Part shown: piece after piece, positions 1 to 64,000 of the stretch
Layout: each line of letters starts with the position of its first letter
How positions within the stretch are numbered: the stretch's first letter is position 1
Source: Pristiophorus japonicus
Taxonomy: Eukaryota
Assembly (NCBI RefSeq): GCF_044704955.1
Contig: NC_091977.1
Span: forward strand, 321,160,001-321,224,000
Direction of reading: 5' to 3'
DNA: 64,000 nt
Program-made: the position numbers and the translations under genes
The notes under the pieces: model-generated
What the model saw: the letters and a program-made list of their open reading frames with translations, nothing else
Told to the model about the DNA's origin: nothing
The model's database searches: none

Positions 1-1553
1 CCTTAATTAACCAGCAGATACTCGATGATTAAACACAAGCATTCTTTTCATTATGTGGTTGCACAAACATAATTACTGACCTTTTTTGGCAAATTGAGTT
101 TTATAGAATTTTGCACGAAAGTTCAGAAATTTAAAAGAAACTGTGGTGTATTTCAAAACAAAAATATTGCACAAAATTTTTAACTAAAGCTGGATTTTGA
201 TCACTACTCTCGCATGTATTCTATTAAACATTTATCTCTACTAACAGCAATGGGATGCATTACAGAGTATTCCGTAAAGTTTAAGCCCACTATTAAATAA
301 GCATAACTGTAAACACCTTGCGAGGAGACATCCCTAAAAAGCTGTAGCTTTTTAATTAGTTTTGTTTTCAACCTCCAGCATAAAGACCAGAGCTACTGAA
401 TTTTCACGTTTGTTATTAAGATCTCTGCAGATGTGTGCGCTGCCAACAGCTTAGCATGAAAAGCAGCAGGCTAATGGGATTAAAATATCGATTCTGTATT
501 GATTTCAAATTGCTACCAATGTCCAAATGCCCAAGATGGTAGCCATTAGTACGAAACCAGGCAATCATGGTGCATGTACGTGAGGAACCTGCTTTTATTA
601 GGTTTGCTTTTTATAAAAAGGAAACCTAAACCTGTAATCATCTAAATGGTTAACAGATGTGACAAACACAAAAATGTGCTTGTTGAACCTACTCACCACT
701 CATTATTCCATTTACAACAGGCAATAAACAGACTCAAAACATAATTTATAAATAAATCAATTCATTTAAAAATATTCTTTCAGTTGGATTTATCTGGGAA
801 ATCTTAACATACTATTTCCACTCCTCCAAGTTCAGTAATTGTTTGATTAGCTGAAATAGCTTGATCCAAAAGGAAATAAACGAGTTCAAGTCTGCATTCA
901 AAATTAGTTACCTTTTAACTAAAATGAAACAAACTTCACCAAGTATGCATTCCTTTACTTCTTACTGTATTCCATTTATGTAATAAATAAAGTGGTCATT
1001 CATTTACGAACATATACAAGGCTGCAAATAATAAAATTAACCGCCTTAGTTAAAATAACAAACATTCATAATTTCCACCGCTACCCAAATTAGATGCCAT
1101 TTTCTCTCAGTCTTCCTTGGACAGATCTTGTTCCTTCAGTTCTGAAACCAGCCCAATTTCTCCCGGTTTACCAGAGCAAACCTTTAATCCAGCTACTGTT
1201 TTACTAGCTTCGAAAATAAAATGGAGATTTGTCCTTGTAACTACTATTTAATTCAGCGAATTTCTACATCATAGATTGAAATGAAACTCGTGTGTCAAAA
1301 ATATTTTCATTGTAGATAAGCATTAAAATGACTAGCTGCTGTTTACAAACATATTGAAACGTAATGGAAGAAAGCAAGATATACAGCATTTGTTAAAACA
1401 AATAATATCTGTAATCTATAATAAAAGCTGTAAGCTAAATGCAATTTTTTTTTTCAAATTTTCCAGTACTCTGGATTTTCTTTTTCTTCTCAAAAAAATA
1501 CCATCCATGTAAATTCCTTTTGGAAAACAAAAAAGCATTGTTGGAGCACTTAC

Positions 1554-1668
1554 CCACACATGTGACATTTGTACTCGCGAACGCCAAGGTGCCGTTTGAC
1601 GTGATTACGGGCATCTCCTAACTGTGCTGTTGCAAAGTTGCAGAGGGTGCATCGGAAAGGTTTCGATC
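1554..1668 (-). CDS. ZNF407: ZNF407 internal coding exon (115 nt, phase 1 in, phase 2 out)
   Basis: Minus strand reads ttttaaattcag|GA TCG AAA CCT...ATG TGT GG|gtaagt. It translates (G)SKPFRCTLCNFATAQLGDARNHVKRHLGVREYKCHMCG, continuing in frame from ...HIRTHTG of the large exon and matching vertebrate ZNF407 as I recall it. Missed by the ORF track. Confidence 0.95.
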
Positions 1669-2255
1669 CTGAATTTAAAACAAAATACAAAATTAAAAAA
1701 CAGCGTTAGGTAAAATTATAAAACCGCACTGCTAAGCACAGTTGGTTAGTGCATTTCCTCTTCATCTCTGGGAGTTCAACTTTAATTCGGCCCAGGTGAA
1801 TTGGGTGAAACTCTCGAATCTGCGCCATCTTAATACTCTTCCGAGTGGCTATTAAGACACAGCAGTAAAGTACCAACACATTTTGCAAATGTGGCTCATG
1901 AGATGGCGATTGATTTGGGAAAATAAAAATATTCCACCTGTTCAGTAGTAACACAATCATACTTGGGAGAAAGACAACACGAGGAATTGAGCTGATTATG
2001 GGTTTAGGACTCCTTTCCTAAAACTCAAAGGATGGGGAGAGAGACATAAATTCACAAACGGAATCTTATGAGGTAGACATTGAAGGTTTCTTCGTGTTGA
2101 ATCAGAAAGATATAAAATCTCAAGTCAAGCATGACAAAGTAATTACTTGACCGTTAGTACTGCTGACTTCTGCGAGAGAGTTGCAGCTATTGCAGGGAGC
2201 ACAGATTTTGTTGAAGAACTCAAAAAGGGAATGGAGAGCTTCTTAATTAAAGAGA

Positions 2256-4944
2256 ATAGAAACATAGAAAATAGGTGCAGAAGTAGGCCATTCGTCCCTT
2301 CGAGCCTGCACCACCATTCAATAAGATCATGGCTGATCATTCACCTCAATACCCCTTTCCTGCTTTCTCTCCATACCCAATGATCCCTTTAGCCGTAAGG
2401 GCCACATCTAACTCCCTCTTGAATATATCCAACGAACTGGCATCAACAACTCTGCAGTAGGGAATTCCACAGGTTAACAACACTGAGTGAAGAAGTTTCT
2501 CCTCATCTCAGTCCTAAATGGCTTACCCCTTATCCTGAGACTATGTCCCCTGGTTGTGGACTTCCCAAACATCGGGTACATTCTTCCTGCATCTAACCTG
2601 TCCAGTCACGTCAGAATTTTATACGGTTCTATGGGATCCCCTCTCATCCTTCTAAACTCCAGTGTATAAAGGCTCAGTCGATCCAGTCTCTCCTCATATG
2701 TCAGTCCTGCCATCCCGGGAATCAGTCTGGTGAACCTTCGCTGCATTCCCTCAATAGCAAGAACATCCTTCCTCAGATTAGGAGACCAAAACTGAACACA
2801 ATATTCCACAATATCACCAAGGCCCTATACAACTTCAGTAAGACCTCCCTGCTCCTACACTCAAATCCCCTAGCTATGAAGGTCAACATACCATTTGCCT
2901 TCTTCACCGCCTGCTGTACCTGCATGCCAACTTTCAATGATTGATGTACCATGACACACAGGTCTCGTTGCACCTCCCCTTTTCCTAATCTGCAGCCATT
3001 CAGATAATATTCTGCCTTCCTGTTTTTGCCAAAGTGGATAACCTCACATTTATCCACATTATGCCGCATCTGCCATGCATTTGCCCACTCATCTAACCTG
3101 TCCAAGTCACCCTGCAGCCTCTTAGCTCCTCCTCACAGCTCACACCACCACCCAGCTTAGTGTCATCTGCAAACTTAACATCCGTAAGACAAAGATCCTC
3201 CACCAGCCTGTCCTCGCCGTACAGCACTGCCCTCCAATCATCAAGATTCATAGCACGACCCTGGACAATGTGGACCATTTCCCATATCTCGGGAACCTCT
3301 TATCAACAAAAGCAGACATTAATGCGGAGATTCAGCATCGTCTCCAGTGCGCCAGTGCAGCCTTCGGCCGCCTGCGGAAAAAGAGTGTTTGAAGACCAGG
3401 CCCTCAAATCTACCGCCAAACTCATGATCGACAGGGCTGTAGTAATACCTACCCTCCTGTATGGGTCTGAGGCATGGACGATGTATAGAAGGTACCTCAA
3501 GGCGCTGGAGATATATCACCAATTATGTCTCCGCAAGATCCTGCAAATCTCCTGGGAGGACAGGCGCACCAACATCAGTGTCCTCGACCAGGCTAACATC
3601 CCCAGTATTGAAGCACTGACCACAGTCGATCAGCATCGCTGGGCAGGCCACATAGTACGCATGCCAGATACGAGACTCCCGATCAAATGCTTTATGCAGA
3701 GCTCCTTCATGGTAAACGAGCCAAAGGAGGACAGTGGAAACGTTATAAGGACACCCTCAAAGCCTCCCTGGTAAAGTGCGACATCACCACCGTCACCTGG
3801 GAGACCCTGGCCGCAGACCGCCTGAGGTGGAGAAAGTCCATCCGGGAGGGCGTTGAGCTCTTTGAGGCTCGGCGCAAGGAGCATGAAGAGGCCAAGCGCA
3901 GGCAGCGGAAGGAGCGCACGGCAAACCAGCCCTACCGACCTCTTCCCCCGACGAATGTCTGTCCCACTTGTAACAGGGTCTTTGGCAACGTATCAGATTG
4001 TTTAGTCATCAAAGAACTCACTTTGGGAGTGGAAGCAAGTCCTCTTCGATTCCGAGGGATTGCCTATGATGATGATCTGCAAACTTGGAGATATTACACT
4101 CAATTCCTTCATCCAAATCATTAATGTATATTGTAAATAGCTGGGGTCCTAGCACTGAGCCCTGTGGCACCCCACTAGTCGCTGCCTGCCATTCTGAAAA
4201 TGACCCGTTTATCCCGACTCTCTGCTTCCTATCTGCCAACCAGTTCTCCAGCCATGTCAGTACATTACCCCCGATATCATGTGCTTTAATTTTGCACACC
4301 ACTCTCTTGTGTGGGACCTTGTCAAAAGCCTTTTGAAAGTCCAAATACACCACATCCACTGGTTCTCCCTTGTCCACTCTGCTAGTTACATCCTCAAAAA
4401 TTTTTAGAAGATTTGTCAAGCATGATTTCTCTTTCATAAATCCATGCTGACTTGGACCGATCCCGTCATTGCTTTCCAAATGCGCTGCTATTTCATCTTT
4501 AATAATTGATTCCATCATTTTCCCACTACTGATGTCAGGCTAACCGGTCTATAATTACCTGTTTTCTCTCTCCCTCCTTTCTTAAAAAGTGGTGTTACAT
4601 TAGCTCCCCTCCAGTCCATAGGAACTGATCCAGAGTCGATAGACTGTTGGAAAATGATCACCAATACACCCACTATTTCTAGGGCCACTTCCTTAAGTAC
4701 TCTGGAATGCAGACTATCAGGCCCCGGGGATTTATCGGCCTTCAATCCCATCAATTTCCTCAACACAATTTCCCACCTAATAAGGATTTCCTTCAGTTCC
4801 TCCTTCTCACTAGACCCTCGGTCCCCTAGTATTTCCAGAAGGTTATTTGTGTCTTCCTTCGTGAAGACAGAACCAAAGTATTTGTTCAACTGGTTCGCCA
4901 TTTTTTTGTTCCCTATTATAAATTCACCTGAATCTGACTGCAAG
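2256..4944 (-). mobile_element. CR1 LINE, 5'-truncated, interrupted by an RTE
   Basis: RT motifs [41 protein letters not shown] in broken frames; 3' tail (TTTCTATG)n at about 2256-2270. Confidence 0.92.
3177..4074 (+). mobile_element. RTE-clade LINE 3' fragment with 12-bp TSD
   Basis: LLYGSEAW, RWAGHIVRM, C-terminal CPTC..H; (GAT)n tail; TSD atctgcaaactt at 3165-3176 and 4075-4086. Confidence 0.92.
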
Positions 4945-6090
4945 TGGGCACATTCTCGGCTTCAGGATAAGAGGGGTTGAAAGTGTTGAGTCCCTTTTTC
5001 TGAATATAAGCATCAAGCTGTGTGAGACAATGGCTTATTTTCTCTCCTGTTTACTTATTTTGGGGTCAATTCACCTTATTGGAATAACAAAATGCATGTT
5101 TATCCTGCCTCATCAAGCTATACAGCCTGATTTGGGAGTCCTACATACTATTTGAAGTCCTCCAGCAAAGGGGTCATTTTTAAATGATCATAGTGCAGTA
5201 AGAGACCTCTCACTCTTCCTCCATGTCGTGATGTTTTCCTATTGCAACCCATGAGAGCCCATTAAAATGTTCCATTCCCAACACCTCTCACCTTGGCTTG
5301 CAACAAAAAAAAAATCTAAAGTTATTTCAAAAACTTCTTACATTATTTAAGATTTTGGAGATGAACTAAATTATAATCCTGCAAATCATTGGGACACCTA
5401 AGCACCATATGGAGCTTTAGTTTAGCAATGTAGAAGAAACATTTTAACCAGCTGCAGCAAATCATCTACAAAAGTCTCAGTGTAGATCGCACATTTACAC
5501 TAAACTCAATATTTTTGTTAATTGAGATAAATTTTGCACTTTAATTTCTGAATGTAGGTCAGGACTCAGGGGCTGCCACTGGGGAAAGAAATACTGCACA
5601 CAACAAAATAAGGAGGTCCTTTATTGCAAACCGACTATCTTACAACTTCAGTGCAGTATATGGCCAAAAGCAGCTCTCTATCCTAATCCCACAAACATTT
5701 TTATACTGTTTGAAGCAGTACAAAGTAGTGCTTGAAATTAGTAAGATTCAAATTGACCTATTTCTTCCTATTTCTAGATAATGAAATTAGTTCACAGATT
5801 TCTAGATAATTAGACCTTGACCCTTCAAAAAGGTTCCTCAATTTAAAAATGGTGAGGTTACCATGAAGGAATATTTTGTCTGCGATATTTGTGACAGTCA
5901 TAATTCCATTTATGAACACTTTATTGTTTTACAACACATAGTTTAAAGAAGAAAATCTTCTCCCTTATATTTTCAGAATGCATGTCATTTTCACCACAGA
6001 AGTATGGTTATCTGAATATGTACAATTCTTCAGGAAAATCAGACTATGTTAAAACATTCGGCAGGATTGGATTCTTGCCTCAGAGAGCGC

Positions 6091-6240
6091 AAGAATATAA
6101 GAATATAAGAAACAGGAGTAGGAGTAGGCCATTCGACAAGATCGTGGCTGATCTTCTACCTCAAATCCACCTTCCTGCACTATCCTCATATCCCTTGATT
6201 CACTTAATATCCAAAAATCTATCGATCTCTGTCTTGAATT
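6091..6240 (-). mobile_element. CR1 3' tail fragment
   Basis: aagaatataagaa tail repeat followed by gtaggccattcg...gatcgtggctgatc, as in the other CR1 3' ends here. Confidence 0.75.
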
Positions 6241-6599
6241 TTACATGTAGAAGATTGGAGAGGGGAAGATATCCTCTGCATGCGACAACCTTGTAAACCT
6301 GTTCTTTACAAACTGATTTACAATTTTGTTATAGAGGAAACCTGTCCTGGTCATCTCAGATTTTTATCCAGGAGAAATGAAGGGGAACTTGTTAAGTGTG
6401 AACAAACAAGATGCAGGTCATAAATAACATTTGAAAATAAACCATTTTTGAATACAAAGCTATTTAAAAAATGTTTACATTTTGATCCTTTAGGACAAGG
6501 TCTTAACAAATGACGAATTTGAGGTTTGCATTAGCCATTCGCTCCAGTTCGGTTTCATAAACAGACCCATGACCCAACGGTACCTTTATCACCCAGTAT

Positions 6600-7790
6600 C
6601 TAGAGAGGGGATTGGAGGGGGAGGGAGAGAAGAGGGGATTGGAGAGGAAGGGAGAGAGGATCAGAGGGGTAGAAAGAAAGCGAAATCGGAGGGGGAGGGA
6701 GAGATCGGGGAGGGGAAAGAGGGAGAGCGAGAAGAGATCGGAGGCGGGAGGGAAAAGAAAGGAGATCGGAGGGGGGAAAAGAAAGGAGATCGGGGGGGGG
6801 AGGTGGGGGGAGAGGAAGGAGATCAGAAGGGGCGGGGAGGGAGGAGATCGGGGAGGGAGGAGGGGGGAGAGAGGAGATCGGGGGGGGGGGGAAAGAGGAG
6901 ATCGGTGGGGGGGGTGGGGGGGGGAGAGGAGATCAGGGGGGGGGGGGGGAAGAAAGGAGATCCGGGGGGGGGCAGAGGAGATCGGGGGGGGGGGGGGGGG
7001 CAGAGGAGATCGGGGGGGGGGGGGCAGAGGAGATCGGGGGGGGGGGGGGGGGAAGAAAGGAGATCCGGGGGGGAGGAGATCAGGAGGAGGGGGGGGTGAA
7101 GAGGGGAGGGAGATCTGGGGTGAAGAGGGGAGGGGGATCAGATATGTGGAGGGGAGGGAGGAGATCGGGGGGGGGGGAAAAGAGAGGGGGGGGAAGAGAG
7201 GGGAGGGAAGGAGATCGGGGGGGTGGGAAGGGGAGGGAGGAAATCGGGGGGGGGGAAAGGGGAGGGAGGAAATCGGGGGGGGAGGGGAGGAGAGGGAGGA
7301 GATCGGGGGGGGAGAAGATCAGAGGGGAAGGGCGGGGGGAGGGGGGGAAGAGATCGGGGGAAGAGATCGGGGGAGGAAGGAGATCGGGGGAGGAAGGGGA
7401 GGGAGGAGATCGGGGGGGGGAGAGGGAGGAGAGGGAGGAGATCGGGGGAGGAGATTGGGGTGGGAGGGGAGGAAGGAGAACGGGGGGGGAAGGGGAGGGA
7501 GGAGATCGGGGGGGGGGGGGAGAGGGAGGAAATCGGGGGGGGGGGGAGGAGGAGATCGGGGGGAAGGAGGAGGAGATTGGGTGGGTGAGGGGGGGATCGG
7601 GGGGGGGGAGGAGGAGATCGGGGGTGGGGGGGCGGGGAAAGAGTGGAAAGATCGGAAGGAGAAAGAGGAGCTCGGAGACAGGGAAGGTCAGTTGCTGGGG
7701 TGGTGGCGGGAAGTCAGGAACTCGGAGAGATCAGGAACTTGTTGGAGGCGGGGGGGGGGGGGGGCGGGGGAGATCTAATTGACAACAGTG
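6600..7790 (+). repeat. G/A-rich degenerate tandem repeat with core GGAGATCGGGGG
   Basis: Dozens of GAGATC/AAATC cores separated by G runs; extreme purine strand asymmetry. Confidence 0.95.
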
Positions 7791-8159
7791 GGGAGAAGAG
7801 GGAAGAACGTGATCCAGGTCTAAGGGGGGGGTGGGGGGAGAATGAGAGCATGAACGTGATCCGGATGGGATGATAAATCACATTCTCCCGCCCTGTTAGA
7901 CCTAGATCACATACTTCCACCAACACCTTCACCACGTTTGCCCTCTCCTCAACACCCTACCACCGCGCCACCCCCTTCCCCACCCCACAACCCCCCCACC
8001 CTGCAACACTCAACACCGCCCGCTCCAGGTCGCAGCGGTTCAAGGCGGCAGCTCACTATCACCCTCTCTGGGGCAACTAGGGATGAGCAATATAATAAAT
8101 GAATTTATAAATAAATAATTCATTGGTCCTACAACATACATGACATTACATTTATGTGT

Positions 8160-8300
8160 TAATGGCCAGACTCGACTATTCCAATGTTCTCCTGGCCAGC
8201 CTCCCATCTTGCACCCTCAATGAACTTGAGCTCATCCAAAATTCTGCTCAACGTATCCTAACACACAGCAAATCCATTCACCCATCACCCCTGTGCTCAC
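8160..8300 (+). mobile_element. L2 LINE ORF2 fragment
   Basis: RLDYSNVLLASLP...LELIQNSAQRILT is typical of the L2 RT C-terminus. Confidence 0.75.
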
Positions 8301-8377
8301 TAAGCTGCGCAGCTGTCTGCAGGTTCCGCACAGCCCATTAAAAGGGACCGCGCACAAAAAAAAATTGATAAAAACAT

Positions 8378-8500
8378 TGAAATAAAAACAAAGTGCTGTA
8401 AATACTCAGCAGGTCAGGCAGCATCTGTGAAGAAACAGAGTTAACGTTTCATGTCAACGGTATCCAGATTTCCAGCATCCGCAGTATTTTGCTTTTATAT
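8378..8500. mobile_element. Short repeat resembling a Penelope-like terminal palindrome remnant
   Basis: aaatactcagcaggtcaggcagcatctgtg...agagttaacgtttca...tttccagcatccgcagtattttgc; recalled from shark repeats, not verified. Confidence 0.45.
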
Positions 8501-8544
8501 TAGGAGGAACATTGTTAGCACTGTTGAGATCTGGAGCTGGCTGT

Positions 8545-9436
8545 CACAATGAATGGATCATATTCGGAAGTTTGCAGATGATACAAACATTGGCTGTGTG
8601 GTTCATAATGATGAAGAACGCTGTAGATAATGGACTGGTCAAGTGGGCGGAACAGTGGCAAATAGAATTCAATCCAGAGAAGTGTGAGGTAATGCATTTG
8701 GGGAGGGTTAACAAGGCAAGGGAATACAACATAAATGCTAGGACACTGAGAAGTGCAGAGGAACAAAGGGACCTTGGAGTACATGTACATAGACCCCTGA
8801 AGGTAGCAGGCCAGGCAGAGAAGGTGGTTAAGACGACATACAGAATACTTGCCTTTATTAGCCGAGGCATAGAATATAAGAGCAGGGAGGTTATGCTTGA
8901 ACTGTATAAAACTAGTTAGGCCACAGCTAGAGTACCGTGTGCGGTTCTGGTCACCACATTACAGGAAAGATGTGATTGCACTAGAGAGGGTACAGAGGAG
9001 ATTTACGAGGATGTTGCCTCAACTGGAGAATTTTATCTATGAGGAAAGATTGATAGGCTGGGGTTGTTTTCTTTGGAACAGAGGAGATTGAGGGGAGACC
9101 TTATTGAGGTGTATAAAATTATGAGTGGCCGAGATAGAGTGGATAGGAAGGATCCATTTCCCTTAGCAGAGGTGTCAACAATCAAGGGGCATAGATTTAA
9201 AGTAAGGGGGGAGGTTTGAGGGGATTTGAGGGGAAATGTTTTCACCCAGAAGATGGTGGGGGGTCTGGAAGTTACTGCCTAAACCCTCGCCACATATAAA
9301 AAGTACTTGGATGTGCACCTGAATTACAGTAACCTACAGGGCTATGGACCAAGAGATGGAAAGTGGGATTAGGCTGGATAGCTCTCTGTCAGCCGGCACA
9401 GACACAATGGGCCAAATATAAATCTCTATGATTCTA
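8545..9436 (+). mobile_element. CR1 LINE 3' fragment
   Basis: KFADDT, WAEQWQIEFNPEKCEVMHLG, RPQLEYRVRFWSP; tctatgattcta tail. Confidence 0.9.
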
Positions 9437-10464
9437 TATTAGACTTTGCAAAGTACCCGATTACTCAGGTAGGCACGATCTAATTACACATTTGCAGACA
9501 AACTGCTGATTGTGTATTGTCCTCCAAGGGGACCAATCAGAAATCTAGTCTTGCCCTCCAAGCGACCAATCAGAACTCTGGTGTTACAAATAGTTACAAG
9601 CTTTTAACAGCAAGGCCCCTCATTGTATACTTGATTCTGTGATCCTACATTTGTCATCACATACAATCCTCCCATCTCCCGCAAACTGATGCACACTCCA
9701 GGGAGATGTGGCCTAACGTAAACCAACAAACTGGTTTACTTTACATGAAATACATGAATGAACAGGATGCCATTTTCTAGTGAAATACAATCTATTTCAT
9801 ACTGATTTCTCGTAACATGAAAAATAACAAAGAATGCCACTCAACCCCGGTTAATGGACTAAACTAACTTTTTGGGCTAGCAGTCCTGGAACTTTCCAGT
9901 CACTAACCTTTCCTATTCTACTTGCCTGATGCAGATCTCAATTGGCTTCCTCGGTGTTCAATTAGCCAGCATTATTAAGAGTGTGTCATTTTAGTCTGAA
10001 GAATTCAGTGAATGAGTCTAACTACAGTGATAACACACCAGTTTCAGAGGACAAGAATGCCAGGGAAAATCTCACTTCCCAGCTGCATTCCCTGAATCTC
10101 CCTCTGGCTGCAGGAGGAGGAAGTAGCAGCATTACTTTATTAAGGAAAAGGAGCAAGTGGAAGGAATTACTTCAGAGACACATGGAACGAGGGATGTGGA
10201 AGGGAGAAAGAGAAATGCAGGAGGAAAGGGACATAGTGTCAGGAGCATAGGGAATGAAGCGGAGATACAGAATAGGTAAGGAAATTAATGAATAATCGAT
10301 ACTATGTGTATTTTTAACATTCCCCAAACATTCAGAGTGCCACCTGTACAAGGGATTCATATGTCAACGAATTAGCACATTTGAATGTTGGCATTTAATA
10401 AATTAAGGAAAAATTTAAAATATATAATGGCGCTCACCTACTAATTCTAGTTGGTTATTAATTC

Positions 10465-10682
10465 TCCATGGCCTCGCCCCTCCTACTTCTGTAACTTCCT
10501 CCAACCCTCTGAGATCTCTGCGCTCCTCCAATTCCAGCTTCTTTGACCAAGCTTTGGTCACCTGTCCTAATATCTCTTTGTGTGGCTCGGTGTCAAATTT
10601 TGTTTGATAACGCCCTTGTGAAGTGCCTTGGGACGTTTTACTTTGTTAAAGGTACTATATAAATGCAAGTTGTTGTTGTTGT
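10465..10682 (+). mobile_element. L2 LINE 3' end
   Basis: ctctgcgctcctccaattc...tatataaatgcaagttgttgttgttg, shared with other copies in the window. Confidence 0.8.
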
Positions 10683-12451
10683 AAGCTCCACGTGTGCGCA
10701 TATAATTAAAAACTCAACTGAGCACTTTCTCTGAGGGCATGTGTTTGAAAAGTGAATATTTAGCTTTACCAATACTATACACCAACATAACGAGACTATG
10801 CTGTAGGTCATTGGAACTAAGGTTGAAACCAGTCAATCAAAAATTATGCATCTTCCAAAATTTCATAAGTTCAAAAGGGTTAATTTGGCACTTACGAGAA
10901 GAAAATGATACCATGCATCGCTCATCAAAAATCAATAAAAATCCACAAGACTTTTTTATATTGAGACAAATATGCTCAATTGCTAGCGTTTTCACAGCAT
11001 TATGAAAAGGTGTCTGTTTCATACCAAGCACTATAAATAACCCTAGCCTTTTATGAAAAAAGGATGATTTATCTTTAAGAACTAGATATCTCATCACATT
11101 TTTACACCCCTACATTGATTGCATACCAATTCTACTGTATATAAAAGTGTTTACAAAACCAATTATAGATAAGAATAAACAGCATACAATTACATTTTAG
11201 TAATGACAATACTAATTACCCAGATAGAAATGCTCACAATTGTTTTAGTAATTTTAAGGTGATTTTCAGATGTCCAATTATCTTGTGTTTGAGAAAACAA
11301 AATGGTGCTAAACATTTTGATGAAAGGTAGGTTATTACAACTGTCATAGTACCAGGGCGGTTCATGCATTCCATTGAGCTGTCATTGTTGTCAAGTGAGT
11401 TTAATGGTTACTAATTGATTATTAAACAAATAAGGACTATTCTTTAATTCCACTTATTCTGCAGAATACAATTAAACTAGTCATCCTCCCCCCCCCCCAC
11501 CCCCCGCACCCCACGCCCCCAGAGTGCAACCTTTCTACTTTCAATTTAAAAGCTCGATTTACAGATCTTTCCTGTTTGTCCATCGCAAATTACAAATCAT
11601 TATGGAGCCATCAGCTAATCATTATGCGGAGTTTTCAAAGCTGGAGTGATTTCATCACAAAACAGAGATATATTACATGAGGTATATATGTCACCATTGA
11701 AAAACAAGCAAAGTGTAAGATGATCTAGGACTATTTATCCAAGAGAGCTGCTGAGCATTCAACAGTTTAATTGAGTAGACACTTTGGTGTGGAATTATTA
11801 TTTTTGCAACACCACACTTTTCATGAAGCTGCTGGCAATACATGTGAATGTTCGGAATTAAAAGGGTAAGGATGGTCTGTTAGGAAAGCTTGGTGCAAAA
11901 TTATGTCAGAGAGCTAAAATTGATTTGTAACAAGTCTCATGACATTGCTACTTACCCATGCCCTACTCATTTGGCAGAGCCAGATAATGCTGGACGCTTA
12001 TAGTACCACTATGGCACTTGCTTCTATTCTCCACACATCAGACAACTTTGTACTGACATTATAAACTTGTGTATGATGTTTACCGTTCCTTTCAAACGTT
12101 GCAGTAGGGAAGGTGGAGAGACGAAAAAGAATGCAAGATTAATAATTTGGATGTATTAAATGTGTCCAGATGGTTCTCCTTCATGGTGCAGAAGTTCGAA
12201 GCATGCAAGGGAAGGGCTTTCTCTGGCCCAGGTCTGAGGCCCAAGACCAAGCGGTCAGGCGGTTTTGTGGTAAAAATGGGAAACATCTGCCTGTTACTGA
12301 GTAACTGGGGCGGGGGGCGGGGGGCGCGCAAGGGGACAGGGGGGGCAGTTGACGAGGTCAGTTTCAGTCAGCGATTTTCTTTAGGAAAGCTCCTCACAAG
12401 GGCCTGGACCAAGCAATTGCAGACAAGAACCTCCCCGCCCCCCCCAGCTCT

Positions 12452-12556
12452 CCCTCCATTACAACAGTGATTACACTTCAAAAGTATTTCATTGACTGTA
12501 AAGCACTGCGATGTCCTGAGGATATGAAAGTCTATATAAATGCAAGACTTCCTTTT
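12452..12556 (+). mobile_element. Deu-domain SINE 3' fragment
   Basis: attacaacagtgattacacttcaaaag...tatataaatgcaag matches the 3' part of the copies at 40368 and 51575. Confidence 0.65.
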
Positions 12557-14315
12557 AAATAAAAAGAAAAGAAAGTATTGCATATTTTTAGTGCGAGGAT
12601 ACCAATACATTGACCCCCGATGCGGTCATGGATGACAATGGCCTAACTCGGGAAAGAGTAAACGTTCAGGAGAACAATACGGAGTGATTCATAACCTGCA
12701 GCGGGGTCGGGGGGGAAAGACATAACCTAAACTAATCGGTTAATCAATTATCTCACCATTTGTTTAACAGCAGGTTTGAGACAACAGCACAATCTTAGTG
12801 TACAACATGCTGGCAGAGAAACACTATTTCTCCTGCTGGTCTGGAGGTGCCTCTCTAAATTCTTTATGAAGAAAATGTTTTAAATAATTCAGATTTCTTA
12901 TTATACATTTTCAAATTAGGAAGACACAAAAGCATTTTTATTTAGTACAAGTGAAGAGCACTGCACTAATAATTAATACTGCAGTTGTATTCTATACTCT
13001 CTGCACCCCTTAATCAAATGCGATATTCTATTTTCAGCAAAACATCAAATCTTGTGGGTACAGTGTAAGTGATGATAAACTTATACTGTTCCTCATCATC
13101 ATAGGCAGTCCCTCGGAATCAAGGAAGACTTGCTTCCACTCTTAACATGAGTTCTTAGGTGGCTGTACAGTCCAATACAAGAACCACAGTCACTGTCACA
13201 GGTGGAACAGATAGTCGTTGAGGGAAGGGGTGGGTGGGACTGGTTTGCCGCACGCTCTTTCCGCTGCCTGCGCTCGATTTCTGCACGCTCTTGGAGACAA
13301 GACTCGAGGTGCTCAGCGCCCTCCCGGATGCACTTCCTCCACTTAGGGCGGTCTTTGGCCAGGGACTCCCAGGTGTCAGTGGGGATGTTGCACTTTATCA
13401 GGGAGGCTTTGAGGGTGTCCTTGTTAAGTTTCCGCTGTCCACCTTTGGCTCGTTTGCCATGAAGGAGTGCACTTGCTTTGGGAACCTCATGTCTGGCATG
13501 CAAACTATATGGCCTACCCAGCAGAGCTGATCAAGTGTGCTCAGTGCTTCAATGCTGGGGATGTTGGCCTGGTCATGGACGCCAACGTTGGTGCGTCTGT
13601 CCTCCAGGGGATTTGTAGGATCTTGCGGAGACATCGTTGGTGGTATTTCTTCAGCGACTGGGTGTCTACTGCACAAGGTCCATGTTTCTGAGCCATACAC
13701 GAGGGCAGGTATTACTACAGCCCTGTAGACTATGAGCTTGGTGGCAGTTTTCAGGGTCTCGTCTTCAAACATTCTTTTCCTCAGGCTGGCGCACTGGAGG
13801 CAGTGTTGGATCTCGTCGTCAATGCCTGCTCTTGTTGATAGGAGGCTTCTGAGATAAGGGAAGTGGTCCACGTTGTCCAGAGCCGCGCCGTGGATCTTGA
13901 TGACTGGGGGGCAGTGCTGTGCGGTGAGGACAGGCTAATAGAGGACCTTTGTCTTACTGATTTTTAGCGCAAGGCCTATGCTTTCGTATACCTCAGTAAA
14001 TACGTCGACCATGTCCTGGAGTTCAGCCTCAGTATGTGCGCAGATGCAGGCACGCAGTCGGGGAGGAGCGGGGAGGCCAATAAAAGGCCCAGCGGCAGAG
14101 AGGAGCAGCGGCAGTGGGGGAGGACTGGCTAGCGGCAGCAGGGTCAAAAGAAAGAAAGAAGTAAAAAGTAATCGAAGTGTGACGTCACAGCCAAGAGGGT
14201 AAGTGATTGGCTGGTTGATTGGTGAGTAGTTTTCTTTTCCCTTATCTTTTTTCTTTTTCTTAGCAGTAAGAAACCTTGTCACTGTTGCTAAATTAAGTAA
14301 TTGAAGGATTCAGTC

Positions 14316-15260
14316 ATGGCAACAGAGCCCAGACCCGTGTCATGCACCTCCTGTGCTATGTGGGAAATCGGGAATACTTCCAGTGTCCCTGACTACTATG
14401 TGTGTGGGAAGTGTATCCAGCTGCAGCTCCTGACGGACTGCATTGCGGCACTGGAGCTATGCATGGACTCACTCCAAGGCATCCGCGATGCTGAGGATGT
14501 CGTGAATAGTACGTTTAGAGAGTTGGTCACACTGCAGGTAAAGGTTACACAGGCAGATAGGGAATGGGTGACCATCAAGAAGAGCAGTGGAAGGAAGGTA
14601 GTACATGGGTCCCTGTGGTCATCTCCTTCAAAACAGATATATCACCCTGGGTACTGTTGGGGGAGATGGCCAATCAAAGGAAGGCAGCAGCAGCCAAGTT
14701 CATGGCACCATGGGTGGCTCTGTTATGCAGGAGGGCAGGAAAAAGAGTGGGAGAGCTATAGTGGTAGGGGACTCTATTGTAAGGGGAATAGATAGGCGTT
14801 TCTGCGGCTGCAAATGAGACTCCAGGATGGGATGTTGCCTCCCTGGTACAAGGGTCAAGGATGTCTCGGAGCGGCTGCAGGGCATTCTGGAGGGGAAGGG
14901 TGAACAGCCACTTGTCATGATGCATAAAGGTACCAACAATATAGGTAAAATGCAGGATGAGGTCCTACAAGCTGAATTTAGGGAACTAGGAGTTAAATTA
15001 AGAAGTAGGACCTCAAAGGTAGTAATCTCAGTATTGCTACCAGTGCCACATGCTAGTCAAAGTAGAAATGGCAGGATAGTTATGATGAATACGTGATTTG
15101 AGGAATGGTGCAAGAGGGAGGGATTCAAATTTCTGGGACATTGGAACCGGTTCTGGGGGAGGTGGGACCATACAAACCGGATGGTCTGCACCTAGGCAGG
15201 ACTGGAACCAATGTCCTAGGGGGAGTGTTTGCTAGTGCTGTTGGGGAGGATTTAAACTAA
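14316..15260 (+). pseudogene. CR1 ORF1 remnant (zinc finger plus SGNH/GDSL esterase)
   Basis: CTSCAMWE..CGKC, VVGDSIVRG, HKGTNNIG, DGLH; frameshifts and stops. Confidence 0.85.
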
Positions 15261-15332
15261 TAGGGCAGGGGGGTGGGAACCTATGCAGGGAGACAGAAGG
15301 AAGTAAAATGGGGTCAGAAGCAAAAGGTATAA

Positions 15333-16090
15333 TCATATCATAGGCAGACCCTCTGAATCAAGGAGGACTTGCTTCCACTCCCACAGTGAGTTCTTTGATG
15401 GCTGAACGGTCTGATACGGGAGCCACAGTCCCTGTTACAGGTGGGACAGACATTCATCGGGGGAAGAGGTTGGTAGGGCTGGTTTGCCGTGCGCTCCTTC
15501 CGCTGCCTGCGCCTGGCATCTTCATGTTCCTTGCGACGAAACTCAAAGAGCTCAACGCCCTCCCGGATGGACTTTCTCCACCTCAGGCGGTCTGCGACCA
15601 GGGTCCCCCAGGTGTCGGTGGTGATGTCGCACTTTACCAAGGAGGCTTCGAGGGTATCCTTGAAACGTTTCCACTGTCCTCCTTTGGCTCGTTTACCATG
15701 AAGGAGCTCCGCATAAAGCATTTGCCTCGGGAGTCTCGTATCTGGCATGTGAACTATGTGGCCTGCCCAGCGAAGCTGATCAAGTGTGGTCAGTGCTTCA
15801 ATATTGGGGATGTTAGTCTGAGGACACTGCAGGATCTTATGGAGACATCGTTGGTGATATATCTCCAGCAACTTGAGGTGCCTTCTATACATCTACCATG
15901 GTTCAAACCCATACAGGAGGGCGGGTATTACTACAGCCCTGTGGACCATGAGTTTGGTGGTAGATTTGAGGGCCTGGTCTTCAAACACTCTTTTCCGCAG
16001 GCGGCCGAAGGCTGCGCTGGCGCACTGGAGGCAATGCTGAATCTCCGCATCAATGTCTGCCTTTGTTGATAAGAGGCTCCCGAGATATGG
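15333..16090 (-). mobile_element. RTE LINE 3' fragment with 16-bp TSD, inside the CR1
   Basis: 184-aa RTE C-terminal ORF; TSD gaagcaaaaggtataa at 15317-15332 and 16091-16106. Confidence 0.93.
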
Positions 16091-16217
16091 GAAGCAAAAG
16101 GTATAAAGGAGAAAAGTAAAAGTGGAGGGCAGAAAAAATCAAAGGCAAAAATCAAAAAGGGGCACATTACAACCTAATTCTAAAAAGACAAAGTGTTAAA
16201 AAACAAGCCTGAAGGCT

Positions 16218-18997
16218 GTGTGTCTCAATGCGAGGAGCATTCATAATAAGGTGGATGAATTAACTGCGCAGATAGCTGTTAACAGATATGATGTAATTGG
16301 GATTACGGAGACTTGGCTCCAGGGTGACCAAGGCTGGGAACTCAACATCCAAGGGTATTCAATATTCAGGAAAGATAGACAGAAAGAAAAAGAAGGTGGG
16401 GTAGCGTTGCTGGTTAAAGAGGAGATTAGCACAATAGTAAGGAAGGACATTAGCGTGGATGAGGTGGAATCTGTATGGGTAGAACTGCGGAATACCAGAG
16501 AGCAGAAAACGCTAGTGGGAGTTGTGTACAGACCACCAAACAGTCATAGTGATGTTGGGGATGGTATCAAACAGGAAGTTAGGGATGTGTGCAATAAAGG
16601 TATAGCAGTTATCATGGGTGACTTTAATCTACATATAGATTGGGCTAAACAAACTGGTAGCAATACGGTGGAGGAGGATTTCCTGGAGTGTATAAGGGAT
16701 GGTTTTCTAAATATGTCGAGGAACCATCAAGAGAGCTGGCCATCCTAGACTGGGTGTTGTGTAATTAGAGAGGATTAATTAGCAATCTTGTTGTGCGAGG
16801 CCCCTTGGGGAAGAGTGACCATAATATGGTAGAATTCTTCATTAAGATGGAGAGTGACATAGTTAATTGAGAAACTAGGGTCCTGAACTTAAAGAAAGGT
16901 AACTTCGATGGTATGAGACGTGGTTTGGCTAGGATAGACTGGCGAATGATACTTAAAGGGTTGACAGTGGATAGGCAATGGCAGACACTTAAAGATCACA
17001 TGGATGAACTTCAACAATTGTACATTCCTGTCTGGCGTAAAAATAAAATGGGGAAGGTGGCTCAACAGTGGCTTACAAGGGAAATTAGGGATAGTGTTAA
17101 ATCCAAGGAAGAGGCATATAAATTGGCCAAAAAGCGCAGCAAACCTGAGGACTGGGAGAAATTTAGAATTCAGCAGAGGAGGACAAAGGGTTTAATTAGG
17201 AGGGGGAAATTAGAATATGAGAGGAAGCTTGCAGGGAACATAAAAACTGACTGCAAAAGCTTCTACAGATACGTGAAGAGAAAAAGATTAGTGAAGACTA
17301 ATGTAGGTCCCTTATAGTCAGAATCAGGTGAATTTATAATGGGGAAAAAAGAAATGGGAGACCAACTGAACAAATACGTTGGTTCTGTCTTCACGAAGGA
17401 AGACACGAATAACCTTCCGGAAATACTAGGTGACCGAGGATCTAACGAGAAGGAGGAACTAAAAGGAAATCCTTATTAGTCAGCAAATTGTGTTAGGAAA
17501 ATTGATAGGATTGAAGGCCAATAAATCCCCAGGGCCTGATAGTCTGCATCCCAGAGTACTTAAGGAAGTGGCCTTAGAAATAGTGGATGCATTGGTTATC
17601 ATTTTTCAACATTCTATAGACACTGGATCAGTTCCTATGGACTGAAGGGTAGCTAATGTAACACCACTTTTTAAAAAAGGAGGGAGAGAAAACAGGGAAT
17701 TATCGACCGGTCAGCCTGACATCAGTGGTGGGGAAAATGTTGGAATCAATTATTAAAGATGTAATAGCAGCTCATTTGGAAAGCAGTGACAGGATCGGTC
17801 CAAGTCAGCATGAATTTATGAAAGGGAAATCATGGTTGACAAATCTTCTAGAATTTTTTGAGGATGTAACTAGTAGAGTGGACAAGGGGGAGCCAGTGGA
17901 TGTGGTGTATTTAGGCTTTCAAAAGGCTTTTGACAAGGTCCCACACAAGAGATTAGTGTGCAGAATTAAAGGCCATGGTATTGGGGGTAATGTACTGATG
18001 TGGATAGAGAACTGGTTGGCAGACAGGAAGCAAAGAGTAGGAATAAATGGGTCCTTTTCAGAATGGCAGGCAGTGACTAGTGGGGTACTGCAAGGTTCAG
18101 TGCTGGGACCCCAGCTATTTACAATATACATTAATGATTTAGACGAAGGAATTGAATGTAATATCTCCAAGTTTGCAGATAACACTAAGCTGGGTAGCAG
18201 TGTGAGCTGTGAGGAGGATGCTAAAAGGCTGCAGGGTGACTTGGACAGGTTAGGTGAGTGGGCAAATACATGGCAGATGCGGCATAATGTAGATAAATGT
18301 GAGGTTATCTACTTTGGTGGTAAAAACAGGAAGGCAGATTATCTGAATGGTGGCAGATTAGTAAAAGGGGAAGTGTAACGAGACCTGGGTGTTATTGTAC
18401 ATCAGACATTGAAAGTTGGCATGCAGGTACAGCAGGCGGTTAAGAAAGCAAATGGCATGTTGGCCTTCATAGCGAGAGGATTGGAGTATAGGAGCAAGGA
18501 GGTCTTGCTGCAGTTGTACAGGGCCTTGGTGAGGCCACACCTTGAATATTGTGTACAGTTTTGGTCTCCTAATCTGAGGAAGGACATTCTTGCTATTGAG
18601 GGAGTGCAGCGAAGGTTCACCAGACTGATTCCCGGGATGGCAGGACTGACATAAGAAAGACTGGACCGACTAGTCACTGGAATTTAGAAGAATGAGACGG
18701 GAGCTCATAGAAACATAAAATTCTGACGGGATTGGACAGGTTAGATGCAGGAAGAATGGTCCCGATGTTGGGGAAGTCCAGAACCAGGGGTCACAGTCTA
18801 AGGATAAGGGGTTAGCCATTTAGGACCGAGATGAGGAGAAACTTCTTCACTCAGAGAATTGTGAACTTGTGGAATTCCCTACCGCAGAAAGTTGTTGAGG
18901 CCAGTTCAGTTTTTTTATATTCAAAAGGGAGTTAGATGTGGCTGTTACGGCTAAAGAGATCAAGGGGTATGGAGAGAAAGCAGGAATGGGGTACTGA
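16218..18997 (+). pseudogene. CR1 ORF2 remnant (APE endonuclease plus reverse transcriptase)
   Basis: ORF-track pieces 16218-16748, 16913-17317, 17725-18378 and 18409-18654 are colinear with CR1 ORF2; several frameshifts and stops. Confidence 0.92.
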
Positions 18998-20267
18998 AGT
19001 TGCATGATCAGCCATGATCATACGGAATGGTGGTGCAGGCTCGAAAGGCCGAATGGCCTACTCCTGCACCTATTTTCTATGTTTCTATGTACTGTAGCTC
19101 GACAATAGAGGTTGAGATGGTCTTGCACCTGGTCTGGAGACAGCGAAGGTTGAACAGGTTCCCACTGGTTCTGTAGTTTAGTTCCACTCCAGCGGGGAGC
19201 TTGTTGACTGAGGTGGAGCATGGTAGCAAAGAAAATTGAGAAGAGGGTTGGGGCGATGACGCAGCCCTTCTTGACCTCGGTCCAGACGTGGATTGGGTCT
19301 GTGATGGATCCGTTGGTAAGGATCACGGTCTGCATGTCGTCGTGGAGCAGTCGTACGATGATGATGTACTTTTGGGGGCATCCGAAACAGAGGAGGATGC
19401 TCCATAGACCCTCGCCGTTGACAGTGTCAAAGGCCTTTGTAAGGTCAAAAGCGGCCATGTATAAGGGCTGGCGCTGTTCTCTGCATTTCTCCTGCAAAAA
19501 TCATGTCCATTGTGCCCCGTAGGGGACAAAATCTGCACTGCGACTCCGGGAGGAGCCCCTTGACCACAGGGATAAGACAGTTGAGGAGGTCCTCGCGACG
19601 ACTTTCCCAGTGGCTCATCGCAGGGAGATTCCTCTGTAGTTGCAGCAGTCGGACTTGTCCCTTTTTTTTTAAAAAGATGGTCACGATCACTGCATCTCTG
19701 AGGTCTCCCGGCATGCTCTCCTCCCTCCAGATGAGAGAGAAGAGGTAATGTATTCACGCCAACAGTGCTTCTCCATCCGCACCTGTAGCCTTGTTGTTTT
19801 TAAGCTGTCTTATGGCTTTTGTTCCACAGTGCCAGGGAAACTCAGTACTCAAAATGGTTAATCAAGAAAAGTGAAAATGGTAGCGATAAAAAATTAAATA
19901 GGTAAATAAATAAATGACACTTATTCCATATATATACTGATATCGGACTGTGTGCTGCGCCATTACTGACTCGTGCCTGTACTCTTGCTGTACCTCACGT
20001 CATCCCACAAAACAAATTATTTTATGCAACGTGCTTAGCTTGGTTGCTCCCTGGCTGATGTGTAAAAATAACAGTGCTAATGATGATTCCTCATCTTGCT
20101 GAAGAAGATGTGAGATATGGGTTTGATCGCATAATTGTGCTGCGAGAATGCTTCTGAACAAGAGCTATAATCGTAGTGCAGCCAATCCATCTCTTAACTC
20201 GCATGAAAGCAAGAAGCTACCGAGTTTCCCAAATCTACGGCGGCCAGTTCTAAATACAGCATGAAAT

Positions 20268-20903
20268 ACAACTTACATTTATATTGCGCCTTTAATGTAG
20301 TAAAACATCCCAAGGCATTTCACAGGAGCGTTATTAAACAGAATTTGACACTGAGTCACATAAGAAGATATTGGGACAGGGGACCAAAAGCTTGGTCAAA
20401 AAGGTAGGTTTTATAAAATGTCTTAAAGGAGGAGAAAGGTAGAAAGGCAGAGAGGTTTAGGGAGAGAATTCCAGATCTTAGGACCCAAGCAGCTGAAACC
20501 ACGGCGCCAATGGTGGAGTAATTAAAATCGGGGATGCGCAAGAGGCCAGAATTGGAGGGGCGCAGAGATCTTGGAGGATTGTAGGGCTGGAGGAGGTTAC
20601 AGAGATAGGGAGAGGGATTTGAAAACAAGGATGAGAATTTTAAAATCGAGTCATTGCTAAACCGGGAGCCAATGTCGGCCAGCGAGCACAGGGGTGATAG
20701 GTGAACGGGACTTGGTGCGAGTTAGGATACGGGCAGCAGAGTTTTAGATAAGCTTACATTTATAGAGGGTGGAAAATAGGAGGAGGGCCAGGAGTGCGTT
20801 AGAATAGTCAAGTCTCAAGGTGACAAAGGCACGGATGAGGGCTTCAGCAGCAGATCAGCGGGCAGAGTTGAACGATGTTAAGGAGATGGAATGAGGCGGT
20901 CTT
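20268..20903 (-). mobile_element. L2 LINE 3' fragment
   Basis: PSPYLCNLLQPYNPPRSLR..FKTFYKTYLF and L2 tail. Confidence 0.85.
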
Positions 20904-22293
20904 AAGTATATATGTAAAGCACATAGAAAAAAATCTTGATGCATTGTCGATTGTAAAGTGTACTCAGCTATACAAATAATTTGCTCAATATTCAAACTTT
21001 AAACTGCAAAGAACCTGAAAGCTTTTATTTTTGAAAGCTGACAGTTATATTTATGCAATACTTGAGTTTAATTGAAATTATGTCAAATGCAAAGAGTTAA
21101 GTAGTGATGTTGTATGATAGAGAACTAAGGATTGGTTCCCTGTTACCTTCATGCAGCAGGTATTTAATAATGGTTAGAAAATGAAGGACAGCAACCCGCT
21201 CCAAAATTCTGCACTGTGGTGATTTGAATTTGGGACAAGCACAGAGAAAGCGCCAAGCAATAAAACAGGCACATGCCCAGAAAAAATGCAAGGGCATTTT
21301 GTAAAGAAAAGTATAAATAAAATCAGACAAGTCAATCCAGGATGCTCTCGTGAACCTTATGAAACAAACAAACACCTGGGACCCAGGCAATGGTGTCTGT
21401 AAAAGAAAAACTGTCCAGATCACACATGGATCACTCCCCAATCTTATCAAAAAGGTAAAAACATAAAATAAATTTCAAGTTTGTATTTCCAGTGACCTGT
21501 GTCACTAGATCACTTCAGTTCCATTAACTAATTTCATTCATCTCCTCATGAAGCAAACCTGGATGGTATCCAGTATGTTTTCTCTTACCCTCTTACAGCC
21601 ACTTCCTCATACATTTTAATCTGTTCATCCAACCACATTTAATTTCATAGTTGTAATGACATCACAGAAAATATTACTGCACTTATCCAGTGATCAATTA
21701 GATCTATTCATGCACAAGACTAGTAACCATCTATAGTAAACTGGAGGGGGGGGGGGGGGGGGAGGGTGGCAGGAACAGCTTACAAGGGAAGCAAATACTG
21801 GTAGGTGTGTGTACTTTTTCTCAAAGTATTCCCTCGTTTTCCCAAAAGTAAAATGATTAAATCAGCAGAATTTTGTTTGACAATTTTTTGTGCCCACTGG
21901 GAGATTATCAAACGAGGTATCCCTCCCCACCAACCTGCTCTGAGGGGGCCTCACCATTGCAGAGATCATCCTTGGCAGTGCCAATGGAAAACAGTGGGGA
22001 CCACCAAGACTTCGATTTGGCCCGAGAGGAGCCCATTCACAGGGTACTTGTTGGAGGGGGTGCCGATTTATGTTGTGAGGGTTTTGTCTAAACTTTCACA
22101 AAGTTTCAATGACTGGGTTGGTAATTGGTTGGGAGGTAGGAGACAGAGAGGATAAAGGGAATGTACTCTGATTGGCGGGATGCGACAAGTGGTTCCCCGG
22201 GGATTTCTACAGTAGCGTCAGCTTTTCACCACATAAGTATATAACTTGGGTGAAGGAAGAGAGTTGTATATCCAAGTTTGCAGTTGATACTAT

Positions 22294-22701
22294 GGGCTCA
22301 ATTTTCCCCAGCGATTTACACCGTTTTTTTTGGAGCAGGCTGCTCTTCTTGGCCTAAGTTGAAAAACCACAGTTTCCCCAATCAATTGGCACCAGTGTTA
22401 GTCAGTTAGTTACGATTTTTTTAGGTCAGTTTTTTTTTCAGCTAAAGGGGGCGTAACCAGCCACCTACGCCAATTAGGGAAATTTAGCCGGCTGAATGTT
22501 ACTCCAGTTCTGCTTAGGCTAGCGTATGTGGCCTCTGCTGAAAAACCTTCCCTAGAGTTAAGGAAATCGGCGCAGGTAAGAAAATTTACGCAGCAGCTGC
22601 CCAGACACACTAAAAAAAAATTGAAAAACACACAGCAGCAACTTACCTCCAACCCTGACCGAAGTCTGTCCGACCCCATTCTCGGTCCCTGGTTCACACA
22701 C

Positions 22702-22763
<62 letters not shown>

Positions 22764-23171
22764 GAGTAGAGTAGAGTAGAGTGAGAGAAGAGTAGGAGTA
22801 GAGTAGAGTAGAGAGAGATAGGGTAGTAATAGAGTCGTCGAGGTATATTCCAACCGGGAATGGGACTGGACCGGCAAGCCTTTCGAGCGGGGTTGGAAAG
22901 TTGCTGCTATGTGTTTTTCAATTCTTTTAATGTGTTGGGAGCTGGTTGTATGCTTCAGCTCGCATTGTGTCCCTGGTTACCATGGCAGCCCGATCTTTTT
23001 GGCGCAGATCAAGGCTCCACCCCCAACACTAAAGGTCGGGTTAGGCCATGCCAAAATGAAGAAATCCAACGGGGAAACTTAGAATCTCTTTTTGGGGCGT
23101 ACTTAGGCCCCCAAAAATCGGGCGTAACTCTTCAAGTATGCCAAAAAAATGATTTGGGGAAAATTGAGCCC
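22294..23171. mobile_element. PIF/Harbinger-type MITE, 878 bp
   Basis: Perfect 17-bp TIR gggctcaattttcccca; 3-bp TSD TAT (22291-22293, 23172-23174); same terminus as the coding element at 43358. Confidence 0.93.
22707..22830 (+). repeat. (GA)26 microsatellite followed by (GTAGA)n
   Basis: Seen directly, inside the MITE. Confidence 0.95.
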
Positions 23172-23270
23172 TATGTTAGTAAGCACAGTGCGTTGCGCAG
23201 ACGAGAAGAGGGAATTACAAAAGAACAGACAGATTAAGGGAGTTGGCAAAGCTGTGATAGATGGAGTTCA

Positions 23271-24918
23271 TAAGAACATAACATAAGAATTAGGAACAGG
23301 AGTAGGCCATCTAGCCCCTCGAGCCTGCTCCGCCATTCAACAAGATCATGGCTGATCTGGCCGTGGACTCAGCTCCACTTACCCACCCGCTCCCCATAAC
23401 CCTTAATTCCCTTATTGGTTAAAAATCTATCTATCTGTGATTTGAATACATTCAATGAGCTAGCCTCAACTGCTTCCTTGGGCAGAGAATTCTACAGATT
23501 CACAACCCTCTGGGAGAAGAAATTCCTTCTCAACTCAGTTTTAAATTGGCTCCCCCGTATTTTGAGGCTGTGCCCCCTAGTTCTAGTCTCCCCGACCAGT
23601 GGAAACAACCTCTCTGCCTCTATCTTGTCTATCCCTTTCATTATTTTAAATGTTTCTATAAGATCCCCCCTCATCCTTCTGAACTCGAACGAGTAAAGAC
23701 CCAGTCTACTCAATCTATCATCGTAAGGTAACCCCCTCATCTCTGGAATCAGCCTCGTGAATCGTCTCTGTACCCCCTCTAAAGCTAGTTTATCCTTCCT
23801 TAAGTAAGATGACCAAAACTGCACACAGTACTCCAGGTGCGGCCTCACCAATATCCTATACAGTTGCAGAAGGACCTCCCTGCTTTTGTACTCCATCCCT
23901 CTCGCAATGAAGGCCAACATTCCATTCGCCTTCCTGATTACCTGTTGCACCTGCAAATTAACTTTTTGGGATTCATACACAAGGACCCCCAGGTCCCTCT
24001 GCACCGCAGCATATTGTAATTTCTCCCCATTCAAATAATATTCCCTTTTACTGTTTTTTTTTCCCCCCAAGGTGGATGACCTCACACTTTCCGACATTGT
24101 ATTCCATCTGCCAAACCTTAGCCCATTCGCTTAACCTATCTAAATCTCTTTGCAGCCTCTCTGTGTCCTCCCACTAATCTTTGTGTCATCTGCAAATTTT
24201 GTTACACTACATTCTGTTCCCTCTTCCAGGTCATCTATGTATATTGTAAACAGTTGTGGTCCCAGCACCGATCCCTGTGGCACACCACTAACCACCGATT
24301 TCCAACCCGAAAAGGACCCATTTATCCCGACTCTCTGCTTTCTGTTAGCCAGCCAATTCTCTATCCATGCTAATACATTTACACTGACTCCACGTACCTT
24401 TATCTTCTGCAGTAACCTTTTGTGTGGCACCTTATCGAATGCCTTTTGGAAATCTAAATACACCACGTCCATCAGTACACCTCTATCCACCATGCTCGTT
24501 ATATCCTCAAAGAATCCCAGTAAATTAGTTAAACATGATTTCCCCTTCATGAATCCATGCTGCGTCTGCTTGATTGCACTATTCCTATCCAGATGTCCCG
24601 CTATTTCTTCCTTAATGATAGTTTCAAGCATTTTCCCCACTACAGATGTTAAACTAACCGGCTTATAGTTACCTGCCTTTTGTCTGCCCCCTTTTTTAAA
24701 CAGAGGCGTTACATTAGCTGCTTTCCAATCCGCTGGTACCTCCCCAGAGTCCAGAGAATTTTGGTAGATTATAACGAATGCATCTGCTATAACTTCCGCC
24801 ATCTCTTTTAATACCCTGGGTTGCATTTCATCAGGACCAGGGGACTTGTCTACCTTGAGTCCCATTAGCCTGTCCGACACTACCCCCCAAGTGATAGTGA
24901 TTGTCTCAAGGTCCTCCC
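23271..24918 (-). mobile_element. CR1 LINE, 5'-truncated, relatively intact
   Basis: RT ORFs 24140-24918 and 23492-24097; taagaaca tail repeats at 23271-23290. Confidence 0.92.
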
Positions 24919-25953
24919 TTCTCTCCGGAATCAACCTTCTCTGAACAGCCTCCAATGCAAATATATCCTTCCTTAAATATGAAGACCAAAACCGCACGCA
25001 GTACTCCAGGTGTGGCCTCACCAATACCCTGTATAGTTGTAGCAGGACTTCATTGCTTTTATACTCTACCCCTCTTGCAATAAAGGACAACATTCCATTT
25101 GCCTTCCTGATTACTTGCTGTACAGTAATACTAACTTTGTGTTTCATGCACAAGAACTCCCAGGTCCCTCTGTACTGCAGCACTTTGCAGTTTTTCTCCA
25201 TTTAAATTATAATTTGCTTTTCTATTTTTTCTGCCAAAGTGGATAACTTCACATTTTCCCACATTATACTCCATCTGCCAAATTTTTGCCCACTCAGCCT
25301 GTCTATATCCCTTTGCAGATTTTGTGTGTCCTCCTCACAATTTGTATCCCACCCATCTTTGTATCATCAGCAAGCTTGGCTACATTACACTCGGTCACTT
25401 CATCCAAGTCACTAATATAGATTGTAAATAGTTGAGGACCCAGCACCGACCCCTGCGGCACCCCACGAGTCACTGTTTGCCAACCGGAAAATTACACATT
25501 TATCCCGACTCTGTTTTCTGTTCGTTAGCCAATCCCCTAACCCAGTGAGCTTTTATCTTGTGCAGTAACCTTATGTGGCACCTTATTGAATGCCTTCTGG
25601 AAATCCAAATACACCACATCCACTGGTTCCCCCTTATCCATCCTGCTCGTTACATCCTCAAAGAACTCCAGCAAATTTGTCAAATATTTGATTTCCCTTT
25701 CATAAAACCATGCTGACTCTGATTGAATTATTGCTTTCCAAATGTCCCACTACTGCTTCCTTAATAATGGACTCCAGCATTCTCCCAACGACAGATGTTA
25801 GGCTAACTGGTCTATAGTTTCCTGCTTTTTGTCTGCCTCCTTTTAAAAAGGGGAGTTACATTTGCAGTTTTCCAATCCGCTGGGACCGCTCCAGAATCCA
25901 GGGAATTTTGATAGATTACAACCAATGCATCCACTATCTCTGCAGCCACTTCT
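24919..25953 (-). mobile_element. Second CR1 RT fragment abutting the previous copy
   Basis: Repeats the same RT region ([20 protein letters not shown]) and lacks its own 3' end. Confidence 0.85.
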
Positions 25954-26789
25954 ATAGTCTGGTATTATTTTCAAATTTATGAATTTGCCTTGAGTGTTTG
26001 AATCCCAAGTCTTTGCTGGAAATGAGAAACTGTTGTGGCCCCAATACCTATCTCCCTGGGTCACCTCATGGAGCACTCTTTCCCGTGCAACCCCGCCCCT
26101 CCACCTCTCTCCCTCCCTTCCCCCACCCACCCCCCTGCCCGCCGCTACCTCCACTGTAACGTAACTCCTAAAAAGCACCCACTGCTTTTTTACTCTTCAA
26201 CCAATTTCTTATGCATTCCCAGTCGATATCCTGAATAGGATTCCAATAAGGGGTAACACGTATTGCATCACCAACCTGCCTTCCAAATTATAAATTTGTT
26301 TAGGTCAGTGACTTCATAAGCACTACCACTAAATAATGTATTTCGACAAGACTACAGAAAGTAAGATTTAAGCCCCGGTGTGTTCCTGGTAGCTGCTGAA
26401 GATATAACCGCAATACAGAAAGGCAGCCAGATACTTGCCTAATTAAACTGTACATGTACCGCTGATGACTGCAGATACTTTTCTGGGCAGCAGCAATATT
26501 TCCATCAGCAAATAAAGCCAATAATCTGCCAAAATACAGATCAAGGGGGAGAAAAAAAAAAGATGCTCTAGATCAGAAAAAAGCAGTATTTTACAGATAG
26601 TGGTGCAGTAACTCAACTTCCCCTGCAATCTTCCCATTTTTGGGCAATTTTCCAGCAGCTTTGAGATCAATCTTGCCAAGGCCACCATACTAAATGTGGT
26701 ATTATAGGCACAGAAGGTATCACTCCTTTAGTTTATACAAGTTTCATAGATTTTCTTGATATTAACAGTTAATAATGATTTTTTTTTTT

Positions 26790-27010
26790 ACATAGCATTA
26801 CATGAAATTTACAGCACAGAAACAGGCCATTCAGCCCAACCAGTCCATGCTGGCATTTATGCTCCACTCGAGCCTCCTCTTATCCTTCCTCAACTAGCTA
26901 TCAGCATAACCCTCTATTCCCTTTTCCGTCATATGCTTATCTAGCTTCCCCTTAAAAGCATCTATACTATATGAGTCAACTTCTCCCTGTTGTAGCAAAT
27001 TCCACATTCT
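26790..27010 (-). mobile_element. CR1-type 3' end fragment
   Basis: acagcacagaaacaggccattcagccc...cccttaaa, shared with the copies at about 42155, 50930 and 56640. Confidence 0.7.
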
Positions 27011-27019
27011 CTTTTTTCT

Positions 27020-27540
27020 CCTTCGTTCCTGGGATATGAGCGTCATTGGCAAGGCCAGCATTTATTGCCCAACCAGAATTGCCCTCGAGAAGATGGTGAT
27101 GAGCTGTGTTCTTGAACCGCTGCAGTCGGTGTGGTGAAGGCACTCCCATACTGCTGTTAGGGAGGGAGTTCCAGGATTTTAACCGACCAATGATGAAAGA
27201 ACGGTGATATATTTCCAAGTCAGGATGGTGTGTAACTTGGAGGGGACCTTGTAGGTGGTGATGTTCCCATGCGTCGGCTGCCTTTATTCTTCTAGGTGTA
27301 GAAGTTGTGGGTTTGGAAGGTGCTGTTGAAGAAGTTTTGGCGAGTTGCTATAATGCATCTCATCTTTTCGATGGTACACACTGCAGCCAAAGTGTGTCAG
27401 TGGTGGAGGGAGTGAATGTTTAAGGTGGTGGATGGGGTGCTAATCAAGTGGACTGCTTTGTCCTGGATGGTGTTGAACTTCTTGAGTGCTATTGGAGCTG
27501 CACTCATCCAGGCAAATGGAGAGTATTCCATCACACTCCT
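27020..27540 (-). mobile_element. L2/Crack-like LINE 3' fragment (same family as 53153-54630)
   Basis: MEYSPFAW..IQDKAV..WNSLPNS; 3' end gggcaataaatgctggcc. Confidence 0.8.
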
Positions 27541-27544
27541 GCTT

Positions 27545-27848
27545 CCCACCTTCACCTCATCCAAAACTCAGCTGCCCGTATCCTAACTTGCACCATGTCC
27601 CGTTCACCCATCACCTTTGTGATCGCCGACCTACACTGGCTCCCAGTCTGGCAATGCACTAGACTTTAAAATTCTTATTCTTGTTTTCTATCCTTCCATG
27701 GCCTCACCCTTCCCCATCTCTGTAACTTCCTCCAGCCCCGTAACCCTCTGGGATCTCTGCGCTCCTCCAATTCTGGCCTCTTGCACATCGCCGATTTTCG
27801 TCGCTCTGCCATTGGTGGCCGTGCCTTCAGTTGCCTAGGGTCTAAACC
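27545..27848 (+). mobile_element. L2 LINE fragment
   Basis: IQNSAARILT..PITFVIADLHWLPV. Confidence 0.8.
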
Positions 27849-28399
27849 TTCTTTCACCACCAATTCATTCTTGTAGCACAAGCACATCCACTGCTAGAAG
27901 CTCCCAAGTTTGAATGTCTTGCTATCCACTTGAAACAGTTCTCTTTTACCATAGCCCACGCCACCTTCACACATGGACTTCTTCAACGGCACTTTGCGGT
28001 ATATTATAACCCTCATTTCAGTTTCAATTTTTACAGGATAAAGCAGGTCACAAATGGTAGTGCTAAACCACAGAAAGGTTAGAAACCCTTCATAAAAGGA
28101 CCTCATTCCGTACAAGAAGCAGGCGATTTTCATCTAGGGACAATGATTCCCGGAGATTGTGGGAGATGGAGAAGTTGGAAATGCTAGTATCCCAAGCCCA
28201 CTTTCTAGAGCACTGCAATAAAACATCCTATGAGGAAAAACTCTCGCACAATATTTCCAGGAACACTGAAAACATGCAAGACCCTTGCTTATCCAATATT
28301 AGTGTAAATATTCCAAGTTCTTTTTATGTCTATGCAAGATCTTCTCAGGCTTCCCAAGCTGGCCTGCCCAGGACTCACCTGGACAACATCCCAAAAGAA

Positions 28400-28757
28400 G
28401 TACTTATCCAATCATATAAGATAATGAGGGGGCTCGACGAGGTGTATAGAGAGGATATTTTCACTCATAGGGGAAACTAAAACTAGGGGACATAGTCTCA
28501 GAATAAGGGGTCGCTCATTTAAAACTGAGATGAGGAGGAATTTTTTCTCTCAGAGAGCTGTGGAGGCTAGGTCATTGAATATATTTAAGGCGGAGATAGA
28601 CAGATTTTTGAGCGATAAGGGAATAAAGGGCTATGGGGTGCGGGCAGGGAAGTGGAGTCGAGTCCATGATCAGATCAGCAATAATCTTATTAAATGGCGG
28701 AGCAGGCTTGAGGGGCCAATGGCCTACTCCTGCTCCTATTTCTTATGTTCTTATGTA
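28400..28757 (+). mobile_element. CR1 3' end
   Basis: YKIMRG..FKTEMRRNFFSQR; tttcttatgttcttatg tail. Confidence 0.85.
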
Positions 28758-29109
28758 CCAGACCAACATTGCACTTATCTACTCAGATACATCCATCCTG
28801 GAAAGTTTAAACAAACATATGAAATTGACAGGCATGAAAAGACCATCAAGCCTGCCCTTCACACCAGGATGACTGGAGCATCAGGACTAAAATCTTCCTC
28901 CCTCCATTTAATTATTTTATAGGGTTCTCTCAAGTCACTTTGGAGTCTACGCTGCTCTAAAGTAAATAGGCAAAGGTGCTTGAGCCTAAACAGCAGGAAG
29001 GCAACACCAGTGGTGAGTCACAGTGGACAGGAGCAGGAACAGATGGGTGAAGAGCAACTGGGAGACCCTCATTGGAGGGAGAGGTCACCCTCTCTTTCCA
29101 GTTGCGGAG

Positions 29110-29500
29110 AACAACAACAACTTGCATTTAGATAGCGCCTTTAATGTAGCAAACCATCCCAAGGTGCTTCACAGGTGTATCATCAAACAGAATTTGACAC
29201 CTAGCCACATGAGGATATATATTAGGGCAGATGACCAAAAGTTTGGTCAAAGAGGTAGGTTTTAAGGAGTGTCTTAAAGGAGGAGAGAGAGGCGGGTATT
29301 CCAGAGCTTAGGGTCTAGGCAGCTGAAGGCACGGCCACCAATGATGGAGCGATTAAAATTGGGGGATACACAAGAGGCCAGAATTGGAGGAGTGTAGAGA
29401 TCGCGAAGGGTTGTAGGACTGAAGGACTGAACAAGGTTACAGAGACAGGGAGGGGCCAATGCCATGGAGGCATTTGCAATAAGGATGAAAATTTTACATT
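29110..29500 (-). mobile_element. L2 LINE 3' end
   Basis: aacaacaacaacttgcattta tail; GGRAFSCLDPKLWN. Confidence 0.82.
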
Positions 29501-30527
29501 TTAAACCAGATCTCCATGACCCAGCCTTTAAGGATGCATTCTGAGCACAACAGAATGTCAGGAGCCTTGATGGAGCTGGCTGGAAGCTTCTCAACAAATG
29601 GCAGCATTGAGCCAGTCACATGAGGAGGATACGGAGGGTCAGATTCCAAAGCCTGCAGATACCCTTGGATAAAGGAGCAATTTGTGGGCCACACCACCAA
29701 AAACAACTCAAACAATTGCCATCCCAGCTTACGGTTACACTTTCACCACATCACTAGGCATAGTTACCAAAGATCTTGTCTAAATGATGTATGTGGTGGA
29801 AATGGGCTTCCATGAAGTAATTGGAACCATCAGGTCTGCGGAGGATGGCGGGGGGGGGGGGCGGTGGTGAATATGGCCGTGGAAGGCGAAAGTCTCTTGC
29901 AGGACAGCAGTACTTCTACACGACTCCCGCAACCCCATCTGTGACTGTCAGAGAGCCAGGAGGCAGGCTGGTTCAGACTATATCCATATCTTTGGATAGC
30001 TCACATCCTGGGTGTCCATGTGCAAGGAGATTGGGGACCACCTTGTTCTCAGTGCCATGTTCCAGAGACACAACTTAATCCTCCTCTTTTAGTCTCCTGT
30101 AAGTGGAGATCTGTGTTGAAGAAGCATCCTGATAGGTTAAGTGTGGAGCCAGAACAACACCATGGAACAAGTGGGCAAGAAGGAAGCATCATGGTGATAT
30201 AAACAGTCACACAAAACTCCTATTGGAATAAATCACAGACGCAACTCTATTATTATTCTATTCGAGCTTCTTTTCTTCACTGCAGATGTGCAGGGAAATC
30301 CAGTGAGGGTGTGTACACTGAAACTTTGGAATACGAGGAGAGTGCTGGAAGCATTCTCACGGTTTAGATTATGAGATGGACTAATAATGTGCAATAATTC
30401 CTATTACCAAATGTATTTTGTAGTATACGATGCATCACGACTGCAGGGAAACAATATTTAAGTCAAACAATTCTTTTCTTGTACACTTGCAAAGTACATA
30501 CTTCAAATGAACTTAAAGAAAAAAATA

Positions 30528-30625
30528 AAGTCTTACATTTATACAGCGCCTTTCACGACCTCAGGATGTCCCAAAGCGCTTTACAGTCAATTTTTGAAGT
30601 GTAGTCACTGTGGTAATCTAGGAAT
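30528..30625 (-). mobile_element. Deu-domain SINE 3' fragment
   Basis: agcgcctttcacgacctcaggatgtcccaaagcgctttacag matches the 40368 copy. Confidence 0.7.
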
Positions 30626-31515
30626 ACTGAAGTATAACTGGCATATAATATGGATCAGTAATTTTGCCTGGTAATAGGTTGCTTTGCACAAGCATAAGTT
30701 AATATTGTTTACATCTATTGAAGAGAAAACTGTATTATTCATCAGTATTCTATTGTTCTATTATCTCACTATTCCTCCCCATCCAAATCATCTCATCAAA
30801 AACCTACAAAGCTCTATACAATGGCAAAGTTTGATACTGTTCTGACTGGTGCTGGGAACTTAATGCTGCAATTCCTACACAAAAAGGTCGCAGTGTCATT
30901 TATGGATAGTTACCATACTTTAGCTATCACATTAACTGGATCGTGAATAGAATGAGCATATATCGTCAAACAGAAAAAGTGAACTGTATTCAGCAATACT
31001 GAACCTGGTGGACATACCCTGATCTTAAGTGTATCCACTGCAAACATATTTTACATTTTAAATTATAGAACAAATCTTAATGGATAAAGAATGATTAACT
31101 ATCAAAACACAAGGGAAATTAAGTGCTGAGAAGCCTGCATTGATTATTTTAAATTATTGGGCTTAGAACATAATGTATCTTTGACTCTCTTTTGGATTTG
31201 GTATGCTTTTAGTGAGCTTTAGCACATTTACAAGACTTATGGATTATAATTACAAGGGAATTCAGGTAATAGACACATCAGTTATAGGTAACGTGCCTTA
31301 ACCGGACAATTGCATAAAGACTTGCAACATGTTCACCACTTGAGCAGACTTATCAATAAGCATCAAATAATATGAACACTTGCTCCTGGGCCTCTGAAAT
31401 CCAAGACTGCTAAAGTAACTATCAATTTAAAAATGAGTGTTTCGAAAGGGAGAGAGAATTATATTCTGGTCTCATATGCAAGGTTAAGTAGCTTCTTGAA
31501 GTCATGTCACATACA

Positions 31516-34052
31516 AGAACATAAGAAATAGGAGCTGGAGTAGGCCATTCGAGCTTGCTCCACCATTCAACAAGATAATGGCTGATCTTCTACCTCAACT
31601 CCACCTTCCCGCACTATCCCTATATCGCTTAATTCCCAAACATTTATCAATCTCGGTCTTGAATATACTCAACGACTGAGCATCCACAGCTCTAGAGTAG
31701 AGAATTCCAAAGATTCACAAACCTTTGAGTGAAGAAATTTCTCTTCATCTCAGTCCTAAATGGCCGACTCCTTATTCTGAGACTATGACCCCGTCTTCTA
31801 GATTCCCCAGCCAGATCACCTCTCATTCTTCTAAACTCTAGGGGATATAGGCCTAGTCTACTCAATCTCTCCTCATAAGGCAATCCCTTCATCCCAGGTA
31901 CCAGTCTAGTGAACCTTCATTGAACTCCCTCAAAGGCAAGTACGTCTTTCCTTAGTTAAGACCAGAACTGTACACAATACTCCAGGTGTGGCCTCACCAA
32001 TGCACTGTTTAATTGTAGTAAGACTTTTTACTCTTATACTTTTAATCCCTTTGTAACAAAAGCTAACATACCATTGGCTTTCCTAATTGCTTGCTGTACC
32101 TGCATGTTAACTTTGTGATTCATACGCAAAGACACCCGGATCCCTCTGGATGCAAACATTTCCCCGTCTCTCACCATTCAAAAAATATTCTGCTTTTTTG
32201 TTTTTCTTACTAAAGTGGATAACTTCACAATTCCCCACATTGTATTCCATTTGCCATGTTCTTGCCCACTCAGTCAACCTACCTATATCTCTCTGCAGTC
32301 TCTTTGCGTCCTCCTCACAGCTTACTTTCCCACCTAACTTTGTATCATCAGCAAACTTGGATATGCTACACTCAGTTCCTTCATCCAAGTCATTAATATA
32401 GATTGTAAATAGCTGAGGCCCAAGCACTGCTTCGCTAGTTACAGCCTGCCAACCTGAAAAAGTCCCGTTTATTCCTCCTCTATGTTTTCTGTCTCTTAAC
32501 CAATCTTCAATCCATGCTAATATATTGGGCTGGAATTTAATCAAAAACCGCCACCACTGTTCACCGCCCCAAAAAAACGGCATGATTATTCAATTAAGAA
32601 CGGCGGAAAATTAATCAAAAAATGGAAAAAAATCCACCCGGCGGGAAAAATCGCCATTGCACGTGGATTCTTGGCGGAAAACGCGATCCTCGTCAAATTT
32701 AGTCTGAGGCGAAAAGTTGGGCCTAAATTGCAAAACATTCGCAGGACCCTTTTCCAGTGAATCGCTGCAAAAGAATTTAAAAAACAAACTTTAACTTACC
32801 TTTTTTTTTGCAGGGTTTCATACCTACCGCCGATCGAAGGGCTGCACCGGCTGGTTTCTCCTCGGCGTTTTTTCCCCCACCAATTACGGATCACCACTAC
32901 CACCAACTTGGGCGGAAGCGTTTTTTCGTGTTGCACGCCGGCGGTCCGATCCCCAGCGGTACTTCAAAACCGTCGACGGAACACTTTGATGAAATTTCCA
33001 GCGGATGGTTTTACACCAAAAACGAGGAATACCGTCTGATGAAATTCCAGCCCATTATCCCCAATCCCATGAGTCCTAATTTTGTGTAATAACCTCATGT
33101 GTGGCACCTTATCGAATGCTTTTTGAAAATCCAAATGCACTATATCCACTGGTTCCCCCTTATCCATCCTACTAGTTACATCTTCAATAAACTCTAACAG
33201 ATTTGTTAAACATGATATCCCTTTCATAAAACTATGTTGACCCTGCCTAATCATATTATGATTTTCTAAGTGCCCTGTTCCCACATCCCTAATAATAAAT
33301 TCTAGTATTTTGCCTACTACTGATATTCGCTAACTGGCCGAAAGTTCCCTGTTTTTTCTCTTCCTCCTTTTTAAAAAAAAAAATAGCGGGGTAATATTTG
33401 CTACCTTCCAATCCTTGGAGACTGATCTAGGGAATTCTGGAAGATTAATACCAGTACATCCACAATCTCTGCAGCTACCTCTTTTAAAATCCTAGGATGC
33501 AGGCCGTCAGGTCCAGGGGATGTGTCGCCACTTACTCACATTAATTTCTCCAGTACAATGTCTTTACTTAAACTGATTTCTTTAAGTTTCTTATTCTCTC
33601 TAGACCCTTGGTTCCACTTTATTTCCAGAATGTTTTTTGTGTCTTCTACTGTGAAGACAGATACAAAGTATTTGTTTAATGTCTCTGCCATTTCTTTATT
33701 GCCCATTATGATTTATCCTGTCTCTGTCTCTAATGGTACCACATTTACTTTCACTAATCTCTTCCTATTTACATACCTATAGAAACGTTTACAATCTGTT
33801 TTAATGTCTCTTGCTAATATGCTCTCATGTTCTTTTTTCTTTTTCATTATCAATTTCTTGGTCCTCCTTTGTTGAATTCTAAAATCCTCCCAATCTTCAG
33901 GCTTACTACTCTCTTTGGCAACATTATAAATCTCTTCTTTTGATCTAATACTATCTTTAACTTCTCATTAGCCACGGTTGGACCACTTTTCCTGTAGGAT
34001 TTTTGTGCCTTAAAGGAATGTATATTTATTTTAAATTATATATTAATTCTTT
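31516..34052 (-). mobile_element. CR1 LINE, 5'-truncated, interrupted by a MITE
   Basis: RT motifs [13 protein letters not shown] and [12 protein letters not shown]; aagaacataagaa tail at 31516. Confidence 0.9.
32527..33053. mobile_element. PIF/Harbinger-type MITE, 527 bp, CpG-rich
   Basis: TIR gggctggaattt(a/c)atca (16/17 match); 3-bp TSD ATT; removing it restores the CR1 sequence ctaatatattatcccc. Confidence 0.9.
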
Positions 34053-34251
34053 ACACTACATCTCATACCACAGTTGAGAACCTGCCCGTGAACAGAACTT
34101 TTCCCTGTCCACAAATGGGAGGAAGTCTCCACAGTTTTTCACAGATCATCCTTCAGAGTAGGTACATATTGCTGCAATCGATTTTCTAGAATTAACAAAA
34201 ACATGGGGGGCGGGAACTTCAAGTAAATAATGTCAACATTGACATACGTAC

Positions 34252-37200
34252 CAGTATGAGTGCGGATGTGAGCAAGAAACGCCAGTGAATTGCTGCTCTT
34301 GCAGGCCTTTCCACAATACTTGCAGACGTTGCCTTGATTCTCCTGCCGCTCACAGTTTATCTGTTCCGTGTCTTCCACAATGTACTTATTCACTTCCCTC
34401 AGCATTTCCTCATGCTTCTGCTTGATGTGCACAAAGAGGTCCTGCTCGGAATCAAAAGGTGTGCTGCACTTGACGCACTTGAAGGTGGCGCCGCCTTCTG
34501 GCAGCTCTTCAATGCTCACCTGTTCGATTCTCTGGTGACCCACACTGGCCAAATGCTGGTGCAAGTTACTCTCTGTGTAAAACGACTTGCCACACAGCAA
34601 GCAGTGGAAATGTTTTTCTGCTGAAGGATGCTTCATGGCAATGTGAACATTCAACCCACTTATACCATCAGCCAGGAACCCACAGTCCTCACAGGGAATA
34701 CGTTTTGGATCGTGCAACGAAGATCCTTCGGTTTTCCTCTTCCTCGCAACTGGCGAAGGATTAGTCTTGTAAACTGCAACCGTCCACTCATTGGGTGAGA
34801 TTCCATCGGGTCCCTGGCTATCTTCACTATTGTCAGTGCACTCAGATTTTTCAACTCTGAACTTGTTTTTTAATCTTACTATGCAGGCATCAAACTCAAA
34901 ATATTTTTGCAATCCCTTACTCTGGAAATCCAGCTTTGTAAGGCCATCACTGGTACTCTCAGTTACTTCCAAGGCATCACTTTCCAATTCTTGGCTCATT
35001 TCATTTGCACTTTTCGTATCCCAGTTCTTCTCTCTTAATGCTGCTTCAACTTTGTTTTGTGCATCTAACAGAGCCTCATCCACTTCAAAATCATGTTGGT
35101 GCTCAGTGTCATCCTGCCTTGACACCTCTGCTGTAGTCGGCTCTATGATGTCTTCATAGTTACTATCAATTTGTTGTACAAGGTTAACTTGGAAGTGATC
35201 AGAGTTCTCAGGCTGCTGAAGACTTGCAACTTTCAGATGTCCATCTTCAATTTGTTCTGTAATGCTACCTTCACTACCTTCTGCGAGGGCTGAAAGTTCT
35301 AATTGCACTCTTTTTTGTTTTGTCAAACCATTGTAATTTGGCAGGTTTTCATCTGTATCATTTGGTGCGTTATCACAGTTCGATCTTATTTCCGTTGTCA
35401 CCTCAGTCGGTTTAAAATTATGTTCTTCTTTCTGTCTCTCGTCAACCTGGGAACCTGCTTGTAAATCGTCATCTTCTGTCTGAGAAGCTTCAACACTTAA
35501 ATCAATATTATCGTTACTCTTCACACTGGTTTTCTGCAATGTGACAATGTCTACACAACACCTGCTCGAATCTTCCTCAATGCGTACCTCAGAAATCTGA
35601 TTTTGGGTTGCTTCCAGTACCGCTGACTTTACTGGTGCAGAATTCAATTCTGCAGAATGACCCTCAGTGTCTAAAGATACATCTGAGTGCGCAGTATTTG
35701 CCTCTAATATTCCAGATTCAGCTTCAGAGCAAATTTCTGAATTACACACAGTTGGCAGAGTCTGAACATTTTCTTCTTTAGCCAATTCATTTTGCAATGA
35801 TTTTTCCTCACTTTCTGCCGTCTTAAACACTGCTATTGTCTCTTTCGAAGCACTGGCTACTTCATCGCTTTCTGGTGCTTCCTCAATTTCAATGATATGT
35901 AAAGCAAATACCTGGGTAGCATCTTGAGGAATTTCTGAAGCTTCCTCTTCTTCATTCCAACTCCCTTTATCCAGAAAATCCTCATTCTCTTCCTTCTGAA
36001 TTCCATTCTGTGATGCATCGGTCACCGGTGTGCTGGATTCACTCACTTCATATTGTCCTTTATCCTGATTTAATTTGAGGTAGGACTGACTTTTAAGCTT
36101 ATGCTTCTCTGTAAATGCATGTCTCATCATTTCACGCCGAGTGACAGCGTAGTAATCGCACGCCATGCAATAGTAGTCAAAATCTTTAGTGTGCTTACGT
36201 TTGACGTGTAACTCAAGAGTAGCGAGGGAGTAAGCAACAAAGCCACAGTACACACAAGTATTAGCATGGTTTCCTTTGAGTCGTTTTGAACTGGATGAAC
36301 TTTCATCTTGCACTGTATTATTTGGTTCCACATCAAGAACTGCCTCCGTGAATTTTTGATTTTTCACATTCTGTTGATTTTGTGCAGACAGAAGACTCTC
36401 TAAATTTACACAAGTACAGTTCTCAGTGCTCCCAGACTGGCTCTCTGCATCAGGAATCTCTGGTTCCAAAACTTTGCTGCTGTTTTCAACACATTCAGCT
36501 GAAGTAAGTGCAGCAGCGTCAGTCTCAATCACTTGTGGGTTACCCTTGTTAGGGGATACAGTAATTTTTCTGCAGATTTCAACAGTCTTGGAGACATCAG
36601 CCCGATTTTTGTGTTTCTTGGTGTTGCAGTGACGGTCCATGTCTCCTTTGGTGACAGTGTAATAGTTGCAGGCCTTGCAGAAGTAGCTGTATTGGTGACT
36701 GTGTTTCCGCCTTATATGAATGTTCAGGTTTGTGACACTGGAAGCCAACAGACCGCAGTAAGGGCAAGTTCTCGAAATATTTCCTTTGGGGCGCCCTCTT
36801 TTAATGCTTTCTGCTAACTGAAGATCACTGTCTTTTTGAACATTTTCCACATTGCTTGCATCACCTTCTGATATCTCCCAAGTTACAACAAATTCCTCTT
36901 TGGATTTTGATGGCTCAAGCACCTGAACACAGCCTTTATCTATTTCAGTATAAACATTTCCTAAACCCCCAGGGGTCTTCATGGTTTTTTGAACATGCTG
37001 AACCCCAAGAGAAACTTCTTCCACGCACTCCTCCACCGATGGGCCAAGATTTCTTTTCTTAGCATTCTCAATGTGCCTACTCCGTTTAATATGTTTTTCC
37101 ATGGCTTCCTTGCTAATCGTGTAGAGGCTGCACACTTTACAAAGAAAGTGATACTCTTGTGCATGTCTCAGTCTTATATGTTTCAAAAGCACTGTGGCTG

Positions 37201-39727
37201 ATCGAGCTTTATAAAAGCAGTTCTTGCACTGTAATTGAGGTCTGCTGTGTGTTGAGCGTCTCAATATATTTCCTGCAACTACTCTTGCAATGGAAGGCTT
37301 CGGAAGATCTTTTAACGAAGGGCCTGCTCTTGGTACAGTAAGTTCTTTACTTCCATCTGATGAGATTTTATTCAGCTCCTTTTCTCTCGGCTGCTGTCCT
37401 TCGGTTTGCTCGGTCTGCTGTGGGAGTATATTTAGTGTGTGCTGCTCAGTACCTTCATGATTCGCTAGATCCTCTTCCGATACAAAGTGCAGTTTGCAAG
37501 CCGAGCAGAATGTCATTTTGTGTTCTTGGTTCATGTGATCCTTAAGAGTTTCTTCATCCGAGGTCACAAACGCGCAGAGTCGACAGTCAATCTTGGAGAA
37601 GTTCATTTGATGCCTATTGCTTTGACAATGTTTTTCAAAGTCGCCTTTTGTGACACATGCATAGCCACACGGTTGACAATGAAACTCCATTTCTTTCGTG
37701 TGACGCCTCTTTATATGCACCTCTAAGCCCTTTCTGTTCTGAAATAAATGGCCACAGTAGGAACAAGTGCGGAGGGCTTTACGGTCGGCAGGGCTTAGCT
37801 TCAATTCAGGATTCTCAACATTGGCGGCTTTGTTTTCTGCTGGATAGGCAGATGAGGACTGAAGGGTTTGATCCTGTGAAGTACTTTCAATGCTGTTTTC
37901 AACCAATGTTGATGGGTGAGGAACTTCTGATGGGGTTGATTCCCCTTCCTGAATGCCACTTGAGCAACTTATTTTAGAAGCATTCCCATTCTCTAAGTTT
38001 TCATCAGTTGCACTTGGTAAGTTTGCATCACTACTTTTATCTTGATTCTCAGGTTTTCCATCAAGGTGGTCTGTTTTTTTGGCAATTATTTTATTTATTG
38101 GTTTTATACCACGATTCTTCCTTCTAGGAAGTCTGCCTCGACCTCGCTGCGCTTCAGTAAAAACCTCTCTCCTGGGAGGAAACCGGCCTCTATTTCGACT
38201 TTTATCCATCGTCAAAAGGCTACCTCTTCCTCGAAGATTTCTTGGAACCCTTTGGTTCCCCACTTCTTCCTTGGTAAATCTGCCCTTACTTCTTGTACTC
38301 CGAACGTGTTCAGAACCATCCTTGTAACGCGCACTGCGCGGTCTCAGGCTGACGATATTACCTTTATCTGAGCGCCTTAGTCTTTGATTACCCATCTGTT
38401 CTTGGGGAAGATTAGTTGGTTCCTTTACTTTTCTCAAACTTCTTTTGAGAGATGCTTTTCCAACACTACAATTATTAAGCTCTTCTCGTTCATTTGCTGT
38501 TGGTGCTTTTTCACTGATTAAAGCTTCTGCACAGAGACCGTTACCACTGTTCTTAAACTTCTCCAAATGCTCAGTGCTTTTAACATCCTTCTCGGCAAAA
38601 CTTCTGCTTCTGGTTCTTCTCAAATTTTCAGGCTTCTTGCCCAAGCTCAACTCATCATTATTAACACATTTTGCACGCTCTACATTGTCTTTTGCATCAT
38701 AATCACCAGAAAGTCCCTTTTTGGAGAGCAAATGTATGTACCCGCCCCGTGCAGCAAGATTCTTACGGCGAAGGTGAGTCTTTCCACGGCAGTGGGTTTT
38801 CAGTAGATTTTCATCATAACACTGGTAGCCGCAGAGGTCACAGTTCAATCTTTTTCCTTGTACATGCTTGTGCTTGAGATGTGCTTGCAAAGATGCTACA
38901 CTCTCCGCCTTGAATTTGCACTGAGGGCACATGTGCGCCTTGGATCGTTTGGAATGATTCTCTTTAATGTGTTTGTCCAAGTCATAGCGCGAAGGCAATA
39001 ACTGGTCACAGAGCCTACAGTTAAATCCTTCCTTTGTGCTTGTAGTTTTACTTGTGCTTTTAGCTTGGTTTTTATGGAGAACTGAACAAATATGCTTTCT
39101 GTAGCTCTCCTTTGATGGGCTAATAACATTGCAAATATCACAAATGAAATAATTATCATTGAAGTGGCATTGCTTTACATGAGTTTTTAGTGCAGTGTTA
39201 TTTTTCGCTGTAAAGTTGCAAGAAGAGCATGGCTGACCTGCTCTAACTTTGACTACCTTAGTTGTATTCTGACAATCTCCTATTTGTCCTTCAGGTTGTG
39301 CATTGGATTTCTTCAGGTCATTTTGCACGTGCCTGGTTTCTGTCTGTGCTGGCTTTACTTCACATAGCAAAGCCGAGGATTCGGCAACCACAATATTCCC
39401 GCTACTCTGAGATTCTTCCAAAGTGTCACGTTTCTGTCTTTTGGCCGGAGGTTCATCACCACCACACGGACGCTTGCTACCCTCTGTTCCAACCTTGTTT
39501 TGTCGGATGTCATCGGCGAGCGCCTTTATTTCCGAGACGCCGCTTACATTCAAGTCCTTGGCGTTCTCTGGCTCAGCGCTTGTTTTTCGACTGCAAAGTC
39601 CGATCGACTCAGTCTGTGGATCTTGTGCGAGCACAGATGCTGCTTCGGTTCTCTCGCTTTGCTCTTCGTTGGCTGGTAACTGAACAGCGTCACGCTCGGA
39701 ATCTTTGGATTTTTCATTTAAATCCAT
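34252..39727 (-). CDS. ZNF407: ZNF407 large first coding exon (about 1825 codons; many C2H2 and matrin/U1-type zinc fingers, AT-hook)
   Basis: 1862-aa ORF with ZNF407 signature segments GKTHLRRKNLAARGG, CFYKARSATVLLKHIRLRH, KRGRPKGNISRTC..HIRRKHSHQYSY and LAFLAHIRTHTG. Donor ACT G|GTACGT at 34252/34251 is phase-compatible with the 1554-1668 exon. Confidence 0.96.
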
Positions 39728-39811
39728 TGTTGCAGCATACGATGAAGGTATTTCATGTTGCTGCCAGGGAACATCAGTAGAACAGAACAGATCTCGCCAT
39801 TTCTTTTGACC
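39728..39811 (-). other. ZNF407: 5' part of the ZNF407 large exon upstream of the ATG (5'UTR or in-frame extension)
   Basis: Polypyrimidine tract and acceptor tttttctctgttatatttag|GGTC at 39812/39811; 84 nt to the ATG. Confidence 0.75.
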
Positions 39812-40367
39812 CTAAATATAACAGAGAAAAAAATATATAACACCATTATAATTCAAAAGTATTTGAGAGAGATAAATTACACAATGTAAACGCTACACAT
39901 CCAAGAAAAAAAAGGAAAGTGAATTTAAGAGAAAGATTTTTTTTTTTTAAATGGGGTGGAGGCATTTCTAATGTACAGAAATGTTCCCATTTTTGTCATT
40001 ATTTTGCTGCTCTTCATCGCATGCACAGAAGAAAAATGCTTTAAATCATTATACCATATATTATTGGACATGCATTCAAAAGAAAAATATTAATGCATTA
40101 TAGTAGAAAATGACAATAAATGGGCTCCACTGTGTATCCTTTTGCTCATGAGTGTCTTCACATAGAGTGCAATAGTGTGTAATTATTGCAAAGTATATAA
40201 TTGTTAAAATCTGAAGTAAAAAATTATAGGTTGTCAAAAGCTTCAAAAAGGAATCCAACTGAAGAAGAGAAGAGAGCTGGTTACTCCATGGCTACCTATA
40301 TAATACAATATTTATACAAGTGAGCACCAACTGCATAACCGTGAGGATGTCCAGTATAATAAAAGAA

Positions 40368-40735
40368 AAGACTTGTATTTCTATAGCGCCTTTCACGACG
40401 TCCCAAAGCTTTGCAGCCAATGAAGTACTTTTTGAAGTCTAGTCACTGTTATATTGTAGGAAACGCGCAGCCAATTTGCGCACAGCAAGCTCCTACAAAC
40501 AGCAATACAATAATGACCAAATAATCTATTTTTTTGTGGTTAATTGAGGGATAGATATTGGCAAAGACACCGGGGATAACTCCTCTGATCTTCTTCAAAA
40601 TAATACCGTGGGATCTTTTACATTCACCTGACAGGGCAGACGGAGCCTCGGTTTAATGTCTCATCCGAAAGTCAACACCTCCAACAGTGCAGCACTCGCT
40701 CAGTACTGCACTGGGAGTGTCATCCCAGATTTTTG
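40368..40735 (-). mobile_element. Deu-domain SINE (SacSINE1/AmnSINE-like)
   Basis: Minus strand cagtactgagcgagtgctgcactgttggagg..tttcggatgagacattaaaccgagg..aaagatccc is the Deu core as I recall it; L2-like tail. Confidence 0.8.
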
Positions 40736-41974
40736 AGATCGTACAGTTATCATACAGTATTGCGCCAGCCAGTACTATTACAAAAGGGACGCAAAAGATA
40801 ATCAGTGTATACAAGGGCACCCCATAATGTCTATGACCAGTTAGAGTATTGCAAAAAGTGATTAAACCAATACCAGAGGATTGCATAATCACTTGGTGTA
40901 CCCGAAAAAGCTGAGATAAATCAAACCAAAGGACGAAACTTCAGCCGATTATGTTCTCCCCCGCCACCCTGCACTGTAAATGATAGATAGTAAAAGCAAG
41001 GCCCGTGTGTTTTGGGCGGCCTTGGATTTTCCATTGGCCACTTCTGCACGATCGTATCAAATAAATGTCAACAACCCGCATTTTACCGCAGTCTGAAAAT
41101 CAATCCAGAACTCTCAAGATAAGGCCATGATTAAGGGGCAAGCACCAAGCATAGTTAGATGGGAAAGGGTTTCTTGCAGTTGATGTGACAGACACTGATA
41201 TTTTGATACAGCATCAAATGTTTGATGTCCTCCAGCTACGACCAAACATGTACACAACTGCTAAGGAATTCTCCTCATAGAACACAGCAAAATAAAACGG
41301 CCCAGAGGCACTCTTATATAATGCGTTAAGAGATCATTGTTGTTCAGTCTGCAATCACTTAAAGGGGCAGAAGCCCTCTTGAGATTGGTGAGCTAACCAT
41401 GATACCGGGGTGGGGGGGGGGTGGGGAATATAATCAACAATGTTGGCATGATTAAGTCGCAACAAATCAACATCAATCTTCACACAGCAGTGCACTCCTA
41501 CCGAAAAAGGTTAAAAATGAATGGACGCTATGATTACTGTTCATCATTCACTTTGACAAGCTTTTAACAATTTAAAATTATCAGCAGCAGTTTACATTAT
41601 TTTAAGGAAAAATACTTTATTTAATAAATGAATTCATCAAATAAAGCAAGTCGGATGGGCAGAGAAAGCAGACATCAATCAGGTATAAAAGCTTACATTT
41701 GCATGAATAAAGAGGGGGATGCAGGGCACAACTGCATGAATTGTTCGAGATGTCATCTTAAAATGGAAAGAAACACTAAGGTACCATTTGGAATAAGATA
41801 TCAAGTGCTGCCGCCTTCCCACCCCCCAGTTCCAACATTAAATTTGCTGCCCATTATAACCACAATATTGATTTCATGACCATCTATTTTCGAATGCAGA
41901 ATAATTCAGGAAGAATGTATTTACAACCAACAGTGTTTACAACCTGTTGACAGAAATGCTCATATTGATTATTA

Positions 41975-42505
41975 ATCACAGAATTATAGAATGATACAGC
42001 ACAGAAAGAGACTATTTCACCCATCGTGCCTGTGCCAGTCTTTCGTAGAGCTATCCAATGAATCCCACACCCTGCTCTTTGCCCATTGCCCTGTAAATCT
42101 TTTCCCTTCAATGCTCAGAACAGAAGGACAGCAAGTGAGATGGGATTAACTTTACATAGAATGTACAGCACAGAAACAGGCCATTCGGTCCAACAGGTCT
42201 ATGCCGGTGTTTATGCTCCACACGAGCCTCCTCCCACCCCAACCTCATCTAATTCTTCTATTCTTCTCTCCTTTATGTGCTTCCCCTTAAATGCATCGAT
42301 GCTAGTCACCTGAACTACTCCTTGTGGTAGGTAGCGAGTTCCACATTCTAACCACTCTCCGAGTAAACAAGTTTCTCCTGAAATCCCTGTTGTATTTATT
42401 AGTGACTATCTTATATTTATGATCCCAAGTTTTGCTCTCGCCCTCAAGTGGAAATAGCTTCTCTACATCTACCCTAGCAAACCTTTTCATAATCTTAAAG
42501 ACCTG
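41975..42505 (-). mobile_element. Two adjacent CR1-type 3' end fragments
   Basis: Two acagcacagaaa tails; FRRNLFTRRVVRMWNSLP. Confidence 0.75.
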
Positions 42506-44065
42506 GGATGTGTGGCAAAGTGACCATGAGTTTATCAGAAAGGTACAAATGATATTTACCCTAATTGAAAGTTACAAACCGTTGCTAATAATACACAATT
42601 GTGAATGTGTTTTCTAAAAAAAAAAGCCACACATTAATTCTCTTTCCATTGCTACACAGTCCTGTTCCTGCCAGAAGTAAAGGATGATTTAGAATCTAAT
42701 GCATTATTGACATCAATGCTGATTCGCAAAAAAGATAAAAGCAGGATAGTCACAAGAACCTGTCTTGAAGAATTAGCATCTAAATTCCCCAAGGATACTC
42801 ATGATATCACACTGAACCTCTTTCAAAACAATTACTTCGTCTGCATAGTGCCACTTCCACACCAGTCATATTATGCAAATGCTTTGCTACATTTTAAGAA
42901 AGTGACCCCAGTTCTTCAGGCCCTCCCCGCCCCACAATATTTTGTACAGATGTGGTAACTGTCCATACAGCCCGGAAAGTTTCACTGTTCAAACCTTAGG
43001 CTGTGGATGTGTGTGTGGCGGGGAGAGGGATGGTTGGGAGCAGGGGGGGTGTTAGTAGGGACACTACAATTGGTTCCAACATATTTGGGCAAGGCAAGAA
43101 AGCTGGCCAAGGAATGTGCTCTGCTTGCTACCCCTACCAACCCTGTCAGAAGTTCTTGTTGGAAGGAAACAAGTCTGGATAAACACGTGGATGCAAATTG
43201 TAACAACGTAACAACGAAAGTTCATGACTACTACTTCTGAGCTCACTTTTAAAAGGCTGGATCTTTGCCACCATTCTGCTCCGTTTTTTGGCCTCTGTTG
43301 TTTTTTTGGAGCAGACTAAAATGTGCAAGTTTTGCCAAAGTTTCTGCGCCATTTTAAGGGCTCAATTTTCCCCATTCATTTGCGTGCGCTGTTTTTTTTG
43401 GCGTATTTATTTTTTTCAAAGTTTTCCCCTGCGATCTGCGCCGGCGTAACTGACTTAGTTACAATTTATCTTGGCCAGTTTTTTTTACGTCATGCCTGTA
43501 CCGGTTTTTTCAATTGTTCACAGTTTGGCCAACATTTATTTCTCTTAGGTCGTCGTATCTGGCCACTCCCAAAAAAACCTTCTGGTGAGTTAAGAAAACC
43601 AGCGCACACACACAAATCTGTGCTGAAAGACGCCATTGTTTTTAAATCGAAGATTTTGGAGGGAGTCAAGAACACTGTCAAAATCAATAATAAAGTTCAA
43701 CTTTTTTTTTAAACCTGTCAACGTAGAAGTGTAAATTTGTTGGATTTCAGAAGTTCTCATTTCTGTACTCACTCACACGCCACCAGCGAACGTCTTGAAG
43801 CAGGGCTGGAGGGGCATAGCTTTGACCCGGGCACAGGGGCTCGGCTACAAAACAAACCGTTTGGGGGGGGGGGGGGGGGGAAAGAGAGAGAGCGAAGTAC
43901 CAATCGGAAGGCTTGGAGCCCGGGGAGGGGGAAGAGAGAAGTCACAAGACTCCAATTAGTAAAGAGGGGTGGGTGGAGGGGGAAAAAAAGAGAGAAGTCA
44001 CATACTGACCTGGAGAGATATAACTACAAACCTGTGCTGCCTGCTCTCAAAGGTTAAATTTAAGT

Positions 44066-45250
44066 ATGGGGACAATACTGACAATGCCATACCTTGTGCA
44101 AGCTTTCTGCATCATGGTGCTACGTAGGAGACAATTGATTCGACTTCATCACATCAGGAATATCAGAGCCCGTAGGGTGCTGGGCAGGAGGCCTGACTCA
44201 CCTAAGGTATATCGAGATAAGACTCCACCTGAGTGATGCAGACTGTGTCAGAAGGCTGTATTTCCGCAAAGAAGTTGTAAGTGAGATCTGGGAGTTGGTC
44301 AAAGCAGACCTGCAACCTGGAAGCATCAGGAGGACTGCTCTAACAGTTGAAGTGAAGGTTACAGCTGCACTTTCATTCTAAGCCTCCGGATCGTTTCAAG
44401 CTACAACTGGGGATGTGTGTGCCATCTCTCAACATGCAACACCTGTCTCCATTTGCCAGGTGGTGGCTGCACTGTATGCACAGAGGAATGACTTCATCAA
44501 GTTCCCCATGACCGCCCAAGCAATCCATGACAGGACTGTGGGCTTCTCCAGGATTGCTGGCTTCCCAAAGGTACAGGGCTACATTGATTGCCTCACGAGC
44601 ACCGTTGAAGGATTCCGAGATGTACAGGAACAGGAAAGGCTTCCACTCCATTAATGTGCAGCTTGTGTGATGACATGCATCATATCATGTCAGTCGATGC
44701 AAGATATCCTGGCAGCACCCATGATGCGTTCATCCTACGCGACAGCGTTATTATCTGCCATGTTCCAGCAGCAGCCAGAAGGGCAGAGCTGGCTACTGGG
44801 AGACAAAGGGTATGGCCTTGCCACCTGGCTCATGATGCCCCTACACGTAACCCGGATGGAAGCTAACTGTCAACACAACATGTCGCACATTGCGATGCAC
44901 AGCATCATTGAAAGGACCATTGGCATATTGAAGCAGCATTTCCGATGCTTGGACCATTCCGGAGGCTACTTGCTGTACTCCCGAGATTGTCGGTCAGTTC
45001 ACTGTTGTGTGCTGCATAACTTAGCCATCATGAGGCAGCAGCGCCTGGTAGTGGAAGACCCACCTGCGGTGAGAGCGGCTGATAGTGATGTGGAAGATGC
45101 AGGTAACGAGCAGGAGGAGGAGCAGGAAGCCATACAAGTGCCTGAGGTCGGAGCATGACAGCGGAGGAGGGCAGGCCATCGTGCCCCTTTAACGATTGCT
45201 TGAGCCTTGCGCCAGCAGCTCATCCGTGAACACTTTACTGATGCCGGAGG
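44066..45250 (+). pseudogene. Harbinger (HARBI1-like, DDE_Tnp_4) transposase remnant
   Basis: F*ASGSFQ, GFPKVQGYIDC, NRKGFHSINVQLVCD, YPGSTHD, WLLGDKGY, IERTIGILKQHFRCLD; stops and frameshifts. Confidence 0.92.
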
Positions 45251-45539
45251 GCTCAGCGACAACTATTCCACATGGACATATTTATTGTTTGGAGCTGTTC
45301 CGTAATGTTGTGTTGGGTTAATGGAACATAGTTCAGTTTTAATGTAAAATATATTTTATTCAAAAATTTACAATGTACTTAACTTAACTTTAATAAAATT
45401 ATTCTTGTATCAAACTTTACTTTAATATCACTCTAAGATCACTTAAAAACTTTAAGATCACTTATAAACTTGTAAATTTACATAACTTACAAAAAACTTT
45501 TAATTTGAGAACAGTTGCAACAGTAACAATAATAACAAC

Positions 45540-47203
45540 AGCAGCAGCAGCAATGAAAGGCTGCACCTTTCTCTCATCCCCCTTATTCCAAGACCGCCCG
45601 CTGCGCTTGGTCTTGAACACTCCACCACAGGCGATGGCGCAGTGTTTCCAGGCTTGATACCAAGCTTATTCTTTCTAACATCTCGGATGCTGCACACCTA
45701 GAGGGTGGGGGGCGTTGGCGTCAGGCAACAAGTTGGAGGGCCCGGCTTTGGGCTCTTCAGAAGCTGGTCTGGGGATTGGAGTGGGAGTGACAGTTGATTT
45801 TGTCAATGGGCGCGGGGTCTGGGCGTGTTCCATTATTGCAGCAGCTAACTCCAACATGCCGTCCCTCATGCGTCCTGACAGTGTCCCAACGACCTGCAAC
45901 ATTCCCTCCCTCATGGTCAGTGACGTGGTTTGCACTACCTCAGACATTCCTTCCCTCATGGCCATTATTCCTTCACTGATGGTCCGGATCGCGTTCCCAT
46001 TTCTTGTGTCATTGCTGTTACTTCTCCCGACAGTCCCACTACCTCATCACTCACCCTACTGATGGCGTCCAGGAGTGATCCGGGTAAGGTCAATGCTCTC
46101 CGCACTCAATGAAATCATCTGAACCACATCTGTTAGATCCAGCACCTCAGGAGAGAGCGGTCGAGCTCTCCTTCCCCTCCTCCCCATGGGTGTGGCTCGC
46201 ACCACACCACTGGGACCCGCAGCCTGGGATGGTGGGGCCCTGGGTGTGCCTTGCTGCACACCACTGGGACCAGCAACCTCGGAAGGTGGGGCCTTGGGCG
46301 TGCCTCACTGCACCCCACCACTGGGACCCGCAACCTCGGAATGTTCCACCAACACTCAAACCATTAGTCATGGAAAGGGCCATCACTTCTATGAGCGGAA
46401 CCTCCTCCAAAGTCAGTACAATAGTGGGAGCTTCATCCAGCTCCATCCACTCCACCTCATCCCCATGGATGGATTGGAAGATGTTCTCCTCTTCAGGCTC
46501 ATCCACATCTGAATCTTCTTCTGCATCGTCAGGGTTGGCCTCAAGTTCTGCAAACGATAACAGAACAGTCAAATGGTTAGCAGCAGAGGAGGGAGCAGGG
46601 TATGTGGCATGAATAGGCTTACACATCGCAGGCCAGGCAGCAGGCTGATTTGATGGGCCACGACAGGACTTACCCTCTCCCTCGAGTGTGGGCCCAGCTT
46701 GTGCAGTACTGATTGCTTTTTTCCAGGCAGGACCCATCAAAGCAGCGACCCTCTCTTCCAAGGGTGTCAGTGGGTACAAATTTGCTGGGCCTCCTCCTGT
46801 TCTTTCCCTTTCATTATGTGTCACCTTCTTCTGCAAAGATGAAAATGCAACTTTTTAGAGAGGGTGTCTTTCTGCTGGGTGGGACATATACAGCTGGTCA
46901 CATTTACAATTGCAATTGCATTGAATAAATGAAAATATTACTTACACTAACTACTTGACCAAGGTCCTGTCACTTCTTTTTACACTCTCCTCCAGATCTC
47001 GTAGTGGTCACCATTGCACAGTAACCTTCTGCAACTTGGTTCCAGCGTTTCTTCATTTCTTTGGGTGGAACTTTTATGTGACCTCTGCTGGTATCCAGCT
47101 CCTGCCATCTGTTCTCAACCACAGTAACTAGTGCCTCCACTTCTTCCTGTAAGAAATTCTTGGTCGTTGCAGCGTGTTGAATCTTGTATTGCTCCAGCTG
47201 CAA
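45540..47203 (-). pseudogene. Harbinger Myb/SANT-like (MADF/MSANTD-type) DNA-binding partner remnant, 3 exons
   Basis: KNFLQEEVEALV..RWNQVA..RSGGECKKK*QDL then RERTGGG; GT-AG introns at 46831-46945 and 46548-46673; acidic region follows; 3' boundary approximate. Confidence 0.85.
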
Positions 47204-48599
47204 TTTTTACAACGCTCTCACACAGCACTCCTTCTCACACACACAACTGGCTCTTTAAATATGGCCGATTACCAAATCTGAGTTGTACTGAGCATGCGCG
47301 TCCACTGGAACGACGTCTTAAACACAACTTTTTTTCTCGCGCATGCGCAGAAGTTGCGACTACATTTTTTGGTGCAGACAGCAGGCTCCACCACCCAAGG
47401 CGACTGGACACGCTGCGCAGCGCAAAATTCGAATTACACATCGAGGAAACTTTGGCAAAATATTTCTGGCACATTTCTGGCCTAGAAAAACAGGCATAAC
47501 TCTGGCAATACGCCAGAAATCGGGTCTAAGGTAGGTACATCGATTTTTTTTTTAGTTCCCAATTTTATTACGTCACTGGGGGCAGAACCTGCCAAGTGCA
47601 CCACTTCTGGTAATTGAAGAGAGTTTGTCCAAGTACGATCTTTTTCTAAAATGGCGCACTGCATCCTTCTGAAAAACCTTCCCTACACTTATGGAAATCG
47701 GCACCGAGAAGAGAAAATTGGCGGAGAGCAGGCATCATTGTTTCAGCGGAGCTGAAGACACAGTACCGAGGGTGCGGGGGCCTTTCAGCCCGGGATAGAA
47801 GCTAGCCGGTGCGGGGGCCTTTCTGCCCGGGATAGAAGCAGACCGGGGGGAGGGGGGGGGGGGCGGCGTTCTGCCCGGGATTGCAACGGCACTGACACTG
47901 TAGACATGAAAAAAAATCAAGAAATGCTTAAAAGGAATAAAGGAATTTCATATTGTTTCATATATTGAGATTTCAGTCTGTTGTCCCAAGTCTCACTGAG
48001 TGATCTATTTTACAAAGGAGAAATGCTTTATTTGTGCCTCAGCCCTTCAGTGTGTCCCTCATTACCCTGGCAACCTCAGTTTTTCGGCGCAGTCCTTAAG
48101 CTCCACCCACAGAGCTTAAGGACAATCTGCGCCGCTCCAAAATGAAAGGTTATGCCGGCGAAACTTGGAGCTTTTTTTTGGGGTGCAATTGGGCCACTTA
48201 AAATTTTTTTTTTTTTTTTTAAATCGGACATACCTCTACAACTGCGCATAAAAAAGTCCATGTGGAATTTTGGGCCCAAAGTTGCTGCTACCTCATTGTT
48301 TGATACAAGTTACACTATTTAGTAGAACTGTTTTGTTATCTGAATCGAACATGTGAATAGCAAGCACAGTACACAGTTCAAAGTGCTCTCAGTGTTGAAG
48401 CTTTGCTCCATTTCCAATCAGGCAAAGAAACAGAAAAGATCGATCGAACCTCCTGACAGAAAAAGAAATCATCACTTAGATAGTAAATTAGGAGTGAGTT
48501 GCGGCTCTACCCTATCCTTAAAGAGAATGAAAGAGATGACATACAAGCTATTCTGCCCTACTGGCCTTCTTACTGTTTACTGTCTGTTGTCCAACCGAC

Positions 48600-49005
48600 G
48601 ATCATACAGCACAGAAGGAGGCCATTCCCTGTGCCTGTGCCAGCTCTTTGATAGAGCTATCCAATTCATCCCACTCCCTTGCTCTATCCACAGAGCTCAG
48701 CTGATTTTTCCCCTTCAAGTATTTTTCCAATTCTTTTTTGAAAGTTACCATTGAACCTGCTTCCTCCACCCTTTTAGGCAGTGAATTCAAGATCATAACT
48801 CGCAGTGTAAAAAAAAAATTCTCCTATCTCGCCTCTGGTTCTTTTGCCAATTACCTTAAATCTGTGTCCTCTGATTACCGACCTTTCTGCCACTGGAAAC
48901 AGTTTCCTTATTTGCTCCAACAAAACCCTTCATGATTTTGAACACCTCTATTAAATCTTCCCATCAGCCTTCTCTGCTCTAAAGGAGACAACCCCAGGTT
49001 CTTTA
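48600..49005 (-). mobile_element. CR1-type 3' end fragment
   Basis: NSLPKRVEEAGSMVTFKKELEKYL; tail at about 48602. Confidence 0.75.
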
Positions 49006-49509
49006 AGTCAATAGAAAGGGGCTGAGAGCTGCATGTTGTTGTGGTGAACTAGTTTCAGCTACTATGGAGGAAAAAAAGGCTTTCTTGAGGAGGCCTGATG
49101 CTCTTGGCTTCTTTTACAATCATGAACCCGGCAAGATTTTCCCTTGTCATACCTATCTGAAGTTTCCATGAATAGCAAGTACTCCAACAAACAACACCAT
49201 GTCAAGATTCTACAAGAACTGTTCAGTTTTTCCTTGGAAAGAGACCAAATAGAACTTGTAAAAACATTAATATATTTGCACTGACCTGCATAAAATGAAC
49301 AGTGAACAGAGCAATGACTTAAATGAGGAAAACTGTTAACTGATAAGAGTTGTCCATTCTGAACCAGGGTTGGTGCGGCATGCATTAAGCTGTGTGCCTA
49401 TTGCATAGTAATATTTAAAATGTAAACAGCTGTTTGTTGTAAGTATTATTGATAATCCATTGAAACTGAATATTTTACAGTAACAGTTGCTGAGTACAGA
49501 ACAACAAAA

Positions 49510-49667
49510 AGTTGTTGAGTGTGGGATTGATATTTTGTTGGGCAAGGTTATTCGGGTTATGGAGCCAAGGCGGGTAGATAGATTTAAGATACAGGCCAGC
49601 TATGAGCTCAGTGAGTGGCAGAACAGGGTCGAGTGGTTGAATGGCCTACTCCTGTTCCTATGTTCCC
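49510..49667 (+). mobile_element. CR1 3' tail
   Basis: gaatggcctactcctgttcctatgttcc. Confidence 0.65.
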
Positions 49668-50124
49668 AATATATCGCTTCTTTACTCCTTCTAATGCTAT
49701 CTATCTTTAACCTTGTCAATTTAAGAAGCCCTGAGGAAGGCAGGATTTGTGCAAACTACAGATGGAGGCATGTTACAGAAACTAAGCTTCGCTTCACTGA
49801 GGAATTAAAGAGCACGATGTGAAGTCTATGACTGCCAACCAGTCTAGCGCTCTGATGTATAGCCATTTATAGATTATTTCATACCACTGAAAAAGAGAGC
49901 TAGGGTGGTGGGACAGTCATAAAATCATTAACAGAGCTGCAATCCTGTTGAGCTTTGCACATTATTGCCTCTGCAAATGAGGTTCTGAGAACAATTCAAC
50001 CAAGACTCACTGGGGGAGCCAACGGCTGAAAGAGTACCAAGGCGCCGACTGTGGCACATTTCTTCCGACAGAACAGCCAGGTTGTCAATAGGGGCGATAC
50101 CAATTACATTAAATTATTATTATT

Positions 50125-50972
50125 AGCACTAAAGGCAAAGTAAAGTTATGATCAACTTGTATCGAACCTTGGTTGTACCACACTTGGGAGTAACTGTGCA
50201 CAGTTCTGGTCTCCATATACCATTGAAAGGCCACGTTAGTGAATTGAAGAGGACTTACTGTGATTGAAAGGCTGCATTAAAGGGAGCAGTGTGTGGCGCC
50301 CAGCATGGTCCCGGCCTGCAAGACCATCAGCAGGCCGGGGCCATCAGAGGGAGCAGCGTGCGGCGGCCTACCACTGCAGGAGGGCGAGGGCTGCGGTCAG
50401 GTCGCTGATTGCAGTGTGAGCAGGTACAGCAGGAGGGGCGAAGGAGCAGCAAGAGTTTGTAGAGTGAAGTGACCAGGGCCCAGGAGAGGCGTAAGTCTGA
50501 GGCCCAGTAGAGGCGAGGGTCCAGAGGCAGCACAAGCCGGCCCACACTGCTATATGTGTGCGCGCTCGGTCCGTGCAGCAGAGCTGGTCTCCAGTCGTCT
50601 TGGTTAACCCTTGCCACTGGACCAAGATCTAGTTCTGTCAAGCCCGTGTGATGGCTGGTGTGCAACGGCCACCACACGCGAGACCCCAAAATTAGGGGAC
50701 ATAAATTTAAAATGGTCACTAATAAATCCAACAGGTAATTCAAGAGAAACTTCTTTACCCAGAAAGTGGTTAAAATTCACTACCGCAGGGAGTACTTGAG
50801 GCAAATAGCATTGATGCATTCAAGAGGAAGCCAGGTAAGTACAGGAGGGAGAAAGGAATAAAAGATTATAGGGTTAGATAACGACGGGTGGGAGGAGACT
50901 CATGTGAAGCATAAATACCGTCAGGGACCTGCTGGGCTGAATGGCCTGTTTCTGTGCTGTACATTCCATGTA
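50125..50972 (+). mobile_element. Decayed CR1 3' fragment split by a GC-rich insert (about 50220-50680)
   Basis: LYRTLVVPHL..VQFWSP at 50150-50218; RNFFTQKVV and tail at 50680-50972. Confidence 0.7.
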
Positions 50973-51119
50973 AAAAAGGAGCACATTGTAATGATGGATG
51001 CTGCCTGCCGCATAGAAAGACAGACAGACAGACAGACAGACAGAGGACACCAGTAGAGAGCCAATTTATACGATACTTATCCAAAAGGCAAACATGGCTC
51101 AGTAACTCATGAACAAGTT

Positions 51120-51470
51120 CCTCCCTACCTCTGTAACCGCCTCCAGAGCTACAACCCTCCAAGATCTCTGCATTTTTCCAATTCTGGCTTCTTGTGCATC
51201 CCCGATTTCCATCGCTCTCCCATTGGCGACTTCAGCTGCCTCGGCTCTCAGCTCCGGAATTCCCTCCCTGAACCTCTCTACCTCATTCTTTTCCTTTAAT
51301 ACACTCCTTAAAACCTACCTCATTGACCAAGCTTTAGATCACCTGTCCTAATATCTCCTTTTGTGGCTCGGTGTCAAATTTTTGACTGATAATCATTCCT
51401 ATGAAGAGCCTCGAGACGTTTTACTAGGTTAAAGGCTCTATATAAATGCAAGTTGTGTCGTTGTGTTGTG
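51120..51470 (+). mobile_element. L2 LINE 3' end
   Basis: Same 3' consensus as the 10465 and 29110 copies. Confidence 0.82.
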
Positions 51471-51571
51471 CGTCTGCACAGGAAAAGGTGGATCCTTAGG
51501 GTTTCAGTATTTTTATTCTATCCAGCTGTTTTTAATTTTGTTGAGGACTTGAATCTCTGGAATCTGTTTGT

Positions 51572-51885
51572 AAACCCAGGCCCTATCTGCCCTCTCAGGT
51601 GAATGTGAAAGATCCAATGGTGCTATTTCTAAGAGGAGCAGGGAAGTTATTCCCCGGTGCCCTGGACCAATATTTATCCCTCAACCAACATAATTTAAAC
51701 AGATTATCTGATCATTTAATCTCATTGCTGTTTTTGGGACCTTGTTGTGTGCAAATTGGCTGCTGCATTTCCTACATTACAACAGTGACTACACTTCAAA
51801 AGGACTTAATTGGCTGTAAAGCGCTTTGAGACGTCCTAAGGTTGTGAAAGTTGCGATATAAATGCATGGTTTTTTCTTTCTTCTT
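51572..51885 (+). mobile_element. Deu-domain SINE fragment
   Basis: aaacccaggccctatctgccctctcaggtg..aaagatccaatgg..; reverse complement of the 40368 copy. Confidence 0.78.
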
Positions 51886-52212
51886 TCTCAATCTATTAAA
51901 CCGTGGCAAATAAGAACATATTGCTGAGCAGTAGATAATCTATATATCAGACTTCCTTGGGGAAAAGAAAGACTTTAAAATGGCCTAAAAACTTCAGAGA
52001 ACTTTAAAAAACAAACATGTAACTATATGTGACAATCATTTCTTCCTTGCAGTAATGAGGACAGAAGGGAGAATAGAATGTGACTGAGGCGGAATCTTAC
52101 AGAAGCAGCTAAGCAAGTCCTTGAATGAAAAGCAAGGCACGCACCTTTCTGATATTTCTGGTGGCCTTACCATTATGTCTCCACCTAAAAACTCGAAAAT
52201 AAGGGGCAAATA

Positions 52213-52500
52213 AGATCTCCGTGCTCCTCCAATTCTGGCCTCTTGAGCATCCCCGATTTCCATCGCTCCACCATTGGTGGCCGTGCCTTCAGCTGCCGAG
52301 GCTCTAAGCTCTGGAACTCCCTCCCTAAAACTCTCTGCCACTCTACTCCTTTAAGATGCTCCTTAAAACCTACTTCTTTGACTATGTTTTTGACCTGTGT
52401 TTTCTTGTGTGGCTCTTTATTTGATATAATAATGCTTCTGGGAAGTGCCCAAGGATGTTTTACGACCTTACAGGTGCTATATAAATGCAACTTGCTGTTG
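52213..52500 (+). mobile_element. L2 LINE 3' end
   Basis: GGRAFSCRGSKLWNSLP; tatataaatgcaacttgctgttg tail. Confidence 0.82.
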
Positions 52501-53152
52501 AGTTATGATGATCTGGAATGCGCTGCCTGAAAGGACGCTGAAAGCAGATTGAATAGTAACTTTCAAAAGGGAATTGGATATGTACTTGGAAAGAAAAAAT
52601 GTGCAGGGCTATGGGGAAAAAGCAGGCGAGTGGGATTAATAAGTATGAGTTTATTTGGAGGTTCATGGCTGTACATGTATTAAAATAACTTTCCACAATT
52701 TTGGCCATTTGTCCCTTGTTTTTAAAACTTGCTGGGATATAAATAAATATCCTCATTTACCATCTCTGTTTTAATAATTAATAACAAAAATGCTTGCATT
52801 TACGTAGTAGCTCATCGCATCAGTATGTCTCATAGGACTGTACGCCATGAATTACTTTTGAAGGACATTGATAGTCATTCTGCACCACTAATGTTACAGT
52901 GATGATCAACTGATCCATTAATCTGTCATTTTAGTGGTATTGGTTTACAGAGGTAAAGGTAATTGCACAGTAACCAAAAAAAAAAATCCAACATGCCAGG
53001 CCAATGTTGCAAAAGCAGGTCACCTGCACACCCTCTCAGAATCTGATTTGTAGGATAACCTGGCAGCGTGGGGCAGACAGAAAAAAATATTAAGATGAAC
53101 CTTTATAATTTAAAGTTTCATGATGATTAATCTGGATGAGAGTGACCATTCA

Positions 53153-54632
53153 GTTTGCTTTTCCACAGCTACAACACTGGCATCTACACAACAATGTGGA
53201 AAACTGCCCAGGTATGTCCTGTCCACAAAATGCAGGACAAATCCAATCCGGCCAATTACTGCCCAGTCAGTCTACTCTCAATCATCAGCAAAGTGATGGA
53301 AGGTGTCGTTGACAGTGCTATTAAGTGGCACTTACTCACCAATAACCTGCTCACTGATGCTCAGTTTGGGTTCCGCCAGGATCACTTGGCTCCAGACCTC
53401 ATTCCAGCCTTGGTCCAAACATGGACAAAAGAGCTAAATTCCAGAGGCGAGGTGAGAGTGACAGCCCTTGACGTCAAGGCAGCATTTGACATCGAGTGTA
53501 GCATCAAGGAGTCCTAGAAACACTGAAGTCATTGGGAATCAGAGGGAAAACTCTCCACTGGCTTGAGTCCTACCTAGCACAAAGGAAGATGGTTGTGGTG
53601 GTTAGATGTCAATCATCACAGCCCCAGGACATCGCTGCAGGAGTTCCTCAGGGCAGTGTCCTAAGCCCAACCATCATCAACTGTTTCATCAATGACCTTC
53701 CCTCCATCGTAAGATCAGAAGTGGGGTGTTCGCTGATGACTGCATAGTGTTCAGTGCCATTTGCAACTCCTCAGATAATGAAGCAGTCCATGCCTGCATG
53801 TAGCAAGACCTGGATGACGTTCAGGCTTCGGCTGATAAGTGGCAAGTCACATTCGCGCCTCACAAGTTTTAGGCAATGACTATCTCCAACAGAGAGAGAG
53901 TCTAACCACCGTCCCCTGACAATCAACGGCATTATCATCGCCGAATCCCCCACCATCAACATCCTGGGGGTCACCATTGACCAGAAATTGAATTGGGCCA
54001 GCCACATAAATACCGCGGCAACAAGAGCTGGTCAGAGGCTGGGTATCCTGCGGCGAGTGTCTAACTTCCTGACTCCCCAAAGCCTTTCCACCATCTACAA
54101 GGCACAAGTCAGGAGTGTGATAGAATACTCTCCACTTGCCTGGATAAGTGCAGCTCCAATAACACTCAAGAAGCTCGACACCATCCAGGACAAAGCAGCC
54201 CGCTTGATTGGCACCCCATCCACCACCTTAAACATTCACTCCCTCCATCACTGGCGTATCGTGGTTGCAGTGTGTACCCTACAATATGGACTACAGCTAG
54301 TAGCCAAAGCTTCTTCAGCAGCACCTCCCAAACCCGCGACCTCTACCACCTAGAAGGACAAGGGCAGCAGGCGCATGGGAACACCACCACCACCATCGTT
54401 CCCCTCCAAGTCACACACCATGCTGACTTGGAAGTATATCGCTGTTCCTTCATCGTCACTGGATCAAAATCCTGTAACTCCCTCCCTATCAGCACTGTGG
54501 GAGTACCTTCACCACACGGACTGCAGCGGTTCAAGGCGGCGGCTCACCACTTTCTCGAGGGCAATTAGGGATGTGCAATAAATGCTGGCCTTACCAGCAA
54601 CGTCCACATCCCATGAACGAATTTTTTAAAAA
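53153..54632 (+). mobile_element. L2/Crack-like (CR1-group) LINE, 5'-truncated RT
   Basis: [60 protein letters not shown]; the clade assignment is tentative. Confidence 0.88.
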
Positions 54633-55854
54633 CCCAAAGCCCCATCACAACAATGCGGCATATTTTCCTGGAAAAAACAACAGTGTGTTAACGACGCCGT
54701 CTTTATTAAGGTCAGCATTTCCCATTCGATTTTGCTGAATGAACTGTCACAATGATGTTATACGTTATGCCCACTTGGTGGCACTGTGCAGCAAGTTTCT
54801 GAAGTCTCTCACCATCTATAGATCTTAAAAATCCCTTCTGTGCATCAATTGATCACGAGCAGCTCCTTGGGCAATTTACTGGTAATACATTTAAAAGTTG
54901 TGCATGAAACACCGTGACATTATTTTCCTGTCAAGTACTGTTGATAACACCCCTTTTGTTATGAAACTGCATATCCTCCAAATCAGTGACACCCAGGAAA
55001 TGAGAAAGGGGGTGATGAAGAGATGGGGAGGTGGAGAGTGAGCAGAAGGTGGGGAGGTGGAGATTGAGGGGAAGCTGTGCTGGGGAGGGGGTAGGGGGGC
55101 GGTCAGCATTTAGAAATAAATACTGTAGTCTGTGTGTAAGCATCTATGATTCCAGGTCTGACACTTAAAAAAAATAATAATTCTGGTCCCAATCAGATAA
55201 TCAGATGAAATCATTTCTGAAGTGGAGTTTAAAATACACTAAGTAGTTTGTATTTATGGACAGCTGGTGTTAACATAGACAGCATCTCTTTCTCCCGGTC
55301 ATACATCGAGCAGTTTCCCTACGTTACAACAGTGACTGCACTTCAAAAGTACTTCATTGGTGTGAAGCCCTTTGTGACATCCCAAGGGTCATGAAAGGCA
55401 CTGTATAACTGCAAGTTCTTTCTTTTAATGCAATTTTGAAATGGAGCAACAACAAAAATACGCAAAACCATAGACTGTTTTTAAAAAAAAGGAACCCCTA
55501 AATCCATTCTGGGCAAGTTTTACAACGCATAAATATGCCAAACTTCAGGGACGTTTTAATAATTCTGATAAAAAATCTACAGCAGTTACATGTAAACTGT
55601 ATAAACAATGCCATTATCTATCAGAAAGGAAAGCTACCCGGACAGGAACAAGAATGCACTGTGTGTGCAATGAACAAGGCCAGTATCACAGAATAAGCCA
55701 CACTTAACTGGAAGTGACTTAAAATCCCAGCAGACAATGTTACATCCACCAGCCTACATTTGTTAAGTCTACATGAGAATTTAAGATGCAACAGACTCAG
55801 TAACAGCTGTACAGCTCACCAAACACTAGGCATGCTTACAATTATGGTGCATGC

Positions 55855-55868
55855 CTGACACCTAGTGG
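55855..55868 (-). promoter_or_regulatory. Candidate CTCF site
   Basis: Minus strand (TGG)CCACTAGGTGTCAG, 13/14 match to CCASYAGRKGGCRS, in non-repeat DNA. Motif only. Confidence 0.45.
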
Positions 55869-56487
55869 CCACTAATTAGATTTAAAGTGGCAGACAGCCA
55901 ACCCACATTTCAAAATAAATAGAACACAAAGCCATGGCTGGGCTTTCTATTTTTTTTGTAAGCCTGTCATTTTTATTGAAGGACCTGGAAGCGGAATTCA
56001 TTTTCATCTGTCTGTTGGTTCCATGCTGCAAGTGCAATAGTGCAATTCAAGTAAAATAAGCTATTGTCCCCGACAGTACAAAGTGAGCTCGTACATCCTC
56101 AAGTTCACTTTCTCTTTGTTAGAGTACTTCTAGAAGCCAGCATGAGCCAAAACGCAATTAGAAGCGAACAAAGAAAAGCTGATCTTAATAAGACAGATTT
56201 GAGTACCTTCCTTGATGCCTACTAAGTTGTGCCCATTCCAGCTGTTCCCGTGACAGCTAATGCCCTTGTACCCTGCCCGCTACCCCCCACCCCCACACAC
56301 ACACACACACCCCACCAGCTTGACTGCATTATTTCTACCGAAAACTGTCAAGTACTAAACAAAAAAAAAATGCTGTTTTCACACAAGAAATAGGAGAGAC
56401 TTGCACAAGATTATTGAACAGGTCAGTTGATATTTCATAGTTATCGTGGACATTTAGTTCATCTTCTGGACTCAAAAATGGAACAGC

Positions 56488-56676
56488 TGAGGTGAAAAGC
56501 ATAGATGCATTTAAGGAGAAGCTGGATAAAGACATGAAGGAGAAAGGAATAGAGGGATATGCTGATAAGGTAAACTGAAGAGGGGTGGGAGGAGGCTGGT
56601 ATGGAGGATAAACACCGGCATGGATCTATTGGGCCGAGTGGCCCATTTCTGTGCTATAAATACTTTGTGATTCTAT
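56488..56676 (+). mobile_element. CR1-type 3' end fragment
   Basis: DAFKEKLDK; ggcccatttctgtgcta tail. Confidence 0.7.
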
Positions 56677-56904
56677 AAAATTCCATTTCTTGCTGTGACC
56701 TGTCCTACATACCCACACAATTATTAGATTCACAGATTTATTATTCCAATACTTATTCTAACTTCTATTGTTTTTATTCCAAGACTCAATTCAGATGTAC
56801 TCAAATAAAAAGTTCAGAAAACCATAGGCTAATCCAAACTGGAGTATCAAGAAAGTCTAGAATGAAACTCAATTTCTTAGTAAAAGGTCCGTTTTTAAAA
56901 AAAA

Positions 56905-57275
56905 ATTCGGATGTGGGCATCACTGATAAGGCCGACATGTATTGCCCATCCCTGGCTGACAGTTTTGATATAGTTGAGTGGCTGGCTAGGAGATGCAAGA
57001 GTCAACCATGTTGTTGTGGGACTAGAGTCACAGTCAGATCGGGTAAAAATGGCAGGTTCCTTTTTGTGAAGGACACTGATGAGCCAGTTGAGTTTTTACG
57101 ACAATCTAACAGCTTCAAAGTCACTTTTGCAGATATCAGCTTTTTATTTCCAGGTTGTTTTTTTATATAAACTGATTTCAAATTCTCAAACTGCCATGGT
57201 GGGATTTGATCTCTGGATCATTAACCCAGGCCTCTGGATTACTAGCCCAGTAACATAACCACAATGTTACCGTGC
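56905..57275 (-). mobile_element. tRNA-derived SINE with a tail from the 53153-type LINE
   Basis: Minus-strand head gtggttatgttactgggctagtaatccagagg..atcaaatcccacc (decayed A and B boxes); tail agggatgggcaatacatgtcggcctt. Confidence 0.6.
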
Positions 57276-58896
57276 CTGCAGTGAATCAGCACACAAGTTG
57301 AGATTTTAATACATTAACCAACCCAAAAATTCATCATCCAAAGAAACTTTGATGGATTATCCAAAAATGCCTGACTTGAGCATAGATTCTCACAACACAA
57401 CTGTGGTTGGCATGAATCCAAAGGCTGGTAAGTACCACTTTTAGGGCTGGATTTTGCCGGCGCCAGAGGGCGGTTTCGGAGCCGCGCCGGCTGTCATAAT
57501 TGACAACGGGGTGGTATCCCGCTCTGAACCCACCTCCGTGTAAGTTTCCCAAGTGCCGGGTCTGCCTGCGCTTTACAGACCCGCCACTAAGCAGCGGGTG
57601 AGCCAATTGAAATAGTTAAGGTGGTGTTTAAAGGTAGTTGAACAGCATTTTACCACCCATCTATTAACCATTTTTCCAACTTTTTCACGAGGTTCACGTC
57701 GCTCAGAAATCACGTGCGGTAAGTAGGTCGGGTTTTCAACAACTCTCCATTACTTTGAATAGGTGACAGCTGCAAAAGTGGTATAGAAGCTACCATTTCA
57801 CAGCTGTTCACTTTCCAATCTTAGAAGCTGGAGGATTTGGAAGAAACTTTTCAGCTTTAGGAAGGTTGGAAGTGTTTGGAATAAACTCTCAATCCAGTGT
57901 CACCCCTCTGGAGCAAGTCTCTCACCATTGACAGATCGCTTCTGTCATCTCAACTTCAGCTGCCATCTATTCCAGCAGCATTGGTGTCCTTGAAAAAAAT
58001 CTCACCTTGGTCCTCAGAATCCCACTACGATCAGCCCCAACACCAACATCACCAGGCACACCGGCATCACCAACACCACCAAATTTCTCCACAATCATCT
58101 GATGCTGAACAGGACATCAGCATCTGTCCACATTGCTGCCCAGGAGGCCAGATTTACTTCAGTTGACGCTGTACAACCTAGGTACCACATGATGTGCCAG
58201 GTTGGCACCACACCAGAACCATAAAGCATCTCTGCAATGCCCAACCCATTCCTTTCACATTCATCACCATTGCAGGGGGGTACCCTTATGTCTCCCCATT
58301 CACTACAACTCACTAAGCCACTTCCAAAGATGCACACAAATCTGTCCAAGAAAGCAAAGTGTTCAAAATAAGGATTTCAATGTTTGACAACACATTAGCA
58401 GAAACTCTATATTAACATTGGCTAAAAGACCCAAGTGCCTACCCTGGTGTGTTGTTAGTGTGATTGGGCAAGGATGAGGGAGAGTGTGAAGGGTGGCTAG
58501 TGAGATGGGGATGTGATCATGTAGATAAGGGATGGGTGGAGGTGCAAGGTAAGTTGGTGTGAGGAAGGATGTGTAGGAGTAGAGTAGGGAAGACAGAGTG
58601 ATGGGGATGTTATGTGTAGCACAGCAGGATGAGGTCGAGTGTGGCTTTGCAGTAACATTTCGTGATCTACTGAGATCATTGAAAGGTTTGCGCCACTGCA
58701 GCCTGGTCCTCCTGATGACATCACTGTTTGTGCCCTCCTGAACAATGTGTCCTGGGGAGATCTCTTCCACCCATTGGAAAGGAAGCGAAGCTCCCTGCGT
58801 ACTCTGACTCCCTCCATAAGCATATGGAGGGAGACATGGGACAGCCTGGGTGCAACCGTGCACCTCTGTGCAGTGCTGGTCAATGTTTGCAGCACC

Positions 58897-60920
58897 TTTT
58901 TTTAAAAAATTCATTCCGGGATGTGTGCATCGCTGGCAAGGCCAGCATTTATTGCCCATCCCTAATTGCCCTCGAGAAGATGGTGGTGAACAGTCTTCTT
59001 GAACTGCTGCTCCATGTGGTGAAGATACACCCACAATGCTGTTAAGGAGGGAGTTCCAGGATTTTGACCCAGCGACGATGAAGGAATGGTGATATAATTT
59101 GAAGTCAGGGTGGTGTGTGACTTGGAGAGGAACTTGGAGGTGGTGGTGTTCCCATGCACCTGCTGCCCTTGTCCTTCTAGGTGGTAGAGGTCGTGGGTCT
59201 GGGAGGTGCTGCCAAAGAAGCCTTGGCAAGTTGCTGCACTACACTCCTGACTTGTGCCTTGTAGATGGTGGAAAGACTTTGGGGAATCAGGAGGTGAGAC
59301 ACTCACTGCAGGATACCCAGCCTCTGACCTGCTCTTGTAGCCACAGTATTTATGTGGCTGGTCAATGGTGACCCGCAGGATGTTGATGGTGGGGATTCGG
59401 CGATGGTAATGCCATTAACTATCATGGGGAGGTGGTTAGACTCTCACTTGTTGGAGTGGTCATTGTTTGGCACTTGTGTGGCACAAAGGTTACATAGAAA
59501 CATAGAAAATAGGTGCAAGAGTAGGCCATTCGGCCCTTTGAGCCTGCACCACCATTCAATATGATCATGGCTGATCATGCAACCTCAGTACCCCACCCCT
59601 GTCTTCTCTCCATACCCCCTTGATCCCTTTAGCCGTAAGGGCCTCATCTAACTCCCTTTTGAATATGACAAATGAACTGGACTAAACAACTTTCTGTGGC
59701 AGAGAATTCCACAGGTTCACAACTCTCTGGGTGAAAAAGTTTCTCCTTATCTCGGTCCTATATGGCTTACCCCTTATCTTTAGGTTGTGACCCCTGGTTC
59801 TGGACTTCCCCAACATCGGGAACACTCTACCTGTCCAGTCCCGTCAGAATGTTATAAGCTTCTATGAGATCTCCTCTCATTCTTCTAAATTCCAGTGAGT
59901 ATAAGCCTAGCCGATCCAGTCTTTCCTCATATGTCAGCCCTGCCATCCCAGGAATCAGTCTGGTGAACCTTCGCTGCACTCCCTCAATAGCAAGCACGTC
60001 CTTCCTCAGAGGAGACCAAAACTGCACACAATATTCCAGGTGTGGTCTCACCAAGGCCCTGTACAACTGCATTAAGTCCTCCCTGTTCCTATACTCAAAA
60101 CCCCCTCACTATGAAGGCCAACATGCCATTTGCTTTCTTTATTGCCTGCTGTACCTGCATGCCTTCCTTCAATGACTGATGTACCATGATACCCAGGTCT
60201 CTTTGCACCTTCCCTTTTATTAATCTGTCATCATTCAGATAATAACCTTCCTGTTTTTGCCACTAAAGTGGATAACCTCACATTTATCTACATTATACTG
60301 CATCTGTCATGTATTTGCCCACTCACCTAACCTGTCCAAGTCCCCCTGCAGCCTCTTAGCATCCTCCTCACAGCTCACACTGCCACCCAGCTTAGTGTCA
60401 TCTGCAAACTTGGAGATATTACCTTCAATTCCTTTGTCTAAATCATGAATGTATATTGTAAATAGCTGGGGTCCCAGCACTGAACCCTGCGGCACCCCAC
60501 TAGTCACTGTCTGCCATTCTGAAAAGGACCTGTTTATTCCCATTCTTTGCTTCCTGTCTGCCAACCAGTTCTCTATCCACGTCAATACATTACCCCCAAT
60601 ACCATGTGCCTTAATTTTACACACTAATCTCTTGTGTGGGGCCTTGTCAAAAGCCTTTTGAAAGTCCAAATACACCACATCCACTGGTTCTCCATTATCC
60701 ACTCTACTAGTTACATCCTCAAAAAACTCCAACTTGCCACTTATCACTTCAGTCCAAGCCTGAATGTCGCCCAGGTCTCCCTGCATTGGGGCATGGACTG
60801 CTTCATTTTCTGAGGAGTTCCGAATGGAACTGAACACTGTGCAATCATCAGGGTAACATCCCCACTTCTGACCTTATGATGGAGGGAAGGTCATTGATAA
60901 AGCAGCTGAAGATGGTTGAA
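58897..60920 (-). mobile_element. L2/Crack-like LINE fragment split by a CR1 (58897-59491 and 60731-60920)
   Basis: Both halves are colinear with 53153-54630; the junction gtta|cttgccacttatc is restored when the CR1 is removed. Confidence 0.8.
59492..60730 (-). mobile_element. CR1 LINE 3' fragment
   Basis: [23 protein letters not shown]..; catagaaacatagaaa tail. Confidence 0.92.
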
Positions 60921-61962
60921 AAGCACAACTGTGTAGATGAATGTGGGCACAATCCCTTTTAATGAAACCGGCTGACAATGTGTCATCAAATGACATCATC
61001 AGACCCGCTCCCTTTTAACTGGCCGGAAACCTCGCCGGGCGGGCTTAACAAGCCCAATCAAGGTAAAATCACTTGAACCAAGCGGGATGGAACTGGAAGC
61101 GGGATCTCAGTCCGCCATCTACCTTGGCCGCCTCGGTAAGCGAAATCGCAGCCTTAGAGTCAGGATTCTGCTTAGCCTTGCACATTAACTTATACTGGTC
61201 TTCTGAAAATTCAGTGGAGAAAATATTGGTACATTGATCATTTCATCCTGGATGCATTTAGCATGCTTTGTAAATATGACAGGATACAAAATATCCTGCT
61301 ACTACATCACTCTAGCACCCCAATCTACTTTTGTTTATCATATATTGGCACACGAATAGAGCAACGCAATCCCAAAATGCTCACAAATCAATGCTTTTAA
61401 TCGTGAACCAGCTCAAGGAAGGTGATAAACCAAGTCTGTAATACCAATTACCCTTTGCATAGGTCTCTAATAATCTTCAAAAAGATTTGGCTCCGTACAA
61501 CCAAGAAGATGCCAGGTTTCACCTTGATCTGTGCCAGTCAATGAATCTCAGCTAAGCAGCAGAAAATAAGCTGGAGATTCAAATTTACCACACTATTGGG
61601 GTGACTTATGATTCAAATTTGAATCAGTTTGATCATTTAAATTCTGTGCATTGAGACTTTACTAAAAAGTAATACTCTTCCCAAATATCTGTGATTCTTC
61701 AAAATACTTTCAGGGCTCTAGCCCTAACTCCACTTCAACACTCAAACCTGACTCCTTGTCACGCTCTCGGAACAAATATAGAAAGATTGAATATATTGGA
61801 ATAAAATACAGATATACATCATCACCTCAAGGGGTCCCTTGCAAAGGAGGAGAATTGAGACACCCTATTTCCAAACAAAGCTTCGACAAAGTGAACATTA
61901 GAATATGTTATGCTTGTAACTAACTACCTGTCCACTTGTTCTGGTTTACTTCCCAGGTAAAG

Positions 61963-62250
61963 CACAACAACAAAACTTGCATTTATATAGTGCCCTTAAT
62001 GGAGTAAACGCCCTAAGGCGCTTCACAGGAGCGTTATCTAACAAAATTTGACATCGAGCCACACAGGGAGATATTCGGACAGGAAACTTGGTCAAAGAGC
62101 CAGGTTTTAAGGAGCGTCTTGAGGGGCGGAGAGATTTAGGGGGGGAATTCCAGAGCTTAGGGCCGAGGCAGCTGAAGTCAAAGCCACCAATGGCGGAATG
62201 ATGGAAATCGGGGATGGGCAAGAGGCCAGAATTGGAGGAAAGCAAAGAGA
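61963..62250 (-). mobile_element. L2 LINE 3' end
   Basis: caacaacaaaacttgcatttatatag tail; FSCLGPKLWNS. Confidence 0.8.
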
Positions 62251-63212
62251 TAGGGAAGGGAGAGGCCAATGTACCAACATCTTCACAGGTATTACAGCCT
62301 CAAGAAAATTTCTTGTTACAACACTGAATTTATTTTGGTATTAAAGAGAAAGGGAAATTGATTTCAATATCCTGCCCGACCTCAAAATGAAGGACCAGTA
62401 GAGTCTTATAAAATAGGTCGTTGCTTCTCACACAGGGCATTCTGTGAGAGGGTGTAGAAACACATTTCAGACATATGCCATGGTGCACGTGATTAGGTAA
62501 TTGAGAGACCATCAATTAGAGATAAGAAATTACTATCTTGAGTAAAGCTCCGCCGAAAGACCCATCGCTCCTCTCACATCTGTCGCAATTCAATCATCAG
62601 TGGTTGCTTAAAAATTAACCCAGTTTGATCAAAGTTCTGGTGAGTCTTGCCCTTGCTGTGCACCGCGTTATATTGTCGAGCACAATCTTACTGCCCTGGC
62701 TACCAAAATAACACGTCAAAAGTAGGATTATGGAGAAAAAAGTACATACTAAAGATTAACCAGATGTATCAGTGAGTCAATCATAAATAGAAAACATTAG
62801 TTGCTCGCCAAATTATCTTGTTGATGGTGTTCCAAAATGTCATGAGAATTTTTTTTATCTAACAGTTTGATTCATCCTTAAAATACCATTAGTGACCCTC
62901 TCTCTTTAATCTCATCAATCCACATTAAAATCAAACTGAGGTCCCAAAGCTGGAAAAAGAAACACACATTCTAACGCACTTTACAAAGTTCTCATTAAGT
63001 ATAAATCATGCCTGGGAAGAGAAATAACCTGCGGTGCCGAGAGTGCTCAACTACTAGCCAGAAGGTTTGAACTTTGAATCGCAAGGCTGCCAGCCAATCA
63101 AGTGCACTTGCTTAAATCGGGTGGCTTTCTCACCCTCCCAATTGTTTGGTGGGAGCATAGGTGGAATGCAGCGCAGGTGGAATGCAGCATAGAAGCAAGA
63201 TGATCCATCTCC

Positions 63213-63240
63213 GGGGTCAGGGGTCGGGGGTCAGGGGTCA
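63213..63240 (+). promoter_or_regulatory. Four tandem GGGTC(A/G) half-sites at DR1 spacing
   Basis: ggggtca ggggtcg ggggtca ggggtca. Motif only. Confidence 0.35.
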
Positions 63241-63477
63241 GGAGCAGAAAAGATGGGCTGACCTCATTACAGCAATATTCATTACAGTCAAAACTGACTG
63301 GTTGGGAATAGATTTGGTAAAATTCAACTCATTGATCCACAAAATATTGATGCTAATTTTACATGAAGTTTACTTGAAGTGACATTGATAATTCAAAGAG
63401 TAGTCAAAGAGCAGAGGGGATATTTATCACTACATGTGTCAGCATGGCTCATTTGGTAACACTCCTGCCTGAGTCAG

Positions 63478-63740
63478 AAAAACTTGCATTTACAACGTGC
63501 ATTTAGTGACCTCAGGATGTCCCAAGATGTTTCACAGTCAAGTGAGTATTGTCGAAGCGTAGTCACTGTTGTAATGTAAGGAAATTCAGCAATCAATTTG
63601 CGCACAGCAAGTTCCTTCAGACGGTGGGATAAATGACAAGAAAATCTATTTTAGTGATGTTGGTTAAAGGAAATATGTTGACCAGTATGCTGGGAGAAGT
63701 CCCTTACTCTTCTTTGAATAGTGCCATAGGACTTTTTAAC
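63478..63740 (-). mobile_element. Deu-domain SINE fragment
   Basis: gacctcaggatgtcccaag..aatttgcgcacagcaag..aatagtgccatagga matches the 40368 copy. Confidence 0.72.
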
Positions 63741-64000
63741 AAGCTTGCACGAGAAGATACAAAACATATGCAGAGCGATATTGGTATTTCAGCTAATTTG
63801 CTTGGAGTCAAAAGGCTTAAAGGTGCTTTCAAATTCATATTTACTAATTGAGTATAGACAAAAGTTAGCCATGAAAAGTTTCAAAGTCCAAAAACAGACA
63901 ATTTAGGTCAACCCTTAAACTATATTTGTGCATTACTTCCCACATTAACACAAAACATAATGGGGCACAGCTATCTACATGTTTTCAATCAAGCATGCAT

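Follow-up and report, generated by a model that had tools for sequence, protein, structure and literature searches.

We conclude that a 42-nt stretch carried by a MITE within an intron of the ZNF407 gene of the sawshark Pristiophorus japonicus is probably a silent pseudo-exon, a by-product of the sequence of the MITE, and that it is skipped in the ZNF407 transcripts examined. All positions given here refer to the window, that is, the whole 64,000-nt stretch of DNA that was analyzed. A database protein labelled ZNF407 from this sawshark matches the queried region with 100% identity, and the intron is enclosed by the following two exons:

34252 to 39811, minus strand: large ZNF407 coding exon upstream of the intron, ending ...HIRTHT-G, its start placed by the extent of a stop-free frame; spliced contigs end at its donor.
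1554 to 1668, minus strand: next ZNF407 coding exon after the intron, reading G-SKPF...HMCG; its first 30 nt continue the spliced contigs and its 3′ end is taken from the sequence.

The host intron (34251-1669) is 32,583 nt long and of phase 1. Its true donor, CTG/GTACGT (34246-34254, minus strand), follows a coding exon of more than 5 kb and pairs weakly with U1 (-4.4 kcal/mol). The cassette lies well inside the intron, and the signals that an earlier, sequence-only reading had described around it were all recovered, in the order (TC)26, AC, (TG)5, AACCAG, 42 nt and GTAAGT on the minus strand:

22707 to 22758, minus strand: (TC)26 microsatellite, ending 18 nt before the cassette.
22691 to 22865, minus strand: AG-free zone of 175 nt, in which YTNAY branch-point-like words are confined to -94 and -18.
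22689 to 22706, minus strand: (TG)5-AACCAG acceptor left over from a 37-bp minisatellite unit, its AG probably derived from CCGG via a CpG transition.
22647 to 22688, minus strand: candidate 42-nt pseudo-exon, with an AG acceptor and a GT donor, both inside the repeat.
22641 to 22649, minus strand: donor GAG/GTAAGT, ancestral to the MITE family and within its inner inverted repeat.

We judged splice sites by simple counts and by pairing energies with the U1 5′ end, and branch points by a scan for YTNAY words rather than by a scoring model. By these measures the donor, a perfect AG/GTAAGT as had been stated, is strong, ranking second among the 1701 GT sites of the intron by U1 pairing, and AG/GTAAGT occurs just twice in the intron. 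The stretch of about 175 nt without AG ahead of the acceptor was likewise confirmed (going upstream from the acceptor AG, the next AG is met after 177 nt), and it ranks third among the 2068 AGs of the intron. Locally, then, the donor and the AG-free zone are outstanding, yet both are accounted for by the repeat family and the microsatellite. The tract closest to the acceptor is weak, with pyrimidines at 6 of 14 positions, a figure equalled or bettered at 655 of the 948 YAG sites in the intron, and at its 5′ end the AG-free zone showed no branch-point-like word in the simple YTNAY scan. It is at this point that a second reading has to be weighed, in which the cassette is a real minor cryptic exon, included at a low level or in few tissues by way of the -94 branch point and the (TC)26 tract and held down by PTBP1/2, the protein with 14 additional residues being a rare by-product with no selected role. 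The ranks of the donor and the AG-free zone speak for such an exon and the poor proximal tract and missing branch-point-like word speak against it, and on the evidence here and below we consider it unlikely.

The cassette is, as had been claimed, a multiple of three and stop-free in phase 1, which is the phase of the host intron, and its inclusion places 14 extra residues in frame inside HT-GSKPF. It is also without stops in all three phases, so that an open phase-1 frame is no indication of a fit to the ZNF407 intron, and phases 0 and 1 are stop-free in all 30 family copies examined, which makes the open frame a trait of the family. Among the 240 YAG...GTRAG pairs of the intron that are spaced 25-250 nt apart and have a proximal tract at least as good, 14 are likewise in frame and stop-free. 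Since in-frame inclusion of an exon would escape nonsense-mediated decay, the open frame counts in favor of the minor exon to that extent.

Transcript evidence points to skipping. A zero-difference contig joins 34252 directly to 1668 in each of the three matching runs (X9-X11), and among the contig rows listed this skipping junction is the only one seen. These runs come from one study and their kind is unrecorded, so they are taken as RNA-derived only since their contigs are spliced; 96-98% of the large-exon words are present in them. The count left out runs X2-X8 (0.10 share) and run X1 (another species, with 48 differences in 750), although the X1 contig likewise stops at 34251 and runs on. 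Depth over 34233-35000 equals the depth of the single exon contig in each of the three runs, and there is therefore no second contig at the end of this exon. That skipping alone is seen weighs against the minor exon, with the proviso that contig assemblies drop rare forms, that the join result covers the rows listed and that inclusion at a few percent is compatible with it.

The contig of run X9 stops precisely 30 nt into the 1668 exon (window 1638-1668) in a fork-like manner, and those of X10 and X11 run through; the stop could reflect a variant at exon base 31 or a different upstream partner. We rejected it as a trace of inclusion, since a join to the cassette would place the break one base earlier and cause a further break at 34252. 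A fork of this kind could also be cited for a third reading, that the cassette donor is used with another acceptor or with a transcript start inside the MITE, or that the MITE hairpin merely modulates splicing of the flanking exons. The strength of the donor and the long stem predicted for the element fit with this, as does the report that inverted intronic Alus alter splicing of neighboring exons (PMC2533698). However, distances of 11.5 kb and 21 kb separate the MITE from the exons on either side, and a join from the cassette donor would, by our reasoning, break the contig one base earlier than is seen, because the cassette donor and the upstream exon both end in G. We give this third reading almost no credence.

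Protein models agree with the contigs. TGSKPF is unbroken in 137 of 153 ZNF407 proteins (isoform X1 with 2566 aa, isoform X3 with 2114 aa and 135 other spliced models); among the remainder, nine run into the intron at the same point, one is a divergent fragment model and six are without the motif, and no in-frame linker insert is present in any of the 153. Exonization of the cassette as put forward in the sequence-only reading is therefore not borne out, the contigs giving the skipping junction only and no protein model holding the insert.

Could the insert nevertheless serve a selected switch between isoforms, comparable to WT1 +KTS, with inclusion uncoupling two zinc fingers and altering ZNF407 binding? 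KTS comprises three residues, arises from an alternative donor and is conserved, whereas the cassette supplies 14 residues from a lineage-specific repeat and its isoform is a candidate. The likeness is that in both cases the insert lies in frame within a linker joining C2H2 fingers (PMC5934627), and in the sawshark its place is precisely within a TGEKP-type linker, with the frame kept. The linkers of ZNF407 matter, as a point change, S1685W, in the linker of fingers 18-19 causes human disease (PMC4070100). We rejected the possibility that S1685W is in the same linker as the cassette; its linker is TGEKS, 119 residues further on, and by offset we infer that the cassette's linker is the one between fingers 14 and 15 in the count of PMC4070100. 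Human isoform 3 was also rejected as the same site, given that it diverges elsewhere, at residue 1625. Against a selected switch, every one of the spliced models in which the motif continues (137 of 137) has an uninterrupted linker, which is not what is seen in a conserved linker isoform of the WT1 +KTS type, and any insert in the same intron would share the linker position, which follows from the position of the intron. In addition, nothing points to constraint on the MITE, which is a young repeat, and the 42 nt differ from the family type at about the neutral level of the family (end branch of this copy 0.066 vs. a median of 0.053). We regard a selected switch as extremely improbable.

What, then, is the element that carries the cassette? 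That it is a MITE, as had been proposed, was upheld by its terminal repeats, 3-bp target duplication, lack of coding content and copy number:

22294 to 23171, no strand assigned: non-coding MITE filed as Harbinger-type, 878 bp, internally palindromic, with perfect 17-nt TIRs.
22294 to 22310, plus strand: TIR at the low-coordinate end, with TAT target duplication at 22291-22293.
23155 to 23171, minus strand: TIR at the high-coordinate end, with TAT target duplication at 23172-23174.

The two 17-nt TIRs are 100% complementary, the fold of the element has a z-score of -6.26 with a long stem predicted, and there was no Pfam match in its three long stop-free frames (0 of 3) and no Rfam match. A first look at the genome gave 4702 MITE candidates; copies are ~86-90% identical to the ZNF407 copy, and the median length of 82 full elements is 801 bp. 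Perfect 3-bp direct repeats flank 30 of these 82 elements vs. 5.1 expected from shuffled pairings, and flanking repeats of other lengths are at expected levels (2-bp, 13 vs. 14.2; 4-bp, 0 vs. 0.6). Flanks that are inverted rather than direct were considered and rejected, being at chance level (4 of 82 vs. 5.6). The share of perfect duplications is low considering that copies are ~5% from their ancestor; possible causes are exchange between copies or mis-paired ends in our script. A tree of 49 copies is star-like, with end branches near 0.05. In open-access main texts we found no prior description of the family or of shark MITE exonization; repeat libraries such as Repbase or Dfam may already name it.

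The assignment to a class draws on a second element within the window:

43358 to 48277, no strand assigned: decayed Harbinger-like element with the same left TIR as the MITE, a broken DDE transposase gene (plus strand) and a broken Myb/SANT gene (minus strand).

Its left TIR is identical to the MITE TIR at 16 of 16 positions and its right TIR has 4 mismatches; the transposase matches PF13359 (DDE_Tnp_4, E 1.2e-11) and the other gene PF13873 (Myb_DNA-bind_5, E 1e-05). The two genes are convergent and lie inside the ZNF407 region. Subterminal similarity between the MITE and this element is patchy, at 69-82%, and the inner arm and 37-mer of the MITE are absent from it. We rejected it as the source of the donor, which was not found in 43358-48277, and it is a candidate for the kind of element that mobilized the MITE. 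Harbinger elements have a two-gene layout of transposase and Myb-like protein and a 3-bp target duplication (PMC9179366), and on the basis of a TIR shared with a two-gene DDE plus Myb element and a 3-bp duplication we file the MITE as Harbinger-type. It resembles Tourist-like PIF/Harbinger MITEs such as the mPing type (PMC2836001 and PMC9179366) in being short, non-coding and present in many copies, in having TIRs and a 3-bp duplication, and in sharing its TIR with an element that encodes a DDE transposase and a Myb-like protein. It is unlike them in having a long inner inverted repeat around a variable core, made up of microsatellites and a 37-bp minisatellite, in having a consensus donor on both strands, and in its perfect TIR of 17 bp, which is shorter than the 25-50 bp usual for PIF/Harbinger MITEs in PMC9179366.

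The donor and the acceptor of the cassette have different histories. An exact 20-mer containing the donor has 1015 matches in the genome, and of the 82 full elements 35 have the donor on both strands, 40 on one strand and 7 on neither, which shows that the donor, lying in the inner inverted repeat, was brought in by the element and is ancestral, portable and placed opposite its own complement. The (TG)5-AACCAG sequence is the junction of the 37-bp minisatellite unit, and it is this unit that supplies the (TG)5. At the acceptor site genome matches number 441 for AACCGG, 95 for AACCAG, 73 for AACTGG and 11 for the neighboring non-CpG transition, counts that include tandem arrays; the 95 CA matches differ little from the 73 TG matches (p=0.10) and greatly from the 11 non-CpG ones (p=8e-18). 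With arrays collapsed by hand, CA loci number 69 vs. 47 TG loci (p=0.05). Decay of methylated CpG is an established mechanism of mutation, and we infer that the acceptor AG arose after insertion through such decay of the minisatellite unit. The counts and the tree together indicate that the acceptor was made repeatedly: on the 49-copy tree (acceptor site excluded, copies without a downstream TIR in reach left out, with 3 of the 46 inner branches starred) 17 changes are required for the CA label, vs. a shuffled mean of 15.4, and the label is found in both subfamilies. Inheritance of the AG within one subfamily is unsupported on the same grounds, the tree being poorly resolved.

The arrangement itself recurs. 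The AG-42-GT pattern is present in 55 genome copies, including the ZNF407 copy, and CGG-42-GT in 198, so that other family members do have the same acceptor and donor at the same 42-nt spacing. The suggestion that the cassette is portable with the MITE family therefore holds for the donor, which is ancestral, but not for the acceptor AG, which arises copy by copy after insertion. As a separate observation, minisatellite arrays with as many as ~30 copies have grown out of the 37-bp unit in the MITE core (L089:1464-2567; also L078, L062 and L036), and thus the MITE seeds a minisatellite across the genome.

A point missing from the sequence-only reading is that the donor is inside an inverted repeat and is predicted to be base-paired:

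22607 to 22647, no strand assigned: inner inverted-repeat arm holding the donor (pair I1, 41 nt, 85% complementary).
22895 to 22935, no strand assigned: partner arm, to which the donor is predicted to pair; the ZNF407 copy has an altered form.

In predictions for naked RNA, opening the donor costs 13.3 kcal/mol vs. a U1 gain of -10.2 at 37 C, and 16.6 vs. -14.4 at 15 C, and a predicted cost in excess of the gain argues against the minor exon. By comparison the opening cost is 1.6-8.0 kcal/mol for four other strong donors of the intron and 3.0 for the true donor. When the pairing span was limited to 100 nt the cost for the cassette donor fell to 5.9, and the predicted masking thus relies on the long-range stem forming in the cell. 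The family sets the ZNF407 copy somewhat apart. In 30 of the 55 AG-type copies the donor is largely paired, with a median opening cost of 19.2 kcal/mol (range 1.9-24.6, the low costs being in part from copies with the partner arm outside the folded stretch). In the predicted fold of the ZNF407 copy the partner arm is damaged and the hairpin partly broken, and G(-1), G(+1) and T(+2) of the donor bulge out; both this and the lower cost relative to the median are in keeping with a minor exon, as is a U1 pairing far better than that of the true donor. Across AG-type copies TC length ranges from 1 to 26 and the AG-free zone from 6 to 180 nt; among the 30 examined, the TC run of 26 in ZNF407 is the longest and its AG-free zone of 177 is second (median 39). 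The ZNF407 copy is, then, the best equipped of the 30 for a polypyrimidine tract, and this too can be counted for the minor exon.

Such an exon being held down was tentatively attributed in the sequence-only reading to TDP-43 and PTBP, and the two fare differently. In PMC5959245, cryptic exons repressed by PTBP have CU repeats upstream of the acceptor, and those repressed by TDP-43 have UG repeats mostly downstream of the donor and some upstream. A CU tract on the upstream side of a 3′ splice site, here (TC)26, agrees with the PTBP-type pattern, and to that extent the proposal is upheld. TDP-43 is a weak candidate, and the less likely repressor for a minor exon, because the (TG)5 belongs to the 37-bp unit and UG repeats at TDP-43 exons are mostly downstream of the donor; the cassette has (TG)5 upstream and just (TG)3 downstream. 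The exons of that report also differ in that they appear on knockdown by definition, and the UG run of the candidate cassette is short, upstream and minisatellite-derived. In humans, AG-free zones of at least 100 nt are enriched for alternative exons, often regulated by PTB (PMC1431707), a further point for the minor exon. The cassette is like the distant-branch-point exons of that report in its pyrimidine-filled AG-free zone of more than 150 nt, and unlike them in that the YTNAY scan gave no branch-point-like word near the 5′ end of the zone and in that the arrangement results from recent microsatellite expansion and is not conserved.

Taking these lines together, the history that we favor for a silent pseudo-exon would run as follows. 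The donor arrived with the MITE inside the inner inverted repeat; the AG would have been made later, here and in dozens of other copies, through methyl-CpG decay of the 37-bp unit, and slippage would have lengthened the (TC) tract. Locking of the donor in the long stem with its partner arm ~270 nt upstream and the purine-rich tract beside the AG are both predicted to leave the cassette unused, and PTBP may cover the CU tract and add to the silence. Because sharks and birds, and the animals between them, have an invariant linker here, any inclusion would presumably be rare noise against which selection would act. In this the cassette appears to work like the state of a transposon prior to exonization, by analogy with Alu (PMC2879366 and PMC2533698). 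The resemblance to Alu exons is that an intronic repeat with near-complete splice signals is completed by one point change (PMC2879366); the differences are that the sawshark element is a DNA transposon and not a SINE, that the site made by mutation is the acceptor and not the donor, and that inclusion is a candidate.

As it stands the case is an ordinary one, repeats being full of exon-shaped sequences that are not spliced. A bolder reading would have the MITE act as a self-masking exon kit of which the ZNF407 copy is furthest along and measurably included, adding 14 residues between two zinc fingers, and this we think decidedly doubtful, more so than the minor exon. If it were so, the palindrome would give a consensus donor in either direction of insertion, hidden in its own stem; the CpG 42 nt upstream would decay to an acceptor, delimiting a cassette whose length would be divisible by three and which would hardly ever contain a stop in phases 0 and 1; and activation as an exon would be confined to copies with a decayed partner arm and an expanded pyrimidine tract. 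The family offers a natural series in which one donor and one 42-nt cassette recur in 55 copies that vary in hairpin, TC length and AG-free zone, with 198 AG-less copies as controls, and with raw RNA reads this series could test RNA structure vs. repressor binding as the silencer of transposon splice sites. If the ZNF407 copy were included, a vertebrate DNA transposon would have given birth to an exon, and this within a linker unchanged from sharks to birds.

Some other features of the element and the intron deserve mention. A second strong donor in the MITE, CAG/GTAAGA at 22576 (plus strand), is antisense to ZNF407, faces inward ~280 nt from one MITE end and is kept in 36 of the 82 full elements. 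Other donors of consensus strength on the minus strand of the intron are AAG/GTAAGT at 32799 and CAG/GTGAGT at 28378, the former being predicted to be fully open (1.6 kcal/mol) and yet used by no contig. Finally, a long G-rich low-complexity tract with purine/pyrimidine skew at 6500-7780 holds AG-free zones of 556 and 515 nt, longer than any others in the intron.
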